A stretch of 64,000 nt of DNA from Candidatus Versatilivoraceae bacterium. Lineage in GTDB: Bacteria; Acidobacteriota; Terriglobia; Versatilivoradales; Versatilivoraceae. The notes under the pieces were generated by a model. That model made no database searches. It was given only the letters and a program-made list of their open reading frames with translations, and had not been told where the DNA came from. Positions 1-64,000 of the stretch are shown here, one piece after another (position 1 is the first letter of the stretch; each line of letters starts with the position of its first letter). Both the position numbers and the translations under genes were made by a program. The stretch is from the NCBI GenBank assembly GCA_965197895.1, contig OZ240232.1, positions 330,318 to 394,317 of the forward strand, given 5' to 3'.

Positions 1-114
1 CAACCACGTCCTATCCATTGAGATGGAGTGTGAATATCTCAATGTTGAGGAAGGACTGAAGAAGTCGGTCGATTTCCTCAAGCCAATCGTGCTGGAAAAG
101 GAACCCGGCCCAAA

Positions 115-876
115 GTGGTGGGAGCTGGCGGGAATGAGCGATGCGGGCAGTCTGTGGAAGGAGGACTGAGGGTGTCTCTCTCTATCGAGTGGGTTGGACT
201 GGCGTGCTTCAGACTTTGGCAGGACCGCCGGCCCAGGCTGGTGATGGATCCCTATACCCCTTCCGCGGTAGGGTTGGGAGGACCGGATGCCCCGTTTCTC
301 CAGGCTGATCAGGTTATCGTCAGTTCTCTCACCGACCGGGGCCACGCCTGCGTCCGGTTGGTTGAGGGCAATCCCCCGGTGATCAACGCACTGGACGTGG
401 CTGAGGGCCGCAGTCAGGCGATGATTAATGGGGAGCCTGTTGTGACCCTCAAAGCAGCCGAGGCTCCGGACCATCCCGAAGGAGCCGATGACAATGCGTT
501 GTATGCCTTTAAGGCCGAGGACCTCTGGATCCTTCACATGGGAGACCTGGGCTACGGACTGAGTGACGATCAACTGGCTCCGTTTGCCGGGCGCTGCGAT
601 GTCTTACTGGCCATCGTGGGGGAGAAACTCACGCTATCGCTCGATGAGTTGGACCCGATCATCGGCTTTCTCAAGCCTAAGTGGATCCTGCCCATGCACT
701 ACTATCTTCTTCCCATTGACGGCGGCATGACTCCCGTCGAAGTGTTCTTGAAACGGCGCCCAAGAGATCCGGTGTTCCACGTGCGTCGTCATACCGTGCA
801 GCTGCCTCCTCCCCGTTTGTCAACGGACAGACCGACCCTGGTTGTGCTGGAACCTTCAGGCTATCGCCCCAGTTGA
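115..876 (+). CDS. MBL-fold metallo-hydrolase-like protein (Lactamase_B_2-like; His motif appears degenerate)
   Basis: The N-terminus (VSLSIEWVGLACFRLW.., LVMDPY) matches the UPF0173/MBL-fold pattern ITWLGHACFLIE..ILIDPF. The expected HxHxDH motif is replaced by SSLTDRGHA. The start codon is GTG and the true start is uncertain. Confidence 0.5.
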   Translation: MVGAGGNERCGQSVEGGLRVSLSIEWVGLACFRLWQDRRPRLVMDPYTPSAVGLGGPDAPFLQADQVIVSSLTDRGHACVRLVEGNPPVINALDVAEGRSQAMINGEPVVTLKAAEAPDHPEGADDNALYAFKAEDLWILHMGDLGYGLSDDQLAPFAGRCDVLLAIVGEKLTLSLDELDPIIGFLKPKWILPMHYYLLPIDGGMTPVEVFLKRRPRDPVFHVRRHTVQLPPPRLSTDRPTLVVLEPSGYRPS

Positions 877-1090
877 GGTCTCGGCGGCGTCTTCCGGAGG
901 TTGGTGGGTTCGATTGAACCTGTAAAAGGGGACCGGGCTCGGTCAAAGGAGAGCACGCCGGAACCTGCGATGAGGACAGGTCGAAGAAACCGGTGGGGAA
1001 AGGCGTTCATTCGGACTGAGGAATTTTCGGAATTTCTTGGAGCCCGTGCGAGTGGGGATCCCTGCGCCGGATGAGTGGCAGGTCAGCGAG

Positions 1091-1876
1091 TCAAGACGCG
1101 GCTTCTGCAAACGTTTGGCGGAAGCGTTCCAAGGCAAGATGGTCATCGCTCTTGGGAAACGCTTCCAATCCCACAATACCGGTATAACCGATCTCCCGAA
1201 GGGCATCGGCCACCCGGGGGTAGTGAATCTCCCCCGTGCCCGGCTCGTGGCGTCCGGGGACGTCGGCCACGTGAATGTGCCCGATGAGTTCCCGATAGTC
1301 TCGAATGCCCTGGATGATGTTGCCTTCCTCCACCTGAACGTGGTAAACATCGACGAGAAGTCGCACTCGCGGACTTCCGACTTGACGGATCAGTCGGGCC
1401 CCGTCCTCCAGTTTGGGAAAGGGATAACGGGCGTGGTCGACCTTGGTGTTGAGTACTTCGAAGTTATAGAAAATGTTCTGCTTTTCAGCCACTTCCGCCA
1501 GTTGACACAGGCATCGATAGGCGGTGATCCAGACATCCGCGGGATGCTCGGCAATGGCATGAACCACTTGGCCTTTTCGGTTAAGCTCTCCGGTTGCGAT
1601 GGCCAGGTTCCGGCATCCGATTCTTTGGGCCACAGTTAGATTTTTCTTGGCGCCTTCAAGAAAGGTGTTGACGCCATCGGGGTGAACCATGCTGCCTGCG
1701 CCCCAGCCGGGCATGGAAACGATTCGGATGTTGGGATCAGCGGCGATCGCATCGAGGACTCGGTTTTCCCAGCCCCAGAGCTCCACGGAGAATCCGGCAC
1801 CGGCGATTTCACGAACCCTTTGTTCGAAGGGAAGGTCCGGGAAGACGGTGCCTTCACAAACGGAGAGTTCAAACAT
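1091..1876 (-). CDS. Hydroxypyruvate isomerase-like sugar-phosphate isomerase/epimerase (xylose-isomerase-like TIM barrel)
   Basis: 261 aa with an AP-endonuclease-2/Hyi family pattern (FSVELWGWENR.., HIHVADVPGRHEPGTGEI). Confidence 0.65.
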   Translation of the reverse strand: MFELSVCEGTVFPDLPFEQRVREIAGAGFSVELWGWENRVLDAIAADPNIRIVSMPGWGAGSMVHPDGVNTFLEGAKKNLTVAQRIGCRNLAIATGELNRKGQVVHAIAEHPADVWITAYRCLCQLAEVAEKQNIFYNFEVLNTKVDHARYPFPKLEDGARLIRQVGSPRVRLLVDVYHVQVEEGNIIQGIRDYRELIGHIHVADVPGRHEPGTGEIHYPRVADALREIGYTGIVGLEAFPKSDDHLALERFRQTFAEAAS

Positions 1877-2238
1877 GCTGGCTCCTTTCGATGCTGACGA
1901 GGGTGGCCGATCGGCCCCTCGTCTCCGATCATTCTTGTTTCTCGGTCGCGTGGGTCACCACAATCTGTTTCCGACTTGAAAGCCGCGGCAGGTTGGACTT
2001 TACGCTACCCCCCGGTGGGATTGCAAGGATCACGTCAGACAGCTGCGACTTTGCTGAGCCAAGAGCCTGTTTGAGTCATGTCGTGGGAAATCATGAGGGT
2101 AATTGAAAGGGGAGTCCATGGCGTCCCAGAGGGTTTGGGAGCGTGCTTGCCTGAGGGCCAGGCACAGTCAGGCGCGTCTGGCCCGCATCCAGAGGGGCAA
2201 TCCGCGATGCGGACGGGCTCCTGGGAAAGGAGGAATCT

Positions 2239-3012
2239 ATGAGCGGTCGCTTTCGGGAGTTGCTGAGGACACGTGAAGTCTTCTACGGTGTGATCTGCCG
2301 TGATGTCACGGTTACCGATCTGGAGCTGATGGCCCAGGTCGGCTATTCGGTGATCTTCCTCGACCTGGAGCACAGTTCACAATCGACTGCGGAAGTCCTT
2401 AGGCTCGGCCGAACCATTTCTCATCTGGGAATGGTTCCCTTAGTGCGTATTCCTGAGTTGTTACGGACACATGTGCAGTGTCTTCTCGATGGAGGCATTG
2501 AAATCATAACCTTGCCTGACGTCAAGAGTGCTGCCGAGGCCTCGCGACTGGTACAGTTGGGCAAGTTCCCTCCTCTTGGCGAACGAGGGGTATCGACCTC
2601 CTCTGCTGGGACCGGTTTCACACTTGGAACGAATCCACAGCGCGCACTGAGAGAGGCCAACGAGGGAACTTCACTCATGGTCATGATCGAGAGTGACGAA
2701 GGCTACGAGGCCCTGGATGACATTCTCAAGGTTCGCGGGATTGACTTGTTGACTGTGGGCGAAATGGATTGGTCGGTCAGCCTGGGCCTTTTCGGCGCTG
2801 AGGCCAAGCGTGTCTTGGCTCCGAAAATTGAGCGGGTGCTGACGACGGCTCACCGGAGTGGCAAAATCCTGGCCATGGGCGGAGGGAACCCCCAACAGGC
2901 CGATTATTACCGGAGCTTGGGGGTCCGACTCTTCTTTGTGGGTGTCGACGTCAACCTCAAGCGCAAGGTTCTGTCCGAATCCCTGTCCGGTCTCAGAGAA
3001 GTTCTGGGCTAA
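2239..3012 (+). CDS. HpcH/HpaI family aldolase (2-keto-3-deoxy-acid aldolase)
   Basis: 257 aa carrying the motifs VIFLDLEHS, PLVRIP and KFPPLGERG that are characteristic of the HpcH/HpaI family. Confidence 0.7.
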   Translation: MSGRFRELLRTREVFYGVICRDVTVTDLELMAQVGYSVIFLDLEHSSQSTAEVLRLGRTISHLGMVPLVRIPELLRTHVQCLLDGGIEIITLPDVKSAAEASRLVQLGKFPPLGERGVSTSSAGTGFTLGTNPQRALREANEGTSLMVMIESDEGYEALDDILKVRGIDLLTVGEMDWSVSLGLFGAEAKRVLAPKIERVLTTAHRSGKILAMGGGNPQQADYYRSLGVRLFFVGVDVNLKRKVLSESLSGLREVLG

Positions 3013-3040
3013 GATCCGGAGGTCGCATGGCCAAGTCGGG

Positions 3041-3898
3041 TCAAAGTATACCGAGTGGCACGTCGTGGTCAGGTGCAGGAAAAGCTTCTTCGATGGCTCT
3101 GAGATCGTTGCTGGAGAGTTTCCACCCCATCGATTCACTATTTTCCCGCACATGTTCATTCCGGCTTGCCTTGGGAATGGTGAACACTCCCGCGTGCCGC
3201 GTCAGAAAATTAAGGACGACCTGCCGGGCCGTTCGCCCATGCTTTTCGGCGATGTCTGCCAAAACCTGGCCACCACTGCTGGTGGAAGAGGGAAAGCTGG
3301 AGTGACCGAAGGGACTGTAAGCCACCACGGCGATCTGTTGCTCGGCGCAATAAGGGATGAGCCGCCGCTCAATGCCCCGGGCCCCGAGGTGGTAGAGAAC
3401 CTGATTGCAGGCCAGCCGTTCGTGGCGAAGCGCTCGCTGAGCCTCCTTCAGTTCATCCAAGTCCAAGTTGCTAACCCCGATAAAGCGGATGCAACCCTGA
3501 TTGACCAGGGTTTCCATGGCCTTCATCGTCTCTTGGATCGAATGGTAACCACTCCAATGCAGGAGATAGAGATCCAGATAGTTTGTTCGAAGTCGCTGCA
3601 GGCTTCGCTCGCAAGCCCGCAAGGTCCCGTCATAGGAAGCATTGGAGGGGAGCACCTTGCTCACCAGGAACACCTGGCTCCGCCTGTTGCCTAGAGCTTC
3701 TGCCGTCAACTCCTCGGCGCGGCCGTTGCCATACATCTCGGCAGTATCGATGTGCGTCAGCCCCAGGTCGAGCCCCAGTTGTAGAGCTGCCACAGCCCGC
3801 TGCTCCTTGGCGCGGCTGCCCTCAATCATCCAGGTTCCTTGTCCCACAACCGGAACCTTAACCTTAGTCCAACCGAATTTGCGTTTGATGATCGCCAT
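3041..3898 (-). CDS. Aldo/keto reductase
   Basis: 285 aa with AKR family motifs (GTWMIEG, HIDTAEMYGNG, IGVSN). Confidence 0.75.
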   Translation of the reverse strand: MAIIKRKFGWTKVKVPVVGQGTWMIEGSRAKEQRAVAALQLGLDLGLTHIDTAEMYGNGRAEELTAEALGNRRSQVFLVSKVLPSNASYDGTLRACERSLQRLRTNYLDLYLLHWSGYHSIQETMKAMETLVNQGCIRFIGVSNLDLDELKEAQRALRHERLACNQVLYHLGARGIERRLIPYCAEQQIAVVAYSPFGHSSFPSSTSSGGQVLADIAEKHGRTARQVVLNFLTRHAGVFTIPKASRNEHVRENSESMGWKLSSNDLRAIEEAFPAPDHDVPLGIL

Positions 3899-4252
3899 TC
3901 TTATCAGTTAACCTTGAGCATTCTGGGATTCAAGGGGGGTCTTGAGATTGAACCATTGGGCCGCCAATAGGCGGCGTTGCTATGTGGCTGTCAGGCAGCG
4001 CTCGGTTATGGCACAATCGATGGGGCGCTTGCACCAATCTGGCAGATTGCTTGTCACCCCAGTCGATTACCGCGCCGACTTCCCTCCCGAGAGGGCCACA
4101 CCATTGATTCTTCTTGAGAAAAGTTGTTTGTTCAGCAGATGACCCTTTTCCCGGCTCTCCATCACGATGGTGGAAGTATGCGCTCGGTGTCGGGCATCCC
4201 CGTTAAGGCTTGATCCGTATCCCGATGGCTCTTGGGCTCCGCTTGGGATTGC

Positions 4253-5482
4253 CTAGCCGGTCAGGATTGCCCCTTCGGCCTCGAGGCTTTCGGTTTCGGC
4301 GTCGCTGTAACCATGTTCGCGCAGCACTTCCCGTGTGTGTTCGCCCAGGACAGGTGCACCTCTCTCCAGACAGGTTGGTGTGGCGGAAAACTTGACCGGC
4401 ACCCCCAACGTTTTCACCTTCCCCAGGCGGCTGTGCTGGACCTCCGTCACCATTTGCCGTTCTTTCACTTGAGGATTGGCGTGCATGGCGGCGATGGAAA
4501 GCACCGGTCCAGCCGGAATCCCTGCAGCCTGGAACTTCTCCAGCCAGAAGGCGGTGGTTTGTGTTTGAAAGTAGGGAGTCAGGATTTCGACTAGCATAGC
4601 TAAATTCTGCATCCGTCCCGCATTGTCGCCGAAACGGTCATCTCGGCCGAGCTCGGGAACCCGGAGTACATCGAGCAACCGTTCCCAGTTGGCCTGGTTG
4701 GCGGCACCGACGTTGACCCAGCCATCGCGGGTTTCAAAGGACTGGTAGGGAGCCATCAATGGATGGGCCGAGCCCATCGCGACCGGGGAGACACCCGTTG
4801 CCAGATAGATGGCCGACTGCCAATAAGTGTGAACGATGCCGGCTTCAAGAAGGGAGGTGTCCACCGCCTGTCCTTTTCCTGTGCTTTGCCGGTGAACATA
4901 GGCCGCAACGATTCCCAGAGCCGCCAGGATTCCCGCGGTGATGTCTGTCATGGGGGCTCCCACCTTCACCGGTGCCCGGCCGGGCCCTTCGCCCGTAATG
5001 CTCATCAAACCACTCATTCCCTGGGCGATCAGATCAAAGCCTCCCCGGTCGGCATAAGGACCGGTCTGACCGAAGCCCGAGAGCGAACAGTATATGAGGC
5101 GAGGGTTATCCGGTTTCAACTGGTTGTAGCCCAACCCCAGTTCATCCATGGTGCCCTTGCGGAAATTTTCAATGACAACGTCACTGTTACTCGCCAGTCG
5201 CCGAAAGACCTCCCGACCCTTCTTGGTCTTGAGGTTGAGTCCGATGCCGCGCTTGTTGCGATTCATCATCATGAAGGCGGCCGACTCCCCCTGGATCTCT
5301 GGCGGAACAGCTCGCCTGGTATCGTCTCCACCAGGAAGGCGTTCCACTTTGATGACGTCTGCCCCTAAATCGGCCAGCATCAGTCCGCAGGTGGGCCCCG
5401 CCATGACGTGGCTGGCTTCCAGCACTTTCATGCCAACCAGCGGACCGGCACGTGTTGGGGCTTGCTTTTGGCTCATGGTCAA
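4253..5482 (-). CDS. CoA-transferase family III (CaiB/BaiF-like)
   Basis: 409 aa. The N-terminal LEASHVMAGPTCGLMLADLGADVIKVE is the typical family III CoA-transferase signature. Confidence 0.75.
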   Translation of the reverse strand: MTMSQKQAPTRAGPLVGMKVLEASHVMAGPTCGLMLADLGADVIKVERLPGGDDTRRAVPPEIQGESAAFMMMNRNKRGIGLNLKTKKGREVFRRLASNSDVVIENFRKGTMDELGLGYNQLKPDNPRLIYCSLSGFGQTGPYADRGGFDLIAQGMSGLMSITGEGPGRAPVKVGAPMTDITAGILAALGIVAAYVHRQSTGKGQAVDTSLLEAGIVHTYWQSAIYLATGVSPVAMGSAHPLMAPYQSFETRDGWVNVGAANQANWERLLDVLRVPELGRDDRFGDNAGRMQNLAMLVEILTPYFQTQTTAFWLEKFQAAGIPAGPVLSIAAMHANPQVKERQMVTEVQHSRLGKVKTLGVPVKFSATPTCLERGAPVLGEHTREVLREHGYSDAETESLEAEGAILTG

Positions 5483-6258
5483 CCTGCCTTAAATCGTGGC
5501 TTGGTCTTTTTGAGGAAAGCCCGATACCCTTCCTGGTGGTCCTCGGTTCCAACGATCTCAAACCCTTGGTCCACTTCCGCCGGCGTCAGCGGCGCAGGAT
5601 CCAGGAGGCGGTAGGCAAACTTCTTGTGCAGGCGATTGGCCAGGGGAGCACCGTCCGCGATGCGGCGGGCGGTGGTGTAGGTTTCCTTCTCGACCTCGCT
5701 GTCCGGAACGACGCGCGTGACCAAGCCCTTGATCTTTGCTTCCCGGGAGCCGAAGACGCGACCTTCCAGAAGGATCTCCAGGGCGGCCGCCCGGCCGACG
5801 AGATCAATCAGTGCCCGGATCTCAGGGTAGGCCATGGTGATGGCGATGCGATTGACCGGGACCCCGAAACGGCTGGACTCGCCACAAATTCTGAGGTCGC
5901 ACATGGACGCCAACTCTAAACCCCCACCGACGCAGACACCTTGGATCATGGCAATGACCGGGTGCTGACAGTCCCTGATTGCTTGCATTGCCTTTTGGAT
6001 GAGGTCGCCATAGTCTCTCGCTTGCTGGCGATTGGAGCGGTGTGCCGCAAATTCGGAGATATCGGCGCCCGGCGAGAATGCTTTCCGGCCGGCCCCCCGC
6101 AGCACAATGCAGCGTAAGGTCTCATCGGACGAGAGATCTCGCATGACCTGTCCCACGCGTCCCCACAGGGCCCTGCTGAGAGCATTCAGCTTGTCGGGTC
6201 GGTTCAGAATGACCGTCGCAATGTCTTGCTCTCGCTGAGTTAAGAGAATGTCGCTCAT
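5479..6258 (-). CDS. Enoyl-CoA hydratase/isomerase (crotonase family)
   Basis: 259 aa with the crotonase oxyanion-hole pattern (FSPGADISEF.., CVGGGLELA). It overlaps the downstream CoA-transferase gene by 4 bp, which suggests an operon. Confidence 0.75.
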   Translation of the reverse strand: MSDILLTQREQDIATVILNRPDKLNALSRALWGRVGQVMRDLSSDETLRCIVLRGAGRKAFSPGADISEFAAHRSNRQQARDYGDLIQKAMQAIRDCQHPVIAMIQGVCVGGGLELASMCDLRICGESSRFGVPVNRIAITMAYPEIRALIDLVGRAAALEILLEGRVFGSREAKIKGLVTRVVPDSEVEKETYTTARRIADGAPLANRLHKKFAYRLLDPAPLTPAEVDQGFEIVGTEDHQEGYRAFLKKTKPRFKAG

Positions 6259-6490
6259 CTCTGTGAGACGCCATGGACCTGACTGGGTCTTGCCTTCAAT
6301 CCGGTTAGCCGGTGCAATCTCAACGGATCAATCCGTGATGGGTTTGAAATGCGATTCTCGAGCAGTCAGCCACTCGATTGGCTGTAGCCCTCGGCAGTCA
6401 GGTGAGGTGCACAAGCCATTCACAAATATCCTTTCGCCAGCAGTCTTGTCAAGGTTGTGTAACTGTCCATGAGTAAGCAGCGGGCCAGGG

Positions 6491-7936
6491 TCACTCGGCA
6501 GGATCTTTCTTTCCCGGTCGTGCAGGGAGTCGGATCTCGATAATCAATCCTCCTCCCGGAGCGTTAGAGGCCATCACCGAGCCATCATGGAACTGCACAG
6601 CCCGCTGTGTAATGGCCAATCCTAGTCCGGCTCCACCGCTCTGCCGGTCTCGGGCTGGTGCCACCCGGTAAAATGGCCGAAAGATCTCGGTGAGTTCCGA
6701 CTCGCGGACGCCTTTCCCTCGGTCGCGAACTCTAATGACGGCTGAGTCGCGGTTTTTCCCTTCCAGCTTCAACTCAATTTCGACTTCGGTTTGGTCCGCC
6801 GTGTAATAAACGGCGTTGCGGACAACGTTCTCAATCGCGCTTCGCAACAGTTCGTGGTTTCCGACGGTGACGCAACTCTCGCTAGAGGTGACGCGAACCG
6901 TCCTTTCCGAGCTACGGGCCTCGAATTCAGCATCGGCGGCCACCTCCGCAAGCATTTGGGCCAAGTCGACGTCGTCGTGGGTTATCTCCACGGTACCACT
7001 TTCCATGCGCGTGAGAGCAAGCAATTGGCTGATGAGCTTGTTGAGGCGCCCCGCCTCCAACTCGATTCGATCCAGTTCGTCACTGGTCTTGCCGCCAGCT
7101 CTTTGACGAATCAATGCCAGAGCCACATTCAGGCGGGCCAGGGGGGAGCGCAGCTCGTGAGAGATGTCACTGAGCAGGCGGCGCTGAGCGCCCACCATGG
7201 TTTGGATGCGTTCGGCCATTTGATCGAAATCACGGCCAAGTTCGGTGAGTTCGTCCTGGCGGCCGCGTGGAGTGTTTCCGACCCGAGCGGCCAAGTCTCC
7301 ATCCGCCAACTTCTGCGTGGCGGCCCGAAGTTTAACCAGCGGAGCAGTCAGGTAGCGTGCCAAGCCATAGCAGACGATTCCAGCCGTCAGGAACATCGCC
7401 AGCAAGCGAAGTCCCTGGGTCCGGAGATCGGCATCCGGAATGGCTAAGTCCCTCCAAAAGGATGGCGATGCCGGTCGTCGTCCGGAACGAAATCTTGGGG
7501 GAGGTCCCCTGATTTCTCCTGCCAGGACGAACTGTTGGCCCTCAGATGAAACCACACCCTGTGCCACCAGACGCACTCCATCAGAGAATTCCATCTCGAG
7601 CTTACCACTATCAGTCGCACGCACCGCCAAGGTCTTGGCCCTGGGTGATGGAGCAGGTCCAGCCAGGATGTCTCCTTGCTCATTGATGAAAGAGACGTTG
7701 AGTCGGCGCCGACGATTGACTCGATTGACGTATCGACGCAAAGCTAAGGAGCCCTGCTTCTCGAAAATGTCAGCCGCCGTTTGGGCAACGGAGGACATGG
7801 CCATCTCAATATACTGGCGCCCTTGACGGTCTGCCTGCTCTGACATGGTGGCTCGGGTCGAGAAGTAAAGGGCCAAGCCAACCAGAGCCATGGCTGCCCA
7901 GAACCAGATGAAGATTTTTAGTACAAGACTATTCAT
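6491..7936 (-). CDS. Sensor histidine kinase (two TM segments, periplasmic domain, HAMP, HisKA, HATPase)
   Basis: 481 aa with an H-box (LSDISHELRSPLARL) and a G-box (GAGLGLAI). It lies 213 bp downstream of the response regulator on the same strand. Confidence 0.8.
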   Translation of the reverse strand: MNSLVLKIFIWFWAAMALVGLALYFSTRATMSEQADRQGRQYIEMAMSSVAQTAADIFEKQGSLALRRYVNRVNRRRRLNVSFINEQGDILAGPAPSPRAKTLAVRATDSGKLEMEFSDGVRLVAQGVVSSEGQQFVLAGEIRGPPPRFRSGRRPASPSFWRDLAIPDADLRTQGLRLLAMFLTAGIVCYGLARYLTAPLVKLRAATQKLADGDLAARVGNTPRGRQDELTELGRDFDQMAERIQTMVGAQRRLLSDISHELRSPLARLNVALALIRQRAGGKTSDELDRIELEAGRLNKLISQLLALTRMESGTVEITHDDVDLAQMLAEVAADAEFEARSSERTVRVTSSESCVTVGNHELLRSAIENVVRNAVYYTADQTEVEIELKLEGKNRDSAVIRVRDRGKGVRESELTEIFRPFYRVAPARDRQSGGAGLGLAITQRAVQFHDGSVMASNAPGGGLIIEIRLPARPGKKDPAE

Positions 7937-8149
7937 GCGTTCAGCTCTTAGCCAAGAACCTCAGACGCTTTCGGCTTCATCCAAGGAGTGTCACCCACTA
8001 CTTCCAATCCGAATTTGATGGTCTGCAAATAATGGATCGGATTTTCTGCAGATTTGTCAACGAAGCAGAGGAGCAGTTCGACACAGACTCAGGCCGGGAC
8101 GGTTTCTCTAGAGCCCCTACCACAGTCCCCACAACCAAATCCGACCTCC

Positions 8150-8908
8150 TCATTGGGCAGACTTCTCCTGATCTTGGTAACCAGAAGGGGACTCTGCTCC
8201 CTCCAAAGTGTCTGGTTTGGGATAAACATACCCGACTCCCCGAACCGACTTGATCCGTTCGACTCCGTTCAGCTGGCGGCCCAGTTTTTTTCGCAAGTTG
8301 CTCACGTGCATGTCGATGCTGCGATCAAAGGGGTCAAACTCACGTCCCAGCAGTGTTTGGACGAGTTCCTCCCGGGGCACCACCTGGCCGGCCGACCGCA
8401 GTAGCATTTCCAGGAGATTGAACTCCAAAGCCGTAAGTTCCACCGGTTTGCCCGCTCGCCTGACCTTCCAGGCGTTCTTGTCCAGCTCGATATCACCCAC
8501 ATTCAGAGTCGGATGATGAATTCTGTCGGGCCCAAGCTCCCCGTTGGGCTGAGTGCGACGAATGATGGCCCGGATTCGCGCAACCAGCTCGTGAGGGTTG
8601 AAGGGTTTGGCCAGATAATCGTCAGCACCGATTTGGAGTCCCACGATTCTCTCGACGTCCTCAGCTCTCGCCGACAGCATTAGCACGGGGACTCGCGATT
8701 CAGCCCGGATGCGGCGCAAGACGTCAAAACCGTTGACACTTGGCAACATCACGTCCAGAACCACCAGGGAATACTCGCCCGAGAGGGCCCGTTCGATTCC
8801 CTCTTGTCCATCGTTGACGGTGTCCACTTGAAAACCCTCTACCTCCAGATACTCGGTGACCAGCGAACACAACTCGGTGTCGTCATCGACTACCAGCAAA
8901 CGATCCAT
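8150..8908 (-). CDS. OmpR-family response regulator (receiver + winged-helix)
   Basis: The ORF track extends to 9274. The receiver domain begins at MDRLLVVDDD, whose ATG lies at 8908 and is preceded by a GAGGT Shine-Dalgarno. The C-terminus has an OmpR/PhoB-type winged helix (VYVYP). Confidence 0.8.
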   Translation of the reverse strand: MDRLLVVDDDTELCSLVTEYLEVEGFQVDTVNDGQEGIERALSGEYSLVVLDVMLPSVNGFDVLRRIRAESRVPVLMLSARAEDVERIVGLQIGADDYLAKPFNPHELVARIRAIIRRTQPNGELGPDRIHHPTLNVGDIELDKNAWKVRRAGKPVELTALEFNLLEMLLRSAGQVVPREELVQTLLGREFDPFDRSIDMHVSNLRKKLGRQLNGVERIKSVRGVGYVYPKPDTLEGAESPSGYQDQEKSAQ

Positions 8909-9244
8909 GGTGACCTCAACGCGTGAATGGGTGCTGTACGGGTCGTCCCGGAGCAGGTAAGGGTACTGTTTTGGCTCGGTGGAGTTCAACCTTGAAGAAT
9001 AGGGTTTACTGAGATAGAAACGTTCGCTTTGGGGACAGGGTTTCAGACAAAGGGTTCCATCTGCCATGCGGCAGTTTCTCCTACAGAGGGTGCCAACTCT
9101 GACACCTGCTGCTTTTTGCCGCCAAGACGGAGGAAGAGGTTCGGTTATGGCCGGAAGAGGGTGGTGGGTCAACTGGTTCCCCCCAACACCCGAGAAGGGA
9201 CCTCCGGCCGATTTGTAAAGAAGCGTCAGATGGAGTGTCACCCG

Positions 9245-9283
9245 TTGACAAAACTCTACGCCATGCTGACGCACTCTTTACAG
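9245..9283 (+). promoter_or_regulatory. Conserved ~40-bp motif (TTGACAAAACTCTAC-N12-GCACTCTTTAC), copy A, 100 bp upstream of the CpxP-like gene
   Basis: Three near-identical copies occur at 9245, 10849 and 14129. Each has two (A)ACTCTTTAC half-sites (reverse-complement GTAAAGAGT) spaced 21-22 bp apart. Confidence 0.5.
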
Positions 9284-9382
9284 CCCTTTCGCCGAGAGCG
9301 ACGTATATATCGGTTAAGAGCCGGGGATGCAGAAAGTTCACTGCGAAGGCTCTTCCAAATCCTGGCTGAGGAGGAAACTCAA

Positions 9383-9931
9383 ATGTTTCAACTTTCAAAA
9401 AAAACGCAAACGGGTCGGATTCTAGCGAAGGGCTTGGTGGTCTCAGGCTTTGCTCTGGCATCGATCCTCTTGGTGGAATCTGCTTTCGGCCAATTCCCGG
9501 GCTTCGGAGAGGGAGGCGGCCGCGGGCGAGGCCCAGGCGGCAAGCGCATGAAAGGAAGGCAGGGAGGGAAGATGGTTGAATTTCTGGGATTGACAGAGGC
9601 TCAACAGGCCGACGCCAAAAAAATCCGACAGGCTGTCCGGGATCAATCCCAACCCATCCGCAAACAGTTGCGGGCCAACCGGAAAGCCCTGGGCGAAGCC
9701 ATCCAGGCAGGGAAGACAGCTCAGATCGACACTTTGGCAGACCAGCGGGGGCAACTTCAGGGTCAGTTGATTGCCATTGGTGCCAAAAGGCGGATGGAAC
9801 TTTTTCGAAACGTCTTGACGCCGGAGCAACAGCAGAAATGGGCTTCCTTTCAAGAGAGACGAAAAACCCGCAGGGAGGAGCGTAGGCAGAGGATGCGTGA
9901 GCGTTCTGGCCGCGGCCCCGGCGGCGACTAA
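9383..9931 (+). CDS. Periplasmic LTXXQ-motif protein (Spy/CpxP/ZraP-like chaperone family)
   Basis: Most likely start is ATG 9383, after a GAGGAGG Shine-Dalgarno. The product has a signal peptide (ILAKGLVVSGFALASILL), LTxxQ-type repeats (LTEAQQADAKKIRQ, LTPEQQQKW) and a basic C-terminus. It is divergent from the two-component operon, as cpxP is from cpxRA. Confidence 0.6.
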   Translation: MFQLSKKTQTGRILAKGLVVSGFALASILLVESAFGQFPGFGEGGGRGRGPGGKRMKGRQGGKMVEFLGLTEAQQADAKKIRQAVRDQSQPIRKQLRANRKALGEAIQAGKTAQIDTLADQRGQLQGQLIAIGAKRRMELFRNVLTPEQQQKWASFQERRKTRREERRQRMRERSGRGPGGD

Positions 9932-9936
9932 TCCTG

Positions 9937-9962
9937 GAGACCAACCCGGTGAGGTTGGTCTC
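9937..9962 (+). terminator. Putative intrinsic terminator hairpin after the CpxP-like gene
   Basis: GAGACCAACC-cggtga-GGTTGGTCTC forms a perfect 10-bp stem immediately after the TAA stop at 9931. A T-run (tctattttcgg) follows within about 25 nt. Confidence 0.4.
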
Positions 9963-10129
9963 GCCGGTGGCGATGAGGTGGGTCTATTTTCGGATAGGAT
10001 CAGACTTCACCTCATCGCCGCTGTTAGCCTCAGGGAGGCTTTGTCACGACAGCGATCCCTCGGCCAACTCGAGATGATCGACCGCCCGCAGCAGCCTGAA
10101 GACTAACGGTGGTTGACAAGGAGGGATGA

Positions 10130-10729
10130 ATGGGAACCAAGAGAGCGATGACGATCTCGATGATATTGTTTTTGGGTCTGAGCATGTCTCTGATGGCGGA
10201 CGGGAAAACCGACTTCTCAGGCATCTGGGTGCTGGATCCCGCGAGGAGCGAGTTGGGTAGCGGAGGCCGTGGACTTGGCTCCGGCGGGTTCGGCGGAGGC
10301 GGTGGTGGCAGGTTGGGTGAAGGAGGACGACGAAGGAGGGACGCTTCAGACCGGCCTGGTATGGGACGCAAGGGCAAGGGAGGCGAAATGGGCAACCTGA
10401 CCATCGATCACCGAGAACCTCAGTTGATCATCCGGCAGACGATCAGCTTGCCGGGCGAAGAGCAGGTCCGTGAGTCCGAGCACACCACCAACGGGAGAGA
10501 ATTGACCCGGGAGGGTTTTGGCGGAACGCCCGCACGGTCGAAAACCTATTGGGAGGGCACACGACTCGTGACGGAAACCAGCATGGAGACTCCCATGGGG
10601 AGCATGGAGTCCAGGGAGGTTCGCAGCCTCTCCGATGACGGCAAGGTGATGACCGTCGAGAGAACGACCCGACGAATGCGGGGAGAGCGAACTCGGAAGT
10701 TGGTGTACGTGAAGCGATCGTCTCGCTGA
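10130..10729 (+). CDS. Secreted Gly/Arg-rich hypothetical protein
   Basis: An AAGGAGGG Shine-Dalgarno precedes the start. The product has a signal peptide (MTISMILFLGLSMSLMA) and a low-complexity glycine-rich segment. No family was recognised. Confidence 0.45.
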   Translation: MGTKRAMTISMILFLGLSMSLMADGKTDFSGIWVLDPARSELGSGGRGLGSGGFGGGGGGRLGEGGRRRRDASDRPGMGRKGKGGEMGNLTIDHREPQLIIRQTISLPGEEQVRESEHTTNGRELTREGFGGTPARSKTYWEGTRLVTETSMETPMGSMESREVRSLSDDGKVMTVERTTRRMRGERTRKLVYVKRSSR

Positions 10730-10848
10730 GAACAGGTAGAGTTCCGCCTCACCGGCCATGTGGTCGATTCCTGCCGGGTTTCTCACCTCCCGAAGGACCT
10801 CTCTCGATGGTTCTGACATGGCCGAACCCGAAAGCGGCTCCACGCGAC

Positions 10849-10885
10849 TTGACAAATCTTTACCGAGTGTTGACGCACTCTTTAC
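10849..10885 (+). promoter_or_regulatory. Conserved motif copy B, 78 bp upstream of the M48 peptidase gene
   Basis: Sequence is TTGACAAATCTTTACcgagtgtTGACGCACTCTTTAC. Confidence 0.5.
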
Positions 10886-10962
10886 CTCTTTTGCGATCAA
10901 GTTGGAATCCATTCAAGTGAGGAAGGAATCTGAAAGATGTGGAACTTGACAAGGAGGGCGAC

Positions 10963-11955
10963 ATGCAATTTCTCAGACGATTTTTCCTAGTACCTTTGTT
11001 GACAATGAGCCTCGTCAGCGGCGTTCCCTTGGGTGCCAAGGCCCCCAAGAACTCCAACGTGGACGAGATCGGAAATCGTAACGTCAACAAGGGAAACTGG
11101 AATCTGATTTCGATAGAGAAGGAAATAGCCCTGGGCCGACAACTCTCCCAGCAGATCGAACGTCAAGTCAAGCTGGTTGAGGATCCTGAAGTCACGGAGT
11201 ATGTAAACCGCGTTGGACAGAACATCGTTCGCAACTCGGATGCCAAGGTGCCTTTTACTATCAAGGTGATCGACTCGGAAGAAATCAATGCCATGGCCTT
11301 GCCCGGAGGGTTCCTCTACGTCAATAGTGGACTGATTACCGCAGCCGACGACGAATCGGAAGTCGCGGGTGTGATGGCCCATGAGATTGCTCACGTCACC
11401 GCCCGCCACGCCACCGAGCAGCAAACCAAAGCCACTATTGCCAACTATGCCATGGTCCCTCTGATTTTTCTCAGCGGAGGCATCGCATCGGCGATCTACA
11501 ACGCTTCAAGCTTCTTGATTCCCATGCAATTTTTGCGGTTCAGTCGAAAGGCTGAAACCGAGGCAGACTACCTGGGGCTTCAGTATATGTACAAGACCGG
11601 CTACGACCCGAATGGATTTGTTTCCTTCTTCGAGAAACTGCAAGCCCAGAAAAAGAAGAAGCGGGGCAAGTTGGCCGTAGCGTTCTCGACCCACCCTCCG
11701 ACCCACGAGCGGATCAAAAAAACTCAGGCACACATCGAAAAGATTCTGCCGGAGCGCGACCAGTACATCATAAACACCACCGACTTTGACAAGGTCAAAG
11801 CCAAGCTCATTGCTATGGAAAATGTCAAGCGGCCATCACCAGGGGAACAACAAAAGCGACCCAGCTTAAAGCGCCGTACTCCTGGGGAGGTTCATGCGGA
11901 GGAAGAGCCACAACCTGATGATGACGATCGCCCCGTGTTGAAACGGCGCTCCTGA
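10963..11955 (+). CDS. M48-family zinc metallopeptidase (HtpX/BepA-like), secreted
   Basis: Carries the HEIAHVTARH HExxH motif typical of M48. The chosen start is MQFLRRFF.., preceded by an AAGGAGGG Shine-Dalgarno, and the product has a signal peptide. Confidence 0.75.
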   Translation: MQFLRRFFLVPLLTMSLVSGVPLGAKAPKNSNVDEIGNRNVNKGNWNLISIEKEIALGRQLSQQIERQVKLVEDPEVTEYVNRVGQNIVRNSDAKVPFTIKVIDSEEINAMALPGGFLYVNSGLITAADDESEVAGVMAHEIAHVTARHATEQQTKATIANYAMVPLIFLSGGIASAIYNASSFLIPMQFLRFSRKAETEADYLGLQYMYKTGYDPNGFVSFFEKLQAQKKKKRGKLAVAFSTHPPTHERIKKTQAHIEKILPERDQYIINTTDFDKVKAKLIAMENVKRPSPGEQQKRPSLKRRTPGEVHAEEEPQPDDDDRPVLKRRS

Positions 11956-12084
11956 TCGGCAGACCATCCCGGAGTGGGAAGGTTAGCGAGACTTGCGGGA
12001 GTCACTTCACGGGGTGGCAAAAGGAAAGGTTTGCCGGCAGAAGTGTCTCAAGACGGTTTTCCTCAAACGTGAAACGCTTCGAAC

Positions 12085-13818
12085 TCAACTTTCAAGTTCT
12101 GGGCGTTGGTGTCGCTCGGGGCGACCCTCACGCCGATTTCTGCCGCCAAAGCCACCGTCCGTCCTGCCCGGCTCACGCGAGCGTCTTCCCCTGAACATTC
12201 GACTCATTCCGTCCCGGAACTCTGCCAGTGTCACTGCACCGTCCCGGTCGGCATCAATCCGTTCCAGATTGTCGCGCATTCGTCCAGGGACTTCTTCGCC
12301 CGTGAGCTTGCCATCGCCATTGGCATCACGGCGCTGGAAGAAAGCCGAAAGGTCGAAGCCGCCACGCCGGCTGCGCCCGCCGCGACGGCCGCCGAATCGC
12401 CCTGGGCCTGCCGGTGTGACCGGAGGTGAGGGTTCCCCCTGGACCTTTGGTGGGGCAGGGGCTGCCTCAGCCTGTTGGCCGGTGGTGCTGTCTTGGTCCT
12501 CCCTCAGTGTGAGGCTGTAGAGATGCTTGCTGGAACGCAGGAATAGTTGCCCCCTGCTGATGGCCGGTGTGGCGCTGAAGTCTTCGCCGACGGATGCCAG
12601 GTGGTTGACGGCGAGCTGTGCGAATCTGTCACTGGCCTTGAGTACGAAAACCTGACCTGAGCGTGCCACGTAGTAGATCCTTCCATCCCCGATAACCGGC
12701 GATGCGTAGTCTCCTCCGAAGCCGCCCCGAGTTGACTGGCTGGCGTCGGTGGTTCTCAGGCGGTCCTTGAAGATTTCCGTGCCAGTCTTGGCATCGATAC
12801 AGGTCACGATCTTATTCGAGAAAGTGTAGAGGCGTCCCTGGTAGAGGATCGGTGTCGCCGTGCGATTGGCATGGCGGGCAGACCAGAGCACACGGGATTC
12901 GGTAACGTCGCGCCTTCCGCCAGCCCGAACCGCTACCCCTCCACCTCCCCCTGGTCCGGATTCAACGGCATAAACGATGCCGTCTTGAGAGATCACGCTA
13001 GAATTGAAATTTGAAGGCGGCAACCCCGTGGAATACCAGCGCAGCCTACCGCTGTTGGGATTGAAGCCCCAGACCTCTTTGGGGACAGCAATCACGAGGT
13101 CTGTCCGGGTTCGGTCGACGTGAGCCAATGCCGGAGTCCCCCAGGTGGCGTTGAAGCCTGCAGCCTCCTGCCTCCAAACCTCTTTCCCCGTCTTTTTGTC
13201 CAAGCCCACCAAGGCTTCACTTTCAGCGGTCGCCGTGACGATGAGCAGATCCTTGTAAAGAATGGGACTGGAAGCGGATCCGCGACCCTGGGGATCCGAT
13301 TCAATGCCGATGCGCTTTTGCCAGAGTTTCTTCCCGTCCATGTCGAAGCATAAGGCTCCGCTCTTGCCAAAGTAGACATAAACGCTCTGGCCGTCGGAAA
13401 CCGGTGTGTGCGAGGCATAACCGTGTTGGGTGATCATCCCGCTGTACTTGATTTCCGGCAGAACAGCCTCGACTTCTCTTGACCAGAGGAGTTTGCCCGT
13501 ATGACGATTGATGCAGATCAGGTGGCGCCGCAGTTGCTTCAGCTCACCGGGGTTTCTGCGATCCGTCCCATATCCCGACCAACTGGTAACGAACACTTTG
13601 TCACCGACCACGATCGGGCTCGAGGATCCCGGTCCGGGCAGCCGGCTCTTCCAATGGAGGTTTCGGGTCGCACTCCAGCTTACGGGCAGGGGATCTTGGT
13701 CGGTGCTCACGCCCGAGCCGTTCGGTCCCCGAAAGCGGGTCCAATCAGCATAAACAACTGAAGACCAAAAGAATATGCAAACCGATACCATCATCTGCAC
13801 GACTATTCGTTGAAACAC
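12085..13818 (-). CDS. PQQ-like beta-propeller repeat protein with two C-terminal EF-hand Ca-binding loops
   Basis: Shows repeated PQQ/BamB-like blade motifs. Two canonical EF-hand loops are present (DANGDGKLTGEE and DADRDGAVTLAE). The chosen start is GTG at 13818, after an AAGGAG Shine-Dalgarno, giving the signal peptide MFQRIVVQMMVSVCIFFWSSVVYA. The ORF track extends to 13875. Confidence 0.6.
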   Translation of the reverse strand: MFQRIVVQMMVSVCIFFWSSVVYADWTRFRGPNGSGVSTDQDPLPVSWSATRNLHWKSRLPGPGSSSPIVVGDKVFVTSWSGYGTDRRNPGELKQLRRHLICINRHTGKLLWSREVEAVLPEIKYSGMITQHGYASHTPVSDGQSVYVYFGKSGALCFDMDGKKLWQKRIGIESDPQGRGSASSPILYKDLLIVTATAESEALVGLDKKTGKEVWRQEAAGFNATWGTPALAHVDRTRTDLVIAVPKEVWGFNPNSGRLRWYSTGLPPSNFNSSVISQDGIVYAVESGPGGGGGVAVRAGGRRDVTESRVLWSARHANRTATPILYQGRLYTFSNKIVTCIDAKTGTEIFKDRLRTTDASQSTRGGFGGDYASPVIGDGRIYYVARSGQVFVLKASDRFAQLAVNHLASVGEDFSATPAISRGQLFLRSSKHLYSLTLREDQDSTTGQQAEAAPAPPKVQGEPSPPVTPAGPGRFGGRRGGRSRRGGFDLSAFFQRRDANGDGKLTGEEVPGRMRDNLERIDADRDGAVTLAEFRDGMSRMFRGRRSREPGRTDGGFGGRNRREGRPERHQRPELES

Positions 13819-14128
13819 TTTCAAGCTCCTTTGCCCTGAAGACAGTCCTTTGACTGCATCAGGGTTAGTTGACAAAAACTCCGGCTATTGACATTAGAAC
13901 GTCCCGGATTCTTGCTTGGTTTCCTTGAATTAGCTGTTGGGCCCTAAGGACTTGTGGGATTCCGAAAGTGCAGTTGCCCCCGTCGCCTGAGGTTTGCAGG
14001 TAGATGATAGGAACCTCCTTTTCCAAAGCACACTGCTTCGGTCCACAGCGCACCCTGAGACCTGCCAATGCATTCAACCGCTCGGTCAGCGCCGGTGTGG
14101 CTGTTGCAGATAGTTCGGTTGCCCAACC

Positions 14129-14168
14129 TTGATGACAAAACTTTACGTGGTGCTGACCAACTCTTTAC
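14129..14168 (+). promoter_or_regulatory. Conserved motif copy C, 141 bp upstream of the BON-domain gene
   Basis: Sequence is TTGATGACAAAACTTTACgtggTGCTGACCAACTCTTTAC. Confidence 0.5.
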
Positions 14169-14308
14169 ATCGATTTTGGGCGAAGGCGCGTCTATAGGAA
14201 TGTCAGCGGCATCAGGCAACCATCAGGCTGTCTGAGTGCTCTCATTACCGGGCCGGCAGGGATTCAACCATTGGCAAGAATCCGGCTCGAGCCCCATCAG
14301 GAGGATGA

Positions 14309-14893
14309 ATGATGATGAAAACATTGACTAAAGTAACAACGACTTCTTTTTTTGTGGCCGTGCTGTTGACCGTACCGTTGGCTTGCTGGGCCGGCAACCC
14401 GGGGGCTGCAGGGGCTGTGGCTGAGAATCCTTCGACGCAGGATCAGAGAGTTCTGGAAAACAAGGTCAGGCACGAACTGGTCATGCTTCCCTACTTCAGC
14501 GCCTTCGACCACCTCGGTTTTCAGGTTGATGGTGATGCCGTTCAGTTGATCGGCCAGGTCACCAGCCCAAGCTTGAAGAATTCTGCCGCAAGAGTGGTGG
14601 AAAGAATCGAGGGCATTACCAAGGTCGTCAATAATATTGAAGTGTTGCCGAACTTGCCTGGTGACGATCAGATTCGACTGGAGGTCTATCGTGCCCTTTA
14701 CAACCGGGGGAGTCGTCTTTTCCCTTACAGCCTGGGCGACTACGAAGGGATCGGGATCATTGTGAAACGGGGACACGTGACCCTCGTCGGCATGGTCAAC
14801 AGCGAGCCGGACAAGAATTTTGCCTACCTGAGGGCTCTGGCAGTCCCGGGAGTGTTCTCGGTGACCAATAGCCTCGTCGTTCAGAAAAGCTAA
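14309..14893 (+). CDS. BON-domain (OsmY-like) periplasmic protein
   Basis: A GGAGGATGA Shine-Dalgarno precedes the start. The product has a signal peptide and two BON-like modules (LPYFSAFDHLGFQVDGDAVQLIGQV.. and HVTLVGMVNSEPDK). Confidence 0.7.
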   Translation: MMMKTLTKVTTTSFFVAVLLTVPLACWAGNPGAAGAVAENPSTQDQRVLENKVRHELVMLPYFSAFDHLGFQVDGDAVQLIGQVTSPSLKNSAARVVERIEGITKVVNNIEVLPNLPGDDQIRLEVYRALYNRGSRLFPYSLGDYEGIGIIVKRGHVTLVGMVNSEPDKNFAYLRALAVPGVFSVTNSLVVQKS

Positions 14894-15105
14894 GGCCGGA
14901 GGTTTTTGACGGCCGGCCTCGCACCAAAGGTGGGGCATCCTCTCTCCTGTGTCTCACCTTCTGGTCGCATTCCACCAGTGAGTAGTCCATTTCTGCGAAT
15001 TGTCCGGACAAACCAAATCCCTGGATAGACCAATTCAGTCATCACTTTTCGCCAACAGGAGTGAATCAATCCATCGGTCGCTCGATGCGCCAGTAGGGAC
15101 TTTTT

Positions 15106-15120
15106 GAGGCCTGTGCGCTG
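15106..15120 (+). repeat. IS terminal inverted repeat (GAGGCCTGTGCGCTG), left end of copy 1
   Basis: The reverse complement is present at 17072-17086 and, with 1 mismatch, at 31891-31905. Confidence 0.65.
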
Positions 15121-15362
15121 TTGGGAACCCCTTGAAGAGCAAGGGATTTCAAGGGGGGCAAGATAACTTTACCCCAAGGGCACCCAGGATTATCAAGGGT
15201 TTGGAAGAGCTGGGGAGGGAAAATGGCGGGATTTGACCCCAAGGGCCAAGGGGGCTTGTGCCCAAGGGATTGGAGGGGATGGGGAGGAGTCCGACAGAGG
15301 TCAAGCTCAGCCGCTGCGGGCGGAAACTACTGGCTTTTGGGATCTCTATATGCTAGAATGCA

Positions 15363-16857
15363 TTGAAGTTAACTCTGAGGCCAGCGACAGGAGGAAGCGA
15401 CGTGGTGAACCGTAACCGTCCCTTGTTTTCGTGGAGCGATGTGGAACGCCGGCCGGAGTTGGAGCGTCTGGAGATGGTGCTGAAGGCCCTGCCGGACGAA
15501 GACCTGCTGAGGGCGCTGGAGCGGCGGCGGGGACGGGGACGGGACGACTATCCGATCCGGGCGATGTGGCGGGCGCTAGTGGCGGGGATCGTCTTCCAGC
15601 ATGTCTCGGTGGAGTCGTTGCTGCGGGAACTGAGGCGCAATCCGGCGCTGTTGGATGTGTGCGGGTTTGATCCGATGGGTCCGCGGCGTCGGCCCAAGGG
15701 GGGAGGCGTTTGGGGGTTGCGGGGAAAGAAGGGGGATGGGGTGCCGTCGGCCTGGAACTTCTCGCGGTTTCTCAGTGCGGTGGTCAAGCAGGAGGAGAAG
15801 CAGGGAGGGATTGCAGCGATGATGCGGCACGTGCGGGAGCAACTGATGGAGGAGGTGGAAGACTTCGGGGAGCATCTGGGCTACGACGGGAAGGCGATTG
15901 AGAGCCATTCGACGGGACAGGAGAACCGGAAGACGGGGGCAGCCCTCGGATCCGGATGCGGACTGGGGGAAGCACGAGACGCGGGGGGTGGACGGCAAGA
16001 CGGGGAAGCTGTGGAGGAAGATCAAGACCTGGTTCGACTACCGGGTGCACCTGATCGCCGACACCCGCTACGAGATTCCGGTGGCCTGCCGGGTGAGGCG
16101 GGCCTCGCAATCGGAGGTGAAACAACTGGAGGCGATGACGGAGGAGTTGTTCGAGGAGACGCCGGCATTGGCGGAGCGATGCCGGGACTTCAGCGCGGAC
16201 CGCGGCCTCGACAGTGGGCCGGTCAAGGCGAAGTTATGGGACGACTACGGCATCCGTCCCTTGATCGAACCCCGGCAGTTGTGGAAGGAGGAGAAGCAGG
16301 AGGGGGGCTACGACCCCGGCGAGGCGATCACGCGGCCGCTCTATCCGGACCGGGCCGACACCATCGTGCATACCGAAAAGGGGGAGGTCGGCTGCCTCTG
16401 CCCTGAAACCGGCCGGCAGCGACGCCTGGCCTTCCAGGGCTTTGAGGCGGCGCGGGGAACGCTGAAGTACCGCTGCCCGGCGGCGGCTTACGGGTATGGC
16501 TGTGCCGGCCGGCAACGCTGTTACCGGGCCGCGGGCTCGCAGGCGGGGGCGTTCGGGCGCATCGTGCGCATTCCCCTGGCCACCCAGGATCGGCGCATTT
16601 TCACCCCGACCCCCTACGGGAGCCCGTCCTGGAAGCGGAGCTACCGGCGTCGCCCTGCGCTGGAGCGGATCTACAGCCGCCTGGACAACGACTTCGGGTT
16701 CGAGCGGCACTTTCTGCGCGGGCACAGCCGGGTGAGGGCCCGGGTCTGCCTCGCCCTGACGGTGATGATGGCTCTCGCTCTGGCCCAAGCCCGGGCCGGA
16801 CACCGGGAAAGAATGCGCTCGCTGGTTGATGCGATTCCTTTCGCCGATACCGGATAG
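15363..16857 (+). pseudogene. DDE transposase (IS5/IS1182-like) split into two frames by a ~10-bp indel near 15930
   Basis: ORFs 15363..16406 and 15898..16857 together align colinearly with the intact 487-aa copy at 30145..31608. Copy 1 has cgacgggacaggagaaccggaagacgggggcagccctcggatcc where copy 2 has cgacggggaggaagagggggaagacctcggatcc. Confidence 0.65.
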
Positions 16858-17171
16858 CGACGGCTCTCCTCGACTCGGGTCATCACCCCTGAGGCAATCG
16901 AGACGGTTGGAGAAACCGGAGGGTTTGCTGACGCCGAACGGTTTCGGTTCGGCGCATCGAACCCGTTTGTCCCCGCGACGGCGCCAAGGAGAAGCCCCCC
17001 TGGTCGCTACAGTGGCCCGCTCGCGGCCGACAGAGCACCTCCGGGTCTCTACCAGCAGCCCGAAAGCGCCACAGCGCACAGGCCTCTCTTTGAGACCTGC
17101 GGAGGACTGTGCTACTTTTGTGTCGGGGTTCAGCAACCGACCTTGCCTTGGAGCAATGGTTTCGGAGAGTC

Positions 17172-18317
17172 ATGGTTCGACGCGATCGGCAGCTCAGTCC
17201 ATCCGGCATTTATGGAGTCCTCGGACTCCGCCCGTTCATCAATGCGGGAGGGAGCTACACTCGGTTCAGCGGATCTCTCATGCCTCCTCAGGTCGTCAAA
17301 GCCATGGAGGAAGCCTCCAGGAGATATGTTTCCATCCCGGAGCTGCAAGAGGCCGTTGGACAACAGATAGCCGCTTGGCTTGGTGCCGAGGCGGCGTTGG
17401 TGACTTGTGGTTGCGCCGCAGCCCTGACCCTGGCGACCGCAGCTTGTGTTTGTCGAGGTGACGAAGACAAGATGAGACGTTTACCTGATACCCGGGGAAT
17501 GAAGAACGAAGTTATTCTGCAGGGTTCTCATCGAGTAGAGTACGACCATGCCCTTCGCAACGTTGGAGTCAAGCTGATCGAGGTTGGTAGTGGACAGGAG
17601 CTGGAAGCTGCGATCAACTCCAGGACCGCCATGCTTTTTTTTCTGAACATGGCTGAACACCGCGGAGAAATCAACCGAAAGGACTTTGTTGGAATTGCAA
17701 AGCGCTCGGGTGTGCCCTGTCTTATAGATGCCGCCGCTGATATTCCACCTGTAGAAAATCTGAGTGCCTTGACCAAAATGGGCTACGATCTGGCGGCTTT
17801 CAGCGGGGGTAAAGGCCTCAGGGGTCCACAATCTTCCGGTCTGTTGTTGGGGCGGAACGACTTGATTCAGGCAGCCTCTTTAAATTCATCACCTCACCCC
17901 GACCGTCTCGGTCGAGTGGCTAAGGTTGGCAAAGAGGAAATCATTGGTCTCTGGAAGGCGCTGGAGTTGTACTTGAAGAGAGATCATCAGGCTGATTGGA
18001 AGCGATGGGAGGATCAGCTTCAGGTGATTGCCAAGACCTTAGGTGGCATTCCGGGTATCAGCACCCAACGCTTCGTTCCCGTCATTTCCAGCCAAGTCCC
18101 TCACTTGGCCATTGAGTGGGATGCTCGGAATCTCAAGTTTAGTAGGGACCATTTCGTGGAAGCGCTCCGTCAGGGTGAGCCGAGGATTGAGGTCACGCCC
18201 ATTCCTACCAAGGGTCCCCGCTTGGAGTTAAGCTCATGGATGCTTGAGCCAGGCGAGGAGGAGTTGGTCGCCCGCCGCTGTAAAGAGGTACTAAAAGACT
18301 TTATCGCAAAGACTTAG
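17172..18317 (+). CDS. SelA-like / DgaE-like PLP-dependent enzyme (L-seryl-tRNA selenium transferase-related family)
   Basis: YGVLGLRPFINAGGSYTRFSGS.. and AALVTCGCAAALTLA match the DgaE/SelA-like N-terminus. The start could be 17109 or 17172. The ORF begins only 23 bp after the IS right end. Confidence 0.55.
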   Translation: MVRRDRQLSPSGIYGVLGLRPFINAGGSYTRFSGSLMPPQVVKAMEEASRRYVSIPELQEAVGQQIAAWLGAEAALVTCGCAAALTLATAACVCRGDEDKMRRLPDTRGMKNEVILQGSHRVEYDHALRNVGVKLIEVGSGQELEAAINSRTAMLFFLNMAEHRGEINRKDFVGIAKRSGVPCLIDAAADIPPVENLSALTKMGYDLAAFSGGKGLRGPQSSGLLLGRNDLIQAASLNSSPHPDRLGRVAKVGKEEIIGLWKALELYLKRDHQADWKRWEDQLQVIAKTLGGIPGISTQRFVPVISSQVPHLAIEWDARNLKFSRDHFVEALRQGEPRIEVTPIPTKGPRLELSSWMLEPGEEELVARRCKEVLKDFIAKT

Positions 18318-18615
18318 GGTGCTATGGCTTCGTTGCCGGTGTTGCTGTTCTGCCACCAATAATCTCCACCTCTCGGTTCGGCTTTTGCATCCTTGTTGGC
18401 CGGAGGAGCATCCCGGCAATCGATTTGACCTGACTTCTCGGGCCTTTGGCCATGGCTGAACTCATTGCAGGACGACTGCTCTGGCTGGGGTTTGAGAGAG
18501 GTCAGCCCCGCTGGCGACCTGCAGCACGGGATCGCCCCTAATGGCCCGGATTCGATCCTCAGTCTGGCCTCAGGTCGACTTGGATGATAAGGAAAAAGTC
18601 GATCACAAAGAAGGG

Positions 18616-18870
18616 ATGATCAAGGGGGAGTCATCTCGCAAGGATGATGCGGCCGAGATCGCTGTTGGAGCTGCTATCGGCGCCGGAATCGGTGGGATTT
18701 CAGGGGGTGGCAAGGGAGCTGCTATCGGAGCAGGCATCGGCGGACCGGTTGGATTGGTGGATTTGATGCGGCGAAAGGGTAAACCTATCGAGATACCTGC
18801 GGGAACCCTTATGGTCATCCGTCTGGATCGTCCGCTTCAGGTTATGACCGCCGAGCGCGAAAACAACTGA
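18616..18870 (+). CDS. Glycine-zipper small protein (YMGG/Gly-zipper-like)
   Basis: AVGAAIGAGIGGISGGGKGAAIGAGIGGPVG is a glycine-zipper motif. The start is uncertain (ORF track 18541). Confidence 0.35.
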   Translation: MIKGESSRKDDAAEIAVGAAIGAGIGGISGGGKGAAIGAGIGGPVGLVDLMRRKGKPIEIPAGTLMVIRLDRPLQVMTAERENN

Positions 18871-19044
18871 TCTTCGCATTTAGGTTTCGGTTTGGGTTCA
18901 AGCCTTAAATCCTCGCCCCAGGGTGTAGTGGCTTACCCACCCGTCCCTGGTGCGCCAGTCCCACCGGCAGGCGCTGTCCTGCTCAACCATCCTCAGGGCC
19001 GTCCCCAGGCTTCAAGGTCCGCCGTCAGTTCTCACTCCTCAGGG

Positions 19045-19821
19045 CTAAATGCAATATCCCCCGTCCAGCAGGATGTTTTGCCCTGTGATATAGCGAGAAG
19101 CCTCGGAAGCCAGGAAGAGCGCCACTCCTTTGATATCGTCATATTCGGCCATTCTCCCCAGAAAGACGCGACGGTTGTACTGAGACAGAAAGGGCTCTTT
19201 AGCCACTTCAGGGTTATAGCCGCCGGGTGAAATGGTGTTGACCCGAACACCGCTGGGACCGGCCCAAGCCGCCAGGTACTTGGTTAGACCAACCAATCCA
19301 TGCTTGTGAAACTGATAATCGGGTGGAGTGGTCATGTTGGTGCCGGCATAGTTGCTGAAGTCCGGCGCGACGACACCCTGGACGGATCCGATGTTGATGA
19401 CGGTCCCCTGTTTTCGTTTCATCATCGGATCCAGAAAGGCCCGCGAGATGGTGAAGAGTCCGGTGGCATTGACCTCCATCGATTGCCGCCAGTCATCGAG
19501 AGGGGCGCCATAGCTCCGCATGGACCGTCCCACCGAGTTATTGACCAGAATATCCACCGCACCATGTCGCTTCAGGATTCGCTCACTGAAGGCCAAAATC
19601 GATTCCGTACTCGCTTGATCGTAGCTCTCTCCACCGGCCTTCAATCCGCGACCCACTAACTTGGCCGCCCACTCTTCACAGCGGGTCTTGTTGCGAGAAG
19701 CGATAATCACAAAGGCCCCAGCTTCTGCCAGGGCTTCCGACATGGGAGTCCCATAGAGTCCGGTGCCGCCGGTTACGATGGCCGTGCGCCCGGACAGATC
19801 AAACAGTTCGCGCACATGCAT
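19045..19821 (-). CDS. SDR-family oxidoreductase
   Basis: Rossmann TGGTGLYG motif with the NNSVG and YxxxK pattern. Confidence 0.75.
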   Translation of the reverse strand: MHVRELFDLSGRTAIVTGGTGLYGTPMSEALAEAGAFVIIASRNKTRCEEWAAKLVGRGLKAGGESYDQASTESILAFSERILKRHGAVDILVNNSVGRSMRSYGAPLDDWRQSMEVNATGLFTISRAFLDPMMKRKQGTVINIGSVQGVVAPDFSNYAGTNMTTPPDYQFHKHGLVGLTKYLAAWAGPSGVRVNTISPGGYNPEVAKEPFLSQYNRRVFLGRMAEYDDIKGVALFLASEASRYITGQNILLDGGYCI

Positions 19822-20195
19822 GATGTTTCTCCTCTCAGAAGTTGGTTTTTGGCGGGGAAGAACGGCTGTTGTATCGTTTTCCCAAGACGAACGCCTATCA
19901 TAACCTTACTGTCTTTTTCCTACCTTCGTATTTCAGCCGCATTATTGGAAGCAAGACCCAGACAGAGCTCCACTGCCTGGCCCGCACTGATCACCGGGTC
20001 GCTCGGCGCAGGATGAATAATATTTTATCTTCAGCAGTTGGCCAGCGATCTATGGATTTCTTGCCGGTACACAGGGTGCCGGCGCGCCCTGGCTGGTCTT
20101 TTTCCCTTCAGCGCGCACCTGTTCCCCCGAGAGTAGTCCCCCGCTACGCTTGTGGTGGCGAGCACGCGCTGAAGGGAAAACTGCCTGCCCGCTCC

Positions 20196-20218
20196 CTGCA
20201 CTCTTCTCAAGAGTGCAG
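20196..20218 (-). terminator. Perfect 10-bp palindrome CTGCACTCTT-ctc-AAGAGTGCAG just downstream of the AEC transporter stop
   Basis: Seen directly in the sequence. A second long imperfect hairpin lies at 20104-20176. Confidence 0.3.
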
Positions 20219-20239
20219 CCCCCCGGTGAAGAATGCGGG

Positions 20240-21169
20240 CTAGGATGGTCGGACCAGCACCAGCACCACGGAAAGAGTCAGAATGCTGGAAAGAGTGGAG
20301 AAGAGAACCGCCCGAGAAACAAAGGAGACATTGCTGCCGAATTCTCGAGCGAATACGATTGGCATGATTGCGGTCGGCATGCTTGCTTGCAGGACGACCA
20401 CCTGTCCCAATAAGCCTCCTAAGCCTACCAGGGAAGCCACCGACCAAGCCCACAACGGTCCGACCAGCAGCCTGAGTGCGACCACACCCCAGACTTCGGA
20501 GTGTTTCAGCCGGAACGGGATGCGTCCCACTTCCATTCCAATGGTGATCAGCAACACCGGAATTCCCGCCCTGCCCAGAATGTCGATGGGTTCAAAGACC
20601 GACGTCGGCGGGGAGACTTCGAAGGCCCGGAAGAGCAGAGCCGCCACGATGGCGTAGGGAATTGGCATCCTGGCCAGCTTCCAAAGCGTCTGACCGGTCC
20701 CGTGGACGCCTCGAGCAGCCAGAAATAGCCCGCAGATATTGTGAGGCAGGGAATTGGTCGCTACCAGGACAGCAGCCAGGCGCAGCCCTTCCTCGCCAAA
20801 TGCAAACAGAACGAAAGGAAAACCCAAGGTCACAGCGTTGAAAAAGGTTGCCACCATGACGGCAGCTCCGGTTGCGGGTCCGTCCATTTGGCGGACTCTG
20901 GCGTAGAGCCAACCCAGGAAGGCCATTCCTCCCATGACCAGAAACACGAAGGTGACCACCTGGCCTGCCTGCGAAATGGTGATCTCCACCTTCATGAGAG
21001 AAGAGAAGAGCAGCGCCGGCGAGAGAATGTAAAGACATAAACGACTCAGGCTGCGGAGCTCGAAGTGCAGTACCCGGTCGGTCAGAGCCCCCAGCCCGGC
21101 AAAGAAAATGGGAGGCAGCAGGGCATCCAGGAAGGTCCGAACCACGGCAAGCAGAAAGGAGGTGATCAT
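20240..21169 (-). CDS. AEC-family (auxin efflux carrier-like) membrane transporter
   Basis: About 10 predicted TM segments and an AEC-like repeat organisation. The chosen start is MITSFLLAV.. at 21169. Confidence 0.6.
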   Translation of the reverse strand: MITSFLLAVVRTFLDALLPPIFFAGLGALTDRVLHFELRSLSRLCLYILSPALLFSSLMKVEITISQAGQVVTFVFLVMGGMAFLGWLYARVRQMDGPATGAAVMVATFFNAVTLGFPFVLFAFGEEGLRLAAVLVATNSLPHNICGLFLAARGVHGTGQTLWKLARMPIPYAIVAALLFRAFEVSPPTSVFEPIDILGRAGIPVLLITIGMEVGRIPFRLKHSEVWGVVALRLLVGPLWAWSVASLVGLGGLLGQVVVLQASMPTAIMPIVFAREFGSNVSFVSRAVLFSTLSSILTLSVVLVLVRPS

Positions 21170-21361
21170 GCAATCAACCCGTGAACTCCCCTTTTTCCCC
21201 ATCCGTCCGGCGGAGCCGGGTGTTCGCGTTTCATTCAGCGGTAAAGCTGAGGATAAGGAGCATAAGGCTGTGAGTCGCTCGTGCCCGCGGACGTTGGGAC
21301 AGAATAACCCGTCGGCTTTCCAGTGCGAGTTTGAACGGAAGTGGGATGTCAGACCGCCATC

Positions 21362-22927
21362 TTAGGGTCTCGACTTCCCGGAAGGGCTGCCAAGGGCCGC
21401 GTTTGGCCCCAGGACATAGAGCGGCCGGGCATCGGGAGAGCGCCAAACCAGCAATCGACCCTCTTGATCTCCAGCCACAACGGTCCGGCCATCGGGGCTG
21501 GCCGCCGAAATGTGGACAAAGGAGGATACACCGCTGAGGCGTCGTTCACCGAAGCGCACCATGGGATCTCCCGAACTGATCAGCAATCGGTCGCCATCGC
21601 CGATGAAGCTCAAGGAGGTGATCTCCTTCTCATAGCCGTTAATCGTCTTCTTCTGCTCGCCCGTATCAAAGTCCCAGAGCTTGATGACGTTGTCGGCGCC
21701 ACAACTGGCCAAGATCTTGCCGTCAGCTCTCCAGGCCACATCCAGGACGTGGTGGGTGTGTCCCTCAAAAGTCTTAGCCAGTTGACGGGTCTTGACGTCA
21801 AAGACTTTGGCAAAGCGGTCGGTGGATGCGGTAGCAAGATAATGCCCGTCCGGTGAAAATTCGATACCGATAATGGTGTCGCTGTGCGGGTCGGGAATCA
21901 CCCCCACCAATTCTCCACTGGCGGCATACCAGATCTTGAGTTCTCCACTCCTTGATGGGTCGCCGCTGCCGCTTGCCAGGAGTTTGCCATCAGGACTGAA
22001 CGCTAGTGCCGTAACCCGACCGATGAGCGTGGAAGGATCGTCGACCTCCCCGACCAACCGCTCCAGAGTCCAAGACACTGCCTCCTCGTCCTGTTGTGGA
22101 ATTGCCGAGCTCCGGCTGAGATCCGACTTCTGCATGCGCCAGAATTTGATCGTCCTGTAGCCTCCCGAAACCAGGAGTTGGCCGTTGGGGCTAAAGGCCA
22201 GCGAGTGAACCATGTCGCGATGGCTGACGCCCGATTCTCCGTAGAGGCCGGTCCGCGTCAGGACCGGGTCGACGAGGCGCGCCACCAATTGGCCGGAGGC
22301 CAGGTGATAGACAAGTATCCGGTTGGAGCGGCCACAGGCAGCGTACTGGCCATCGGGACTAATGGCTGCACTATAAATAGGAGTCAAAGCGCCTGAAACA
22401 GCTTGCCAGTCCAGCGAAGGAGAGACTCCGGTTGGATGGCTTTCGCGTGCACCCTGGTCGATCCACAGCTTCAGTAGACCTAGCTCTTCAGAATTCAAAG
22501 GCACCGCCTCAGCCGCGTTTCCATCGGGCGGCATGAAGGGTTGGCGAAGATGGGCTGCCACCTGGAGCAGAAGACTGTCTGTACTATTGCCCGGAACGAC
22601 CAGAGGTTCCTGTCGTTTGCCGGCGAGAATCTGTTGCCGGTCTTCCAGAACAACGTTTCCCAGAGCCAGGCTCCTGCTGTGGCAGGCCAGGCATTTGGCC
22701 TGAAAAATCGGAAGGAGGTCCTTGTCGAAGTTAACCGGTTCCTGCCGTTTCACTACCGCGATCGGAATCGGTCCGCCTTGACTCTCGTCCTGGGTTTGCT
22801 GAGCCTGTATCGAGGCATAACCCGTGATTAGAAAAAGAGTCAGCCAATGGATCACCGGTTGTTTGCGAATAGACGGGCATTGTCGGTAACGTTGAGGGAA
22901 GCGGAGGGGCTTGGGTAACGATTTCAT
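21362..22927 (-). CDS. PSCyt1 (planctomycete cytochrome-c-like, CLACHS motif) + WD40 beta-propeller protein
   Basis: LLPIFQAKCLACHS is the PSCyt1 signature. Multiple WD40 repeats follow (LAFSPDGKLLASGSGD, IEFSPDGHYLATAS..). It overlaps the upstream 938-aa gene by 4 bp. Confidence 0.7.
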   Translation of the reverse strand: MKSLPKPLRFPQRYRQCPSIRKQPVIHWLTLFLITGYASIQAQQTQDESQGGPIPIAVVKRQEPVNFDKDLLPIFQAKCLACHSRSLALGNVVLEDRQQILAGKRQEPLVVPGNSTDSLLLQVAAHLRQPFMPPDGNAAEAVPLNSEELGLLKLWIDQGARESHPTGVSPSLDWQAVSGALTPIYSAAISPDGQYAACGRSNRILVYHLASGQLVARLVDPVLTRTGLYGESGVSHRDMVHSLAFSPNGQLLVSGGYRTIKFWRMQKSDLSRSSAIPQQDEEAVSWTLERLVGEVDDPSTLIGRVTALAFSPDGKLLASGSGDPSRSGELKIWYAASGELVGVIPDPHSDTIIGIEFSPDGHYLATASTDRFAKVFDVKTRQLAKTFEGHTHHVLDVAWRADGKILASCGADNVIKLWDFDTGEQKKTINGYEKEITSLSFIGDGDRLLISSGDPMVRFGERRLSGVSSFVHISAASPDGRTVVAGDQEGRLLVWRSPDARPLYVLGPNAALGSPSGKSRP

Positions 22928-25740
22928 GGTCGGCGCTTGAGTGAGGTCTTTCGGTGCTGGGACTCTTGGCGGGGAAGCACTCGGATTGTCAGGGGCTCTT
23001 CGACCTGAATGTCGCTCTCATTCAATTGAAGCTTGGCCTCAAGCTTGAGTTGATAGTCGCCGGGTTCCAGATCAGGAGAGAGTTGGACGAGCAGTGCAGT
23101 CGTTGTTTGACTTTCCGGAATGGTTACCGGCTCTGCTTGAATCCCTGTGAAATGAGCGGGAATTTTTAGACTGATCTCGACGGGACCGGTGTATTTGAAC
23201 AAGCGCTCGATAGACACAGGGAATTCCAGATTGGCTCCTGGCTGAGACAGCTGCGGCAGCTCCTGACCTGCAACGATGATAGGTGCCGGATGGATGGTAA
23301 GATCCAGAGCTCGGGAGTGAGCTGCCATCCTGACTTTTCGAGGCGTTGCTTTGGAAATCGCCTCTCGCAAGCGTTTCTCGGCTCCCCTTCGCGCCCTCTC
23401 GGCTGCCTGGGCTTGAGCGGCCCATTCGGCCCGGGATTCAGGAGAAGCCTCACCAGCCTCAGCCATTTGTCTAGCCATGATCATTTGCTGTTTGGCCCGT
23501 TGTTCCAGTCGGACCGTTTCTTGATGGGTCTGCACCACCTCTTCGGGTTGGCTTCGATAGGTGATCTGACTCAATGCCACAGTGGAGAAGGTATACTTCC
23601 CAGGCTTGAACTGGTTTCCCCGACTCTTCACCTGGTAACTCAGCGTTCCCTCGCTGCTCTTGTCGTCAAGAACGAGTTTGGTGGTGGTCTCCCTCAGCCC
23701 GGCAAGCGTCCCCAGCCGCAGCCGCAGCTCCCCTGGTAGAAGGGAGCGATTGGTGAGTTTGAAGGGGATCTCCAGGTTTCCTTCCAGAGGGACGTCCCAC
23801 TCTTGCTTCTCGATCAGGAACCCCGGAAGCTGCGGTGCCACTTCGCTCTGGCTCACAGCCAGAGTCCGGTTTCGGATGACGCGAGAGTGGCCGTCCCCCA
23901 ATCGCAGGGAGCCGGAATTCCAGATCAGGGAGCCGTATTGCGCCTCCCGCTCAACCACCCTGCCGTCGACTCTTGCCCTGCCGATCACCTGAACAGAACC
24001 GGTCCAACCCGCAGCCTCTCGAGAAGCCTCGAAGAACAAGTAGGTCCCATTGCTGTTTGCAGGGATCGTTGCCCCGGGAAAGCGGATCCCGGGTGGCAAT
24101 CCCTTGACCTCCAGCGCGATTTCGCCGGTGAACCCGTCGCGCCGTATCGCCAGGACGTTCATGCGTGTTTTTCCACCCAATCGCAGCAGGGGTTCCCAAA
24201 TGATACCGTCGTCGTTGGAGCCGCCGGGATCATCGGTAACCACCAGCAGACGGAAGTCCGGTTGGGACTGGCGAATCGACAGTCGGTAGAGATGAGATGG
24301 CCGGCTTCGCCGGGTGGCGGCCAAATCGTGAATCTTGAGACGATAGATGCCGTCCTGCGCAACCTTGAATTGGAAGAAAGGATCACGGCTGCCGGTGTTG
24401 TATCGCCGGTCGCCCAGATAAGAGCCGTCATCATCCGATGCCACCACCAACTCGGTCTGCTCCTGGCCCTGTCCATCAACGGATAATCGTTGAAGGAGAA
24501 CCACGGGATCGGTGGGTAGACCCAGCCGGTGGGAGAACACTTCAATCCAGTAGCTGTTGCCTTTCTTGGCCTGGAAGGTAATCCAGTCCTGGTCTTTCTG
24601 AGGGAAAAACCGACCGTTGATTTCACAGGGAAGGGATACCTTCTGGGCCAAGTGCGGCTGGTTGTTGGGTTCCAGTTCCTGGATCACGGGAGCCGTTGCA
24701 AAACCAAGACTCACGGAATTGGAAATTCCGTCAGGCGCGCTCATTCGATAGTCGATTCCCCCCACCACGATTTGCCTGAGTTCCAGAAAGGAATTGGAGG
24801 GCAGGAGGTGCGAGTCCCGGGGAAGGGCAATCTCGACCGGCTTTTCCTCCAGAGGTACCCCCTGGGCATTCAGTACAGAGGAGATTTTGCCGCCCGGCAG
24901 GTTTTGTCCATAAATCATATATTTCTGGTGACTTCCCGCAAGACCGGCCGGAGGAAAGATGTATTCGATGTGAGGTTGGGTTCCAACCGATAAGCGATAG
25001 GCATATTCCGGACCGCCTCGATAGAGGAAGTCGTAGATCTTGACAATGTAGTGTCCATTGGCCGGCACTAGGAAGTCCAAGAATGGATCGAGCCGGTGAG
25101 TATCTCGATCGCTCTGGAGTTCTTGCCCTGAGGCGTCGTAGAGGACGAGGGTCGCGTCCATCTTGGAGTCGAGCCGTTGAGCCGAGACGTGGATGGTGAC
25201 ACGCTGTCCTTGCTTGGCCTCGAATTTGAAAAAGTCAGCGGCACCCTCATCGCTGTGTCCATTCACGGTGACTCCCAGAGGAATCGATGTGGCCTGGGTA
25301 AATGCGTGATTGTCGGCCTCCGAAACGATCTCTTCCCGGTCCCCGACCCGGAAGGCTCGAGCGTTGGAGACTCCATAGCGACCGACCATCCGAAGCTCAT
25401 AGACACCCGGGGAAACATCGGGGGCAATGGAAACGGTGAATTTTCCCGGGATGGGCTGAGGGTGTGGCTGAAGCGGCGAGGTCTCACCCATGAGCGGTGA
25501 GCTTGTGATGCCCGGATGGGAGAAGAAGAGACGATCGACACCATCCATATTATTGCCTGTCACGGTGACCTGAACGGCTGAGGCTTGCTTCCCTCCCAGC
25601 GGAAATGCCGTCATCAACCGCAGGAAGGGCAGTTGGGCCCAGGCCGGTGGGGTGGCGATCAACCAAAGGACTGCCGCTGTGGATAACAGGAACACCCTCG
25701 CACGGTGGTTCTCTGAAAGGTCTGAAGGCTTTGAATTCAT
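22924..25740 (-). CDS. Large secreted protein with PPC (pre-peptidase C-terminal)-like beta-sandwich domains and a C-terminal coiled-coil
   Basis: Signal peptide present. Two PPC-like modules are recognisable (EADNHAFTQATSIPLGVTVNGH..ADFFKFEAKQGQRVTI and EPNNQPHLAQKVSLPCEINGRF..DQDWITFQAKKGNSYWIEV). The C-terminus is Ala/Glu/Arg-rich. Confidence 0.55.
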   Translation of the reverse strand: MNSKPSDLSENHRARVFLLSTAAVLWLIATPPAWAQLPFLRLMTAFPLGGKQASAVQVTVTGNNMDGVDRLFFSHPGITSSPLMGETSPLQPHPQPIPGKFTVSIAPDVSPGVYELRMVGRYGVSNARAFRVGDREEIVSEADNHAFTQATSIPLGVTVNGHSDEGAADFFKFEAKQGQRVTIHVSAQRLDSKMDATLVLYDASGQELQSDRDTHRLDPFLDFLVPANGHYIVKIYDFLYRGGPEYAYRLSVGTQPHIEYIFPPAGLAGSHQKYMIYGQNLPGGKISSVLNAQGVPLEEKPVEIALPRDSHLLPSNSFLELRQIVVGGIDYRMSAPDGISNSVSLGFATAPVIQELEPNNQPHLAQKVSLPCEINGRFFPQKDQDWITFQAKKGNSYWIEVFSHRLGLPTDPVVLLQRLSVDGQGQEQTELVVASDDDGSYLGDRRYNTGSRDPFFQFKVAQDGIYRLKIHDLAATRRSRPSHLYRLSIRQSQPDFRLLVVTDDPGGSNDDGIIWEPLLRLGGKTRMNVLAIRRDGFTGEIALEVKGLPPGIRFPGATIPANSNGTYLFFEASREAAGWTGSVQVIGRARVDGRVVEREAQYGSLIWNSGSLRLGDGHSRVIRNRTLAVSQSEVAPQLPGFLIEKQEWDVPLEGNLEIPFKLTNRSLLPGELRLRLGTLAGLRETTTKLVLDDKSSEGTLSYQVKSRGNQFKPGKYTFSTVALSQITYRSQPEEVVQTHQETVRLEQRAKQQMIMARQMAEAGEASPESRAEWAAQAQAAERARRGAEKRLREAISKATPRKVRMAAHSRALDLTIHPAPIIVAGQELPQLSQPGANLEFPVSIERLFKYTGPVEISLKIPAHFTGIQAEPVTIPESQTTTALLVQLSPDLEPGDYQLKLEAKLQLNESDIQVEEPLTIRVLPRQESQHRKTSLKRRP

Positions 25741-25898
25741 GAAGGTATCTCCGACCCCGGATACCGGAAGATCAACATCAATCGGACCTGGGGAAACCCG
25801 AATGCAGATCCGAAGTCCGGGCAGTCATACCCGGCTCGAGACATTCAAGCGTTCAGCCACACCGTCAAGAGTCTCGGATCTGAGCTGCAGAAAATGGC

Positions 25899-28448
25899 TC
25901 AATGGTTAAAAAGGAACTCTTTAGTGTTGAGCAAAGCCCAGAGGGTGTCTTGATAGGCCTCTTCCAACGGCTTCTGGGAGGCTGTGGTGCCGGCCGAAGC
26001 GTGAACCTTCTGTCGTATGTAGCCCAACGCCATCTTCATCTCTTCGCCGTCAGGCCGGCGTGAAAGAGCCCATAAGTAGAGCTCTCGGATTTTCTCCTCG
26101 TCAGTCAGGTTGGAATTATTGGCCAAACGGACAGCCCGTCCCTGCCGACTGCTGACCTTTTCATGGATTTTCCGAGAATTCAATAGATGGAGGCTCTGGG
26201 CCAGGTTGGCGTCGTGAGTTCGCTCAGACTCCGAGGCGCTGGCATTGTTGGGTCGACCGAACAGCGCCAGGAAGTAAGATTGGGCGTTGAAGCTGTCGTC
26301 GGGCAGTTGCATGGCTCTCGTGCCGCTAGGCTGTCCGGGGAAGACGGTCTGCACATCGGTGACCTGGTCGATGGCGTCCAGCAAGACTTCAGCCGTCAAT
26401 CGTTTGGGGTAGTACCGCGAAAAGTTCTGACTGTCATCGGAATTGTGACGATTGGGATAGGAACTGAGTTGATAGGTTCTTGACTGACAAATCGTTCGTA
26501 TCAGCTCCTTGAGGTCATGTCCGCCGTCGATGAATTGATGAGCCAGCGCGTCGAGAAGTTCCGGGTTGGTGGGAGGGTTGGTTCCTCGCATGTCGTCTTC
26601 GGGTTCCACCAGCCCGCGTCCCATGAAATGCTTCCAATAGCGGTTCACCAGCATGCGGGCAAAGAAAGGGTTGTCTTTGTCGGCCATCCAATTGGCCAGG
26701 ACATGGCGTGGGTCTTGCTCAGGCGGGATGTCGAAGGCTGCCGTGCCCAGCCCGGTGGGCCTCACCGGGAGCTTGGTCCTGGGATTGATGGCCACAGCCG
26801 TTCCGCGATCGTGAAAAATCACTTCCTCCCCGGATTGAGTTCCCGGCTTGCGAGCCAGGCGAGAGAAGAATGCGGCAAAACCGTAGTAGTCCTGCTGGCT
26901 CCAGCGTTCGAAAGGATGGTGGTGACAACGAGCACACTGCAGCCGAACACCCAAAAAGATCTGGGCGGCGTCTTGAACTTGATCTTCGATGCTCTTGACC
27001 TCGCGATACCAAGTCACGGCCGGGTTACGGCCCATTTCTCCGGAAGCCGCGACAATCTCTCGCATCCACTGGTCATAAGGTTTGTTTTCATAAAGGTTTT
27101 GACGGATCCAGGAATGGAACAGAAAATTGCCGCGCGTGGACCGCTCGTCGCGGTGTTTATTGCGAAGGATGGCATTCCATTTGTTGGCAAAGTAGTCTGC
27201 GTACTCGGGACTTGCCAGCAGCGAGTCGATCCATTTTTTGCGCTTGCCGGGGTCCGAGTCTGCCAGGAAGCTCCTGGCCTGGGTTGGCGTGGGTAGACGA
27301 CCGGTTATGTCGATTGCGGTTCGGCGGAGAAAGGTTGCGTCGTCACAGGGTCGGGAGGTTGGCAGTTCGAGAGTTCGCAGTTTGCTGAGCACCCATTGGT
27401 CAATGAAGCCACCGCCGGAGAGCCCTTCTTGCACCGGCCCACCGTAGGGAATTGTGACCCGAAAGACCGCCACCTGATCCTGAAATCGGACCATGACTGC
27501 TGACTGACCGGCCTGTTCCCCAACTCTCACCAAACCCGTAGGGCTCACCTCTGCCATGTCCTTCTGATTGGATTCGTACTGGCCGAGACGTGTCACATCT
27601 TTGCTGGAACCGTCAGAATAGGTGGCCGTCACCAGGAGCTGCTGCTCTTGGTTGCGAGACATGAGCCGATGGGTCGGGAGAACCTGGATCCCCACTACCC
27701 TGGCGTCATTGGGCTCGCCGTAGGGCATGCCTTGCCTGATCCAGCGAGAAAGCAGCTCGAAAGCCGGCGAATCTCTGTCGACCCGCAGCCCGCCACCGTG
27801 AGGTACCATGGCCGTGGCCTTGAGCAGGAGCAGGCTCTGCTCGGGAGCGGCCGGAAAAAGTCGTCGTCCTCGACCCTCAATGACCAGATACTCGAAATCT
27901 TCCTGGGGCTCGAAGCCTAACAGCGACAACCTGAATCCATTCTGACCCGACGCCTTGCCGTGACAACCGCCACTGTTGCATCCCGATTTGGTGAAGATCG
28001 GGACAATCTCGTTGGGGAAATTAACGCGCCTCGATTGACCGATCTCCCGAACGGAAAGCTTGGTGCTGGAGGAAAACCCGTGAGCAAACGTGGCCGTGAC
28101 CCGGATGGACCCGTTGGATAACGGTGTCGCAAAGCCGGTCTCATCGATCGAGACAATACCTGAAGGCCGTGATTGGTAATCGACCAGGCGGGTGTAGTCC
28201 TTCAGCCGTCCGTCGCGCAAGCGTCCGGTCACCAAGAGCTGCTGTCTGGCCTCCAGTCCCAGCAACAAGGCCCCTGCTTCCGGATCGCCCAAACTTGGCC
28301 GACCGGTCTCGATGGTCAATTCGATCAGAGGGTTGGCTTCCGAGGTGTCTGTCGGCTGGGAGGTCTCACTCCATGCGGTTCCGACCCGCAGAAGCGAGAC
28401 CAATGCCAGGCTGGTTACCCCCATAAGGGTGGATCGAGGGAAAGTCAC
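25899..28448 (-). CDS. PSCyt2/DUF1549/DUF1553 protein with Big_2 Ig-like domains
   Basis: SGCNSGGCHGKASGQNGFRLSLLGFEP matches PSCyt2, DDATFLRRTAIDITGRLPT matches DUF1549, and LGVRLQCARCHHHPFERWSQQDYYGFAAFF matches DUF1553. A signal peptide is present. Confidence 0.75.
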   Translation of the reverse strand: MTFPRSTLMGVTSLALVSLLRVGTAWSETSQPTDTSEANPLIELTIETGRPSLGDPEAGALLLGLEARQQLLVTGRLRDGRLKDYTRLVDYQSRPSGIVSIDETGFATPLSNGSIRVTATFAHGFSSSTKLSVREIGQSRRVNFPNEIVPIFTKSGCNSGGCHGKASGQNGFRLSLLGFEPQEDFEYLVIEGRGRRLFPAAPEQSLLLLKATAMVPHGGGLRVDRDSPAFELLSRWIRQGMPYGEPNDARVVGIQVLPTHRLMSRNQEQQLLVTATYSDGSSKDVTRLGQYESNQKDMAEVSPTGLVRVGEQAGQSAVMVRFQDQVAVFRVTIPYGGPVQEGLSGGGFIDQWVLSKLRTLELPTSRPCDDATFLRRTAIDITGRLPTPTQARSFLADSDPGKRKKWIDSLLASPEYADYFANKWNAILRNKHRDERSTRGNFLFHSWIRQNLYENKPYDQWMREIVAASGEMGRNPAVTWYREVKSIEDQVQDAAQIFLGVRLQCARCHHHPFERWSQQDYYGFAAFFSRLARKPGTQSGEEVIFHDRGTAVAINPRTKLPVRPTGLGTAAFDIPPEQDPRHVLANWMADKDNPFFARMLVNRYWKHFMGRGLVEPEDDMRGTNPPTNPELLDALAHQFIDGGHDLKELIRTICQSRTYQLSSYPNRHNSDDSQNFSRYYPKRLTAEVLLDAIDQVTDVQTVFPGQPSGTRAMQLPDDSFNAQSYFLALFGRPNNASASESERTHDANLAQSLHLLNSRKIHEKVSSRQGRAVRLANNSNLTDEEKIRELYLWALSRRPDGEEMKMALGYIRQKVHASAGTTASQKPLEEAYQDTLWALLNTKEFLFNH

Positions 28449-28470
28449 GATCGCTAACCTACCTTTGCGT

Positions 28471-29811
28471 TCAAAGGACTTCCGGCATTGGCAGATGGCC
28501 GTCGACCAGATAATGGGGGCGGTCGGCTAGATCGGTAAGCTGGGTCTTGTTGGCGTCAATGCCGAGATTATGGTAGAGGGTGGCAAAGACTTCCTGAACG
28601 TGGACCGGCCTTTCTTTTGGTTCTTCGCCCAGACGATTGGTGGAACCGATGGCCTGTCCGGTTCGCATGCCGCCGCCGGCCATCAGCGCACAGGAGTTGC
28701 GGGGCCAGTGGTCACGACCGGCATCCTTGTTGATTTTGGGGGTGCGGCCAAACTCGCCCCAGGCGATCACCGAAACCTCTTTGTCAAGTCCGCGTTGATG
28801 GAGGTCTTCCACCAGGGCACTGACTCCTTGGTCGAAGGCGGGCAAGTAGTAACGGCCGTTCTTGAAATTGGTGCTGTGCCAATCCCAGTAGCCGAAGCTT
28901 ACCGTCACGCAACGGACACCGGCTTCCACCAGACGGCGAGCCACCAAGAATTGATCCATGTGCATCGGAGCCGCGTCGCGTTCCGGCTTGGGTGAGCCTC
29001 TGCCATAGCGGTCACGAAGCCGGGGCCTTTCTTGCTCGACATCCAAGGCCTTCAACAGCCGGCTGGAGGTCAAGACATCGAAGGCCTGCTCATGGAAGCT
29101 GTCCAAACCTTTCATCAAGCCGCTTCGGTCAACATCGCGTCGGAATCGATCGAAGCTCTGCAGGAGCTGCCTGCGATCCGCCAGCCTTTCCAGGCTGATC
29201 CCGTTCAGGGTCATGTCGTTTCGGATGTCTCCGAGCGGTTTGAAGGGAGTGTGGGCCACGCCCAGGAAGCTGGGACGACCAAAGTTGTAATCTCCATGGC
29301 GCGACTTGTGCGAAAGATTGACGTAAGGCGGGATCGCTGCGTCGGTGGGACCCTTCAGCTTGGAAAGTACCGATCCCAGTTCGGGCCAACCCCCCGGAGG
29401 AGGACTACCCCTGCGCCCGCTCACGCGCCCGCTCACGCACTGGTAAGAAGAGTGGGAATTCTCGGCTCCGACCACTGTCCGCACCAGCACCAGCTTGTCC
29501 ATGGTTTTGGCTAGGTGAGGAAGGTGCTCACAGATATGGATTCCCGGGACGTTGGTCTTGATGGGCTGGAACTCACCCCGGATTTCCGAGGGGGCATCGG
29601 CCTTGATTTCGTACATATCCTGGTGCGGGGGGCCTCCAGGCATGTAAATCATAATGATGGCCTTGTCGGACTTACCGAGGCCGGACTGCTTTTCTGCCCG
29701 TAGCAATTGGGGCATGGTCAGCCCACCCATTCCCAGAGCACCGATCTGGATAAAGTTTCGCCGCGACATCCCGTCGCACATCCGGTGGTGTGGTCCGTTG
29801 ATGGTAAGCAT
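28471..29811 (-). CDS. DUF1501 (sulfatase-like) protein with Tat signal
   Basis: RRNFIQIGALGMGGL is a twin-arginine signal. The rest has DUF1501 architecture. It sits 23 bp upstream of its usual DUF1553 partner. Confidence 0.8.
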   Translation of the reverse strand: MLTINGPHHRMCDGMSRRNFIQIGALGMGGLTMPQLLRAEKQSGLGKSDKAIIMIYMPGGPPHQDMYEIKADAPSEIRGEFQPIKTNVPGIHICEHLPHLAKTMDKLVLVRTVVGAENSHSSYQCVSGRVSGRRGSPPPGGWPELGSVLSKLKGPTDAAIPPYVNLSHKSRHGDYNFGRPSFLGVAHTPFKPLGDIRNDMTLNGISLERLADRRQLLQSFDRFRRDVDRSGLMKGLDSFHEQAFDVLTSSRLLKALDVEQERPRLRDRYGRGSPKPERDAAPMHMDQFLVARRLVEAGVRCVTVSFGYWDWHSTNFKNGRYYLPAFDQGVSALVEDLHQRGLDKEVSVIAWGEFGRTPKINKDAGRDHWPRNSCALMAGGGMRTGQAIGSTNRLGEEPKERPVHVQEVFATLYHNLGIDANKTQLTDLADRPHYLVDGHLPMPEVL

Positions 29812-29913
29812 GGTTCCCAGCCTCCTCCCAATACGACTGCCTGATGCAAACCATTGAATGAGCGATCCATTAAGTTACCACTTAAGAGTCGGGAGTGTAA
29901 ACACTGATCGCTG

Positions 29914-31905
29914 AGAGGCACGTGGGCTGTAGCGCTTTCCGGCTGCCAGTTGGGTCCGAACGTGAGCCTTCCCGACTGTGCCGGGACCACTCGATGTGCC
30001 GGGTATCCTTCGAAGTGGCGCCATCGCGGTGAAAGACGGTTTCCGGGAGCCGAACCGGCACCATTCGAACGCAGGAAACCCTTCGGTTGCTCGAACCGTC
30101 TCGATTGCCTCAGGGGCGATGACCCGAATCGAGGGGAGCCGACGCTATCCGGTATCGGCGAAGGGAACCGCGCCGACCAGCGAGCCCATCCGATCCCGGC
30201 GTCCCGCCCGTGCCTGGGCCAGGGCCATCATCACCGTCATCGCCAGCCCGACCCGTGCCGTCATCCGGCTCCGGCCGCGCAGGAAGTGCCGCTCGAACCC
30301 GAAGTCGTTGTCGAGGCGGCTGTAGATCCGTTCCAGCGCACTGCGACCCCGGTAGCCCCGCTTCCAGGACGGGCTGCCGTAGGGGGTCGGAGTGAAGAGG
30401 CGCCGATCCTGGGTGGCCAGGGGAATCCGTACGATGCGGCCGAAAGCCCCCGCCTGCGAGCCTGCCGCCCGGTAACAGCTTTCCCGGCCGGCACAGCCAT
30501 ACCCATAGGCCGCCGCCGGGCAGCGGTACTTCAGCCTCCCCCGCTCCGCCTCAAAGCCCTGGAAGGCCATCGGTCGCTGGGTGCCGGTTTCAGGGCAGAG
30601 GCAGCCCACTTCCCCCTTTTCGGTATGCACGATGGTATCGGCCCGGCCCGGATACAGCGGTCGCGTGATCCCTTGGGTGGGGTCGTAGCCCGGCTCCTTC
30701 TTCTCCTGCTTCCACAACTCCCGGGGTTCGATCAAGGGACGGATGCCGTAGTCGTCCCATAACTTCGCCTTGACCGGCCCGCTGTCGAGGCCGCGGTCCG
30801 CGCTGAAGTCCCGGCACCGCTTCGCCAGTTCCGGCGTCTCCTCGAACAACTCCTCCGTCATCGCCTCCAGTTGTTTCACCTCCGATTGCGAGGCCCGCCT
30901 CACCCGGCAGGCCACCGGAATCTCGTAGCGGGTGTCGGCGATCAGGTGCACCCGATAGCCGAACCAGGTCTTGATCTTCCTCCACAGCTTCCCCGTCTTG
31001 CCGTCCACCCCCCGCGTCTCGTGCTTCCCCCAGTCCGCATCCGGATCCGAGGTCTTCCCCCTCTTCCTCCCCGTCGAATGGCTCTCCACCGCCTTCCCGT
31101 CGTACCCCAGATGCTCCCCGAACCCCTCCACCTCCTCCATCAGTTGCTCCCGCACGTGCCGCATCATCGCTGCAATCCCTCCCTGCTTCTCCTCCTGCTT
31201 GACCACCGCACTGAGAAACCGCGAGAAGTTCCAGGCCGACGGCACCCCATCCCCTCTCGGTACCTCCTTCAACACCACCTTCGGTCCCTCGGCACCCACC
31301 ACCACCTCCCGCTTCGGCCGCCTCCGCGGTCCCAGCCGATCAAACCCGCACACCTCCAGAAGCGCCGGGTTGCGCCTCAGTTCCCGCAACAGCGATTGTA
31401 TCGAGACATGCTGGAAGACGATCCCCGCCACCAGCGCCCGCCACATCGCCCGGATCGGATAGTCGTCCCGGCCCCGGCCCCGACGCTGCTCCAACGCCGC
31501 CAGCAGCTCTTCGTCCGGCAGTGCCTTCAGAACCATCTCCAGACGCTCCAGTTCAGGCCGGCGTTCCACATCGCTCCACCAAAACAACCCACGGTTATGA
31601 TTCACCACCTCGCTTGCTCCTGGTCGCGGATCTCAGAGTTAACTTCAATACATTCTGTCACATAGAGACCCACCCAGCCAGCAGTTTCCCGCTGGCAGCG
31701 GCTCAGGCTGACCTCTGTTTGCCTCCTCCCCACCCCCTCCAATGATTCCCGTACCCTCTCGTCCGACCTTTGGGGTGAAATCCGGCCATTCCCCCATCCA
31801 CGCCCTTCCAAACCCTTGATAATCCTGAGTGTCCTTGGGGTAAAATGTTTTGCACCCCTTGAAAACCTTGGCTTTTCAAGGGGTTCCCAACAGCGCACAC
31901 GCCTC
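29914..31905 (-). mobile_element. IS element copy 2 (IS5/IS1182-like), apparently intact, inverted relative to copy 1
   Basis: The outer inverted repeat CAGCGCACACGCCTC (31891-31905) has 1 mismatch. The inner end is a degenerate repeat gagaggcacgtgggctg at about 29914. Its 5' leader (31609-31905) and 3' tail (29914-30144) are colinear with copy 1. Confidence 0.7.
30145..31608 (-). CDS. DDE transposase, IS5 family / IS1182-like (DUF772-like N-terminus, Cys-rich C-terminus)
   Basis: 487 aa with a YRVHLIADTRYEIP DDE core. The C-terminal cysteines (CLCPETG..RCPAAAYGYGCAGRESC) match the IS1182-group pattern. The family assignment is from memory. Confidence 0.7.
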   Translation of the reverse strand: MVNHNRGLFWWSDVERRPELERLEMVLKALPDEELLAALEQRRGRGRDDYPIRAMWRALVAGIVFQHVSIQSLLRELRRNPALLEVCGFDRLGPRRRPKREVVVGAEGPKVVLKEVPRGDGVPSAWNFSRFLSAVVKQEEKQGGIAAMMRHVREQLMEEVEGFGEHLGYDGKAVESHSTGRKRGKTSDPDADWGKHETRGVDGKTGKLWRKIKTWFGYRVHLIADTRYEIPVACRVRRASQSEVKQLEAMTEELFEETPELAKRCRDFSADRGLDSGPVKAKLWDDYGIRPLIEPRELWKQEKKEPGYDPTQGITRPLYPGRADTIVHTEKGEVGCLCPETGTQRPMAFQGFEAERGRLKYRCPAAAYGYGCAGRESCYRAAGSQAGAFGRIVRIPLATQDRRLFTPTPYGSPSWKRGYRGRSALERIYSRLDNDFGFERHFLRGRSRMTARVGLAMTVMMALAQARAGRRDRMGSLVGAVPFADTG

Positions 31906-32023
31906 ATTTCGAGTGTCGAGTTTGCGAGGGGACATCGTGGACCGCCTACATTGTGCTAAGCTTTCTTTGAGGTCGTCCGAAGTCTCCTCCTGAAACCCAG
32001 GCCGGTACCTCACTCCAGGGCGG

Positions 32024-34390
32024 GTGAGTCCGGAGCCAACCGGGATCACGGTCCAAAGATTCCTAGTGCACTCATTCGATCCCTCTGACACCCAAGCTGA
32101 CTCCTCGCAAGTTTGGTCCAATCCGGCCCCGACCCGATTGCTGGTCGCGTGCCTCCTCCTGATCGCGCTTTTTCTGGATTCAAGCAGATCCTGGGCTCAG
32201 AAGCCAGAGTCTCAGCAGTCTTCGTCCTCCCGGACCTCCAGTCCTCTGTCCATCCAGCTCGGTGATGAAGTCGTCACGGTTCGGGCCGATCGACAAGTCA
32301 GAACGGGGAAACATGAGTATGTTGCCCAAGGCAATGTGGAGGTCAGTTACCGAGACATGCTTTTGAGAGCTGACGAGATTTTTGGCAACGACCAGACCAG
32401 GGATATCGATGGTGAAGGAAATGTTTATTTTGAGCAGGGTCTCACTCACCTGCAAGCCTCTCGCTTCAAGTTCAACCTCGACAGCCAGACGGGAACCTTC
32501 TACGAAGTCCGTGGCAGAACGGACTTTGAGTTGAGTGGTAAAGTGGACACTGGCTTCATCTTTAAAGCCAAAGAAGTCCACAAGGTTGCCGCCGACCAGT
32601 ATCGGATTGTGGAAGGCACTGTCACGGCCTGTGAGGACCCACTACCCAAGTGGAGCTTCTCGGCAAAGAAAGCTGACTTCAAAGTGGACCAGCCCGTGTA
32701 TCTCAAGCACGCCGTCTTCAGAATCAAGAAAATCCCCCTGTTTTACAGCCCCTTTATCAGAGCACCAACCAGTCAAAAGCAGCGGAAGACGGGCCTGCTG
32801 CTGCCTTCCACGGGCAATTCCTCGAGCCGGGGCCGCTCAGTCAGTGGAGCCTTTTTCCTGACCTTGGGTCGTAGCGCCGATTTGCTGACGCGAGCGGACT
32901 ATTATTCCAAGCGTGGGCCAGGCGGTGGGCTGGATTTCAAAGCCAGGCCCAACGAGAACAGCTCCATTTCCGCCATCGGCTACTTTGCCCTGGATCGGTT
33001 GGGCTTCGGTGGCCAAAGCGCACAGGTCAAGGCGAGATCGCAGTGGGAGAATGGATTTCGGGCAGCGGCAGACGTGGATGTCGTCAGCTCTCAGGAGTTT
33101 CGACAGGTTTACGGAGTTAATTTCAACACGATCTCCCGCCCCGACGAGGTCTCCTCGGGCTTTCTGACCCGAAACTTTTCCAGCGATAGCCTGAACGTTT
33201 TTGTAGAACGGCGGGCAACGGTTTTTTCCCGAGAAAGAGGGGTCACCAGCCGCACCTTTCCAAGTTTCAACTTGAACGGCCACCGGCGCAGGATTAAGGA
33301 CTGGCCGATCTACTTCTCTTACGACACCTCGGTAGAAGGAATGAGCCGGACAGATGCCCGGCTATCGACTCCGGCCGTGGTTCAGCGATTTGATTTCTAC
33401 CCCAGATTATCTCTTCCCCTCATCCGGTGGAGTGGAATCAGCCTGACTCCCACCATAGGATGGCGGGAAACCTTTTACTCCAACCGCCTGGACTTCTCCA
33501 GTCCTACCGGAATCGGACCAAGAAATTTGATGCGCTCTGCTTTTGATCTGGAACTGGATTGGAGGGGACCGGGGTTGCAAAAGGTCTTTCAGGTCGGCCA
33601 GCATCGCTTGAAGCATCTCATTGAACCGTCGCTAACCTATCGGTTTATCTCTGGTATCGATGAGTTTAGTGAGACCATCCTCTTTGACGAAAAGGATATC
33701 TTCAGCAATTCCAATGAGGTTGAGTACGTCTTGAAAAATCGATTCTTTGCTCGACGTCCCACCTCCGATGGAGGTCGCACGACCAGCGAGTTTCTATCGT
33801 TGAGTATTGGGCAGAAGTACTTCTTTGATCCCACCTTCGGCGGGGCATTGATCCCGGGCCGAAGAAACGTTCTATTTCCTGCCAATACGCTGTCGGCATT
33901 CGCTTACCTGGATGGCACCAGGAAGATGTCTCCCATCACGTCCCGCCTGCGCTTTACCCCTGCTCAGCGCTATACTGTTGACTTCAGGGCCGACTACGAT
34001 CCTGAAGTTCGCCGGTTTCGTGCCGGCAGCGTTGCGGGAAGAGTCAACATCTCGGGAAATTTCCTCAGCCTGACTTATTACAGTACTCGCAATTTACCCC
34101 CCACTCAGTTTCGTTCCAACCAGATCCGCGCACGGCTGGGTCGCTCCTCGCACCGAGGAATCAGCGCTGCCTTCAGTTTTGTATACAATTTCAGCACCCG
34201 AGCCAGACAGTACTCCGCAGGGCAGCTAGCCTACAATTGGGATTGCTGCGGAGTGGCGGTTCAACTTCGCCAAGTGGGTTTAAGGCAATTCAATCCTCGG
34301 CTGGCGAACGAATCCCAAGTTCGGTTCAGCTTCTTCCTGAAAAACATCGGATCGTTCGGTACTCTAAGAAAGAGAGAGCAGCTTTTCTAA
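32024..34390 (+). CDS. lptD: LPS-assembly outer-membrane protein LptD (OstA)
   Basis: An OstA_N-like region (VTVRADRQVRTGKHEYVAQGNVEV..) is followed by the long LptD C-terminal barrel with the conserved CC motif (AYNWDCCGVAVQL). The true start is probably TTG 32138, giving the signal peptide LLVACLLLIALFL. Confidence 0.7.
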   Translation: MSPEPTGITVQRFLVHSFDPSDTQADSSQVWSNPAPTRLLVACLLLIALFLDSSRSWAQKPESQQSSSSRTSSPLSIQLGDEVVTVRADRQVRTGKHEYVAQGNVEVSYRDMLLRADEIFGNDQTRDIDGEGNVYFEQGLTHLQASRFKFNLDSQTGTFYEVRGRTDFELSGKVDTGFIFKAKEVHKVAADQYRIVEGTVTACEDPLPKWSFSAKKADFKVDQPVYLKHAVFRIKKIPLFYSPFIRAPTSQKQRKTGLLLPSTGNSSSRGRSVSGAFFLTLGRSADLLTRADYYSKRGPGGGLDFKARPNENSSISAIGYFALDRLGFGGQSAQVKARSQWENGFRAAADVDVVSSQEFRQVYGVNFNTISRPDEVSSGFLTRNFSSDSLNVFVERRATVFSRERGVTSRTFPSFNLNGHRRRIKDWPIYFSYDTSVEGMSRTDARLSTPAVVQRFDFYPRLSLPLIRWSGISLTPTIGWRETFYSNRLDFSSPTGIGPRNLMRSAFDLELDWRGPGLQKVFQVGQHRLKHLIEPSLTYRFISGIDEFSETILFDEKDIFSNSNEVEYVLKNRFFARRPTSDGGRTTSEFLSLSIGQKYFFDPTFGGALIPGRRNVLFPANTLSAFAYLDGTRKMSPITSRLRFTPAQRYTVDFRADYDPEVRRFRAGSVAGRVNISGNFLSLTYYSTRNLPPTQFRSNQIRARLGRSSHRGISAAFSFVYNFSTRARQYSAGQLAYNWDCCGVAVQLRQVGLRQFNPRLANESQVRFSFFLKNIGSFGTLRKREQLF

Positions 34391-34633
34391 ATGAGATCTC
34401 TTAAATCAACACAATGGACTTCAGAAGATCTCCTTCTCTTTATTTTTCTACGTATTTTCCGAGCTGGTAATTTTTCTTAGTTCAACATGGGTCTAGTCTG
34501 TTTGTTTTCTCATGGAGTTTCTAGTATCTAAACACGTATATAGGATAGAGGACCCAATTCCCTTGAAAACGTGGGGGAAATTGGCTATCTTTTCACAAAA
34601 GTCGATGCTTGTATCGGGAGATCATCGTAAGAA

Positions 34634-36358
34634 ATGACTCAGGAAACCATGGATGGAGCCCAGGCATTGGTTAGAGGCCTGGAAAATGAAGGAGTGGAGT
34701 ACATTTGGGGGCTGTCGGGTGGAGCGGCCATTCCGATTTTCGACGCCCTCGTGACCACCAAAACCAAGATCAAGCTGGTGTTGGTCAGGCACGAACAAGG
34801 GGCGTCCCACATGGCAGACGGCTACGCCCGAGCCACGGGCCGACCCGGGGTTGTTCTGGTCACCAGCGGCCCGGGTGCCACCAACACCGTGACCGGGATT
34901 ATGACCGCCCACATGGATTCCATACCGATGGTCGTTTTAACCGGCCAGACCGTGACTCCCATGCTGGGCAAGGACGCCTTCCAGGAAGCTGACGTCTTCG
35001 GCCTGACCATGCCGATCGTCAAGCACAGCTACTTGATCAAGAACACCGCCGACATCCCGAGAATCGTGAGAGAGGCTTTCTATATTGCCAATACCGGACG
35101 GCCGGGGCCGGTGCTGATCGACGTTCCCAAGGACGTGAGCCAGGGAGCTTTTTCCGGAGACCTTCACGCGGAGATGGATTTGCCGGGATACCGGGTGGAG
35201 AACCGCCTGGATCATAGCCGAATCCTGGAGATCGCCGGGGCCCTCAACCGTGCCCGAAAGCCGATTTTGCTGGTGGGTCATGGGGCTCTGGTAGCCAACG
35301 CCTCTAGCGCTGTCAGGACGTTGGCAGAGAAATTGGGCGCCCCGGTGACGACGACCTTGTTGGGCAAAGGAGCCTTTCCGGAATCCCATCCTCTATCACT
35401 CGGCATGTTGGGAATGCATGGGACGGCTTATGCCAATAAGGCCATGGTGGAGTGCGACCTGGTCATGTCGATCGGTTCTCGCTATGACGACCGTATTGTT
35501 GGACAACCACACCGTTTTTGTAAGGACGCAGTCCGCATCCACGTCGACATCGATGAGGCCGAAATCGGCAAAATGATCAAGTGTCATCACTGGTGTGTTG
35601 GAGACGCTCGAGTGATCGTGCAGGAACTGATCAAGCATGTGGGACCCCTGAACACTTCGGACTGGTTGAGACATCTGGAGGGGTACAAAAAGAAATTTCC
35701 ACTCAAGTACAAGAAGCGCGGCGGCCTGAAAATGCAACATGTCTTGGACGAGTTACATAAGCTGACCCGGGGCAGGGCCATCATCTCCACCGACGTCGGG
35801 CAACACCAGATGTGGGCTGCCCAGTTCTGCAAGACGGACTACCCTGCGAACTGGCTCAGTTCCGGTGGTGCAGGCACCATGGGGTTTGGGCTTCCTGCTG
35901 CCATAGGCGCCCAGTTTGGCCGTCCCAAGGATTTGGTGGTGGCGGTGGTGGGTGACGGTGGATTTCAAATGACGATGAGTGAGCTGTCGACCGCCTGCGT
36001 TCACAAACTGCCGATCAAGGTCATCATTCTCAACAATCACTATCTGGGGATGGTGCGGCAGTGGCAGGAACTGTTTTATGGGGAACGCGAGAGCGGCGTG
36101 GATTTGGAAGGCAACCCAGACTTCGCCAAGCTGGCAGCTGCCTATGCGGGGGCTAAAGGGTTCACCTTGAAACGGCCGGCCGATGTCAGAAAAATCCTCC
36201 AGCGGGCCCTCGACTACGATCAAGGCCCGGCGGTGGTGAACGCGGAATGCGAAAAGACGGACAACGTCTATCCCATGATCCCCGCCGGCAGGGCGCTCGA
36301 AGACATGCTGATCGAGAAGCCCAAGACAAGGTTGGAGAAACCCAGCGGATCCACCTAG
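34634..36358 (+). CDS. ilvB: Acetolactate synthase large subunit (biosynthetic, TPP/FAD)
   Basis: 574 aa, colinear with IlvB (GAQALVRGLENEGVEYIWGLSGGA.., GTMGFGLPAAIGAQ). Confidence 0.85.
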   Translation: MTQETMDGAQALVRGLENEGVEYIWGLSGGAAIPIFDALVTTKTKIKLVLVRHEQGASHMADGYARATGRPGVVLVTSGPGATNTVTGIMTAHMDSIPMVVLTGQTVTPMLGKDAFQEADVFGLTMPIVKHSYLIKNTADIPRIVREAFYIANTGRPGPVLIDVPKDVSQGAFSGDLHAEMDLPGYRVENRLDHSRILEIAGALNRARKPILLVGHGALVANASSAVRTLAEKLGAPVTTTLLGKGAFPESHPLSLGMLGMHGTAYANKAMVECDLVMSIGSRYDDRIVGQPHRFCKDAVRIHVDIDEAEIGKMIKCHHWCVGDARVIVQELIKHVGPLNTSDWLRHLEGYKKKFPLKYKKRGGLKMQHVLDELHKLTRGRAIISTDVGQHQMWAAQFCKTDYPANWLSSGGAGTMGFGLPAAIGAQFGRPKDLVVAVVGDGGFQMTMSELSTACVHKLPIKVIILNNHYLGMVRQWQELFYGERESGVDLEGNPDFAKLAAAYAGAKGFTLKRPADVRKILQRALDYDQGPAVVNAECEKTDNVYPMIPAGRALEDMLIEKPKTRLEKPSGST

Positions 36359-36575
36359 GAGTCTGCGCCGTGGAACACTGCCGGGGCCTTCCGGTGGACT
36401 ATGATTCCTATAATTGGCGAGAAATCCGCTGGGACAAGAACGTTCTACCCTATTCTCAGCAAAGCTTCGACCTTATTATGGAAGACTGTCCCTGAAAATT
36501 TTTCTGCGGCGCAGACTCCTGGATCGATGCCGCGGCCCGACGTCTGGTAGGGTCCGTCTCTGCGAGAGAAGACCT

Positions 36576-37082
36576 ATGGAAAACTTTCTGAGTGGCGACA
36601 CCCATACTTTGAGCGTTTATGTATCGAACAAGCCGGGTGTCCTGGCCAGGATCGCCCAGGTTTTCGCCCGTCGCGGATACAACATCGATTCCCTGGTTGT
36701 CTCCTCTTCGGTGGATGGCAAGTTCTCCAGAATGACCATCACCACCAAGGGCGGTCCGCAGGGGTTGGAACAAATTATCAAACAGGTGAACAAGCTGATC
36801 GACGTGGTGCACTGTGTGGACCACACGGGCGAAAGCGCCGTTACCCAGGAGCTTGCCCTGATCAAAGTTGCAGCAGGGCCGGAAGATCGCAGCGAGGCCC
36901 TCCAGGTGGCGGAACACTTCAAATGCAAGACGGTTGACCTCACCGAATCCTCCATGATCCTGATGGCGACAGGCGGCACGGATAAGATCGATGCCCTGGT
37001 CCGCATGGTTCACAAATACAAGATCATCGAGCTGGTACGGACTGGGAAAGTGGTCATGGCCAGAGGCGACGTGGTGACCTGA
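36576..37082 (+). CDS. ilvN: Acetolactate synthase small (regulatory) subunit
   Basis: The ACT domain HTLSVYVSNKPGVLARIAQVFARRGYNIDSL is the IlvH/IlvN signature. Start ATG is at 36576. Confidence 0.8.
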   Translation: MENFLSGDTHTLSVYVSNKPGVLARIAQVFARRGYNIDSLVVSSSVDGKFSRMTITTKGGPQGLEQIIKQVNKLIDVVHCVDHTGESAVTQELALIKVAAGPEDRSEALQVAEHFKCKTVDLTESSMILMATGGTDKIDALVRMVHKYKIIELVRTGKVVMARGDVVT

Positions 37083-37422
37083 GAGGGACGGAGACTCTGA
37101 ACCCAACGTTCCGCTTCTGACCGCCGGTTTGGCTTCCTCCATCTCCACCCTCGGAGATGTAGATCCCCTAACACTCCCACCAACCCCTTTTTACCCTATC
37201 GGATCCCAACGGCACACTGAGCCTGACCTTTCTTTTCCTCGAAGTCAGCGGCGATAGCTGTGGCTATTCCGTTCACCGATCCTCCGGTTTCTTCCGGTTC
37301 CCCTGAAGCTCAGGAGAGGCTTCGCGGGCACGGTCGTAGATCGCTCGAGCCGCGAAGTGGTTGGCTCGCTGCTCTTCCGGATTGCTTCCGTTCGCCTCAA
37401 ATAAAAAGTGTGAAAAAAGTCC

Positions 37423-37451
37423 TTGACAAGAGGATGGTCCCCCTTTATTCT
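37423..37451 (+). promoter_or_regulatory. Sigma70-like promoter (TTGACA-17 nt-TATTCT) upstream of the RHH/EXLDI-like gene
   Basis: A -35 element TTGACA at 37423-37428, a 17-nt spacer and a -10 element TATTCT at 37446-37451. It is embedded in a locally AT-rich stretch. Confidence 0.45.
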
Positions 37452-37533
37452 CGAGTTGAAGTTGGATATAACATGTAACTAAATATGGTTAATCGATGCA
37501 AAAAACTCTCTTCTGAAGGAAAAGGAAACTACT

Positions 37534-38151
37534 ATGCCCCCCAAGACTCTGTACGTGAAGGATGAGCGGCTTTGGGAAAAAGCCAAGCGTCTGGCCGGCC
37601 ATCAAGGCTTTTCAGGAGTCATCATGCAATTGCTTGCCAAATGGGTGGCAGACAAGGAAAAGCAAGAGGCCATGAAGAGTGACAAAGAGTTCACTGAAAT
37701 CGAACTGTGGGTGGGCGGTAACATAGCTCCCAGCGCAGATCTCCCCGATGACCAGATAAAAGAGGACCACAAGATTGTCTTCACCGGACGGTTGCTCGCT
37801 AGCAGCCCACGGTACGAAGACGAACTTGTTCCAGATGTGGAAGTCTATCAGATGAAGAGCGGGCGACTGGTCGTCTACAAGGTTTATCGCGATTATTCCG
37901 TTGCAACGGATCAAGAATCCCAAGCTACATACAAGGTCTTCTCTAACTTCGAGGGCCTCCGGCAAAGCTCTGTCTTCTCTGACTATGAAAAGATGCTCGA
38001 CGAAAAGTGGGAGGGTCTGGGAATGGAGTTGACCACCCTGGCAGCAGAAGATGAAGAAAAATTTGTAGAAAAAATAGCAGCAATCAGCTTGCAATTCCAG
38101 CGAGACATCACCAATGCCCTCGGAGCCGAGTTGGTTATTCGCATTGATTAG
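37534..38151 (+). CDS. Hypothetical protein with RHH-like N-terminus, resembling the EXLDI family (TIGR04342-like)
   Basis: The N-terminus MPPKTLYVKDERLWEKAKRLAG..FSGVIMQLL matches my recollection of EXLDI proteins (MPNKTIYVSDEDL..RAQELAG..LSAAI..) and looks like a ribbon-helix-helix. The C-terminus ends ..VIRID. The gene is about 47% GC against a 60% background. Confidence 0.45.
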   Translation: MPPKTLYVKDERLWEKAKRLAGHQGFSGVIMQLLAKWVADKEKQEAMKSDKEFTEIELWVGGNIAPSADLPDDQIKEDHKIVFTGRLLASSPRYEDELVPDVEVYQMKSGRLVVYKVYRDYSVATDQESQATYKVFSNFEGLRQSSVFSDYEKMLDEKWEGLGMELTTLAAEDEEKFVEKIAAISLQFQRDITNALGAELVIRID

Positions 38152-38250
38152 TCGCCCAGGTATGTTACCAAGCGCTCCAAGTTGGGAGCGAAAGGCCGCC
38201 GAATGATTGGTGATCGAAGAGACCTAGACAATGCCTTAGGAGGACACACG

Positions 38251-38553
38251 ATGCGACTAAGCGAACACGCAGAGGCCCGCGGCCGGTCACGAGGCGTTGA
38301 GATTTCCTCTCTCATACTGATCAAGCGTTTCGGTCATTCCGTGAGAGTCGCGGGCGGCGCGAAAGTCTGGATTGCCAACGAGCGAGAGCGCAGAGAAATC
38401 CTGAGACATGCGAGGGCTGAGCAACTCAGCAAGAGACAAGTAAAGGCCGTGCAGCGAAACTTCGAGCGGACGGCCCCACCCTATTTCGTCGAAGCGTCCG
38501 ACGGTACGGTCATAACTACAGGCCGTCGGACGCGGAAAATTCACCGCCGCTGA
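38251..38553 (+). CDS. DUF4258-like small protein
   Basis: An AGGAGG Shine-Dalgarno lies 8 nt upstream of the ATG. RLSEHAEARGRSRGVEISSLILIKRFG ... DGTVITTGR matches the DUF4258 pattern (S.HA..R..ERGI..EEV ... VVITVY). Confidence 0.45.
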   Translation: MRLSEHAEARGRSRGVEISSLILIKRFGHSVRVAGGAKVWIANERERREILRHARAEQLSKRQVKAVQRNFERTAPPYFVEASDGTVITTGRRTRKIHRR

Positions 38554-38808
38554 CGAGGGGCGGCGGGACACCCCCGGCCACTGTCGACTTCTTGGGAGCG
38601 CAGACTCGACGGTCATCGATTCTGAGCAGTTCGCGGTTCGCCGGTGATAGGTCGTGGCAAGGCTTCCGAGTCACAGATGATGATGAATCCTGGTATCCGT
38701 GGACGCTGTGCCAGTGCCTCTCCGGGTACCAGCGGTGTAAGCCGGCTTGAGTTTCGCTTTTGATTCGCCTAGAATACGAGGATGAGGCTGGCCAAGTCAG
38801 GAGGTGAG

Positions 38809-39462
38809 ATGGCACTAACCAAGCGTCAATATCAAGTCCTTGCTTTTCTGGACTCCTTTGTTCGCCGCAACGGCTATTGTCCCAGCTACGACGAAGTCAG
38901 AAAAAACCTGGGTCTTGCCTCCCTGGCCACGGTGCACAAGCACATGAACACTTTGGAGGGAAAGGGCTTTATTCGACGGGACCCCAATCGGAGTCGCTCC
39001 ATCGAGGTGATCGACCGACGTCCCATGATCGAGGCAACCGCCTCAAGGAAGGATACACTGGCGGACCTTAGGCTTCTGGACACCGCTCAATCTCTACCCT
39101 TATTGGGTCGAATTGCGGCCGGTCGGCCGGTTGAGGCCTTTGCTGATGAGGAGACGTTGTCTCTGCAGGAGTTCGTCGGAAACAAGAACGTCTACGTCTT
39201 GCAGGTCAAGGGAGACTCCATGATCGAGGACCACATTTGTGATGGAGACTATGTGGTGGTGGAGAGCACCCGCCGCGCTGACAACGGGGATACGGTGGTT
39301 GCCCTTGTCGAAGGGAACGAGGCCACGCTGAAACGATTCTATCGCGAAGGAGATGGTCGCCTCCGACTCCAACCTGCCAACTCATCCATGGAACCGATTC
39401 TCATGGAGGACGGGGAACTGGAGATCCAAGGCAGAGTCATTGGCGTCTTACGCAAGTATTAG
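38809..39462 (+). CDS. lexA: LexA repressor (wHTH + S24 peptidase)
   Basis: LTKRQYQVLAFL..GYCPSYDEV, the Ala-Gly cleavage site (RIAAGRP), and the S24 motifs (GDSM and KRF). Confidence 0.85.
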   Translation: MALTKRQYQVLAFLDSFVRRNGYCPSYDEVRKNLGLASLATVHKHMNTLEGKGFIRRDPNRSRSIEVIDRRPMIEATASRKDTLADLRLLDTAQSLPLLGRIAAGRPVEAFADEETLSLQEFVGNKNVYVLQVKGDSMIEDHICDGDYVVVESTRRADNGDTVVALVEGNEATLKRFYREGDGRLRLQPANSSMEPILMEDGELEIQGRVIGVLRKY

Positions 39463-40104
39463 CCGCACGACTTTTAGTCCGGCCCTGCCGTCCGGTTCGG
39501 GAGTCCAGGGACCATGGCTTTCAGGCAAGGGCCGCCCCCGCCCCCCACGACGGGGCGGATCATTCGAGGGTGAAACATCTGAAAGGTTGAGGCCTGTGAG
39601 AGGTTCCACAAGCAGCCGCGAAGCGGCGGCAGCAAATAGCCGTGGGCGTCAGCCCATGGTTCAGGGTCGCCCCCCGCCCCGAGCCGCGAAGGCGGCGGCA
39701 CTGACCGGCGTCGAAAAAGGCACTCCTCATTGGGCGTGAGAGGTTGGACCCAACCAGACCACTGATCTTGGCGATCCTGTTCATCCATGGGAGAAGATGA
39801 TTCAACATGGATAGACAGGATGGGCAGGATAAGGAGGATTGCAGCCAGGCAAGCGATTGCCAGCCCGGTGTCGGGTTTTGCAGGATTAGGGTGGATCGTG
39901 GGAATCCCCCCACTAGCCACTAGCCACTGCCTTTTTGTTTCAGGCAAGTGGGTTGTCAGCCAAGACAGAGCTCTCAAACCGAATTCAGGCAAACGATTGA
40001 GGCAAGCTCTCCCAACCGACGTGTTGTTTTTCACGTCGATATGGATGCGTTCTTTGTCTCGGTCGAAGAGCTGTTTCGTCCCGATTTTTGTAGGAGAAGT
40101 TGGC

Positions 40105-41562
40105 ATGACGGTTGAATCCCGCTCCCAGCCTTTCAAGAGTTCCGAGTTTTGTGCAACCAGGATTGTGGCCGAGCTGCAGTCTGCAGGGTTTGCTGCCTAC
40201 TTTGTTGGGGGCTGTGTTCGGGATCGTCTGATGGGGATTGTTCCCAAGGATTATGACATTGCGACCAGCGCTCTGCCCCAGGAGGTCGGGCAACTGTTTC
40301 CGCGGACGGTCGCCGTTGGTGCTGCGTTCGGAGTGGTCCAGGTGTTGGAGGAGGGAGGCTCCTACGAGGTAGCCACTTTCCGCTCCGACGGTTCCTATTC
40401 CGATGGCAGACGTCCCGACCAGGTGATTTACTCCACTGATCCGCGCCTGGACGTGCAGCGACGTGACTTCACCATCAATGGACTGCTCTACGATCCTTCG
40501 TCGCAGAAAGTTCTGGACTTTGTGGGGGGCGAGCGGGATATCCGATCCGGCATGATTCGCACCATTGGCCCCCCCGAGCGCCGTTTCCAGGAAGACAAGC
40601 TTCGGCTGATGCGGGCCGTCCGTTTTGCCGCTCGATTTGGATATGAGCTGGAGAAGGAGACGCTTCGCGCTTTGCGGGATGGATCTCACGAGGTGGCTCA
40701 GGTGAGTCCCGAGCGCGTTCGGGATGAGCTAGCCAGGATACTGACCGAAGGCTACGCCGCTTCGGGCATTCTCAAGTTGGAGGAGGTGGGGCTGCTGGCT
40801 CACCTGCTTCCGGAAGTGCGGAGCTTAAAGGGCGTTCCCCAGCCACCGGAGTTTCACCCCGAGGGCGATTGCTGGGTTCACACCCTGCTCATGTTGGATT
40901 TGATGGACCAGACCAAAAGGGGTAGAGGAATCGGCCCCGATGGGGTTGGGCGCTCTGGCCAGGCGCCGGGTCAGCCCGCGCCGGTGTCCGGTTGGGTGTC
41001 CGGAACGGCCGTCGCCTCCTATCCTTCTCTCACTTTGGCCATGGGGGTGCTGCTGCACGACGTTGGCAAACCTTCGACCTTCGAGCGCAAGGATAGAATC
41101 CGCTTTAATAGGCATGCAGAAGTCGGGGCTCGTATAGCCCTCAGGGTCTGCAGTCGGTTCCGTTTCAGCAAGAGACAACAGGAGAGCATCACGGAGCTGG
41201 TCAGGGATCACCTCAAATTCAAAGACCTTCCTCAGATGCGTGCCTCGACCCTCAAGCGGTTTCTGGGTCAAGAGGATTTTGAAGAGCATCTGGAGCTGCA
41301 CCGGCTGGATTGCCTGGGAAGTCACGGCAAACTTGACAACTGGAGGCTGGCCAGGGAAACCCTGGATCGTTTGGAACCTGAAGAGATTCACCCCGACCCG
41401 ATCCTGACCGGTCACGACCTCATTCAAATGGGATATTCTCCCGGACCGGTTTTCCGAAAGATCCTCAGGGGTTTGAGAGATGCTCAACTGGAGAACCGGG
41501 TGCAAACTCACCAGCAGGCCAAAGCCTGGGTTTTAGCTCGATTCGACGTGGATCAATCCTGA
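40105..41562 (+). CDS. cca: CCA tRNA nucleotidyltransferase / poly(A) polymerase family with HD domain
   Basis: AAYFVGGCVRDRLMG..DYDIAT is the PolyA_pol head, followed by an HD domain (LLHDVGKP). Start ATG at 40105 follows an AGGAGA Shine-Dalgarno. Confidence 0.75.
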   Translation: MTVESRSQPFKSSEFCATRIVAELQSAGFAAYFVGGCVRDRLMGIVPKDYDIATSALPQEVGQLFPRTVAVGAAFGVVQVLEEGGSYEVATFRSDGSYSDGRRPDQVIYSTDPRLDVQRRDFTINGLLYDPSSQKVLDFVGGERDIRSGMIRTIGPPERRFQEDKLRLMRAVRFAARFGYELEKETLRALRDGSHEVAQVSPERVRDELARILTEGYAASGILKLEEVGLLAHLLPEVRSLKGVPQPPEFHPEGDCWVHTLLMLDLMDQTKRGRGIGPDGVGRSGQAPGQPAPVSGWVSGTAVASYPSLTLAMGVLLHDVGKPSTFERKDRIRFNRHAEVGARIALRVCSRFRFSKRQQESITELVRDHLKFKDLPQMRASTLKRFLGQEDFEEHLELHRLDCLGSHGKLDNWRLARETLDRLEPEEIHPDPILTGHDLIQMGYSPGPVFRKILRGLRDAQLENRVQTHQQAKAWVLARFDVDQS

Positions 41563-41595
41563 AGACCTCCACTCTCGGTTAACCCTGAGGATCCC

Positions 41596-42477
41596 ATGCC
41601 GGAGTTGCCGGAAGTTGAAACGATCCGTATCGGTCTGGCCGGCACAGTCCTCGGCAAGACCATCTCCAAAGTGAAAATTCGGAATCGGCGGATCGTGGTG
41701 CGTCCCCAACCCGGACGATGGTCTCGAGCACTCACGGCTCAAACGATTCGGCGAATTGCACGCAGGGGCAAGTTCCTGGTATTCACCACCGATCACTACC
41801 AGTTGCTGGTTCATCTGGGAATGACGGGCCAGTTGACCTACTGGGACAAGACCAAATTCGACGACCAGCGCTTCTTTGTTCATCCGCTCACCGGACTTCA
41901 AAAGGCCAGGCAGCATGCGGTCGATAAGCATACCCACCTGAGCCTGTATTTCACGGATGGCAATGCCATGCACTATCGAGATATCCGCCAGTTCGGCAAA
42001 TGGCGCCTCTTTCCACTCGAAGAGTTTAAAGAAGCCAAGGAATACTGGAGCCTGGGCATCGAGCCCCTGACGTCTCAATATACCTGGGCTCGCTTTCTTG
42101 AGGGACTGAAGGGCAGGACGACCAGGATTAAGAGCTTGTTGCTGAACCAGCACTTCCTGGCGGGCCTGGGCAATATCTATGTGGACGAGGCCTTGTTTGA
42201 GGCGGGTCTGCATCCGCTGCGGCGGTGCGACTCCTTGATGGAAGAGGAGAAGAGAAAGCTATTCCGGGCGATTCCAAGGGTTCTCAAACGCGGGCTCAAG
42301 TACGGCGGTACCAGTTTTCGGAACTATCTCAACGCGCGCGGCGAGGCAGGGGCCAATCAGGAGCACCTTAGAGTGTACGGTCGTTCGGGACAGGCATGTC
42401 GAAGATGCCGAAACACCGTGTCCCGAACCGTTGTGTCGCAGCGAAGCAGCCATTTTTGCCCGCAGTGCCAGCATTGA
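41596..42477 (+). CDS. mutM: Formamidopyrimidine-DNA glycosylase
   Basis: N-terminal MPELPEVE and a C-terminal zinc finger (CRRCRNTV....CPQCQ). Confidence 0.85.
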   Translation: MPELPEVETIRIGLAGTVLGKTISKVKIRNRRIVVRPQPGRWSRALTAQTIRRIARRGKFLVFTTDHYQLLVHLGMTGQLTYWDKTKFDDQRFFVHPLTGLQKARQHAVDKHTHLSLYFTDGNAMHYRDIRQFGKWRLFPLEEFKEAKEYWSLGIEPLTSQYTWARFLEGLKGRTTRIKSLLLNQHFLAGLGNIYVDEALFEAGLHPLRRCDSLMEEEKRKLFRAIPRVLKRGLKYGGTSFRNYLNARGEAGANQEHLRVYGRSGQACRRCRNTVSRTVVSQRSSHFCPQCQH

Positions 42478-42518
42478 GGGACTCGGCGGCCCGGGTGCTC
42501 CTAAAGGAGACCGCCGGA

Positions 42519-43409
42519 CTAGCGTCGAGGCGCTTGGTATTGTTTCAAGTGCCTGACCTGAAATTGAGGGATGCTAACCGTAACCCGGATCTTTCTGGAC
42601 TTACCGTCTCTCTTTGGATGGGAAGAACGATACTGGAGCACGAACCGATTCTTGAGTCCGTAAGACAGTAACTCCAGGGGTTTGGCTGCCTCTTCTGCCG
42701 TTTCGACGAACATCGCCAATCCGCCTGATCGATCGGCGTAGACTTTGAGGGCCGATCCCTTGATGTTCAAAACCTTCAGTCTGGTTCTGAAACTTCTGGC
42801 TCCCTTAATTCCTAGTGAAAAGACGGGATAGCGGTGTTGAGCGATATGATCCAGGGTCGCCGGTCCGGCGATGTCCTGGCCTGCCGAAATGAAAAGGATG
42901 GCTCGATTAGGATTGCTGGCTTCCCGCAGTTTGATCAGGGCCAAATCGAGTGCTTGACCCATGTGGGGCCTGCCGCTGGTTCCCAGATTTTCGATCGGAT
43001 CGTCCAGATAGTCTTCCGGGGCCATGAAATCCATAAGCTCCTGGGATTCACTACTAAATGCGTTGATAAACAATTCGTCCGGACTCTCCAGTTTCGTTGC
43101 CAGGGTCTTCAACAGATCTAAGGCCAGCCGGATCCCATCTCCCTGCATGCTCCGGCTCACGTCGATCAGAATGCCTAGCGAGACCGGAAGGTTCCTTTCG
43201 AATCGGACCTGGGTGATCTTTTGGAGCTTCTTCTTCTCGAAAACTTGGAAGTCTGATACTCGGAGGTTCTCGACAGGATTTCCATTCCGGTCGTTCACTG
43301 CAACGTAGAGGGTTACCGGCAAGGGCCGGTCTCCGGGGCGTGCCGGAGTTCTCTCGTTCAAGCCGGTCAAGAGGAGAAAGCTCCACAGGAGAATCCGAAT
43401 TTTCAACAA
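42519..43409 (-). CDS. VWA-domain protein (VWFA-related acidobacterial domain type)
   Basis: Signal peptide; LYVAVNDRNGNPV..DFQVFE; VSLGILIDVSRSM is the MIDAS motif. The architecture matches TIGR03436-like proteins (from memory). Confidence 0.6.
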   Translation of the reverse strand: MLKIRILLWSFLLLTGLNERTPARPGDRPLPVTLYVAVNDRNGNPVENLRVSDFQVFEKKKLQKITQVRFERNLPVSLGILIDVSRSMQGDGIRLALDLLKTLATKLESPDELFINAFSSESQELMDFMAPEDYLDDPIENLGTSGRPHMGQALDLALIKLREASNPNRAILFISAGQDIAGPATLDHIAQHRYPVFSLGIKGARSFRTRLKVLNIKGSALKVYADRSGGLAMFVETAEEAAKPLELLSYGLKNRFVLQYRSSHPKRDGKSRKIRVTVSIPQFQVRHLKQYQAPRR

Positions 43410-43612
43410 AATCTAAACCAACCTCCAATTTCCGGGGAACGACTTTCGGCGGCGACTGGTTTCAAAAGGAGTGATCTCTTGGCTTCTCAACTTGGGTACC
43501 GAGTGTACCCATTGCTCCGGGGGGACAAGGGTTGCGTGCCTTGCAGAGTCGAGAGCCGTCCACAGTGAGGACGAGACATAAAGACGGTCATTCCTGCGCC
43601 CAAACGCTGGTC

Positions 43613-43900
43613 TTAGCGTTTTCTCCTACGGTTGACGGCAGCTTTTAGATTCGCTCCAGGAGAGAACTTGGCGACTTTCTTCCCCGCAATCTTGATGGGT
43701 TGCCCTGTTTGGGGATTGCGACCGGTCCTGGCTTTTCGAGTGCCTACCGAAAAAGTTCCGAAGCCAACCAACGTCACTCGGCCGCCTCTTCTGAGCGCGC
43801 CTTGAATTCCGGCCAAGGTCGAATTGACGGCCGCGTCGGCCTGCGTTTTGTTGATCTTGGCATCCTTCGCAATTTTTTCAATCAGATCTGCTTTGTTCAC
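43613..43900 (-). CDS. hupB: HU-family nucleoid protein
   Basis: Real start is GTG 43900, after a GGAGAGG Shine-Dalgarno. NKADLIEKIAKDA..GFGTFSV..RNPQTG is canonical HU, with a basic tail. Confidence 0.8.
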   Translation of the reverse strand: MNKADLIEKIAKDAKINKTQADAAVNSTLAGIQGALRRGGRVTLVGFGTFSVGTRKARTGRNPQTGQPIKIAGKKVAKFSPGANLKAAVNRRRKR

Positions 43901-43957
43901 GGTGTCCTCTCCTATGACTCTGGAATAGAGCGAAAAACCCACCCAAGGCGCGTGAGT

Positions 43958-43990
43958 TTTATATAATCGGGTAAGATCCCTTGTCAAGGC
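43958..43990 (-). promoter_or_regulatory. Sigma70-like promoter for the HU gene (TTGACA-16/17-TATATA on the minus strand)
   Basis: The reverse complement reads ccTTGACAagggatcttacccgatTATATAaaac. Confidence 0.4.
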
Positions 43991-44700
43991 CTTATTCCAG
44001 ACGACTCCGCGCGAAATCCCTGATCATGCGGGCTTCTTCAGCAAGTCTGCTGGCCGGGAAAGTCCGGAAACAAAGCAACAAAACCGCTGGATTGGAAATT
44101 GCGAAAACCAGTTGCCTCAAGGATCTTCCGGTGCGGAAATTTCCCGTGGGGAAGGATGTCCGTAACGGCGAATTGGCGGATCCGTCGAAGCATTTCGACT
44201 CGATGAAATCGATGGAGCTACGGCGACTCGGTCAGGACTCCATCGACCACGCAATAGCCGCAGGAATGAAAGATATCAGCCGTGCACACCACCTGAACCT
44301 TTTGCGTTTCACCTCGCAAGAATGGCTGATCAGAACCAAACTCAGGATTCCCGGGTTCCACCGGCCAGACAATTCGTCCATTGAAATGGACGACGACCTC
44401 CAACTGCGCTCCACAGGCTTTACAAACGAATGTACCAGGGTATCCTGGCCGTCGGTTTCCCGGGAAGGCACCCAAATCAGACCCGGACATCGTTCAAAGC
44501 TCCAATTAAAACAGATCTGCCGCAAGACCGCGATTCCAGCACTGGCCTCGCTCCAAATGTTCTTATTGTACCAGCTTATCAATTCCATAGGCTCGAAGCT
44601 GCCCCGGCGTTTCAAGAGGTGTCGTTTGTCCCGGTCGATCTTTTGGCAAGTGCCGGCTAAGTCGATTTTGGCTTGACGGCAGGCCGGAATTTGCCTTCCA

Positions 44701-45438
44701 ATGACTCTGATGAAAGTTCGAGTCCTCTTTTTCGCGCGACTGAGGGACCTGCTGGGCAGAGAAAGTGTCGAGCTGGACAACCCGGAGATTCATTCGGCCG
44801 GGGACGCTTATCGGATCCTCAGGATCCGATATCCTCAATTGGAGGCCTTCAGCCGTAGCCTCATGGTGGCTGTGAATCAAGAATTTGCCGACTGGGAGAC
44901 CCCTGTCCGGGAGGGGGATGAATTGGCTTTGTTCCCCCCGGTCAGCGGTGGTCAGCAGCCACCCTCCCCTGCCTATCCCCCCAACGCGCTCGGGGACGTC
45001 TACCGGATTGTCCGCGAACCGATCCAAACCCAGGGACTGGTATCGCAACTCACTCGAAGCGAGGATGGTGCCGCCGTGACCTTTTTCGGCATTGTCCGCA
45101 ACAACACCCGTGGTCGCAAGACGACTCACTTGTACTATGAGGCCTATGAGCCGATGGCCCTTCGCAAGATGTGCGAGATCGGCGAATCCGTCAGGCAACA
45201 CTGGCAGATTGGACAGGTGGGGATTGTCCACAGGTTGGGAAGACTGGAAATAGGAGAGGTGAGTGTGGCCATCGTGATCACCTCTCCCCACCGTGGGATT
45301 GCCTTCGAGTCCTGCCGCTACGCCATCGATACCTTGAAGACAAAGGTCCCCATTTGGAAGAAAGAGTTCTTCGAAGACGGTGAAGTTTGGGTCGAAGGAG
45401 AGTCCCACCAGACGGAGAATGGACCGGTTACGACCTAA
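44701..45438 (+). CDS. moaDE: Molybdopterin synthase MoaD-MoaE fusion
   Basis: The N-terminal ~85 aa is a ThiS/MoaD-like domain ending at the GG motif (PPVSGG). The rest is MoaE-like (TFFGIVRN..YEAYEPMA..). Confidence 0.65.
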   Translation: MTLMKVRVLFFARLRDLLGRESVELDNPEIHSAGDAYRILRIRYPQLEAFSRSLMVAVNQEFADWETPVREGDELALFPPVSGGQQPPSPAYPPNALGDVYRIVREPIQTQGLVSQLTRSEDGAAVTFFGIVRNNTRGRKTTHLYYEAYEPMALRKMCEIGESVRQHWQIGQVGIVHRLGRLEIGEVSVAIVITSPHRGIAFESCRYAIDTLKTKVPIWKKEFFEDGEVWVEGESHQTENGPVTT

Positions 45439-45518
45439 AGGACGAGTGGCAGCCAACGTTGCACCTTCCGGCTCATCTCAATCTCGAGGAAACGCCCTGC
45501 CTTCGACTCATCCATCCC

Positions 45519-46499
45519 ATGTTTACCTTCCTGACCTCAATGCTGTTGCCCTCCCTATCGTTGGGGATGCTCTGCCTCCTGTCCCTTTGTGTTTCGCCAG
45601 GACCCTCCCCGGGCGCGGTAGCGGGAGAGGATTACAAGCTAGTCGTTAAAGTCGACTTGGTCACCGTGCTGGCCACGGTCACGACCCCTGAGGGTGCCTT
45701 GATTACCGGGCTGACCCAGAAAGACTTTCAGCTCTTCGAGGACGGTATCCCACAAGAGGTTGCTATCTTCGGGAGAGAGTCTGATCAACCCTTAAGGCTG
45801 CAGTTGTTGTTTGATAGCTCCCTGAGCGTTACCACTGAGCTGGGGACTCAGCAGGAAGCGGCCATTGACTTCTTGAACCTGGTGGTGAGCCGGAAAGATC
45901 GCGTCTCGATCCTGCAGGTGTCCCAAGATGTGGTCGAACTGGTGCGGGGGAGTTCTCGATTGGAAGCCATGGCCAAGGCGCTCCGCTCCATCCGACCGAG
46001 TGGTGGAACCTCGCTCTATGATGCCATCTATTTGGCGGCGGAGGGATTAGCTTTGTCTCAGGGGCGTAGGGTGATCTTGGTCATCTCCGATGGCACCGAT
46101 ACGACCAGTCTCGTTTCATTGCAAGAGTGTCTCAAGCAGACGCATGCTTCTGAAGCCGTCGTTTACGCCTTGGTCGTGCAACCGATTAAGAGCGAGGCCG
46201 GACGGAACGTGGCCGGTGAGCATAGTATGATTTACCTGACTCGGGAAACCGGAGGAAGGTTCTTCAGGGTCACCTCACAGGAGGTCCTGCGGGAGTCCTT
46301 TGCCCGTATTGGCGATGAGCTGCGGACCCAGTACTTGTTGGGATACTATCCCAAGCAACTGGGAGAGTCCGGGCTATTCCGCCAGATCCGGATTGAGGTG
46401 GACCGACCGCGAGCCGTGGTCAGAGCGCGAAAAGGCTACTACGCAGGAACCACACCGCGCCGACCTTCTGGCCCGGCGATAAGATCGCCAAAGAAATAA
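45519..46499 (+). CDS. VWA-domain protein (VWFA-related acidobacterial domain type)
   Basis: Start at ATG 45519 gives a signal peptide. LVVKVDLVTVLATVT..DFQLFEDG..LQLLFDSSLS is a paralogue of the 42519 gene. Confidence 0.6.
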   Translation: MFTFLTSMLLPSLSLGMLCLLSLCVSPGPSPGAVAGEDYKLVVKVDLVTVLATVTTPEGALITGLTQKDFQLFEDGIPQEVAIFGRESDQPLRLQLLFDSSLSVTTELGTQQEAAIDFLNLVVSRKDRVSILQVSQDVVELVRGSSRLEAMAKALRSIRPSGGTSLYDAIYLAAEGLALSQGRRVILVISDGTDTTSLVSLQECLKQTHASEAVVYALVVQPIKSEAGRNVAGEHSMIYLTRETGGRFFRVTSQEVLRESFARIGDELRTQYLLGYYPKQLGESGLFRQIRIEVDRPRAVVRARKGYYAGTTPRRPSGPAIRSPKK

Positions 46500-46639
46500 C
46501 CTTTTGTCAACGGCCACCAATACGGGTATAGTACTCGGGAAATTCGACAAGAGAACCCTGCAACCAACCCCGATACTGTCGCTGCTAAGCTCATAGGGGG
46601 GATTCCGGGTGCTCCTGCGGACGATTAAAGGACCACACT

Positions 46640-47725
46640 TTGCTAAATCACGTTCAGACGGGCAAGGTTGCCGTAACCCATCCACCCCACAAGGTCAGCC
46701 TGGACGTCAGTCGAGCTTACTTGAGGCAATGGCTCGAGCAGCGAGGGAAAAGTGAGCACCTCATTGCCAAGCTGGAGACCATCCTGGACAGGACCCAGAT
46801 CAACTCACGTTACATCCTGCTTTCTCCTGACGAGGTTCTCCAGACTAGAGACTTTCACACCACCAACTCCCAATACATCAAGGCTTCCATCCAGCTGGGC
46901 ACCCAGGCTGTTCAACACACCTTGGAACTGAACGGTATCCATCCTGCCGACGTGGACATGTTCATCAGCATCTCCTGCACCGGATTCGTGATTCCTGGCG
47001 TCGATGCTCATATCATGAACAAGTTGGGGATCAATGCCTCTCGCATGATTCTTACCGAGCACGGTTGTGCGGGGGGGGCTGTCGGCTTAATGCGAGCTTG
47101 GGAGTACTGTCGCGCCTATCCGGAACGAACCGTCGTCCTGCTGGCCCATGAATTCTGCTCTCAGACGTTTCTGCTGGACGATTTGAGTATGACCAACATC
47201 GTGTGCTCGACACTCTTTGGAGACGGTGTAGCCGCCACGGTCATCTCGGGCAAGCTCAACAGCCCCGAACCTCTCCCGGCTATGCAACGGTGCACCACAA
47301 GATTCTTCCCCGACACCTTGGACTACATGGGCTTTGAGCTTCGCAATGAAGGTTTGCGAATCATTCTGTCCCCCGAAATTCCCTCCTTCATAAAGAATCG
47401 AATCAAACCCACCTTGGAGGATTTCCTGCATGAGTGCCAGCTTACGCCGGAATCTCTCAGCCATTACGTCATGCATCCCGGGAGCGCACGGATCGTAGAG
47501 ATCATCGCCAACCAGTTGGGCCTGAGTCGAGAGGACATCCAGCCCACGCTGCGGGTGCTGTTCAATAAGGGAAATATGAGCAGCGTCACCGTACTGGCCG
47601 TGCTGCAGGAAATACAAAATCGCTCGGCACCTCAAGTGGGCGACCTGGGTCTGATGGTTGCCTTCGGTCCGGGCTTTGTGGCTGAACTGGCCCTCTTTCA
47701 ATGGCTCAACGGCCGTCCTGACTGA
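46640..47725 (+). CDS. Type III polyketide synthase (chalcone/stilbene synthase family)
   Basis: Catalytic Cys in ISISCTGFVIPG, His in HPGSARI and Asn in NKGNMSSVTV. The start is TTG. Confidence 0.8.
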   Translation: MLNHVQTGKVAVTHPPHKVSLDVSRAYLRQWLEQRGKSEHLIAKLETILDRTQINSRYILLSPDEVLQTRDFHTTNSQYIKASIQLGTQAVQHTLELNGIHPADVDMFISISCTGFVIPGVDAHIMNKLGINASRMILTEHGCAGGAVGLMRAWEYCRAYPERTVVLLAHEFCSQTFLLDDLSMTNIVCSTLFGDGVAATVISGKLNSPEPLPAMQRCTTRFFPDTLDYMGFELRNEGLRIILSPEIPSFIKNRIKPTLEDFLHECQLTPESLSHYVMHPGSARIVEIIANQLGLSREDIQPTLRVLFNKGNMSSVTVLAVLQEIQNRSAPQVGDLGLMVAFGPGFVAELALFQWLNGRPD

Positions 47726-47984
47726 ATCCCGCCTGCTTATCCAACCATGGGTCAATCTGACGGGGAAACCGTCGGTGATCCTTGTTCTCGGTTTGTTTGT
47801 CCCACGGCTCCGGGTGAAGCTTCAGCCTGAAATCAGTGGACGAAGGGAGGGTTATCATGAAAAATGGTTGGAGTGAATGGAAGATTGGATTTTGTCACCG
47901 ATGGGTGGCCCGATCGTAGGCGTCGGGGCCTTGGAGGTTCAAAGCCATTCACGAGCATTGGCTGATTCAAAGAGGGCAACTACC

Positions 47985-48461
47985 ATGACAAGTTCGGTCT
48001 TGCGCGACCAGTTAGTCCAACTCTTGGAGGGCGGACAGGCTCACGTTTCCGTCCAGAAGGCGCTCTCAGGTGTCAAGTCCGAGCTCCGAAACGTGCGGCC
48101 TCATCCGAGCTTGCATTCGGTTTGGGAAGAACTGGAGCACATGAGGATCGCCCAGGAGGATATCCTGCGCTACACCCTGGATGATTCATGGGAGTCTCCG
48201 CAGTGGCCCGATGGGTATTGGCCGGACCCTCGGACGGACCCTACCGAAGCAATGTGGTCCCAATCGGTTTCGGCCTTCAATTCGGACTTGAACGAGGTGA
48301 CGGGGCTCCTTGGGGACCCGAGCTTCGACCTGACCGCCAAGATTCCCCACGGCGAAGGACGCACCTACCTGAGGCAGGTCCTGCTGATTGCTGACCATAA
48401 CGCTTATCATCTCGGTCAGATCGTTCAGATCAGAAAATTACTATCCGACTGGCCGGCATAA
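47985..48461 (+). CDS. DinB_2/DinB-YfiT-like metal-dependent protein
   Basis: The C-terminal ADHNAYHLGQIVQIRKLL is typical of the DinB_2 (DUF664) family. Confidence 0.5.
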   Translation: MTSSVLRDQLVQLLEGGQAHVSVQKALSGVKSELRNVRPHPSLHSVWEELEHMRIAQEDILRYTLDDSWESPQWPDGYWPDPRTDPTEAMWSQSVSAFNSDLNEVTGLLGDPSFDLTAKIPHGEGRTYLRQVLLIADHNAYHLGQIVQIRKLLSDWPA

Positions 48462-48656
48462 GGGAAGCTCGTGCCCTTTGCCTGACGGAGTGGCCAAATC
48501 CACTGCCTTCTTGCTGTTGGCGACCCCGATTTTGAATCGAGATCAGGTTCGGCGGAGCGCAAAAGGATGGCCAAAAATAAAAAGGGCTACCCAGCGGATT
48601 CTGCCGCATAATATCTCTATGTGAAGATCTTGAAAGGATGCCCAAGCGAGGCGAGT

Positions 48657-50369
48657 ATGAAGACGAGAACTTTCTTCCTGGGGCTGGTCATTGGCCACCT
48701 CATTGGTTTGACTGCCTGGAGCCAGCAATTTCCGGTTCAAACTCCGGGTAATCCCAATCAAGACCCGGCAGACCAAGAACTTGGAGCCATTCAGGGAAGG
48801 ATTTTCGCCGCGGACGGTGGAAGCCCGCTGGCAAAAGCCGTTGTGTCGCTACGTTCGGCAGGAAGTCGTCGTAGGGAGCGCCCCCGGACCGTTCGCACCA
48901 ATGCCCGGGGGGAGTACGAATTCAAGGATCTCGAGGCGGGTAAATACGTTCTGAGCGCAACTCGCAACGGCTACGTTCCCCAGAATTACGGCCAGAAGAC
49001 AATCCAGCCCTTCAGAAGGCCACAGGGCGGAACACCTCTCTCTCTTGAGTCAGGGCAAGTCTTGGCTGGTATTGACTTAAAATTGATTCGAGGCGGCGTG
49101 GTAGGAGGAACCGTGGTGGACCAGGACAATGAACCCCTCCCACGAGTCTTGGTAATGTTGAGCAGCTATCGAAGTCTTGGAGGTGAACGCCGTTTGATTC
49201 CGGTGGGTCGAGCCCAGACCGATGATCGGGGGCAGTTCCGCCTCTTTGACATCCCCCCGGGAAGCTATTTCCTGAGTGCGGCCCCTCTTGGCTTTTCTTC
49301 CTTCGGCCGGAGTGGACGAGGAGAACGGTCGTTCCCTCCCACATATTATCCCGGGGTGCTGAGTCTGGAAGAGGCCTCTAAAGTTGAGGTGACGGCGGGG
49401 GGAGAAGTGGGTGGTTTCTATTTCACCTTGATCGAAGCCCACAGCTACAGTGTCAGCGGCCGGGTGCTCACGGCGGACGGAAGCCCGGCTGACTCGATTT
49501 GGATCATGACGGTCAACGAGTCTGTCGAAGCCATTGTCGCCATGAGGGGAGCAGGTACGTCGACAGACCCGCAGGGTGAATTCAAGGTTTTCAATCTTCT
49601 TCCCGGAAAACATCGTGTGATTGCCCGTGCGGGGCGGGGCGGGGACCCTCAGATGGCCAGTGCGGCCGTGGAGGTGACCGACCGGAATATCGAGGGCTTA
49701 ACGCTGGTTCTGGGAGAAGGTGCGAAGATTTCGGGCAGGATTGCGACGGAAAGTGAGGATTCCGATTTGGATTGGCGCCGCATCTCGGTGTCGATGAGGG
49801 GGGTCTCAGGCGGCAGTCGACTGAGATCCGGTGGCAGAGGGGCCGAGGTTGAAGAGGATTTCACTTTCAAGTTATCAAACCTGATGGCGGGAGGCTATCG
49901 CTTCGCGGTCAGACTCCCTCCGGGGAATCATTATGTGGAGTCCATCCGCCTCCAGGGTGAAGAAGTCATCGACCGGCCGATAGAGATGGGAAACAACGAC
50001 CGGCTGGCCGGTGTGGAGGTGCTGGTTTCGTCCCGGGGGTCTCAAATCAGCGGTGTTGTTCAGGGGGAAGAGGTTCGGGACTCGGTGGAAGGAGCCACTG
50101 TCCTGATCTTTGCCGCCGATCCCCAAAACCGGGGAAACTTCTCGCGCTTCACCAAAACGACTCAAACCGACCAAGAGGGACGATTTTCTCTGGAAGGACT
50201 GGCCCCGGCGGCGTACCTGTTGTGCGCTCTGGTCGACCACGAGTCCGGGCGAGAGAGTGAGCCGGACTACTTGAGAAGCCTGGAAAGGGATTCGACGCCG
50301 ATCGATCTTTCGCCCGGTCAGCTTTCCCAGGAACACCTGGTGGCGCTGCAGGCACCGAAGATGAACTGA
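48657..50369 (+). CDS. Carboxypeptidase-regulatory-like domain repeat protein, secreted
   Basis: Signal peptide. Repeated GRIFAADGGSPLAKAVVSL..ARGEYEF..AGKY motifs match CarboxypepD_reg-like modules. Confidence 0.55.
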   Translation: MKTRTFFLGLVIGHLIGLTAWSQQFPVQTPGNPNQDPADQELGAIQGRIFAADGGSPLAKAVVSLRSAGSRRRERPRTVRTNARGEYEFKDLEAGKYVLSATRNGYVPQNYGQKTIQPFRRPQGGTPLSLESGQVLAGIDLKLIRGGVVGGTVVDQDNEPLPRVLVMLSSYRSLGGERRLIPVGRAQTDDRGQFRLFDIPPGSYFLSAAPLGFSSFGRSGRGERSFPPTYYPGVLSLEEASKVEVTAGGEVGGFYFTLIEAHSYSVSGRVLTADGSPADSIWIMTVNESVEAIVAMRGAGTSTDPQGEFKVFNLLPGKHRVIARAGRGGDPQMASAAVEVTDRNIEGLTLVLGEGAKISGRIATESEDSDLDWRRISVSMRGVSGGSRLRSGGRGAEVEEDFTFKLSNLMAGGYRFAVRLPPGNHYVESIRLQGEEVIDRPIEMGNNDRLAGVEVLVSSRGSQISGVVQGEEVRDSVEGATVLIFAADPQNRGNFSRFTKTTQTDQEGRFSLEGLAPAAYLLCALVDHESGRESEPDYLRSLERDSTPIDLSPGQLSQEHLVALQAPKMN

Positions 50370-50488
50370 CGTCGGCGTTTGGCTGGTGGCTCTGGTGGTT
50401 CCGGGTTGGAGGGGCAACGGTCCCAGGGTCCGGCAGGCCGGCCTGAGGGGTCTTCATCCTGGGTCGCAAATCTTTTGCTGAAGAAGCC

Positions 50489-51457
50489 ATGACACGAAAA
50501 GCGGTCGTCGTCATTCCGGGAGACGATCCCCCGCAATGCCAGGGGTCGCCGCAGTTGGAACGGCTCCGCTCCATGGCGGAAGTGGTGCTTTACACGACTC
50601 GCCCTGAGTCGCGCGAGGAGAAAATGCGCCGGGCCAGGAATGCCGACGTGATGATCAACTCACGCAATTCCGTCAAATGGCCGGCTGACGTCTTGCAAGC
50701 CTTGCCCCGCCTCAAGATGATCACCGTCTGTGGGATCGGCATCGATGCCATTGATCTGGCGACGGCCAAGGCCCAGGGAATCACCGTCTGCAACGTTCCG
50801 GGCAAAACCGCACCCATCGTTGCCGAGCATGCCTTTGGCCTGATGTTTGCCGTCGCCAAGCGGGCGGCCTTCCAGACGGCGGCCGTTCGTGCGGGTCGAT
50901 GGATTCGTACCGACAGCCTCTTTCTGCAGGGGAAGACCTTGGGCGTTGTGGGGACCGGCAACATCGGTTCCGAGATGGTCCGGCTGGGTCGTGCCGTCGG
51001 CATGAAGGTCATCGCCTGGACCTGCCATCCGTCGGTTGAACGAGCCGCTCAACTGGGCATAACCTTTGTGGAGTTGGATGAATTGCTTCGGCGCTCCGAC
51101 GTGGTCAGCCTGCATCTCAAGCTGACCGAGCAATCACGCCATCTCATTGGCCGGGATGAGTTATCTCGGATGAAGCCGGGATCGATCTTGATCAACGTCG
51201 GCCGGGGCGCCTTGGTGGATGAAGAAGCCTTGGCGGAAGCGCTGACGTCGGGGCACTTGAGTGGTGCCGGCGTCGACGTTTTTCAAGTCGAGCCGCTACC
51301 AATGGGTCACCCGCTACGGTCCTGCGAGCAGGTCGTCTTGACCCCCCACTGTGCCGACATGACTCCCGAAGGCGCGGAGCTTCTCAATGAGGGTGTGGTG
51401 GATAACGTGGTGGCGTTTCTTCAAGGGAATCCGCGAAACGTCATGAGTGAGTCCTGA
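50489..51457 (+). CDS. D-isomer-specific 2-hydroxyacid dehydrogenase (glycerate/phosphoglycerate dehydrogenase-like)
   Basis: GVVGTGNIGSEM is the NAD-binding motif. The catalytic R/E/H pattern and overall colinearity fit this family. Confidence 0.8.
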   Translation: MTRKAVVVIPGDDPPQCQGSPQLERLRSMAEVVLYTTRPESREEKMRRARNADVMINSRNSVKWPADVLQALPRLKMITVCGIGIDAIDLATAKAQGITVCNVPGKTAPIVAEHAFGLMFAVAKRAAFQTAAVRAGRWIRTDSLFLQGKTLGVVGTGNIGSEMVRLGRAVGMKVIAWTCHPSVERAAQLGITFVELDELLRRSDVVSLHLKLTEQSRHLIGRDELSRMKPGSILINVGRGALVDEEALAEALTSGHLSGAGVDVFQVEPLPMGHPLRSCEQVVLTPHCADMTPEGAELLNEGVVDNVVAFLQGNPRNVMSES

Positions 51458-51495
51458 GCGGTCTCGTGACCCTTTCATTATTCATCTATAAAGCC

Positions 51496-52494
51496 ATGTT
51501 CCGCTCTCCTTTGGTCATCCTGATGGGTTCTCTATTCGTCAACGCCGGCCAGGTTCTGGCCGGCGACACCGTCATGGGTCAATGGGAAGGAGTCCTTCGT
51601 ATCGTCGATGGTGCGGAACGAGGCATTGAAGCCCAGGTTGTGGCGGAGGGCGGCGACCGCTACCGCGCGGTCATGAGGTTGGCGACGGAAGGGGATCGGA
51701 CCGGGGGTGAATCGACCGGTCGCCGAGAAGGGAAGGCGGTTGTGTTCTCGGGCTCGCTCGATCTGGGACGGGGATCCGGTGGTGTTTGTCAACTTCAAGG
51801 GGAGATTGATGACCGAGGTTTTGAAGGTGAATGCGTGGCTGCCGCCTCCAAGGCCCGGTTTTCCCTGAAAAAGGTGCAGCCGCGGCCACCGCAACTGGGT
51901 GCCAAGCCTCCAAAGGGGGCGGTAGCGCTTCTCGACGGTTCAACCCTGGAGGGCTGGATTCATCCCGACGGGCAGGCCGCCCGCTGGACCCTGCGAGGCG
52001 ATGGCAGTATGCAAGTCACCCGGGGGAATATTCTCACCCGACGGTCCTTCGGTGACGTCCGTATCCATCTCGAGTTTCGCACGCCCCTGATGCCGGAAGC
52101 CCGGGGCCAAGCCCGCGGAAATAGTGGTGTCTATGTTCAGGGTCGCTACGAGGTTCAGGTTCTGGACAGCTTCGGTTTAGAGCCGATGGACAACGGGTGC
52201 GGGGCCATTTACCGGGTTGCCAGTCCTCGGGTAAACGCCTCATTGCCCCCGCTGCAGTGGCAGACTTATGAGATCATTTTCAGAGCACCGCGCTTCGATC
52301 CGAACGGCACCAAGATTGGAAATGCCGAGATCAGCGTCTGGCATAACGGTCAGTTGATTCACGACCGGCAAGACCTCCCGGGCGTAAGCCGGGGAGGCGT
52401 CAGCGATGACGAAAGCGACCGGGGGCCCCTGTTCCTCCAGGACCACCGCGACCCCGTGCGCTACCGCAATATCTGGATCCTACCCTTGGACTGA
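51496..52494 (+). CDS. DUF1080 (3-keto-disaccharide hydrolase-like / LamG-like) domain protein, secreted
   Basis: The C-terminal ..GNSGVYVQGRYEVQVLDSFG..YRNIWILPLD is the DUF1080 signature. Confidence 0.6.
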   Translation: MFRSPLVILMGSLFVNAGQVLAGDTVMGQWEGVLRIVDGAERGIEAQVVAEGGDRYRAVMRLATEGDRTGGESTGRREGKAVVFSGSLDLGRGSGGVCQLQGEIDDRGFEGECVAAASKARFSLKKVQPRPPQLGAKPPKGAVALLDGSTLEGWIHPDGQAARWTLRGDGSMQVTRGNILTRRSFGDVRIHLEFRTPLMPEARGQARGNSGVYVQGRYEVQVLDSFGLEPMDNGCGAIYRVASPRVNASLPPLQWQTYEIIFRAPRFDPNGTKIGNAEISVWHNGQLIHDRQDLPGVSRGGVSDDESDRGPLFLQDHRDPVRYRNIWILPLD

Positions 52495-52617
52495 GCCGTT
52501 CCGGGAAATCTGTGATTCCCTCAAAGTAGTTCGCCTTCCACCATGAGGTTTGTCTTGGGCAACGCCGCTTGCGTTTGAAATCGGCCGAGGCGGCAAGCTT
52601 GTGAGTGGAATCGAGGC

Positions 52618-53331
52618 TTACGACTCAAAGCGGATCAAGCCGAATCGGCTGGGGATGTGGAAGGAGTCGCCCAGCGTTGGGCTCCAGGCAAGCAGGTGCC
52701 GCTGCTCGATGTCCCCGACTCCGTCACAACGATAGAGGTTGATCCGCCATTCCATGCCGGGGAGGATGCTGGAGACGCCCATCGAGCGGGCGGGGATTCC
52801 CATCTCGCAGGTCCATTCCTGCTTGTCCTTGTCGACCCGCGTTGCGTGGGCAAAGCCGGAGTTCCAATCGGCATCCAATACGGGATCGCGGTCAAGGTCA
52901 ATGGCCAGGTCGATCCATTGATTATTGGGCGCCACTTCAAATTCCCAGTAAGTGTTCATTCGCTGTGAAAAAGGGTTGATGAAAGCCTCCACCACGTCCC
53001 GATCCCACAACAACCAGCGCTCCCGGCTGGAATCCTCACCTTCGTAGCAGTGCAACTCGGAGAACTGGCACCAGTAGGCTAGATACAGTTGGGAACTGGT
53101 GTAGCCGAGTGCCACTCGGGTATTCACGCCCGGAATGGTCGTGCCCGGCTTGCGGAAGTGGTCCAGGGTTAACCGGGAGACCCCGCACCAAGCCGGTTTG
53201 CTGAGGTCTGCGTCAGGAATGAAGTCCTCAGAGAGGGAGGGGACGACGGCCTGATGAGTACTGAGATAGGATGCTTGCGGATTCATTTGAGCGACAGGCT
53301 TCCACGCGGGCGCTGCCTGGTTCCAAAGCAA
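52618..53331 (-). CDS. Carbohydrate-binding family 9-like (DOMON-like) domain protein
   Basis: The pattern ..RDVVEAFINP..YWEFEVAPNNQWIDLAID..WNSGFA..RINLYRCD..LLAWSPT..HIPSRFGLIRFE resembles CBM9-like domains. Confidence 0.45.
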   Translation of the reverse strand: MLWNQAAPAWKPVAQMNPQASYLSTHQAVVPSLSEDFIPDADLSKPAWCGVSRLTLDHFRKPGTTIPGVNTRVALGYTSSQLYLAYWCQFSELHCYEGEDSSRERWLLWDRDVVEAFINPFSQRMNTYWEFEVAPNNQWIDLAIDLDRDPVLDADWNSGFAHATRVDKDKQEWTCEMGIPARSMGVSSILPGMEWRINLYRCDGVGDIEQRHLLAWSPTLGDSFHIPSRFGLIRFES

Positions 53332-53368
53332 TCTTCAGGAGAGTCGCCGGTACGCCAACGACAGGTGG

Positions 53369-54406
53369 TCAGGCAAACTCGGTTAACTTCACCGTTCGCT
53401 TTTCACTGGCCGACCGGTCAGACGCAAAAACGACTCGATGAGTCTCAAAGGCCGTCTCAAAATCGGTGAGTGGCATGGGTTTACCTTTTTCTATACTGTC
53501 AACGAAGGCTTGAAACTGGGGCTGATAGGGATGATCCACGACATCGCCGGAGTCGATCAATGCGGTCTCTAGAACGCTCCAACGAGCCTTGGTCATTCCC
53601 CTGAGCTTTTGGCTGTAGATGCGATTGTCGAGCAAACTCCCTTCGCTACCTACCAAGTGGATGTGAAAGTAGTAGGGCTGCAGGCAATCCACGATGGAGG
53701 CAACTTTGCCGATCTTTCCATCTTTGAACCTCAGCAAGGTAACCGTGCTGGTGTCGTATTCATAGGGTTCAAAGAGTCGGCTGCCGGATTTTGCACTGTA
53801 GGTCGTGACTTCCTCGACTTCAGAGTCCATGAAATAGAGCAAGCCGTCCAGGGCATGACAACCGGCTGTCAGCAAGCTGCTGCCTCCGAAGTCCTTTTTA
53901 ACGTTCCAACCATATTGCCCATACCAGGGTCCTATCCCATGGTAGTAATCGACTTCGGCATAATGGATTTCGCCCAGCAGGCCATCGCCGATGCAAGAAT
54001 GGATCAAGTCGAAGTGTTGACTGAAGCGGCATTCGAAACAGACACAGGTCTGAATCTGCGCCTCCCGAATAGCGGCTCTCATCGCCAGGGCATCTGCATA
54101 AGAGAGGCAAATAGGCTTCTCAATGATGAGGTGCTTGCCGGCCCTGGCGGCGTCGATGGCTTGTTGGGCGTGCTGCGGGTGCGGTGTACAGATATCGATT
54201 GCATCGATATCGGGATCGGCCAACATCGCCTCGTAGCGGGTAAAGCCTCGTAGCGGGATGCCGTAGTCCCGGGTCAGCGCGGCTTCATCGAGTTGGCGCC
54301 GTGAGCAGACAGCCGTTACCTCGGCTCCGGCCACGGCTTTGAAGGCGTCGATGTGAGCGCCGGCCACCCAGCCGAGACCAACAATTCCGACTCGCAGATC
54401 ACTCAC
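53369..54406 (-). CDS. Gfo/Idh/MocA-family oxidoreductase
   Basis: GTG start at 54406, after an AAGGAGAG Shine-Dalgarno. [16 protein letters not shown] is the Rossmann motif, with an EKP motif. Confidence 0.75.
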
Positions 54407-54473
54407 TTGTCTTCTCTCCTTTCCTGGGGAGGGGCACCCGCATTCCCGTTTCCTGGTGTCCTCGCTCCGGCTG

Positions 54474-56939
54474 CTAAGGGTTGCTTTCCTGGATGATTCG
54501 GTCGTAGACGAGGCGCGCCCGCTGATAGGCGGCAGCCGCTTGCTCACGTTCCTCGGGACGGATTCGGTCGCGCTTCATTTTCCAGCACTGATCCACGGCC
54601 CGGCGACACCATTCGGCACTCCGCCGCGAGGCTCGAACGGGTTTTCCATCGACCTGAACGAAGATCGGGTTGGTGTGTGAGCTGGGGTAGATGCGCAAGG
54701 CAAGCCAACTCGACTTTCGAATTGGAACTTGGAAGCTCAAGTCGGTCCACTGGCCATCGCCCTCGACGACTTTTCTGGCTACCGGTTCGCCGTTGACAAT
54801 CAGCTCGACCGGGACCTGACGGCTCTTGCCCAGGCGTGCCCGCTCGATATGCCAGTAGGGAGGCCGATCAGACCGTCTGGAAGCGATAATGGCCCCAACC
54901 TCGTCTTGTTGGGGCGGCAAATAGGCAATGACCCTGGCTTTAATCTCGACCGTTTGAGGTCCGGACAGGTTCAACTCACTCTGGTGGGTGCCCAGTTCCA
55001 GCCCGTTGGCGGAGAGGTCGATGATGTGGGAGGCCCCGTCTGAAACATAGCTGCGCCCCGATCGAATTTGCTCCATGTACCGGTCAAAATCCAGCGATCC
55101 ATCCAGCTTGGCATAGCTTCTGGCCATTCCCACACGGTCGTCGAAAATGCAGGGGAAATCCGTCTCTCCACTCAGGCGCGTGCGAAAGCCGCTGTTCAAG
55201 ACGTGATACCAGATGTTGAGTTCCCAGGGTGCGGGCGTGTCGCCGGCCGAGAAGAAATCGACGGCATCCTGGGTCACGGTGACGATGTATTCGTTGGCTC
55301 CAATGCCGTCGAATTTGGGCATGACGTAGTTGGGGAGCGCCTCGGTGGGCTCCATGGGTTCCAAACCCCATCCCGAGTGGGCATAACCGACCACGGCATC
55401 CTGCTGCTTGGCCCACTTCAGAATTGGCAGCGTCCAGCTCGGCCACTCCTCAACCTTGCGGGTCCCCGGATAGTCGTCCTCTTTCAGGCGGAGCAGGCAG
55501 ACGTGACCGGCATGGGAGGAGGGAAAGCCTGAGACCTCCACGTCGTAACGCAGCAGGTTCTGCCGGTTGGACAGCGGATGGACTTTGCCGGTGAAGTAGC
55601 TTTTCTGGTAATACCAACAGGGTCCCCAGCTCAGATTGCAGGCGATATTCAGATCCTCTCCTTGTGCCTGACGCCACATGTGCTCCGGCCGGACGCCCTC
55701 TTCCGGGCTCTCGTAATGACTACAGCCCGCAGCGTGCACGTGATGGTCGGCGCTGTACCAACCCAATTTCGCCATGTGAACCCAACGGGTGAGCTGGAGA
55801 TTGACTTCATGGACCTTCTTCCCAGCGGGCACCCTGAAGCGTTTCGTCTGGGGAACGTACTCGGGCCCCCGCGTCACGGTGATTTCATACTCCCCCGCCG
55901 GAAGGAACACGTGCTCCCCGTCGGCCCGGTAGATTTGGGGATGAAAGAAGAAATCCGGGAATTCATCCACAGCCGCCAGGCGCCGTGAAGGCAGCGGGTA
56001 AATGCCTGCCAGCCGTTTTGCTTTGGAGGAGGCGGGTAAGTCCGACGCGCCTCGTTCCTCCCAGGTTTGGCGGGCTGCCAACGCCAGCCGGTAGTCCTTG
56101 GGTAGGGGCGGCCTGCCCGGCGGAGCCAGTCCGCTGATCCGAGTGGCCTCAGGAGTGTCCACGATTCTTTCGATCCCGTCGGTAATGACCAAAGAGGCCA
56201 TTGGAGCCGGTTTACCGTCATGATCCCTGATCCTGAACACCACCTTGGCGGCTGCCTGGCAGTCGAACAGGATGTCGACGGCACTGCGGAAACCGATGTC
56301 CTGGGTTCCCTGGCCAACGTGGAAACCGATTTTAGCTTCCTGGCGTCCGGTTTCCTTGGTGTAGATCTGGAGCACGGCATACTCGAGCTCGATTCCCGAA
56401 AGGTGCTTTAACAGCGGCCGTCGCCGATACATGTAGAGTTCCAGAAAGCGGTTGGCCACTGCACCGGGAGTGAGGACGTTTTGCTGTTTGGCCTGCTTGG
56501 CACCGGTTGACCGGTGCAGGATGGGCTCCGCGTTGGGGCTCTCTGCTTCCAACTCGGTCTTGACCATGGCTTCGTTGTGAACCTTGACGAGAAAACTCTT
56601 CCAGCCGTTCTGCACCAATACCGGCTGGGCCGGACCACGCAGAACCTTCACCCGTGCCTCCGGGTTGATCACCACCATGGCCAGGCAATAGGGGTCCAGG
56701 ATTTCCTGGATCCTTTGAGTCGTCCTCGGGCCGGGGGCGTCATTCCTCAGAGCTTGGAGTTGCCGGGAATCCGCGGCTGACAGGCCGCTTCCCAAAAAGG
56801 TCAGCGCCTCATCCAGACGGAGCGCTTGGGCCAGCAGGGGTTGCGCTTCCACGCCCGTGATTTGAGGGAGGTCATTGGAGTAGATCGTCCCGGATAGCGT
56901 GAGTGAGGCCAGAATGAGGCTGAGGAATCGGAATTTCAT
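54474..56939 (-). CDS. PHP-domain metallohydrolase, CehA/McbA-like, secreted
   Basis: Start [10 protein letters not shown] gives a signal peptide. [15 protein letters not shown] is the PHP His cluster. The protein is large and multidomain. Confidence 0.55.
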
Positions 56940-57358
56940 GATTTTCTCCCGGCAGGTTTCCTGCTTGGTTTTTGGTTCTGTCCCGGAACGCGGCAGAGTA
57001 TGCCACCCCCCCGAGCGTCTCCCCGTGTCGTGGCTTCCCGGAGCCAATCAAGCCAACCGCAATCGAAGTCAGGGGAGACCCGATCATGGGGTCCCTGGAG
57101 TCCATGGCTGCGCTCCAAGGGGGATCCTGAACGGGCTTTCTCCTGAGCCTATCACAACCTGACCCGGTGGGAAGAGTTCCCCAGCCTCGAGCTTTCCGAA
57201 ATCGGAACGAACTGGGGCAGAAAAGCCAGTAACCGTCCCGAGTGCGGTCCCAATCGAGGATCAGTATGCCCGCGGTTTGGAAGGTATCGCTGGCCTCTTT
57301 CAGCCGGCTGACGGACGTCCCGATCCGTCGAATGCAGTCTCACAGGGATCCTACCGCA

Positions 57359-58408
57359 TTAAACCCTCCAACGCAGGCAGGTGCCCGCTCCGGTCATGGT
57401 GACGATGGTATCGTCCTCCAGAACCACACTGGAAGCATAGCCGGTACCATAGCCCTTGATCGATGACCCCAGCACGGTAAACCCCGGCCGAGTGAGGTGA
57501 TAGACTTTCGCACTCCAGGTGCGACCCTCGTCGTGGCTGATCCTTGCCAGAACTTGGGCCTCCTCGCGGGGATAACGGTGATCGGTGGTCAGAATCAGTG
57601 TTCCGTCCGACAACTGGGATAATTCCCCGTGAGCCTGTCCCAGAGCCAGGTCGGTTGGCCCCTGAGGCGTCCGGCTTACCGGCCGGAAGTTGATCCAAGT
57701 GAGCCCGTCGTCGTCGGAATCGGCCAGGTAGACTCGCTTGGATGGGTGGAGCCCCTGCTCATGCAAGGAGGGGCGGTCGCGGAGCTGCCGGTCCAACAAC
57801 TCGGCAGACCAGAACGCAGGCTGGTAACGGATCGCTGCGATCAGCCGTCCGGAGTGTAGTCGCAGGAGAGTCGGCTCGGCAGACCAATCGGGCAAAGGAG
57901 TTCGCTCCCCCCAACTTAGACCGCCGTCGGTGGACCTCAGAACATAAGTGGCGGTGTAGGGAACCGCCGTCCAAGGCTGCAAAGACTCTTCAGCCGCTTG
58001 CCTGATCTTCCGCTGCTCGGCCGAAGTCGCGCCCAGCCGCTGGAGCCAGAGGACGGTCCCGTCCGGCAGCTCGGTCATCCGGTTCGAACAGCCTCCAATC
58101 GAAGGAAAGGGTGACTTGGTGATTCTGACCGGTCCTTGCCAGCTCTTGCCGCCGTCTCTCAATATCCCGAATGAGTCACTTCTCAGCATCCAGCGATAGT
58201 CAAAAAAAAGCCAACGGACCGAGTCCCGCGCCAGGTTGTGGTCGAAAAACTGCCACCAATCCAAGCGTTTCTGGCACCAAGTCCGTCCCTCATCGCTGGA
58301 GGACAGCAGGATGCTTTCCAACCCCGGACCCTCTGTAGAGAAAGCGGCGTAGAGCGTGCCGTCTCGGGTCCTGCCGATGGGAGCCCCTCGTCCGAAGGGA
58401 ACCTCCAC
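57359..58408 (-). CDS. BNR-repeat / sialidase-like protein (GH33-like fold). The frame continues upstream through an in-frame TGA to an ATG at 58648 that encodes a Tat signal.
   Basis: Four SxDxGxTW Asp-boxes (SSDEGRTW, STDGGLSW, SDDDGLTW, SHDEGRTW). Upstream, in the same frame, ATG 58648 with a CAGGAGG Shine-Dalgarno encodes MEITEPIDHFRDASPGIWARKTHRRGFLAAGIAG, then TGA at 58544-58546, then LAATTGSC.. Confidence 0.6.
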   Translation of the reverse strand: MEVPFGRGAPIGRTRDGTLYAAFSTEGPGLESILLSSSDEGRTWCQKRLDWWQFFDHNLARDSVRWLFFDYRWMLRSDSFGILRDGGKSWQGPVRITKSPFPSIGGCSNRMTELPDGTVLWLQRLGATSAEQRKIRQAAEESLQPWTAVPYTATYVLRSTDGGLSWGERTPLPDWSAEPTLLRLHSGRLIAAIRYQPAFWSAELLDRQLRDRPSLHEQGLHPSKRVYLADSDDDGLTWINFRPVSRTPQGPTDLALGQAHGELSQLSDGTLILTTDHRYPREEAQVLARISHDEGRTWSAKVYHLTRPGFTVLGSSIKGYGTGYASSVVLEDDTIVTMTGAGTCLRWRV

Positions 58409-59077
58409 AAACTGAGCCGGGACGGTCCGGACTCTCTTCCCATCGACAGTGACTTCTATTTGACCCTCTTTTGGAACGGCGCCCGATGGGGGTTCTGCTG
58501 CCCCTGAAGATTTCCGGCGGCAGGACCCTGTCGTGGCGGCGAGTCAGCCCGCGATGCCGGCGGCCAGGAAGCCACGCCGATGGGTTTTGCGTGCCCATAT
58601 TCCTGGTGATGCATCCCTGAAGTGGTCGATCGGCTCTGTGATTTCCATGGCATCCTCCTGTTGGCAGGTCGAGGGAGTTTTTCCGGGCAAGCCTATCACT
58701 CGTCGGCCAGGATTTGTGCTGAAAGTTGACCACCTGGCACAAAACCAGGGCGACCGGAAATGCGAATCACGCGATCGACATTGAAACGGTCGGGACCCTT
58801 CAGAGGATTGTTCCGGCGAAGGGCCGGATGTCCAACTTCGGTAGTAGGGCCACCTTCCGGCTGCCGGGGGTGGATTGTCAACGCTGCTTGAGATAGATTA
58901 TTTACCGGGTCGACTCGTGGCCGTGGCTGGAAATGGACTGGAACCGGAACCCGCTTCCATCCTGTCTCTCAAGTGAATCGAAGCCAACCAACGGCACCGA
59001 AGGGGGTTGTGCCGGATTCCGGGGATCAACCGCGCAAACCCAATCCGGTGGCTTGGTTCGAAAGGAGAAGTGACTTC

Positions 59078-59842
59078 ATGACGTCCCGCATATTGCTTCA
59101 TGAGCTCACCCGTGAAAAGGCACGGGAGATCGCTCCTCATACCCTTCTGGTGTTGCCGGTAGGTGCCGTCGAACAACACGGTCCGCATCTGCCGGTAGGC
59201 ACCGATTACCTTACGGTCGAACATGTGGCCCGGGGAGCGGCTGAACAAGCCCGGGAGAAGATTTCGGTCCTGGTAGCCCCCACCTTGCCTTTTGGTTCCT
59301 CCCATCACCACCTGTCCTTTGGCGGCACCTTGTCACTCGGCACCGAAACCTACTACCGAGTCCTTTTCGACTTGGGGGAATCCATGATTATCTCCGGGTT
59401 TCGGAGCCTGGTACTGCTCAACGGTCACGGGGGCAACCACGAGTTGATTCAGCTCGTGGCTCGGGATCTGGCCATCAAGCACGACGTCAAGTTTGCCGCC
59501 ATGTCCTACTGGACAGTGGCCTGGGACGCCTTGGTGGAAGAGGGAGCTCACCTCGCCGGACACCTCCCCGGTCATGCCGGGATCTTTGAAACCTCTCAAA
59601 TGATGGCCTTGCATCCGGATCTGGTTCAAGAGCCCCGGCCCCATCGTGAAGGGGTCCAGGGTACCGATCCGCGCAGTTTCTACGGCCCCTATCGGTCGGA
59701 AAAGCACCGATTTCTGGAGGATCTGGACGGCTATACCGACAGTCCGGACCAGGGTGATGCGGCTCGTGGAAAAGCCTATCTTGCGGCGGTGATCCGCTCG
59801 GTTGGCCAAGCCTGGGTGGAATTCCATGGCTCCGGGAGTTGA
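59078..59842 (+). CDS. Creatininase-family amidohydrolase
   Basis: LLVLPVGAVEQHGPHLPVGTD is the family signature. An AAAGGAGAAG Shine-Dalgarno precedes the start. Confidence 0.75.
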   Translation: MTSRILLHELTREKAREIAPHTLLVLPVGAVEQHGPHLPVGTDYLTVEHVARGAAEQAREKISVLVAPTLPFGSSHHHLSFGGTLSLGTETYYRVLFDLGESMIISGFRSLVLLNGHGGNHELIQLVARDLAIKHDVKFAAMSYWTVAWDALVEEGAHLAGHLPGHAGIFETSQMMALHPDLVQEPRPHREGVQGTDPRSFYGPYRSEKHRFLEDLDGYTDSPDQGDAARGKAYLAAVIRSVGQAWVEFHGSGS

Positions 59843-59889
59843 TGGGGGTGTCGACGGCTCTTTAGCCGATCATCGGGAGGAGGCATGGC

Positions 59890-60690
59890 ATGGGGGGACG
59901 TCTCAAGAACAAGATAGCCATCGTGACGGGAGCCGGCTCGGTCGGTCCCGGCTGGGGCAACGGCAAGGCCACGGCGGTGCTCTTTGCCCGGGAGGGGGCC
60001 AAGGTCTTGGCCGTTGATATCAATCCTGCAGCCGCTGACGAAACCCGAGAAATCATTCAAGCGGAAGGGGGGCGGTGTGTGACCCATCAAACCGATGTTT
60101 CTCAGGCCGGGCAGGTGAGAGCCATGGTGGATCGTTGCCTGGAGGTCTTCGGGCGGATCGACATCCTCCACAATAACGTGGGGATCCTTCACGTGGGCGG
60201 GCCGAACGAGATTTCCGAGGAGCAATGGGATCACCTGTTTGCCGTTAACGTGAAGGGCATGTTCCTGAGCTGCAAGTACGTCCTGCCGGTCATGGAGCGT
60301 CAGGGCAAAGGAGCGATTGTGAACATCTCCTCTTTTGCCGGGATTCGCTACACGGGTTATCCTGCCATTTCCTACCACGCCTCCAAGGGTGCCGTGAATC
60401 AGCTCACCCAGAGCATTGCTCTCCAATACGCGCCCAAGAACATTCGTGCCAACTGCATTGTTCCGGGTCTCATGAACACTCCCATGATTGTCGAGCCGCT
60501 GAAAGACACCTATGGTCCGGGGGGCGTGGAGCAAATGGTCCGGCAAAGAGACGCCATGGTCCCGATGGGCAGGATGGGTGAGGGCTGGGATGTCGCCTAT
60601 GCGGCTCTGTTTTTGGCCTCTGACGAAGCCAAGTATATTACGGGCATCCAGTTGGTGGTGGATGGCGGGCTGACATGCAAAGTGAGTTAA
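59890..60690 (+). CDS. SDR-family oxidoreductase
   Basis: TGAGSVGPGWG..NNVG..YHASK. A GGAGGAGG Shine-Dalgarno precedes the start. Confidence 0.8.
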   Translation: MGGRLKNKIAIVTGAGSVGPGWGNGKATAVLFAREGAKVLAVDINPAAADETREIIQAEGGRCVTHQTDVSQAGQVRAMVDRCLEVFGRIDILHNNVGILHVGGPNEISEEQWDHLFAVNVKGMFLSCKYVLPVMERQGKGAIVNISSFAGIRYTGYPAISYHASKGAVNQLTQSIALQYAPKNIRANCIVPGLMNTPMIVEPLKDTYGPGGVEQMVRQRDAMVPMGRMGEGWDVAYAALFLASDEAKYITGIQLVVDGGLTCKVS

Positions 60691-60842
60691 CGGCTACCCT
60701 GCATCCATCCCCATCCTGTGAATCCTGTCTGTCCATGTTTTGTAGCCTATCGACCTGGATGAACAGGATGAGTGGTTCGGATGGATTGACCTCCTGACCT
60801 CGATGCGCGGCAAGCCGAGAGGAGTCCTAGCAGAAGTTGGGT

Positions 60843-62279
60843 TCAGGCCAGAGCTTTGCGGATGACTTGGCCGCCCACGTCGGTCAGGCGGAAGTCTCGT
60901 CCCTGGAATCGGTAGGTAAACTTCTCGTGGTCGATGCCCATGCAGTGCAGCACGGTGGCCTGGAAGTCGTTGATGTGTATCGGGTCTTCCACCGGATTGT
61001 AGCCCAGATCGTCGGTCGCGCCGATGGTGACCCCCGGCTTGATGCCACCCCCTGCCAGCCAGATGGTATAGGCCTTCATATGGTGATCTCTGCCGTAATT
61101 GCCTCGGGTCATGTCTCCTTGATTCATGGGAGTCCGCCCAAATTCACCGCCCCAAATCACCAGGGTGTCCTTGAACAGACCCCGTTGCTTCAAGTCCCGA
61201 ATCAGGGCAGCGGTTGCCTGATCCGTCTGCCGGCACTGTAACGCGATGTTGGACGGCAGGCTGTTGTGGTGATCCCAGCCCCGATGATAGAGCTGGATGA
61301 ATCGGACCCCTCGCTCGACCAGGCGGCGTGCCAGCAGGCAATTGTTGGCATAGGACGGAATCCCTGGCTGAGCGCCGTACTCCTCCAACGCCTTCGGCGA
61401 TTCCTGCCTGATGTCCATTAAATCCGGGACACTGGTCTGCATGCGGTAGGCCATCTCGAAGGATTTGATCCGGGCTGAGATATCGGGGTCTCCCACGGCC
61501 TCCAGCTTGAGTCGGTTGAGATCGCGCAGTCCGTCCAGCAAGTGACGCCGAGAGGAACGCGTGACGCCTCCGGGGTTGGAAACAAAGAGAATCGGCTCGC
61601 CCTGGGAACGGAACTCGACCCCCTGATGGCTGCTGGGCAAGAAGCCGCTGCCCCAATAGCGCGACAGCAGGGGTTGCCCCTGACCTCCGCCTGAAGTCAA
61701 AACGACGAAGGTCGGCAATTGATCGTTTTCGCTGCCCAGACCGTAAGAAAACCAGGCTCCGATGGTGGGACGGCCGGGTTGTTGCCCTCCCGTCTGTATC
61801 AAGGTCACGGCCGGGTCGTGGTTGATGGCGTCGGTATGGACGGAGCGTAGGAAGGCAATGTCGTCGGCAGCGGTGGCCGTGTGCGGTAATAACTCGGACA
61901 GTTCCGCGCCGGATTGCCCGTGTTGCTGGAACCGGTACTTGGATCCGACGCACACCAGCTTACGCCCGGCAAGCTGAGCAATCCGCTGCCCGCGAGTGAC
62001 ACTTTCCGGCATGGGCTCCCCGCTCATCTCAACCAGTTTGGGCTTGGGGTCGTACAGATCCAACTGAGACGGAGCGCCGGACATGAAGAGGTAGATGATG
62101 CGCTTGGCTCGCGGGGCAAAGTGCAGGGGATTCAGGGTGCCATAGGATCTTCTGGAAGCATCGCCATAGAGGTCGTCTCGCAAAAGTGTAGCCAGGGCCA
62201 ATGAGCCGATACCTTGAGCCCCTCGACCCAAGAAGCGCCGTCTCGTCATCTGGAGCCTCAATTCTTCCGCAACACCCAT
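60843..62279 (-). CDS. DUF1501 (sulfatase-like) protein with Tat signal
   Basis: RRRFLGRGAQGIGSLALATL is a Tat signal. It is a paralogue of the gene at 28471..29811. Confidence 0.8.
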   Translation of the reverse strand: MGVAEELRLQMTRRRFLGRGAQGIGSLALATLLRDDLYGDASRRSYGTLNPLHFAPRAKRIIYLFMSGAPSQLDLYDPKPKLVEMSGEPMPESVTRGQRIAQLAGRKLVCVGSKYRFQQHGQSGAELSELLPHTATAADDIAFLRSVHTDAINHDPAVTLIQTGGQQPGRPTIGAWFSYGLGSENDQLPTFVVLTSGGGQGQPLLSRYWGSGFLPSSHQGVEFRSQGEPILFVSNPGGVTRSSRRHLLDGLRDLNRLKLEAVGDPDISARIKSFEMAYRMQTSVPDLMDIRQESPKALEEYGAQPGIPSYANNCLLARRLVERGVRFIQLYHRGWDHHNSLPSNIALQCRQTDQATAALIRDLKQRGLFKDTLVIWGGEFGRTPMNQGDMTRGNYGRDHHMKAYTIWLAGGGIKPGVTIGATDDLGYNPVEDPIHINDFQATVLHCMGIDHEKFTYRFQGRDFRLTDVGGQVIRKALA

Positions 62280-62283
62280 GGAT

Positions 62284-63999
62284 CTACTCCTTGGTCATGG
62301 TCTCATCCAGATTAAAGATCAGCTTGGCCACACCGGTCCAAGCTGCTAATTGAATCACATCGAGATCATCGGCGGGTGAGGACTCACCGATGCTCACCAA
62401 CTTCAGGGCATTGGCCTCGTCATCCCGGTAGGTCTCGAGGATCTTGAGATAGGTGCGCTCGGTAATTTTCTCCTCGGCCGGACTGGGTGGACGAGCCAAG
62501 GCCGCGTGGTAAGCGAAACGAATCCGCTCTCTTACCGCAGTGCCCCCTTCTTGAAGAATGCGCTGAGCGAACACCCGGGCTGCCTCGACGTAAGTCATCT
62601 CATTCAGAGTAACTAGCGCTTGCAGAGGGGTGACGGTCCGTTCGCGTCGCACGGTGCAGACTTCGCGGTCGGGTGCGTCGAAAGTTTGCATGATGGGATT
62701 GGGCACGGAGCGCTTCCAGAAGGTATAGAGACTCCGGCGGTAGAGGTCGGCTCCCTCACTCTGCTCGTATTTGTTACGGCAGTAGAATGCTTTGTGCTCC
62801 CAAAGGCCTGGGGGCTGATAGGGGAAGACACTCGGTCCTCCGGGTTGACGATCCCGATCCAATAGGCCGCTGATGGCTAAAACGTTATCCCGAATGACTT
62901 CGGCCGGCAGGCGCAGCCTGGGGCCTCGGGCCAGCAAGCGATTGGTGGGATCCTTGGCAACGAGCTCCGGACGAAACTTGGAAGATTGCTGGTAGGTTGC
63001 CGACATCACGATGGTCTTCAGCATGGCCTGTACGTCCCAACCTCCGTCCACAAATTCCCGGGCTAGCCAATCGAGTAACTCCGGATGGGAAGGGGGTTCG
63101 CCCTGAGTGCCGAATTCGTTGCCGGTTTGCACAATACCCGTACCGAAAAAGAGCTGCCAAAAACGGTTGACGGTCACTCGACCCACCAAGGGATGGTCGG
63201 GGTCGATCAGCCATCGGGCCAGCGCCAGACGGTCGGCCTTCTCTAGCTGAGGTAGTGACCGCAAAAAGCCGGGTACGGCCGCAGACACCTGCTGGCCCTT
63301 GTTCCGGTAGTCTCCTCGAATCAAGATATGGGTCGGCCGTCGGTACTCCATGTCTACCATCACCCGCACGGTGGGTATCTCTTTCTCGAGATCCTCCTTC
63401 TCTTGGCGTAGCTGGGCCAATTGCCGGCTGAGGGCCTGGAGTCGCGGAGAGTGATTCTCCCGAAAATAATGCCTCAAGGCCGTTTTTTCTGCGCCGTCTC
63501 TCTCCAGGACCGGTTTCTTCACGGCTGACTTGACCCGCTTGAGTTGCTCATCGCCGACGGGGGCGTCCAGCGAAAAATAGAAACCATAGCCACCCCCATA
63601 GTTGACGATCTTGAACAGCAGCTCGTTGGCCCCGGGGCGGAGATCGACCTCAAGATCGATCGGTTCTGCCGGTTCGCATCGCTCCACGGTCTTGGCAAGG
63701 ATGAGCCGTCCGTTCAGCCAGACCTTGAGGCCGTCGGCAAAGGGGGCATTGTTCCCCAGAAAGCATTTCAGCTTGCGGCCGGATTTGGCATGAATTCTAC
63801 GATACACGTAGGTGGCGGCCTTGGACCCCAACAAAGCGTGGGGCTCTCCGTCCTTCCAATCCGGTCGTGCGCTCCAGGACAACTTTCCTTCCTGATAGCT
63901 CTTGGCGAGATCCACCTCACCTTCGGGTGGGAAGGACCGGGCAAAGGCTTCTTCGGCGGATTGGGCGATAAAGGGCCCGATCACCGACCACTCCTTCAT
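62284..63999 (-). CDS. DUF1553/DUF1549 (PSCyt-associated) protein, N-terminus beyond the window edge
   Basis: The ORF runs to the window end. The DUF1553-type C-terminus and overall colinearity match 25899..28448. It is the partner of the adjacent DUF1501 gene. Confidence 0.7.
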   Translation of the reverse strand: MKEWSVIGPFIAQSAEEAFARSFPPEGEVDLAKSYQEGKLSWSARPDWKDGEPHALLGSKAATYVYRRIHAKSGRKLKCFLGNNAPFADGLKVWLNGRLILAKTVERCEPAEPIDLEVDLRPGANELLFKIVNYGGGYGFYFSLDAPVGDEQLKRVKSAVKKPVLERDGAEKTALRHYFRENHSPRLQALSRQLAQLRQEKEDLEKEIPTVRVMVDMEYRRPTHILIRGDYRNKGQQVSAAVPGFLRSLPQLEKADRLALARWLIDPDHPLVGRVTVNRFWQLFFGTGIVQTGNEFGTQGEPPSHPELLDWLAREFVDGGWDVQAMLKTIVMSATYQQSSKFRPELVAKDPTNRLLARGPRLRLPAEVIRDNVLAISGLLDRDRQPGGPSVFPYQPPGLWEHKAFYCRNKYEQSEGADLYRRSLYTFWKRSVPNPIMQTFDAPDREVCTVRRERTVTPLQALVTLNEMTYVEAARVFAQRILQEGGTAVRERIRFAYHAALARPPSPAEEKITERTYLKILETYRDDEANALKLVSIGESSPADDLDVIQLAAWTGVAKLIFNLDETMTKE

Positions 64000-64000
64000 T

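Follow-up and report, generated by a model that had tools for sequence, protein, structure and literature searches.

The locus analyzed here probably constitutes a Cpx-type envelope-stress two-component system with a three-gene, motif-linked regulon in a Terriglobia acidobacterium, which would take the well-known Cpx system into a phylum from which no example had been described. The locus lies within the window, i.e., the whole 64-kb stretch of DNA that was analyzed. In the proposed mechanism, a membrane kinase (6491–7936) would sense a periplasmic cue via a sensor domain with no detectable homology to its counterpart in E. coli CpxA and would phosphorylate a CpxR-like regulator (8150–8908), which is predicted to bind four phased half-sites as two tandem dimers. 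At the promoters, which lack a -35 element, the half-site array would be followed after approx. 22–24 nt by a -10-like hexamer, and the bound regulator would activate three genes encoding LTXXQ (CpxP/Spy-like), M48 (BepA/LoiP-like), and dual-BON (OsmY/DolP-like) proteins. The LTXXQ protein might also feed back on the kinase in a CpxP-like manner.

The kinase, encoded on the minus strand, consists of two predicted transmembrane segments around a periplasmic domain of approx. 150 aa and a CpxA-like cytoplasmic part (Pfam HAMP, HisKA, and HATPase_c). In NCBIfam, two CpxA models rank first (337 and 289 bits, below the respective equivalog cut-offs of 800 and 486), followed by BaeS at 174 bits; the score against EnvZ is 137 bits. 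The similarity to E. coli CpxA (41% identity) is restricted to the cytoplasmic part, residues 199–471, whereas BLASTP, Pfam, and hhalign found no similarity to the E. coli protein in the periplasmic domain. The regulator, also on the minus strand, belongs to the OmpR/PhoB family (Pfam Response_reg and Trans_reg_C) and is best matched in NCBIfam by CpxR, at 221 bits (below the equivalog cut-off of 341), with RpaB (209.5 bits) and OmpR (209.3 bits) close behind. It shares about 45–46% identity with E. coli CpxR, compared with 37% for OmpR and 35% each for PhoB and BaeR. In particular, its recognition helix, PFDRSIDMHVSNLRKKL, differs from that of CpxR, PFDRAIDMHISNLRRKL, only by the substitutions S/A, V/I, and K/R; the recognition helices of OmpR, PhoB, and BaeR diverge from it far more. 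This regulator is the proposed binder of a 37-bp motif that precedes the three predicted targets.

The motif occurs in exactly three copies in the 64-kb window, all on the plus strand: copy 1 (9245–9281) upstream of the LTXXQ gene, copy 2 (10849–10885) upstream of the M48 gene, and copy 3 (14132–14168) upstream of the BON gene. The initial annotation had already reported three plus-strand copies, and all of them are present. A degenerate 36-mer gave three matches against 0.00 expected (100 shuffles of the 64 kb), and the core TGACNNACTCTTTAC gave three against 0.6 expected. Counted from the last motif base to the first base of the start codon, copy 1 lies 101 nt from the LTXXQ ATG at 9383, copy 2 lies 77 nt from the M48 ATG at 10963, and copy 3 lies 140 nt from the BON ATG at 14309.

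Each copy is an array of the form TTGAC-N5-TTTAC-N6-yTGAC-N6-TTTAC: TTGAC (9245–9249), TCTAC (9255–9259), CTGAC (9266–9270), and TTTAC (9277–9281) in copy 1; TTGAC (10849–10853), TTTAC (10859–10863), TTGAC (10870–10874), and TTTAC (10881–10885) in copy 2; and ATGAC (14132–14136), TTTAC (14142–14146), CTGAC (14153–14157), and TTTAC (14164–14168) in copy 3. The half-sites had been described as lying approx. 21 bp apart; as TTGAC-type sites sit between the TTTAC sites, there are in fact four sites, phased at 10/11/11 bp. Other details of the earlier description also required correction: the first half of the motif had been given as ACTCTTTAC, but the copies read AACTCTAC, ATCTTTAC, and AACTTTAC, the first half-site of the third copy being ATGAC and not TTGAC, and the proposed “22-mer” comprises only 18 letters as written. 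TTTAC and TTGAC are the reverse complements of the CpxR half-sites GTAAA and GTCAA, respectively, and the spacing of 10–11 bp is normal CpxR/OmpR-family phasing. The published CpxR box is GTAAA-N5-6-GTAAA (PMC9600279), and GTCAA is a documented variant of the half-site that is selected by PAO1 CpxR (PMC12802237).

All three genes downstream of the motif encode members of envelope-protein families, each with an N-terminal signal-peptide-like hydrophobic stretch (translations judged by eye). The secreted LTXXQ protein (9383–9931, plus strand; Pfam LTXXQ 1.6e-8, Metal_resist) matches the Spy and CpxP families weakly in NCBIfam; its identity with E. coli CpxP is 27% (E = 9e-8). The M48 protein (10963–11955, plus strand; Pfam Peptidase_M48 2.5e-33) is a secreted zinc metalloprotease of the BepA/LoiP type, which scores 175.9 bits against BepA (profile positions 24–301 of 483) and 73.7 bits against LoiP in NCBIfam and is devoid of the TPR domain of BepA. 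The initial annotation had likened this protease to HtpX; however, HtpX models score 31 bits at most, and the analogy is weak because the protein is a secreted BepA/LoiP-type protease and not an HtpX orthologue. The secreted dual-BON protein (14309–14893, plus strand; Pfam BON in two stretches, 2.4e-20) gives weak NCBIfam matches to OsmY and to a DolP-type lipoprotein.

Two further genes are interspersed among the predicted targets. A secreted Gly-rich protein (10130–10729, plus strand) is without a Pfam or NCBIfam match; by tblastn, it is matched over its full length in 7 of 12 syntenic loci and by a contig-edge fragment in L005, while the contig of L006 ends short of the region. No motif is found upstream of this gene, which may be transcribed by read-through from the LTXXQ promoter. 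After the LTXXQ stop codon, a hairpin with a 12-bp stem (9969–10019, plus strand) can be read; it has no Rfam match, and a hairpin of different sequence occupies the same position in relatives. It is a candidate terminator or 3'UTR element. The second gene (12085–13875, minus strand) encodes a PQQ/BamB-like β-propeller with a C-terminal EF-hand (Pfam PQQ_2, EF-hand). No motif is oriented towards it, and tblastn finds no match to it in L001 and L009, though both retain the M48 and BON genes; it is a neighbor of the predicted regulon members and not itself one of the predicted targets.

The locus was compared with orthologous acidobacterial loci, as the initial annotation had suggested. In 12 related Terriglobia genomes (Ca. 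Versatilivorator clade), whose kinases are 70–83% identical, the gene order is kept: kinase and regulator, and divergently the LTXXQ, (unknown), M48, (PQQ), and BON genes. The motif is conserved as well, with a pairwise identity of 95% for copy 1 (12 genomes), 88% for copy 2 (11 genomes), and 88% for copy 3 (10 genomes), as opposed to 57%, 41%, and 51%, respectively, in the 60 nt upstream. Moreover, the distances from motif to start codon are fixed among these relatives, at 99–106 nt (LTXXQ), 76–78 nt (M48), and 134–141 nt (BON). A 45-nt matrix scanned against both strands of 1.06 Mb (the window and 58 related loci) matched orthologous promoter positions only, with one exception: in one more distant acidobacterial locus, a site of lower score lies divergent to the regulator gene. 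Phased GTAAA/GTCAA-type boxes are also carried by the more distant loci L013, L016, L017, L022, and L023. Among the proteobacterial loci that were retrieved through similarity of their kinases, many have canonical GTAAA-N5-GTAAA boxes approx. 90–100 bp before the regulator gene.

Downstream of the motif, -10-like hexamers are conserved at positions +23 to +25 (a gap of 22–24 nt). Candidates are TATATA at the LTXXQ promoter (9304–9309, plus strand; 22 nt past the motif), where GACGTATATA is invariant in 12/12 genomes, and TATAGG at the BON promoter (14193–14198, plus strand), where the block GCGTCTATAGAAATGTCAG is conserved among relatives; the candidate at the M48 promoter, TCCATT (TCTGAT in relatives), is a weak one. 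No -35 element is recognizable at the three window promoters, and a sigma-70 consensus scan finds no promoter there, as is typical of activator-dependent promoters. This argues against the adjacent regulator binding the motif as a repressor or dual regulator, which is unlikely but has two points in its favor: E. coli CpxR carries a dual-regulator annotation, and in an outer-membrane-barrel class of metagenomic promoters, with the hexamer TACAAT at +13, the array ends 12 nt before the -10 and therefore overlaps the -35 position. However, no part of the array extends as far as the -10, the presumed start site is left uncovered, and the E. coli cpxP promoter, which has the same layout, is activated by CpxR (PMC9600279, Table 1). 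Activation by the adjacent regulator is the preferred reading.

The link between motif and regulator was examined in metagenomes by a scan that used the DNA pattern alone and returned 80 loci, 56 of which were informative (at least 900 bp upstream). A regulator orthologue (51–68% identical) lies beside the motif on the opposite strand in 42 of the 56, usually accompanied by its kinase; in 39 of these, 51–207 bp separate its start codon from the motif. The downstream gene varies: on contigs of unassigned lineage, genes for large outer-membrane barrels, HlyD-type efflux adaptors, and single-domain receivers, among others, also follow the motif. This co-occurrence, together with the 12-genome conservation, upholds the earlier prediction of a regulator motif shared by three envelope genes; calling the regulon “small”, a description based on one 64-kb window, was an overstatement.

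It is quite unlikely that the motif serves a different OmpR-family regulator encoded elsewhere, such as a true OmpR or an RpaB-like paralogue, with the adjacency being incidental. The close NCBIfam scores for CpxR, RpaB, and OmpR would permit this, and the DNA alone cannot decide between CpxR and OmpR because OmpR sites are also typically built of TTTAC-type half-sites in 10-bp phase; in the F1–F3 and C1–C3 sites of the OmpR-EnvZ system, several direct-repeat half-sites are phased upstream of the -35 position. Nevertheless, a divergent regulator of this family lies approx. 50–200 bp from the motif in 42 of the 56 informative metagenomic loci despite the varying downstream gene, the recognition helix fits CpxR and not OmpR, and the kinase scores much higher against CpxA than against EnvZ (289–337 vs. 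137 bits). Although both systems employ an OmpR-family regulator, the locus also differs from OmpR-EnvZ in its divergent LTXXQ gene and in having no porin target. Other systems resemble the Cpx-type locus in single features. In class II activation by PhoB, the direct repeats of the pho-box adjoin or substitute for the -35 element, and their distance to the -10 is constant, as in the barrel class; the regulator here is, however, of another subfamily, and the array at the three window promoters lies farther upstream by one helical turn. In BaeSR-Spy and ZraSR-ZraP, too, a two-component system is associated with a periplasmic LTXXQ/Metal_resist protein, but the motif here carries GTAAA-type half-sites, BaeR has a different recognition helix, and ZraR is an NtrC-type sigma-54 activator and not an OmpR-type regulator.

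By its conservation and constant distance to envelope genes, the motif resembles the elements of many ECF regulons, yet it is very improbable that it represents a promoter for an alternative (e.g., ECF) sigma factor. It comprises 37 bp with four direct repeats at 10–11 bp instead of a bipartite -35/-10 with a 16–17-nt spacer, a separate -10-like hexamer follows 12 or 22–24 nt further downstream, what the motif is linked to is a response regulator with its kinase, and scanning the seven genes of 6491–14893 revealed no sigma-factor domain. That it is a REP-like or mobile element without a regulatory role is effectively refuted: although DNA of approx. 40 bp is repeated inside a 5-kb stretch, the motif is present only three times in the 64 kb and nowhere else in approx. 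1 Mb of related sequence, all copies share one orientation relative to the downstream gene and recur at the orthologous sites of 12 genomes amid divergent flanks, and none has inverted-repeat structure.

Among the closest parallels to the Cpx-type locus is the E. coli system itself, in which a cpxP gene is also divergent from the regulator and kinase genes. Read towards cpxP, the cpxR-cpxP intergenic region contains CTTTAC-gttgt-TTTAC-acccc-CTGAC-gcatg-TTTGC, i.e., four half-sites repeating every 10 bp, whose order and orientation are those of the motif; the phasing is 10/10/10 bp there as opposed to 10/11/11 bp here, where the first half-site is TTGAC. This parallel, the 12-genome synteny, and the CpxR-type helix support the Cpx-like module, divergent from a cpxP-like gene, that had been recognized in the initial annotation. 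Other commonly cited targets of E. coli Cpx are dsbA and spy, in addition to degP and htpX (PMC9600279, Table 1), whereas the predicted targets here include a BepA/LoiP-like protease and a BON protein. Further differences are that all family scores here fall below equivalog cut-offs, that no CpxQ-like RNA was detected here with Rfam, and that the host phylum is Acidobacteriota. The organism is an uncultured soil acidobacterium, known from metagenome-assembled genomes only.

Outside Enterobacteriaceae, P. aeruginosa CpxS-CpxR-CpxP is a Cpx homologue that also has a cpxP-adjacent CpxR box. Its CpxR accepts GTCAA in addition to GTAAA half-sites, and RND and membrane-fusion efflux genes are among the targets (PMC12802237); in metagenomic relatives of the locus described here, the motif precedes HlyD-type adaptors. 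In contrast to the locus described here, cpxS and cpxR flank cpxP on opposite sides in Pseudomonas, and the sites are mostly single dimers and not a four-half-site array at every target. The window also contains one single dimer box, TGACGCTTCTTTAC (9215–9228, minus strand), which points towards the regulator gene and is a possible autoregulatory site, a role that is doubtful because the box lies approx. 300 bp from the regulator ATG. It is the sole strict dimer in the 64 kb besides the three main motifs and is retained in L001 and degenerate in L012.

Judged from its sequence, the locus holds a genuine Cpx-type module, and the local regulon predicted for it is convincing; the Cpx system would thereby extend to Acidobacteriota. 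The genes for the OmpR-family response regulator (8150-8908, minus strand; Pfam) and the histidine kinase (6491-7936, minus strand; HAMP, HisKA and HATPase_c in Pfam) are divergent from a gene encoding an LTXXQ/Metal_resist protein (9383-9931, plus strand; Pfam), with the putative regulator boxes in the shared intergenic region. The same layout is found in E. coli, where cpxP is divergent from the regulator-kinase genes, and the cpxP-cpxRA-like arrangement noticed in the initial annotation is thus borne out. With E. coli CpxP, the LTXXQ protein shares 27% identity (E = 9e-8). Cpx homologues occur across Proteobacteria of the alpha, beta and gamma classes, and cpxP is usually divergent from cpxRA (PMC12802237, 2025); in the literature on CpxR and Acidobacteria and on the phylogenetic distribution of CpxRA, no Cpx system was found described for Acidobacteriota. 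Regulator binding, the direction of regulation and the stimulus are matters that we infer.

Among its E. coli K-12 paralogues, the regulator is closest to CpxR (45-46% identity), with OmpR, PhoB and BaeR at 35-37%. Alignment to these paralogues (the PDB entries for CpxR comprise the receiver domain only) places its recognition helix, PFDRSIDMHVSNLRKKL, opposite PFDRAIDMHISNLRRKL of CpxR, while the helices of OmpR (AMERSIDVQISRLRRMV), PhoB (VEDRTVDVHIRRLRKAL) and BaeR (VTDRTIDSHIKNLRRKL) are clearly different; the protein is an OmpR/PhoB-family regulator with a CpxR-type recognition helix. In the same alignment, its receiver aspartate falls at D52. In NCBIfam, the CpxR model scores best (221 bits, cut-off 341), followed by RpaB and OmpR at approx. 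209 bits. The kinase has a CpxA-like transmitter, which is 41% identical to that of E. coli CpxA over residues 199-471 only. Its highest-scoring NCBIfam models are CpxA of the Legionella type (337 bits, cut-off 800), aligned end to end, and CpxA of the E. coli type (289 bits, cut-off 486), aligned from residue 179; BaeS (174 bits) and EnvZ follow by a wide margin. Thus, both proteins fall below the CpxR and CpxA equivalog cut-offs. Identification of the pair as OmpR-EnvZ is nevertheless rejected, as OmpR is 37% identical to the regulator versus 45-46% for CpxR, and EnvZ scores 137 bits versus 289-337 bits for CpxA.

The similarity to CpxA does not extend to the periplasmic sensor domain. The periplasmic part of the kinase has no match among Pfam periplasmic domains, BLASTP against E. 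coli CpxA finds no similarity before residue 199, and when an N-terminal profile of 13 sequences (approx. 200 residues) is compared with residues 1-195 of E. coli CpxA by hhalign, only the second transmembrane segment aligns. Taken with the operator described below, the comparison shows what appears to be retention of the CpxR helix-half-site specificity from one phylum to another, with changes in sensor domain and targets.

The predicted operator is a 37-bp motif present in three plus-strand copies, at 9245-9281, 10849-10885 and 14132-14168, which end 101, 77 and 140 nt before the start codons of the genes for the LTXXQ protein, a Peptidase_M48 protein (10963-11955, plus strand; Pfam) and a protein with two BON domains (14309-14893, plus strand; Pfam), respectively. 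Alignment of the copies yields the block (T/A)TGAC-AAA(A/T)C-T(C/T)TAC-N6-(C/T)TGAC-NNACTC-TTTAC. At all three promoters, the half-sites TTGAC, TTTAC, yTGAC and TTTAC follow one another with their 3' ends 10, 11 and 11 bp apart; at the sequence level, the motif is therefore an array of four direct-repeat half-sites of the GTAAA/GTCAA type in helical phasing, the layout standard for OmpR/PhoB-family regulators bound as tandem dimers. The initial annotation was right about the three plus-strand copies, but its consensus contained small errors, and the spacing of about 21 bp that it gave for the half-sites was a misreading that passed over the intervening ones.

The CpxR box has been defined as GTAAA-N5-6-GTAAA (PMC9600279), and GTCAA half-sites are also selected by CpxR of PAO1 (PMC12802237). 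In the direction of cpxP, the intergenic region between E. coli cpxR and cpxP contains CTTTAC-gttgt-TTTAC-acccc-CTGAC-gcatg-TTTGC. These four half-sites recur every 10 bp, and their order and orientation match those of the window motif. Eleven nucleotides after the last of them lies TAAACT, presumably the -10 hexamer of cpxP. In many proteobacterial loci of the kinase-homology set, the canonical GTAAA-N5-GTAAA precedes the regulator gene by approx. 90-100 bp, and phased GTAAA/GTCAA-type boxes are found in the same region in the distant loci L013, L016, L017, L022 and L023. In two further related loci, L014 (~9150-9195) and L025 (~8999-9046), both read as the reverse complement, the GTAAA-type motif upstream of the regulator gene is replaced by GTGAG-N5-GTGAA-type repeats (TGTGAGAAATTGTGAA), which in L014 have an inverted partner, TTCACAATTTCTCACA, nearby. 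Their regulators are 63-64% identical to that of the window, and the repeats hint at a shifted specificity.

The motif is more frequent in the window than chance would predict: a degenerate 36-mer matches three times (0.00 expected from shuffles of the 64 kb), and the core TGACNNACTCTTTAC also matches three times (0.6 expected). Strict dimers, TKAC-N5-6-TTTAC, occur six times in the 64 kb (0.39 expected), with five of the six inside the three motifs. The sixth, TGACGCTTCTTTAC at 9215-9228 on the minus strand, is the only one outside them; it faces the regulator gene, approx. 300 bp from the ATG, reads GTAAAGAATTGTAAG in the related locus L001 and is degenerate in L012. A 45-nt weight matrix (consensus CGCCTTGACAAAACTTTACAGAACGTTGACCCACTCTTTACATCG, its central 37 nt being the motif), built from the sites of relatives and run over both strands of 1.06 Mb, finds orthologous promoter positions only (45-68 bits), with a single exception: in L013, a more distant Acidobacteriota locus, a site scoring 35 bits is divergent from the regulator gene. 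This confinement excludes a REP-like element; a mobile repeat of any such kind is likewise ruled out by the presence of three copies in 64 kb, all in the sense orientation, 77-140 nt before start codons and orthologous in 12 genomes.

These genomes come from a kinase-based scan of species representatives, which yielded 58 loci; 12 of them belong to metagenome-assembled genomes of Terriglobia or Ca. Versatilivorator, both Acidobacteriota, and encode kinases 70-83% identical to that of the window. Their common gene order is CoA-transferase, enoyl-CoA hydratase, kinase and regulator, followed by the divergent LTXXQ gene, a gene of unknown family in some of the loci, M48, PQQ (also variable) and BON. 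Upstream alignments reveal the motif at all three promoters wherever one of the 12 genomes extends that far. At the LTXXQ promoter, the motif is 95% identical, against 57% for the 60 nt upstream of it, and the start codon follows at 99-106 nt; the corresponding values are 88%, 41% and 76-78 nt for M48 and 88%, 51% and 134-141 nt for BON. Hence, the comparison with orthologous acidobacterial loci proposed in the initial annotation finds both motif and gene order kept.

Around this conserved frame, the cluster varies. The regulator-LTXXQ intergenic region (8909-9382) is 474 bp long in the window versus approx. 233 bp in L003-L011, and its extra DNA contains a motif-like remnant, GGTTTACTGAGATAG, near 9003. 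A 213-bp gap (7937-8149) separates the regulator stop codon from the kinase start; in several relatives (L007, L008), the pair is contiguous or overlaps. Two genes behave as variable passengers: that for a Gly-rich secreted protein without a Pfam family match (10130-10729, plus strand), for which L002, L003 and L010 yield no tblastn match, a start-codon remnant being visible in L002, and that for a PQQ/BamB-like propeller with an EF-hand (12085-13875, minus strand; Pfam), which has no tblastn match in L001 and L009.

Metagenome contigs link the motif to the regulator independently. A scan with the pattern AANNTYTACN6YTGACNNACTCTTTAC alone returned at least 120 stretches, 80 of which were examined as loci; the near-invariance of the motif in this set is a product of the exact-match search and not a sign of conservation. 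Among the matches listed, 56 loci extend 900 bp or more upstream of the motif, and 42 of these encode, on the opposite strand, a regulator 51-68% identical to that of the window. In 39 of the 42, the distance between its start codon and the motif is 51-207 bp; the remaining three have it approx. 713 bp away. A kinase (40-50% identical) comes next in most such loci among these matches. As the DNA pattern made no use of the regulator, this co-occurrence provides strong sequence-based evidence that the adjacent regulator family would recognise the motif. Motif loci without a nearby regulator look like dispersed regulon members. The regulators of the metagenome loci are 60-68% identical to those of several labelled lineages alike and thus point to no single one of them.

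Downstream of the motif, these loci encode proteins of approx. 1000 amino acids that combine an outer-membrane barrel with a CarboxypepD_reg domain (at least 29 loci), LTXXQ proteins (at least 16), single-domain receivers (at least 11), HlyD-type membrane-fusion proteins (at least four), transglutaminase-like proteins (at least two) and a VWA protein (at least one). One window is no basis for the small regulon proposed in the initial annotation. In the receiver-only class (approx. 145 aa; L070, L076, L078, L079, L091, L098, L099, L107, L108 and L127), the motif lies 76-90 nt upstream (28 nt in L098), and no obvious -10 hexamer is seen at the usual offsets.

In most classes, -10-like hexamers are located at +23 to +25 after the motif. 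The candidates in the window are TATATA (9304-9309) for LTXXQ, TATAGG (14193-14198) for BON and the weaker TCCATT (10908-10913) for M48, all on the plus strand; in the outer-membrane-barrel class of the listed metagenome loci, a -10-like TACAAT is found at +13, and the two offsets are separated by one helical turn. A scan with the sigma-70 consensus found no promoter at the three motif sites, nor is a -35 element present, and we read the three target promoters as probably lacking one. The array thus adjoins the -35 position or covers part of it, the layout expected of an activator-dependent promoter. The TTGACA inside the motif is rejected as a sigma-70 -35 element, because the spacer to any -10 would be at least 20 nt, and an ECF promoter fails on the four direct repeats at 10-11 bp, which are not a bipartite -35/-10 pair.

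One of the targets differs from what had been proposed. The M48 protease, taken in the initial annotation as like HtpX, a Cpx regulon member in E. coli, scores at most 31 bits with HtpX models and best with BepA (175.9 bits, protease domain only, without the TPR part) and LoiP (73.7 bits), so that HtpX orthology is rejected; its N-terminus, judged by eye, resembles a signal peptide. In E. coli, tasks of outer-membrane biogenesis and quality control are largely those of sigma-E. It is conceivable, though as a whole somewhat doubtful, that Cpx is not restricted to Proteobacteria and that Acidobacteriota, possibly with neighbouring lineages labelled Abditibacteriaceae and Capsulimonas among the loci, have a module whose periplasmic sensor domain is different and whose four-half-site operator is unusually long and strictly kept. 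Its targets would then be genes of outer-membrane biogenesis and quality control, namely those for a BepA-like protease, for a BON protein resembling DolP/OsmY, for giant outer-membrane barrels with CarboxypepD_reg and for efflux adaptors of the HlyD type. On that view, what remains at the E. coli cpxP promoter would be a degenerate relic of this four-site layout. The points of interest are the apparent cross-phylum retention of helix and half-site specificity, the strict four-site operator, the replaced sensor domain and a different set of targets: a BepA/LoiP-like protease together with a BON protein, joined in relatives by large outer-membrane barrels and efflux adaptors. The locus reveals no new mechanism and is a useful case for how stress regulons get rewired. 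Few soil bacteria are as abundant as Acidobacteriota, which are mostly uncultured and almost uncharacterised in their regulation. For them, the locus supplies a high-information operator, a clearly assignable regulator, three testable target promoters and further soil-metagenome candidates, and with these a practical handle (reporter, DAP-seq) on envelope stress in uncultured soil bacteria.

Several features outside the operator were also observed. The three target 5'UTRs are 68-90% identical across genomes, and that of LTXXQ contains a stem, AAGAG(C/T)C...GGCTCTT (9317-9354, plus strand), which is essentially invariant in nine genomes, with one covarying pair only. After the LTXXQ stop codon, a hairpin (9969-10019, plus strand) has a perfect 12-bp stem without a T-tract, and in relatives this place is taken by a hairpin of other sequence; on the model of E. 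coli CpxQ, the element may correspond to a 3'UTR-derived RNA or a terminator. An Rfam search over 6000-15500 found no CpxQ-like or other structured RNA, only one sub-threshold chance match. Directly 3' of the BON gene lies an IS-type transposase (15363-16857, plus strand) in two overlapping frames, DUF772 (15363-16406) and DDE_Tnp_1 (15898-16857), which is probably either frameshifted or expressed by programmed frameshifting.

Follow-up and report, generated by a model that had tools for sequence, protein, structure and literature searches.

The two genes that lie directly upstream of lexA in a 64-kb stretch of DNA from Candidatus Versatilivoraceae (the whole stretch is called the window here), ORF1 and ORF2, constitute a mobile and mosaic pair with a promoter of its own. 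On balance, we lean towards the interpretation that these two genes and their promoter make up a type II toxin-antitoxin-like conflict module, self-contained and mobile, that belongs to Terriglobia (Acidobacteriota). The pair joins an EXLDI-type protein and a protein related to the DUF4258/Ntox49 branch of BECR RNases, two families without published function, in one strictly conserved arrangement, and this pairing yields a testable hypothesis for both families, namely a repressor/antitoxin and an RNase toxin. No paper on the ORF1-ORF2 pair was found in the literature, in agreement with an earlier sequence-only reading of this DNA that considered it undescribed. To our knowledge, almost no conflict systems of Acidobacteriota have been studied experimentally.

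Locus and gene content

The promoter, the two genes and lexA were all found where the sequence-only reading had placed them (Table 1). For ORF2, the gene, its AGGAGG and its length were confirmed, and the start that had been implied is about one base off. All three genes are on the same strand, with 99 nt from the ORF1 stop to the ORF2 start and 255 nt from ORF2 to lexA.

Table 1. Features of the gene pair and of lexA (positions in the window)
Feature	Position	Strand	Remarks
A-rich stretch AAAAAGTGTGAAAAAAGTCC	37402..37422	+	Abuts the -35 hexamer upstream; possible UP-like element, function inferred
Promoter TTGACA-17 nt-TATTCT	37423..37451	+	Sigma-70-type; -35 37423-37428, -10 37446-37451; 10/12 positions in consensus scan
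AT-rich leader element GGATATAACATGTAACTAAATATGG	37464..37488	+	Candidate operator for the ORF1 N-terminal domain
ORF1	37534..38151	+	205 aa, acidic, pI 4.8; proposed antitoxin/repressor
Shine-Dalgarno AGGAGG of ORF2	38238..38243	+	Direct reading; ATG 7 nt downstream
ORF2	38251..38553	+	ATG 38251; 100 aa, very basic, pI 11.8; proposed RNase toxin
lexA promoter TTGAGT-17 nt-TAGAAT	38747..38775	+	Consensus scan
Candidate LexA box TTTC-N7-ATTC	38752..38766	+	Within the lexA promoter spacer
lexA	38809..39462	+	217 aa; start set from orthologues beginning MALTKRQ

Both ORF1 and ORF2 are real genes. Homologues of ORF1 fall into 44 clusters at 90% identity, and those of ORF2 into 17 clusters in a single-sequence search and about 49 close clusters in a profile search. 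These homologous clusters, together with dN/dS values of ~0.2-0.4 for ORF1/ORF2, led us to drop the reading of the two frames as spurious.

An AT-rich islet had been claimed for the entire interval 37380-39462. This is correct for the promoter and ORF1 (37380-38151), which have 47.4% GC, the mean of the window being 57.7% rather than 60%, and it does not extend to ORF2 (58.7%) and lexA (55.2%). Since these two genes are not AT-rich, the islet comprises ~770 of the 2083 claimed bases. The interval 37380-38151 is the lowest-GC 772-bp stretch of the 64 kb, with 0.03% of the windows of that size equally low. The GC3 values are 0.58 for ORF1, 0.62 for ORF2, 0.64 for lexA and 0.72 for ilvB/ilvN.

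ORF1 and the EXLDI superfamily

Profile comparison places ORF1 in the EXLDI superfamily as a divergent member. The protein is composed of a conserved N-terminus (residues ~1-50) that is probably a ribbon-helix-helix (RHH), a beta-sheet domain (~54-136), a variable helical region (~141-180) and a conserved C-terminal tail ending in ...ALGAELVIRID, the N-terminal 60 residues being the most conserved part. The EXLDI model TIGR04342 matched residues 78-127 with 18.3 bits (E 0.0022), below its cut-off of 32. Weak matches to this model were also obtained in 9 of 27 close ORF1 homologues (best 4.3e-4), and matches in 18 of 53 wider relatives. Alignment of the ORF1 family by hhalign with 12 proteins ending in E-x-LDI, eight of which match TIGR04342 (best 1.6e-19), gave a probability of 99.7% and an E-value of 6e-26 over 129 columns covering the RHH-like N-terminus and the beta-domain. 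The EXLDI relationship proposed in the sequence-only reading is borne out by this alignment despite the sub-cut-off TIGR04342 score. The C-terminal end of ORF1 (...GAELVIRID) is not E-x-L-D-I, but a variant at the equivalent position, and the endings form a continuum from ...AELVIRID to ...DWAVWID and ...E-x-LDI, with intermediates ending in xWID.

The RHH assignment of the N-terminus, also proposed earlier, remains plausible on the basis of weak matches, either sub-threshold or to a PDB structure. The RHH families of Pfam did not match ORF1 or its close homologues. Sub-threshold matches to RHH antitoxin families were found among the 53 wider relatives (VapB_antitoxin in 10, CcdA in 3 and PSK_trans_fac in 2), and the top PDB match of the N-terminal profile of the ORF1 family was the CopG-family RHH protein 9kkd_A (E 0.01), aligned in register. 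In the AlphaFold monomer model of ORF1, residues 11-48 form one long low-confidence helix and no RHH. The 150-residue folded C-terminal part has no structural match; the structural neighbours of ORF1 are weak and scattered, with NTF2-, SnoaL- and cystatin-like sheets among them. Scans of ORF1 and ORF2 against Pfam, PADLOC and PHROGs returned no matches, the NCBIfam scan returned the weak EXLDI match of ORF1 alone, and PDB sequence searches with the profiles of both families gave nothing meaningful. No published function for the EXLDI family was found in the literature.

Most EXLDI-superfamily proteins are ~150-180 aa long, share the RHH-like N-terminus and are encoded without an ORF2-like partner. 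No ORF2-like neighbour was present beside classical EXLDI relatives (L021, L022) or beside ORF1 relatives devoid of the RHH (L011-L018), so the superfamily is not generally an antitoxin family.

ORF2 and the DUF4258/Ntox49 proteins

The ORF2 product is predicted to adopt a colicin/RelE-like BECR fold, to which its model (pLDDT 85) is structurally similar. In a Foldseek comparison with the PDB only BrnT stood out, with a probability of 0.90 and TM scores of 0.52/0.64, and no E-values were significant; nearly all of the fold matches are toxins. The RelE/ParE-type fold that had been ascribed to the family agrees with this prediction. The predicted order of elements is helix, helix, b1, b2, a two-helix insert, b3 and b4. 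Residues H6, R10, R14, G28, V87, T89 and G91 are invariant in the ORF2 family and in ~30%-identical DUF4258-like relatives, and they lie within the first helix and the last strand. The topology and the positions of these residues match the colicin-like layout and the active site described for DUF4258. The histidine usual in the last strand of ORF2 relatives (GHRT) is an arginine in the window protein (GRRT).

A transitive profile link and a common motif indicate that ORF2 is distantly related to DUF4258/Ntox49. The Pfam model PF14076 (gathering cut-off 25 bits) gave no match to ORF2 even at E-values up to 10, and one of 17 family members reached E 0.075. The ORF2 family profile retrieved ~30%-identical proteins at E-values of 1e-10 to 1e-4, including P0097 (5.9e-10), which passes PF14076 with 30.2 bits against 25; P0095, P0108, P0101 and P0113, found by the same profile, scored 16-20 bits, just under the cut-off. 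The DUF4258-like nature suggested earlier thus holds by the profile link through P0097 and by the fold, and fails on the Pfam model itself. Polymorphic toxin systems include a toxin domain, Ntox49, that overlaps with DUF4258. No characterised DUF4258 member or target was found in the literature. Distant ORF2 relatives (L008-L010, L031), including those in integrase-linked elements, have no obvious upstream antitoxin.

Pairing and mobility

Every locus found through a close ORF1 homologue has ORF1 and ORF2 side by side in the same orientation. These loci represent seven distinct contexts, namely the ilvBN/lexA slot (the window, L003, L004, L023-25 and L030), L001/2, L005, L006, L007, L026-28 and L029. 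The co-localisation of homologues that had been put forward as a check was therefore observed in 7/7 contexts. For at least 12 further pairs of ORF1 and ORF2 clusters, the longest contigs agree in size. The gap between the genes ranges from a 4-bp overlap (L003/L004) to ~100 nt. The C-terminal part of ORF1 carries a charge of -14, and ORF2 one of +14. The neighbours in contexts without lexA include IS21 IstAB, IS481/IS30/IS3-type transposases, tyrosine integrases, ApeA-HEPN and RelB-YafQ. Two copies of the module occur in one genome, and the GC content of ORF1 is ~49-51% where that of the host is 58-63%.

The module is mobile and mosaic, and its alleles at the lexA site have been exchanged. 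In the comparison of the window with L025, ORF1 has a dS of 0.22 and ORF2 one of 0.38, and the values for ilvB, ilvN and lexA are 0.70-0.74; the synonymous divergence of the pair is ~2-3 times below that of its flanks. In addition, loci that are otherwise ~98% identical differ by a replacement of the ORF1 centre, and ORF2 stays unchanged. Replacement of the ORF1 centre and low dS are typical arms-race traits, and it is reasonable on this basis to consider the pair a candidate new defence or addiction module of Acidobacteriota.

The order ilvBN-pair-lexA-cca-fpg is common to several related lineages and is thus not the result of a recent island insertion. A recent genomic island was rejected since the atypical composition is limited to the promoter and ORF1, the window locus has neither an integrase nor flanking repeats nor a tRNA next to it, and every related locus seen (L003, L004, L023-25, L030) has the ilvN-lexA slot filled. 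The horizontal acquisition suggested in the sequence-only reading is accordingly untenable as a recent island and stands as exchange of mosaic alleles. A phage origin was likewise rejected, as no relatives were present in a viral contig collection.

Promoter and leader of the pair

The pair has its own promoter. Only two promoter-like sites, that of the pair among them, were detected in 37000-39800, and shuffled sequences gave a mean of 0.9. TTGACA-17-TAnnnT is present at the equivalent place in the homologous modules L003, L006, L007 and L029, and in a weaker form in L001. The sequence AAAAAGTC(C)TTGACA occurs in all nine distinct module promoters, which lie in different genomic contexts; ATAAATAT (at most one mismatch) occurs in eight of them and AACATGT exactly in five. 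AT-rich dyads are found near -10/+1 in each type of module promoter, the other types bearing their own at or near -10, such as ATACTTATAAGTAT in L023 and AATAGTACAT-N17-ATGTACTATT in L027. A single operator consensus was not derivable across the nine promoters. The conserved promoter elements accompany the module into contexts without lexA. The leader RNA of the pair is unstructured (z +1.6), and an Rfam scan gave no match within the pair.

The neighbouring lexA gene

By its domain matches, the downstream gene is lexA, with a DNA-binding domain and an S24 peptidase domain (PF01726, 1.1e-18; PF00717, 6.1e-29; TIGR00498, 193 bits against a cut-off of 111). Its promoter is near-invariant in L003, L004, L023-25 and L030, and the surrounding spacer has diverged. 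In the candidate LexA box, TTTC and ATTC are kept in all lexA promoters compared, and the N7 varies (GCTTTTG vs GCCCGTT). The direct repeat GTTC-N7-GTTC is the LexA box of Alphaproteobacteria, which TTTC-N7-ATTC resembles (PMC4951493), and the title of Mazon et al. (2006) ties a box of the GTTC-N7-GTTC type to Acidobacterium capsulatum.

The search for a LexA operator, which had been advised for both spacers, thus produced a candidate box upstream of lexA and none in the pair promoter. The TTTC-N7-ATTC of the lexA promoter is absent from the latter, no GTTC-N7-GTTC with at most one mismatch occurs at 37380-37533 (the LexA motif of the present lineage may be a different one), and neither TTC-N8-TTC nor GAA-N8-GAA was seen there by eye. 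Sites of the GTTC-N7-GTTC type show no enrichment across the window (52 observed vs 61 expected). The spacer between ORF2 and lexA varies from 255 to ~600 bp, with an inverted-repeat insertion in L023-25, and no intrinsic terminator was found in it, which leaves room for read-through. The SOS link raised in the sequence-only reading is not upheld, as lexA adjoins the pair in one of seven contexts and has its own promoter and candidate box. The position of the pair beside lexA is best read as positional, not regulatory; adjacency to lexA is here no evidence of SOS control.

Proposed function and alternative explanations

For the module we infer toxicity, neutralisation, DNA binding and an RNA target. 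ORF2 would be the toxin, most likely a metal-independent RNase that cuts tRNA or mRNA, with catalysis through the invariant His6, Arg10 and Arg14 of the first helix and residues of the last strand. ORF1 would act as an acidic three-part antitoxin and repressor. Its RHH N-terminus may dimerise and bind the AT-rich dyads at or near the module promoter, resulting in autoregulation, and its central EXLDI-type beta/helical domain would be exchangeable. A conserved part of ORF1 would hold ORF2 inactive, the C-terminal tail being a likelier candidate than the variable centre. In one lineage the site between ilvBN and lexA is a conserved place of the module, and lexA is driven there by its own promoter with the candidate LexA box. 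A bolder and unlikely extension is that ORF1 is a modular 'sensor-antitoxin', in which a constant RHH head and tail repress and inactivate ORF2 and a swapped EXLDI cassette recognises a changing trigger, e.g., a phage protein. If true, this would represent a new abortive-infection-type defence system and the first function for the EXLDI superfamily, as RHH-tethered sensor domains. As a lesser part of this extension, transcription of the de-repressed module may continue into lexA.

A non-toxic regulatory pair is a possible but somewhat doubtful alternative to the toxin-antitoxin-like module. ORF1 would then act as a transcription factor of the RHH kind and use its EXLDI-type domain to sense a ligand or protein, and ORF2 would be a small basic nucleic-acid-binding co-regulator or effector with a BECR-like shape that causes no killing or arrest. 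The scarcity of ORF2-like partners among EXLDI-superfamily proteins agrees with this, as do the swapping of the ORF1 centre beside a constant ORF2, the non-conserved histidine of the last strand, and the distant ORF2 relatives in integrase-linked elements with no evident antitoxin. Against these points, the fold matches of ORF2 are nearly all toxins, His6, Arg10 and Arg14 are invariant at ~30% identity in the layout of a colicin-like BECR RNase active site, and strict pairing, opposite charges, mobile contexts and multiple copies are traits of toxin-antitoxin systems.

That the pair is LexA-repressed or co-transcribed with lexA, being induced by damage or modulating LexA levels, appears very unlikely. 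Some E. coli toxin-antitoxin loci, e.g., dinJ-yafQ, yafNO and tisB-istR, are LexA-regulated, and the pair lies directly upstream of lexA in the same orientation, in an order (ilvBN-pair-lexA) kept in L003, L004, L023-25 and L030 and with room for read-through. It is opposed by the six of seven contexts without lexA, into which the promoter elements travel with the module, by the separate lexA promoter with its conserved candidate box, by the variable and interrupted spacer, and by the lack of GTTC-N7-GTTC, TTC-N8-TTC and GAA-N8-GAA in the pair promoter, the first of these being no commoner than expected in the window. Still more improbable is a remnant of a polymorphic (secreted) toxin, with ORF2 as an orphan Ntox49-type cassette and ORF1 as its immunity protein. 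The overlap of DUF4258 with Ntox49 and the NTF2-, SnoaL- and cystatin-like neighbours of ORF1 would suit such an origin, but in every locus ORF2 is complete at 90-100 aa and has a start codon and a ribosome-binding site of its own, it has no trafficking domain or upstream toxin body, its partner lies upstream and has a DNA-binding-type N-terminus, and none of the contexts showed secretion-system genes.

Comparison with known systems

Compared with the EXLDI family (TIGR04342), ORF1 differs by a longer and variable helical insert ahead of the tail, and its branch is the only one seen here with a BECR partner gene. The module resembles the LexA-regulated E. coli loci dinJ-yafQ, yafNO and tisB-istR in being toxin-antitoxin-like and near the SOS system; it differs in having no LexA-box-like site in its promoter and in residing mostly away from lexA. 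With DUF4258 (PF14076)/Ntox49, ORF2 shares an N-terminal H-A-x-x-R-x-x-x-R-x-I motif, a C-terminal V-I-T-x-G strand and a predicted topology of pre-helix, helix and four strands. The DUF4258 gene order has been tabulated as antitoxin then toxin, which is also that of ORF1-ORF2 (PMC11980606). The ORF2 family differs by the two-helix insert between strands 2 and 3, the window protein has a further 10-residue insert, and both this protein and its close family are under the Pfam cut-off.

The type II modules of the RelBE/ParDE/DinJ-YafQ type are distinguished by a short unstructured toxin-wrapping antitoxin tail, whereas proteins of the ORF1 family have 205-270 aa and a folded, exchangeable EXLDI-type domain. 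In addition, ORF2 matches no RelE, ParE or YafQ model. Overall, the module and these systems are alike in the order of an antitoxin-like gene followed by a toxin-like gene, in an acidic, probable RHH protein upstream of a small basic protein with a predicted BECR fold, in a strong promoter of their own with dyad-symmetric AT-rich sequences, and in their occurrence in several copies and in mobile contexts.

Layout and composition of the locus

The sequence-only reading placed a promoter and two genes upstream of lexA, and all of these elements are found in the sequence. The gene of the EXLDI-related protein (ORF1) and the DUF4258-like gene (ORF2) are separated by 99 nt, AGGAGG lies 7 nt before the ORF2 ATG, and lexA follows on the same strand after 255 nt. 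A consensus scan of 37000-39800 returned two promoter-like sites, that of ORF1 among them, against a shuffle mean of 0.9. The AT-rich islet exists but extends over less than had been proposed: GC is 47.4% at 37380-38151, the lowest of any 772-bp stretch of the 64 kb, with a window mean of 57.7%; ORF2 (58.7%) and lexA (55.2%) are ordinary. GC3 is 0.58 in ORF1, the lowest among local genes, and 0.72 in ilvB/ilvN.

Features of the module and of lexA (window positions; L023 and L027 are comparison loci)
Feature	Position	Strand	Details
Sigma-70-type promoter TTGACA-17-TATTCT	37423-37451	+	10/12 consensus positions
AT-rich dyad, window	37464-37488		GGATATAACATGTAACTAAATATGG; AACATGT core common to 5/9 modules
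AT-rich dyad, L023			ATACTTATAAGTAT
AT-rich dyad, L027			AATAGTACAT-N17-ATGTACTATT
ORF1	37534-38151	+	205 aa
ORF2	38251 (ATG)-38553	+	100 aa
lexA promoter TTGAGT-17-TAGAAT	38747-38775		near-invariant in related loci; surrounding spacer diverged
lexA	38809-39462	+	LexA_DNA_bind and Peptidase_S24; TIGR00498, 193 bits

The sole Rfam match in the window, the Acido-Lenti-1 RNA motif (RF01687; 39614-39659, minus strand; 47.3 bits, gathering score 37), sits in the unusually long lexA-cca spacer (~640 bp) and fits an Acidobacteriota origin. A 27-bp sequence downstream of lexA (39551-39577) has an inverted, 96% identical copy in the ORF2-lexA spacer of L003 (7510-7536) and may be a short dispersed repeat. 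ARAGORN called a 97-nt tRNA-Ile of unusual length and anticodon (AAT) at 30826-30922 on the minus strand; the call may be spurious, or the tRNA may be atypical or contain an intron.

Pairing and exchange of the module

ORF1 homologues form 44 clusters at 90% identity; for ORF2, a single-sequence search gives 17 clusters and a profile about 49 close ones, and no Pfam domain was found in either set. In all loci retrieved with a close ORF1 homologue, the gene immediately downstream, in the same orientation, is an ORF2 homologue, with spacings from a 4-bp overlap to ~100 nt. Co-occurrence, which the sequence-only reading had proposed to check, is thus confirmed. Seven distinct contexts were seen: lptD-ilvB-ilvN-pair-lexA-cca-fpg (window, L003, L004, L023-25, L030), adjoining rpe (L001/L002), behind IS21 IstA/IstB (L005), flanked by IS481/IS30/IS3-type transposases (L006), a second copy within one genome (L007), tyrosine-integrase islands, one with an ApeA-HEPN gene (L026-28), and beside a RelB-YafQ pair (L029). 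One Candidatus Versatilivorator MAG (Terriglobia) holds two copies of the pair. The dN/dS of both ORFs is 0.2-0.4 (flanking genes 0.05-0.14), indicating purifying selection more relaxed than on the flanks; ORF1 and ORF2 are real, conserved genes. Downstream of the pair, the integrase-island copies have conserved ORFs of 99 and 167/172 aa (6243-7243 of L026-L028) with no Pfam or PHROG match.

The horizontal acquisition proposed earlier is better restated as exchange of the occupant of the ilvN-lexA slot. Since the slot is filled in all related loci seen, the module is not a recent island; integrase, tRNA and border repeats are lacking at the window locus. ORF1 has 49-51% GC in hosts of 58-63%, and identity to the window at this slot is 44%-83% for ORF1, 91-93% for ilvB and 84% for lexA. 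Between the window (37534-38553; flanks 34634-37082 and 38809-39462) and L025, dS is 0.70-0.74 in ilvB, ilvN and lexA but 0.22 in ORF1 and 0.38 in ORF2. The roughly 2-3 times lower divergence of the pair suggests an exchange of the module that postdates the split of the hosts. L025 and L030 are 97.7-98.9% identical over ~10 kb save for ORF1 residues ~61-190, which are replaced (5346-5535 vs 5346-5682), giving proteins of 205 and 254 aa; the two proteins agree at 57 of the first 60 residues and at all of the last 16, and ORF2 hardly differs (98.9% DNA identity). Likewise, the window and L003 align over the promoter and N-terminus and over the C-terminus and ORF2, with no alignment across 37794-38088. 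Accordingly, the module is mosaic, with an exchangeable central ORF1 cassette.

Identity of the two proteins

Exhaustive searching of 1.84 billion representatives with a profile yielded 169 ORF1 relatives, mostly of 150-180 aa, with a common N-terminus (MPxKTIYVxDxxLWxxAxxLAG..LS..I..AL..V) and C-terminal endings that form a series from AELVIRID via DWAVWID to E-x-LDI. TIGR04342, the EXLDI model, was matched by 18/53 of the relatives. Although ORF1 itself gives a sub-threshold match, hhalign of its family against an E-x-LDI set (12 proteins, 8/12 matching the model) gave a probability of 99.7%. The EXLDI relation proposed from sequence is thus upheld, and ORF1 is a divergent, enlarged member of this superfamily, on which no functional literature was found. 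A ribbon-helix-helix (RHH) at residues 1-50 is plausible from weak but consistent signals and from the conservation of this segment, the highest in the protein, although the AlphaFold monomer model did not form it. The remainder is modelled as a five-stranded sheet with helices (pLDDT 85-92 across large parts, less in loops) with no convincing structural neighbour. ORF1 is acidic, with a net charge of -14 over residues 51-205. Classical EXLDI relatives and those without the RHH have no ORF2-like neighbour, so the pairing is specific to this acidobacterial branch. In soil metagenomes, the gene after RHH-less relatives encodes, in place of an ORF2 homologue, a basic Cys/His protein of 89-90 aa (L012 855-1124; L018 4187-4459) containing HVYHCPRCLTWHVGH, which may represent an alternative partner of this domain.

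ORF2 does not pass the Pfam DUF4258 model (PF14076), but its family profile reaches ~30%-identical proteins at E 1e-10 to 1e-4, one of which passes and four of which fall just under the cut-off; the DUF4258 likeness is retained at a distance. From the family alignment, AlphaFold gives a confident model (pLDDT 85). Foldseek matched it to BrnT only (probability 0.90), with no significant E-value, so a colicin-like BECR fold is predicted with moderate confidence. H6, R10, R14, G28, V87, T89 and G91 are invariant over the family and these relatives and lie on the first helix and last strand. According to a 2026 preprint, the active site in colicin-like BECR RNases, DUF4258/Ntox49 included, lies on these elements, and the characterised members of this RNase group mostly cut tRNA. 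The last-strand His frequent in relatives (GHRT) is Arg in the window protein, which is extremely basic (pI 11.8). In tabulated data on DUF4258 the antitoxin gene comes before the toxin gene and no target is known, and the family "remains undescribed in the literature" (PMC11980606).

Promoters and the relation to lexA

The motif AAAAAGTC(C)TTGACA precedes ORF1 in 9/9 distinct modules irrespective of genomic context, mostly with a -10 hexamer 17 nt further on; the promoter belongs to the module. The leader RNA is not structured, and Rfam returned no match for it. At the -10 or just past it, every promoter type carries an AT-rich dyad, a plausible candidate operator that the RHH head would bind; no common operator consensus emerged. 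In L029 (~4880-4913) and L005 (~5970-6003) the ORF1 start codon directly follows the promoter. The L029 arrangement (TTGACA-17-TAACAT, 6 nt, ATG) suggests a leaderless transcript; gene callers began this ORF (P0043) 31 codons late, and four similar clusters appear to have been truncated likewise.

An SOS-linked module, which the sequence-only reading had suggested as a possibility, is improbable. Read-through from the pair into lexA is possible, since no terminator was found between them, but lexA has its own promoter and is absent from 6/7 contexts of the pair. Within that promoter, TTTC-N7-ATTC keeps both tetranucleotides in related loci while N7 varies, and resembles the Alphaproteobacteria direct repeat GTTC-N7-GTTC (PMC4951493), a box type tied to Acidobacterium capsulatum in the title of Mazon et al. 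(2006). Motif search and direct reading revealed nothing similar in the pair's promoter. The ORF2-lexA spacer of L023/L024/L025 is lengthened to ~600 bp by what looks like a small MITE-like insertion, absent from the window, with two perfect 26-bp inverted repeats ~180 bp apart (~6253-6485).

Proposed function

An autoregulated type II toxin-antitoxin-like module is the reading towards which we lean. In this model, dimers of ORF1 would contact the AT-rich dyads with the RHH head and also hold ORF2, a putative colicin-like RNase, inactive. As ORF2 stays the same when the ORF1 centre is swapped, contact would more likely be through the constant C-terminal tail (or head); the variable centre may serve as a sensor. 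The main rival, a non-toxic regulator-effector pair, is considerably less probable, and a polymorphic-toxin remnant is more improbable than even the SOS link. If the cassette were the trigger sensor of a defence system, the module would be of higher interest. Overall, the logic is that of type II toxin-antitoxin systems, built from two families without described function, and the antitoxin-like ORF1 has an unusual three-part architecture.

Follow-up and report, generated by a model that had tools for sequence, protein, structure and literature searches.

An in-frame TGA and a short deletion very probably mark a young sialidase-like pseudogene common to every sampled strain of one acidobacterial species

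Does a stop codon inside a predicted export signal mark a dead gene, a leaky or recoded codon, or an error in the data? The question is raised by a BNR/Asp-box gene on the minus strand of a 64,000-nucleotide stretch of acidobacterial DNA (hereafter the window), where a frame that begins at ATG 58648-58646 is interrupted by an in-frame TGA at 58546-58544 and then runs to TAA at 57361-57359. Translation of this minus-strand frame from ATG 58648 gives MEITEPIDHFRDASPGIWARKTHRRGFLAAGIAG-TGA-LAATTGSC..., and an earlier sequence-only reading of the locus had left a very recent pseudogene, a sequencing or assembly error and a recoded TGA standing side by side as possible explanations. The comparisons described below indicate that the gene is very probably a young unitary pseudogene, and that its inactivating lesions are common to every sampled strain of one acidobacterial species.

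We delimited the parts of the locus by comparison with orthologous genes (Table 1). Apart from two lesions, the premature stop and a deletion, the frame is intact over 394 codons. The remark of the earlier reading that this frame is open back to an ATG with a good Shine-Dalgarno sequence was correct, AGGAGG being present at 58659-58654. Codons 1-34 comprise the start ATG, a long n-region, a twin-arginine motif (T-H-R-R-G-F-L) and the first part of a hydrophobic region, and translation from this Shine-Dalgarno sequence and ATG 58648 would yield only a 34-aa peptide in this genome. Past the TGA, the rest of the hydrophobic region reads LAATTGS, and the portion of the N-terminal beta-hairpin that precedes GTG 58408 reads IEVTVDGKRVRTVPAQF; codons 36-80 contain no in-frame ATG, GTG or TTG able to start their translation. 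A tblastn search revealed no second copy of the gene in the window.

Table 1. Features of the disrupted gene, with positions in the window.
Feature	Position	Strand	Remarks
Shine-Dalgarno AGGAGG	58654..58659	-	5 bases upstream of the ancestral ATG; also in orthologue L004
Codons 1-34 of the ancestral gene	58547..58648	-	Aligned position by position with orthologues of 459 aa
Premature stop TGA (codon 35), followed by C	58544..58546	-	TGG (Trp) followed by C in orthologues
Codons 36-80	58409..58543	-	Rest of the hydrophobic region, basic c-region, linker and most of the N-terminal beta-hairpin
GTG, first canonical restart codon past the TGA	58406..58408	-	Start picked by gene callers; 349-aa ORF
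Deletion junction, single GACGGCG copy	58150..58156	-	Comparison with orthologues; identical in seven assemblies
Remaining BNR/Asp-box sialidase-fold beta-propeller CDS	57362..58405	-	Frame open; four canonical Asp-boxes; Pfam BNR_2
Normal stop TAA	57359..57361	-	Position same as in orthologues

At least 17 intact orthologues of 459 aa, at 73-81% identity, are found in Acidobacteriota (Candidatus Versatilivorator and relatives), all beginning at the same Met and sharing the RRxFL signal-like N-terminus. Six complete proteins of 459 aa (P0001 and P0003-P0007) align over the full length of the read-through product, with W in place of the stop; in a seventh close relative (P0008) the C-terminus is frameshifted. 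At the DNA level, codon 35 is TGA in the window and in three further loci (L001, L002 and L003) and TGG in three others (L004-L006), and ten additional species-level orthologues from GTDB, each 459 codons long, have TGG-C there and are free of the deletion. TGG-C stands at codon 35 in every orthologue locus whose DNA was read, and all 13 orthologues compared from other species have Trp at this position. Since the orthologues carry a Trp codon, the window stop is a single G-to-A nonsense mutation, a transition; the Gly or Ser codon that had been predicted at this site was wrong. The order of the genes around this one is conserved among relatives, which supports orthology. When a metagenome collection was scanned with an exact pattern allowing TGR at the stop, no match was obtained, and a protein-based scan of the same collection returned two loci, neither from this species.

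The same comparison bears on whether the upstream frame belongs to the gene at all. That it might be fortuitous was considered and rejected, as the orthologues share the Met and the Shine-Dalgarno sequence and align across the whole 80-residue upstream part. Orthologues devoid of a signal, which the earlier reading had named as the sign of a fortuitous frame, do exist, but only in a distant clade: these homologues of 385 aa (Poribacteria, Latescibacterota; 66-67% identity) lack a signal peptide, and stop codons lie upstream of them, whereas the close orthologues carry the signal-like N-terminus.

Alignment with the orthologues also uncovered a second lesion, an in-frame deletion of 90 bp (30 codons). 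In the orthologues, two 7-bp direct repeats, GACGGCG, flank the segment lost in the window, DGALLWAFRQAGADCKSGGLEAESYVIRSQ. The deleted segment corresponds to residues 165-194 and, in an AF2 model of an orthologue, to strands E168-174 and E188-193 of a single blade. One propeller blade thereby loses two of its four strands, central ones in the orthologue model, and the Asp-box at the deletion junction goes with them. In a model of the window protein the affected blade is left without any strands, so the models suggest that the deletion would wreck this blade. The 90-bp deletion had not been remarked on in the sequence-only reading.

What kind of protein the gene encoded can be judged from the family. 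Pfam BNR_2 and BNR both score above their cut-offs; for BNR_2 (PF13088) the window protein reaches 48.6 bits (cut-off 31.4) and the orthologue P0001 62.9 bits. The four Asp-boxes claimed earlier were found as four canonical boxes (S.D.G..W) in the window protein, and five are present in the orthologues. The AF2 model of P0001 (pLDDT 82.4, pTM 0.83) is a sialidase-like propeller with a conserved N-terminal hairpin (strands E60-68 and E71-82, pLDDT about 96), and its best Foldseek matches are the sialidases 8FEB, 1EUT and 8DU5 (E 1e-14 to 1e-12, probability 1.0). The orthologue model shares the fold of the GH33-type sialidase/BNR six-bladed propellers of Porphyromonas gingivalis (8FEB) and Micromonospora viridifaciens (1EUT), but its identity to these solved sialidases is only 13-18%, with a TM-score of about 0.5. 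The NCBIfam neuraminidase models score only 15-18 bits against an equivalog cut-off of 900, and no FRIP motif was seen on reading of the sequence. The gene comes first in a conserved carbohydrate-type cluster, followed by genes for a CehA/McbA-family metallohydrolase, a GFO/IDH/MocA oxidoreductase, a CBM9-like protein and a 3-keto-disaccharide hydrolase; these neighbours point to a glycoside-oxidation pathway rather than to sialic acid use. DUF1501/PSD1 genes are also among the neighbours in the window and had suggested a planctomycete origin; this was abandoned, as the related loci and an Acido-Lenti-1 RNA detected by Rfam point to Acidobacteriota.

The earlier reading had seen in the N-terminus a textbook Tat signal cut by a stop. 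In the window, T-H-R-R-G-F-L is followed by 18 uncharged residues (counting Trp at the stop) and then RRK. The arginine pair is found in nine of the ten GTDB orthologues, the remaining one having RQ. Motif and layout thus bore the description out: like Tat signal peptides, the region has a long n-region, T-x-R-R-x-F-L, a Gly/Ala/Thr-rich h-region of 18 residues and a basic c-region, and this layout is kept in all the 459-aa orthologues examined, the first 48 residues being disordered in the model. The word textbook fared less well, since searches with the first 80 residues of the window protein and of an orthologue brought up no Tat-signal HMM (Pfam at E<=10, NCBIfam at E<=1), a null that weighs little as counter-evidence given the short models and the HMMER filters. 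Unlike intact Tat signals, that of the window is split by a stop, and one intact orthologue has RQ, not RR. Judged by its sequence, the N-terminus is probably a Tat signal. A lipoprotein signal, with TGSC as lipobox, was also considered and rejected: its Cys is private to this species, and the orthologues have Ser or Gly at this position.

Both lesions are present in all the sampled strains. Seven assemblies, obtained from seven different samples of the same species, agree exactly in the TGA and in the deletion junction; they are 99.3-99.9% identical to one another (2-11 differences over about 1.5 kb), and 18 CDS positions in total vary among them. The contig names of three of these assemblies record coverages of 35x, 21x and 45x.

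We therefore favour the option of a recent pseudogene, to which the intact orthologues, all with TGG at codon 35 and an N-terminal RRxFL signal-like region, gave their support. The ancestral gene encoded a sialidase-fold (BNR/Asp-box) propeller of 459 aa with what is probably an N-terminal signal peptide of twin-arginine type. Two lesions arose in the lineage of this one species: a G-to-A transition made a TGA of the TGG codon for Trp35, within the hydrophobic core of that signal, and an event of the replication-slippage or microhomology-mediated type removed the 90 bp between the 7-bp direct repeats. A product started at GTG 58408, the first in-frame start past the stop, would lack both the signal and the N-terminal hairpin, and we infer that no functional protein is made from the gene. 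A single premature stop at a conserved sense codon, an independent short-repeat deletion and intact neighbours are what bacterial unitary pseudogenes display; constraint on the gene may likewise be starting to relax. Unlike older ones, this pseudogene would be very young, with a dN/dS of about 0.2 against the sister species and neither frameshifts nor further stops; unlike segregating pseudogenes, the window allele is found in all seven sampled strains, with no intact allele alongside.

Substitution rates are consistent with such a young age. Compared with its closest orthologue, the window gene has a pairwise dN/dS of 0.195 overall and of 0.157 in the propeller, values no different from those for pairs of intact orthologues (0.16-0.29). 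A pairwise value still near 0.2 indicates that the inactivation is recent; dN/dS by itself is no demonstration of decay. In a three-taxon comparison, the branch dN/dS is about 0.20 for the window and 0.18 for L004. Private amino-acid changes number 25-30 in the window lineage against 9-19 in P0001, but the idea of a faster protein evolution in the window lineage was dropped, because synonymous distances are longer in the same proportion.

The alternative that holds up best, though we consider it unlikely, is that the gene is a hypomorph with a leaky stop: the near-cognate tRNA-Trp(CCA) would occasionally insert Trp at the UGA, and the gene would be functional and under purifying selection. Leaky UGA codons read by near-cognate tRNA-Trp are exemplified by the A1 read-through protein of phage Q-beta and by the UGA-C at prfB. 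As in these systems, the window gene has UGA-C, here where Trp is ancestral, so that read-through would restore the wild-type residue. Unlike them, its stop is unconserved across species, has no stimulatory structure downstream (z = -1.0) and lies within a signal peptide, not at the end of a functional ORF, in a gene with a second structural lesion. Misreading of UGA by tRNA-Trp is documented in E. coli and B. subtilis, as is inefficient termination at UGA-C in bacteria (PMC5289835), and UGA-reading tRNA-Trp variants with 4-bp anticodon stems occur in diverse bacteria (PMC13092985). Against this possibility, the very same allele is without two blade strands and one Asp-box, the stop occurs in one species only with TGG invariant elsewhere, and TGA, including TGA-C, is the normal stop throughout the window.

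Polymorphism among the strains speaks on both sides. The variable positions are skewed to synonymous changes, 11 against 7 nonsynonymous where the neutral expectation is 12.4 nonsynonymous out of 18, as a functional hypomorph would predict. This excess has P = 0.007 if all SNPs are taken as independent, but it hangs on two tight clusters of third-position SNPs, which look like recombination imports: P becomes 0.054 when each cluster is counted once and 0.16 when both are dropped. With P ranging from 0.007 to 0.16 according to the treatment of the clusters, some residual or recent constraint may remain. In addition, nonsynonymous SNPs among four strains (2 in about 959 sites) are sparser than SNPs in intergenic DNA. 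On the other side, at four of the seven nonsynonymous polymorphisms (D177 to N or T, P202L, R244L and S395A) the residue affected does not vary among 13 orthologous species; this is the share expected of unconstrained changes, as 63% of the sites are invariant. Overall SNP density is 0.0085 per bp in the gene and 0.0076 in intergenic DNA (8 SNPs in 1047 bp), and the gene carries four times as many SNPs per bp as the intact gene downstream of it. We give marginally less credit still to the idea that the TGG-to-TGA change is an expression-lowering allele, leaving a trickle of exportable protein and either kept by purifying selection or favoured as a turn-down. Such an allele would explain the intact downstream frame and the synonymous excess.

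A further step down in likelihood comes a shorter cytoplasmic protein of 349 aa, started at GTG 58408 and functional without export. The corresponding reading frame is uninterrupted and figures among the gene calls of public assemblies, and the Poribacteria and Latescibacterota homologues show that signal-less members of the family exist. These homologues, however, start about 25 residues upstream of the equivalent of GTG 58408 and keep the hairpin IxVTxDGxxVRxVPAxF, which the 349-aa product is without. A Shine-Dalgarno-like sequence was looked for upstream of GTG 58408 and none is present, and the 30-aa blade deletion affects the 349-aa product as well.

We see next to no chance that the TGA is recoded, be it as selenocysteine or because UGA stands for Trp or Gly throughout the genome. 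In its favour we can cite only the coincidence that UGA means Trp in genetic code 4. More ORFs of the window end in TGA than in any other stop: of 44 long non-overlapping ORFs it terminates 24, in six cases as TGA-C. Among the syntenic genes, those for creatininase, GFO and 3-keto-hydrolase end in TGA where the C-terminus is preserved from species to species, and the others are free of internal stops. The premature TGA is confined to one species, the GC content is about 0.6, and the orthologues have Trp, not Cys or Sec, where selenocysteine would have to be. The earlier expectation that no SECIS-like hairpin would be found was borne out: a 91-nt stretch that spans the TGA and continues beyond it is not folded more stably than its shuffled versions (z = -1.0), 32 of 200 shuffles folding at least as well. 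Neither a tRNA-Sec nor a suppressor tRNA was found in the window, and an Rfam search of the window gave nothing pointing to recoding. Programmed read-through is no better supported, the TGA and its context not being conserved (TGG in 13/13 other species) and no significant structure lying downstream. Equally negligible is a sequencing or assembly error, a prior concern for any single-base change for which no supporting evidence was found, since seven independent assemblies carry the identical TGA and junction yet differ at 18 CDS positions, and what is altered is a single base, not the length of a homopolymer.

A young unitary pseudogene thus remains the reading we prefer, and it has consequences for annotation. 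The public 349-aa 'BNR' calls (P0002, P0122 and P0123) would represent the tail of a disrupted 459-aa gene; a fourth gene caller gives 320 aa for the same locus (P0121). The locus is best flagged as a pseudogene and should not be counted as a sialidase-like enzyme of the organism. A literature search by genus name returned no match. The finding has no bearing on open questions of the genetic code or of protein export. Rather, it would provide a clean and datable instance of early gene decay in an uncultured acidobacterium, in which the rest of a conserved gene cluster is intact.

We re-read the frame of the BNR gene from the DNA, and the coordinates and sequence given in the sequence-only reading were confirmed.

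Features of the interrupted BNR reading frame (window positions)
Feature	Position	Strand	Remark
Shine-Dalgarno AGGAGG	58659-58654	minus	five bases 5' of ATG
Start codon ATG	58648-58646	minus	opens frame MEITEPIDHFRDASPGIWARKTHRRGFLAAGIAG
In-frame TGA, after MEITEPIDHFRDASPGIWARKTHRRGFLAAGIAG	58546-58544	minus	codon 35
Frame past TGA, LAATTGSCRRK...	runs to TAA 57361-57359	minus	same frame
GTG, first ATG/GTG/TTG 3' of TGA	58408	minus	start of 349-aa ORF

With the read-through product as query, the protein collection yielded six 459-aa proteins (P0001, P0003-P0007), which cover the query end to end, and the 469-aa P0008, at 73-81% identity. The aligned orthologues start at the same initial Met as the window gene, have the RRGFL motif and the GGWLAATT core in common, and carry a Trp exactly at the window's stop position. 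Codon 35 and its neighbour read TGG CTC in the closest orthologue (L004) and TGA CTC in the window; the Shine-Dalgarno and start codon are conserved between the two. When one genome from each GTDB species was scanned, ten full-length orthologous loci (L012-L021) emerged, all from Acidobacteriota (Candidatus Versatilivorator and Terriglobia/Acidobacteriota MAGs; L012 and L004 come from a single chromosome). Each of the ten spans 459 codons, with codon 35 reading TGG and the next base C; in the alignment of 13 orthologues, Trp35 never varies. A fortuitous upstream frame, missing from orthologues, had been considered; the 459-aa orthologues share the start Met and a signal-like N-terminus, and the sense codon, predicted to be Gly or Ser, is Trp in all of them. 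The upstream frame thus belongs to the ancestral gene, and one G-to-A nonsense mutation turned a conserved Trp codon into the stop. Separately, P0008, from a 47-kb ENA contig, is frameshifted at its C-terminus and leaves the family alignment from ...SSIKGVW, which means either an indel from assembly or a further broken copy.

The window N-terminus combines T-H-R-R-G-F-L, a long n-region, an 18-residue uncharged h-region and a basic c-region, a layout conserved in the 459-aa orthologues examined. RR is found in nine of the ten GTDB orthologues and RQ in the P0001 genome (L004/L012, OZ244053.1). Motif and region layout fit the Tat signal proposed earlier, but the Tat-signal profiles of Pfam and NCBIfam reported no match at permissive thresholds; the assignment is a putative one, made from the motif. 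A lipobox at TGSC was rejected, its Cys being private to the window's species.

The TGA is only part of the damage: alignment to the orthologues revealed a deletion that the sequence-only reading, correct on the stop, had overlooked. Between FGILR and DGGKSW, 30 codons present in every orthologue are missing from the window gene. The missing 90 bp are bounded in orthologues by two GACGGCG copies, one of which the window retains (58156-58150), the mark of slippage or of a microhomology-mediated deletion. AlphaFold models P0001 (60-sequence alignment, mean pLDDT 82.4, pTM 0.83) with strands E168-174 and E188-193 at the deleted residues 165-194; they are the inner pair in a blade of four strands, whose Asp-box also loses its Ser to the deletion. 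A model of the window protein retains no strand in the region (local pLDDT 68-75). Because AlphaFold is unreliable for judging mutation effects, we can only infer that the deletion would destroy the blade. The best structural matches of the P0001 model were bacterial and eukaryotic sialidases (E ~1e-14, TM-score ~0.5, 13-18% identity), and the Pfam BNR_2 score exceeds the cut-off.

Termination at codon 35 leaves a peptide of 34 residues. The downstream GTG is not preceded by a Shine-Dalgarno, and its product would have neither the signal nor the conserved hairpin at the N-terminus (E60-68 and E71-82 in the P0001 model), which signal-less homologues of Poribacteria and Latescibacterota keep. 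These homologues (L022, L023, L025; all MAGs) have in-frame stops immediately 5' of their start codons and are 66-67% identical to the acidobacterial proteins; identity this high across phyla suggests horizontal transfer, as well as a cytoplasmic form of the protein. Another Poribacteria MAG (L038, OZ244950.1, 1501-1665) holds a remnant in which the N-terminal hairpin is fused straight to the C-terminal ...SVVLEDDT segment; most of the propeller is deleted there, in a separate, independent decay of the family.

Some function might be left if a near-cognate tRNA-Trp read the TGA, putting the ancestral Trp back. In bacteria, UGA followed by C terminates inefficiently and tRNA-Trp misreads UGA (PMC5289835), and UGA-reading tRNA-Trp variants are present in various bacteria (PMC13092985). 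The blade deletion would persist in any read-through product; we give this scenario only a slim chance. A recoded TGA is very unlikely: TGA ends 24 of the 44 long non-overlapping ORFs of the window (six as TGA-C); it also ends the creatininase, GFO/IDH/MocA and 3-keto-hydrolase genes, at C-termini conserved across species; homologues have Trp, not Cys; and the 91-nt stretch spanning and following the TGA has no better fold than shuffled sequences do (z = -1.0), in line with the expectation that a SECIS-like hairpin would be missing. The suggested check for further in-frame TGA found no internal stop in the other syntenic genes; the window contains no tRNA-Sec or suppressor tRNA, and Rfam gave no match at the gene's locus.

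The 349-aa ORF is called in other public assemblies, identical or differing by one residue. We compared six of them with the window (ENA ERZ25067264, ERZ25072670, ERZ25072076; Logan ERR13605531, SRR27899016; JGI 3300047102): identity is 99.3-99.9% over 1.5 kb, with 18 variable CDS positions among the seven sequences. All seven share the TGA at codon 35 and an identical deletion junction, which rules out a sequencing or assembly error. Within the protein collection, no intact allele came nearer than 81% protein identity, and metagenome scans for more strains of the species found none.

Against L004, the window gene has a Nei-Gojobori dN/dS of 0.195 over its full length and 0.157 when restricted to the propeller, compared with 0.16-0.29 between intact orthologue pairs; three-taxon distances give branch values of ~0.20 (window) and 0.18 (L004). 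The gene therefore still worked during nearly all of its divergence from the sister species, which makes the lesions recent. Within the species, polymorphism comprises 11 synonymous and 7 nonsynonymous changes, 12.4 of 18 being expected nonsynonymous under a neutral model with matched mutation classes. The synonymous excess has P = 0.007 with all SNPs taken as independent, 0.054 counting each SNP cluster once and 0.16 without clusters. This ratio is hard to read, mainly because of the clusters at codons 288-289 and 291-293 (57770-57785: five third-position synonymous SNPs in 16 bp, four haplotypes in seven strains), which resemble short tracts of recombination or gene conversion. Of the seven nonsynonymous variants, four (D177 to N, then T; P202L; R244L, in an Asp-box; S395A) hit residues invariant in 13 orthologous species, the share expected for unconstrained changes as 63% of sites are invariant. 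Across four strains, the gene carries 0.0085 SNPs per bp, which matches the density in intergenic spacers (0.0076) and is four times the value for the intact gene downstream (0.002). We read this as relaxed constraint starting to show, the statistics being weak both ways.

Gene order around the BNR gene is conserved (PSD1 and DUF1501; adh_short and creatininase on the other strand; BNR; an 821-aa CehA/McbA-family metallohydrolase; GFO/IDH/MocA oxidoreductase; CBM9-like protein; 3-keto-disaccharide hydrolase), and the BNR genes are therefore true orthologues. The last four, downstream of BNR (window 51496-57047 and syntenic loci), are intact and under strong constraint (dN/dS 0.05-0.25), which points to a glycoside-oxidation pathway of which the window's species has lost only the BNR member. 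The genome of the closest intact orthologue (OZ244053.1, 264-1878 and 3556-7039) differs locally: adh_short is called at 228 aa (266 elsewhere), overlapping a creatininase extended to 313 aa (253-254 elsewhere), and a ~5.5 kb insert with NHL/fn3-repeat genes lies upstream of BNR. On a short-read scaffold (L007, 1124-4166) the PSD1-family gene, a single 1005-aa product in L006, is split into 882 and 140 aa, probably by a frameshift or assembly error. Elsewhere in the window, Rfam detected an Acido-Lenti-1 sRNA (39614-39659, minus; 47.3 bits, gathering threshold 37). This sRNA and the related loci jointly assign the window to Acidobacteriota (Candidatus Versatilivorator-like), against a planctomycete origin hinted at by the DUF1501/PSD1 genes. 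A 97-nt tRNA-Ile (anticodon AAT) called by ARAGORN at 30826-30922, minus, within the long ORF 30145-31608, is probably a false positive, because the Rfam gathering search placed no tRNA there.

Recent pseudogenization, the reading favoured from the start, is borne out by the conserved Trp35 and the lesions shared by all sampled strains. All seven strains, which belong to a single uncultured acidobacterial species, carry the gene as an ordinary pseudogene of recent origin, from a sialidase-fold family that is uncharacterised. For annotation, this means that the public 349-aa 'gene' is what is left of a 459-aa gene after its disruption.
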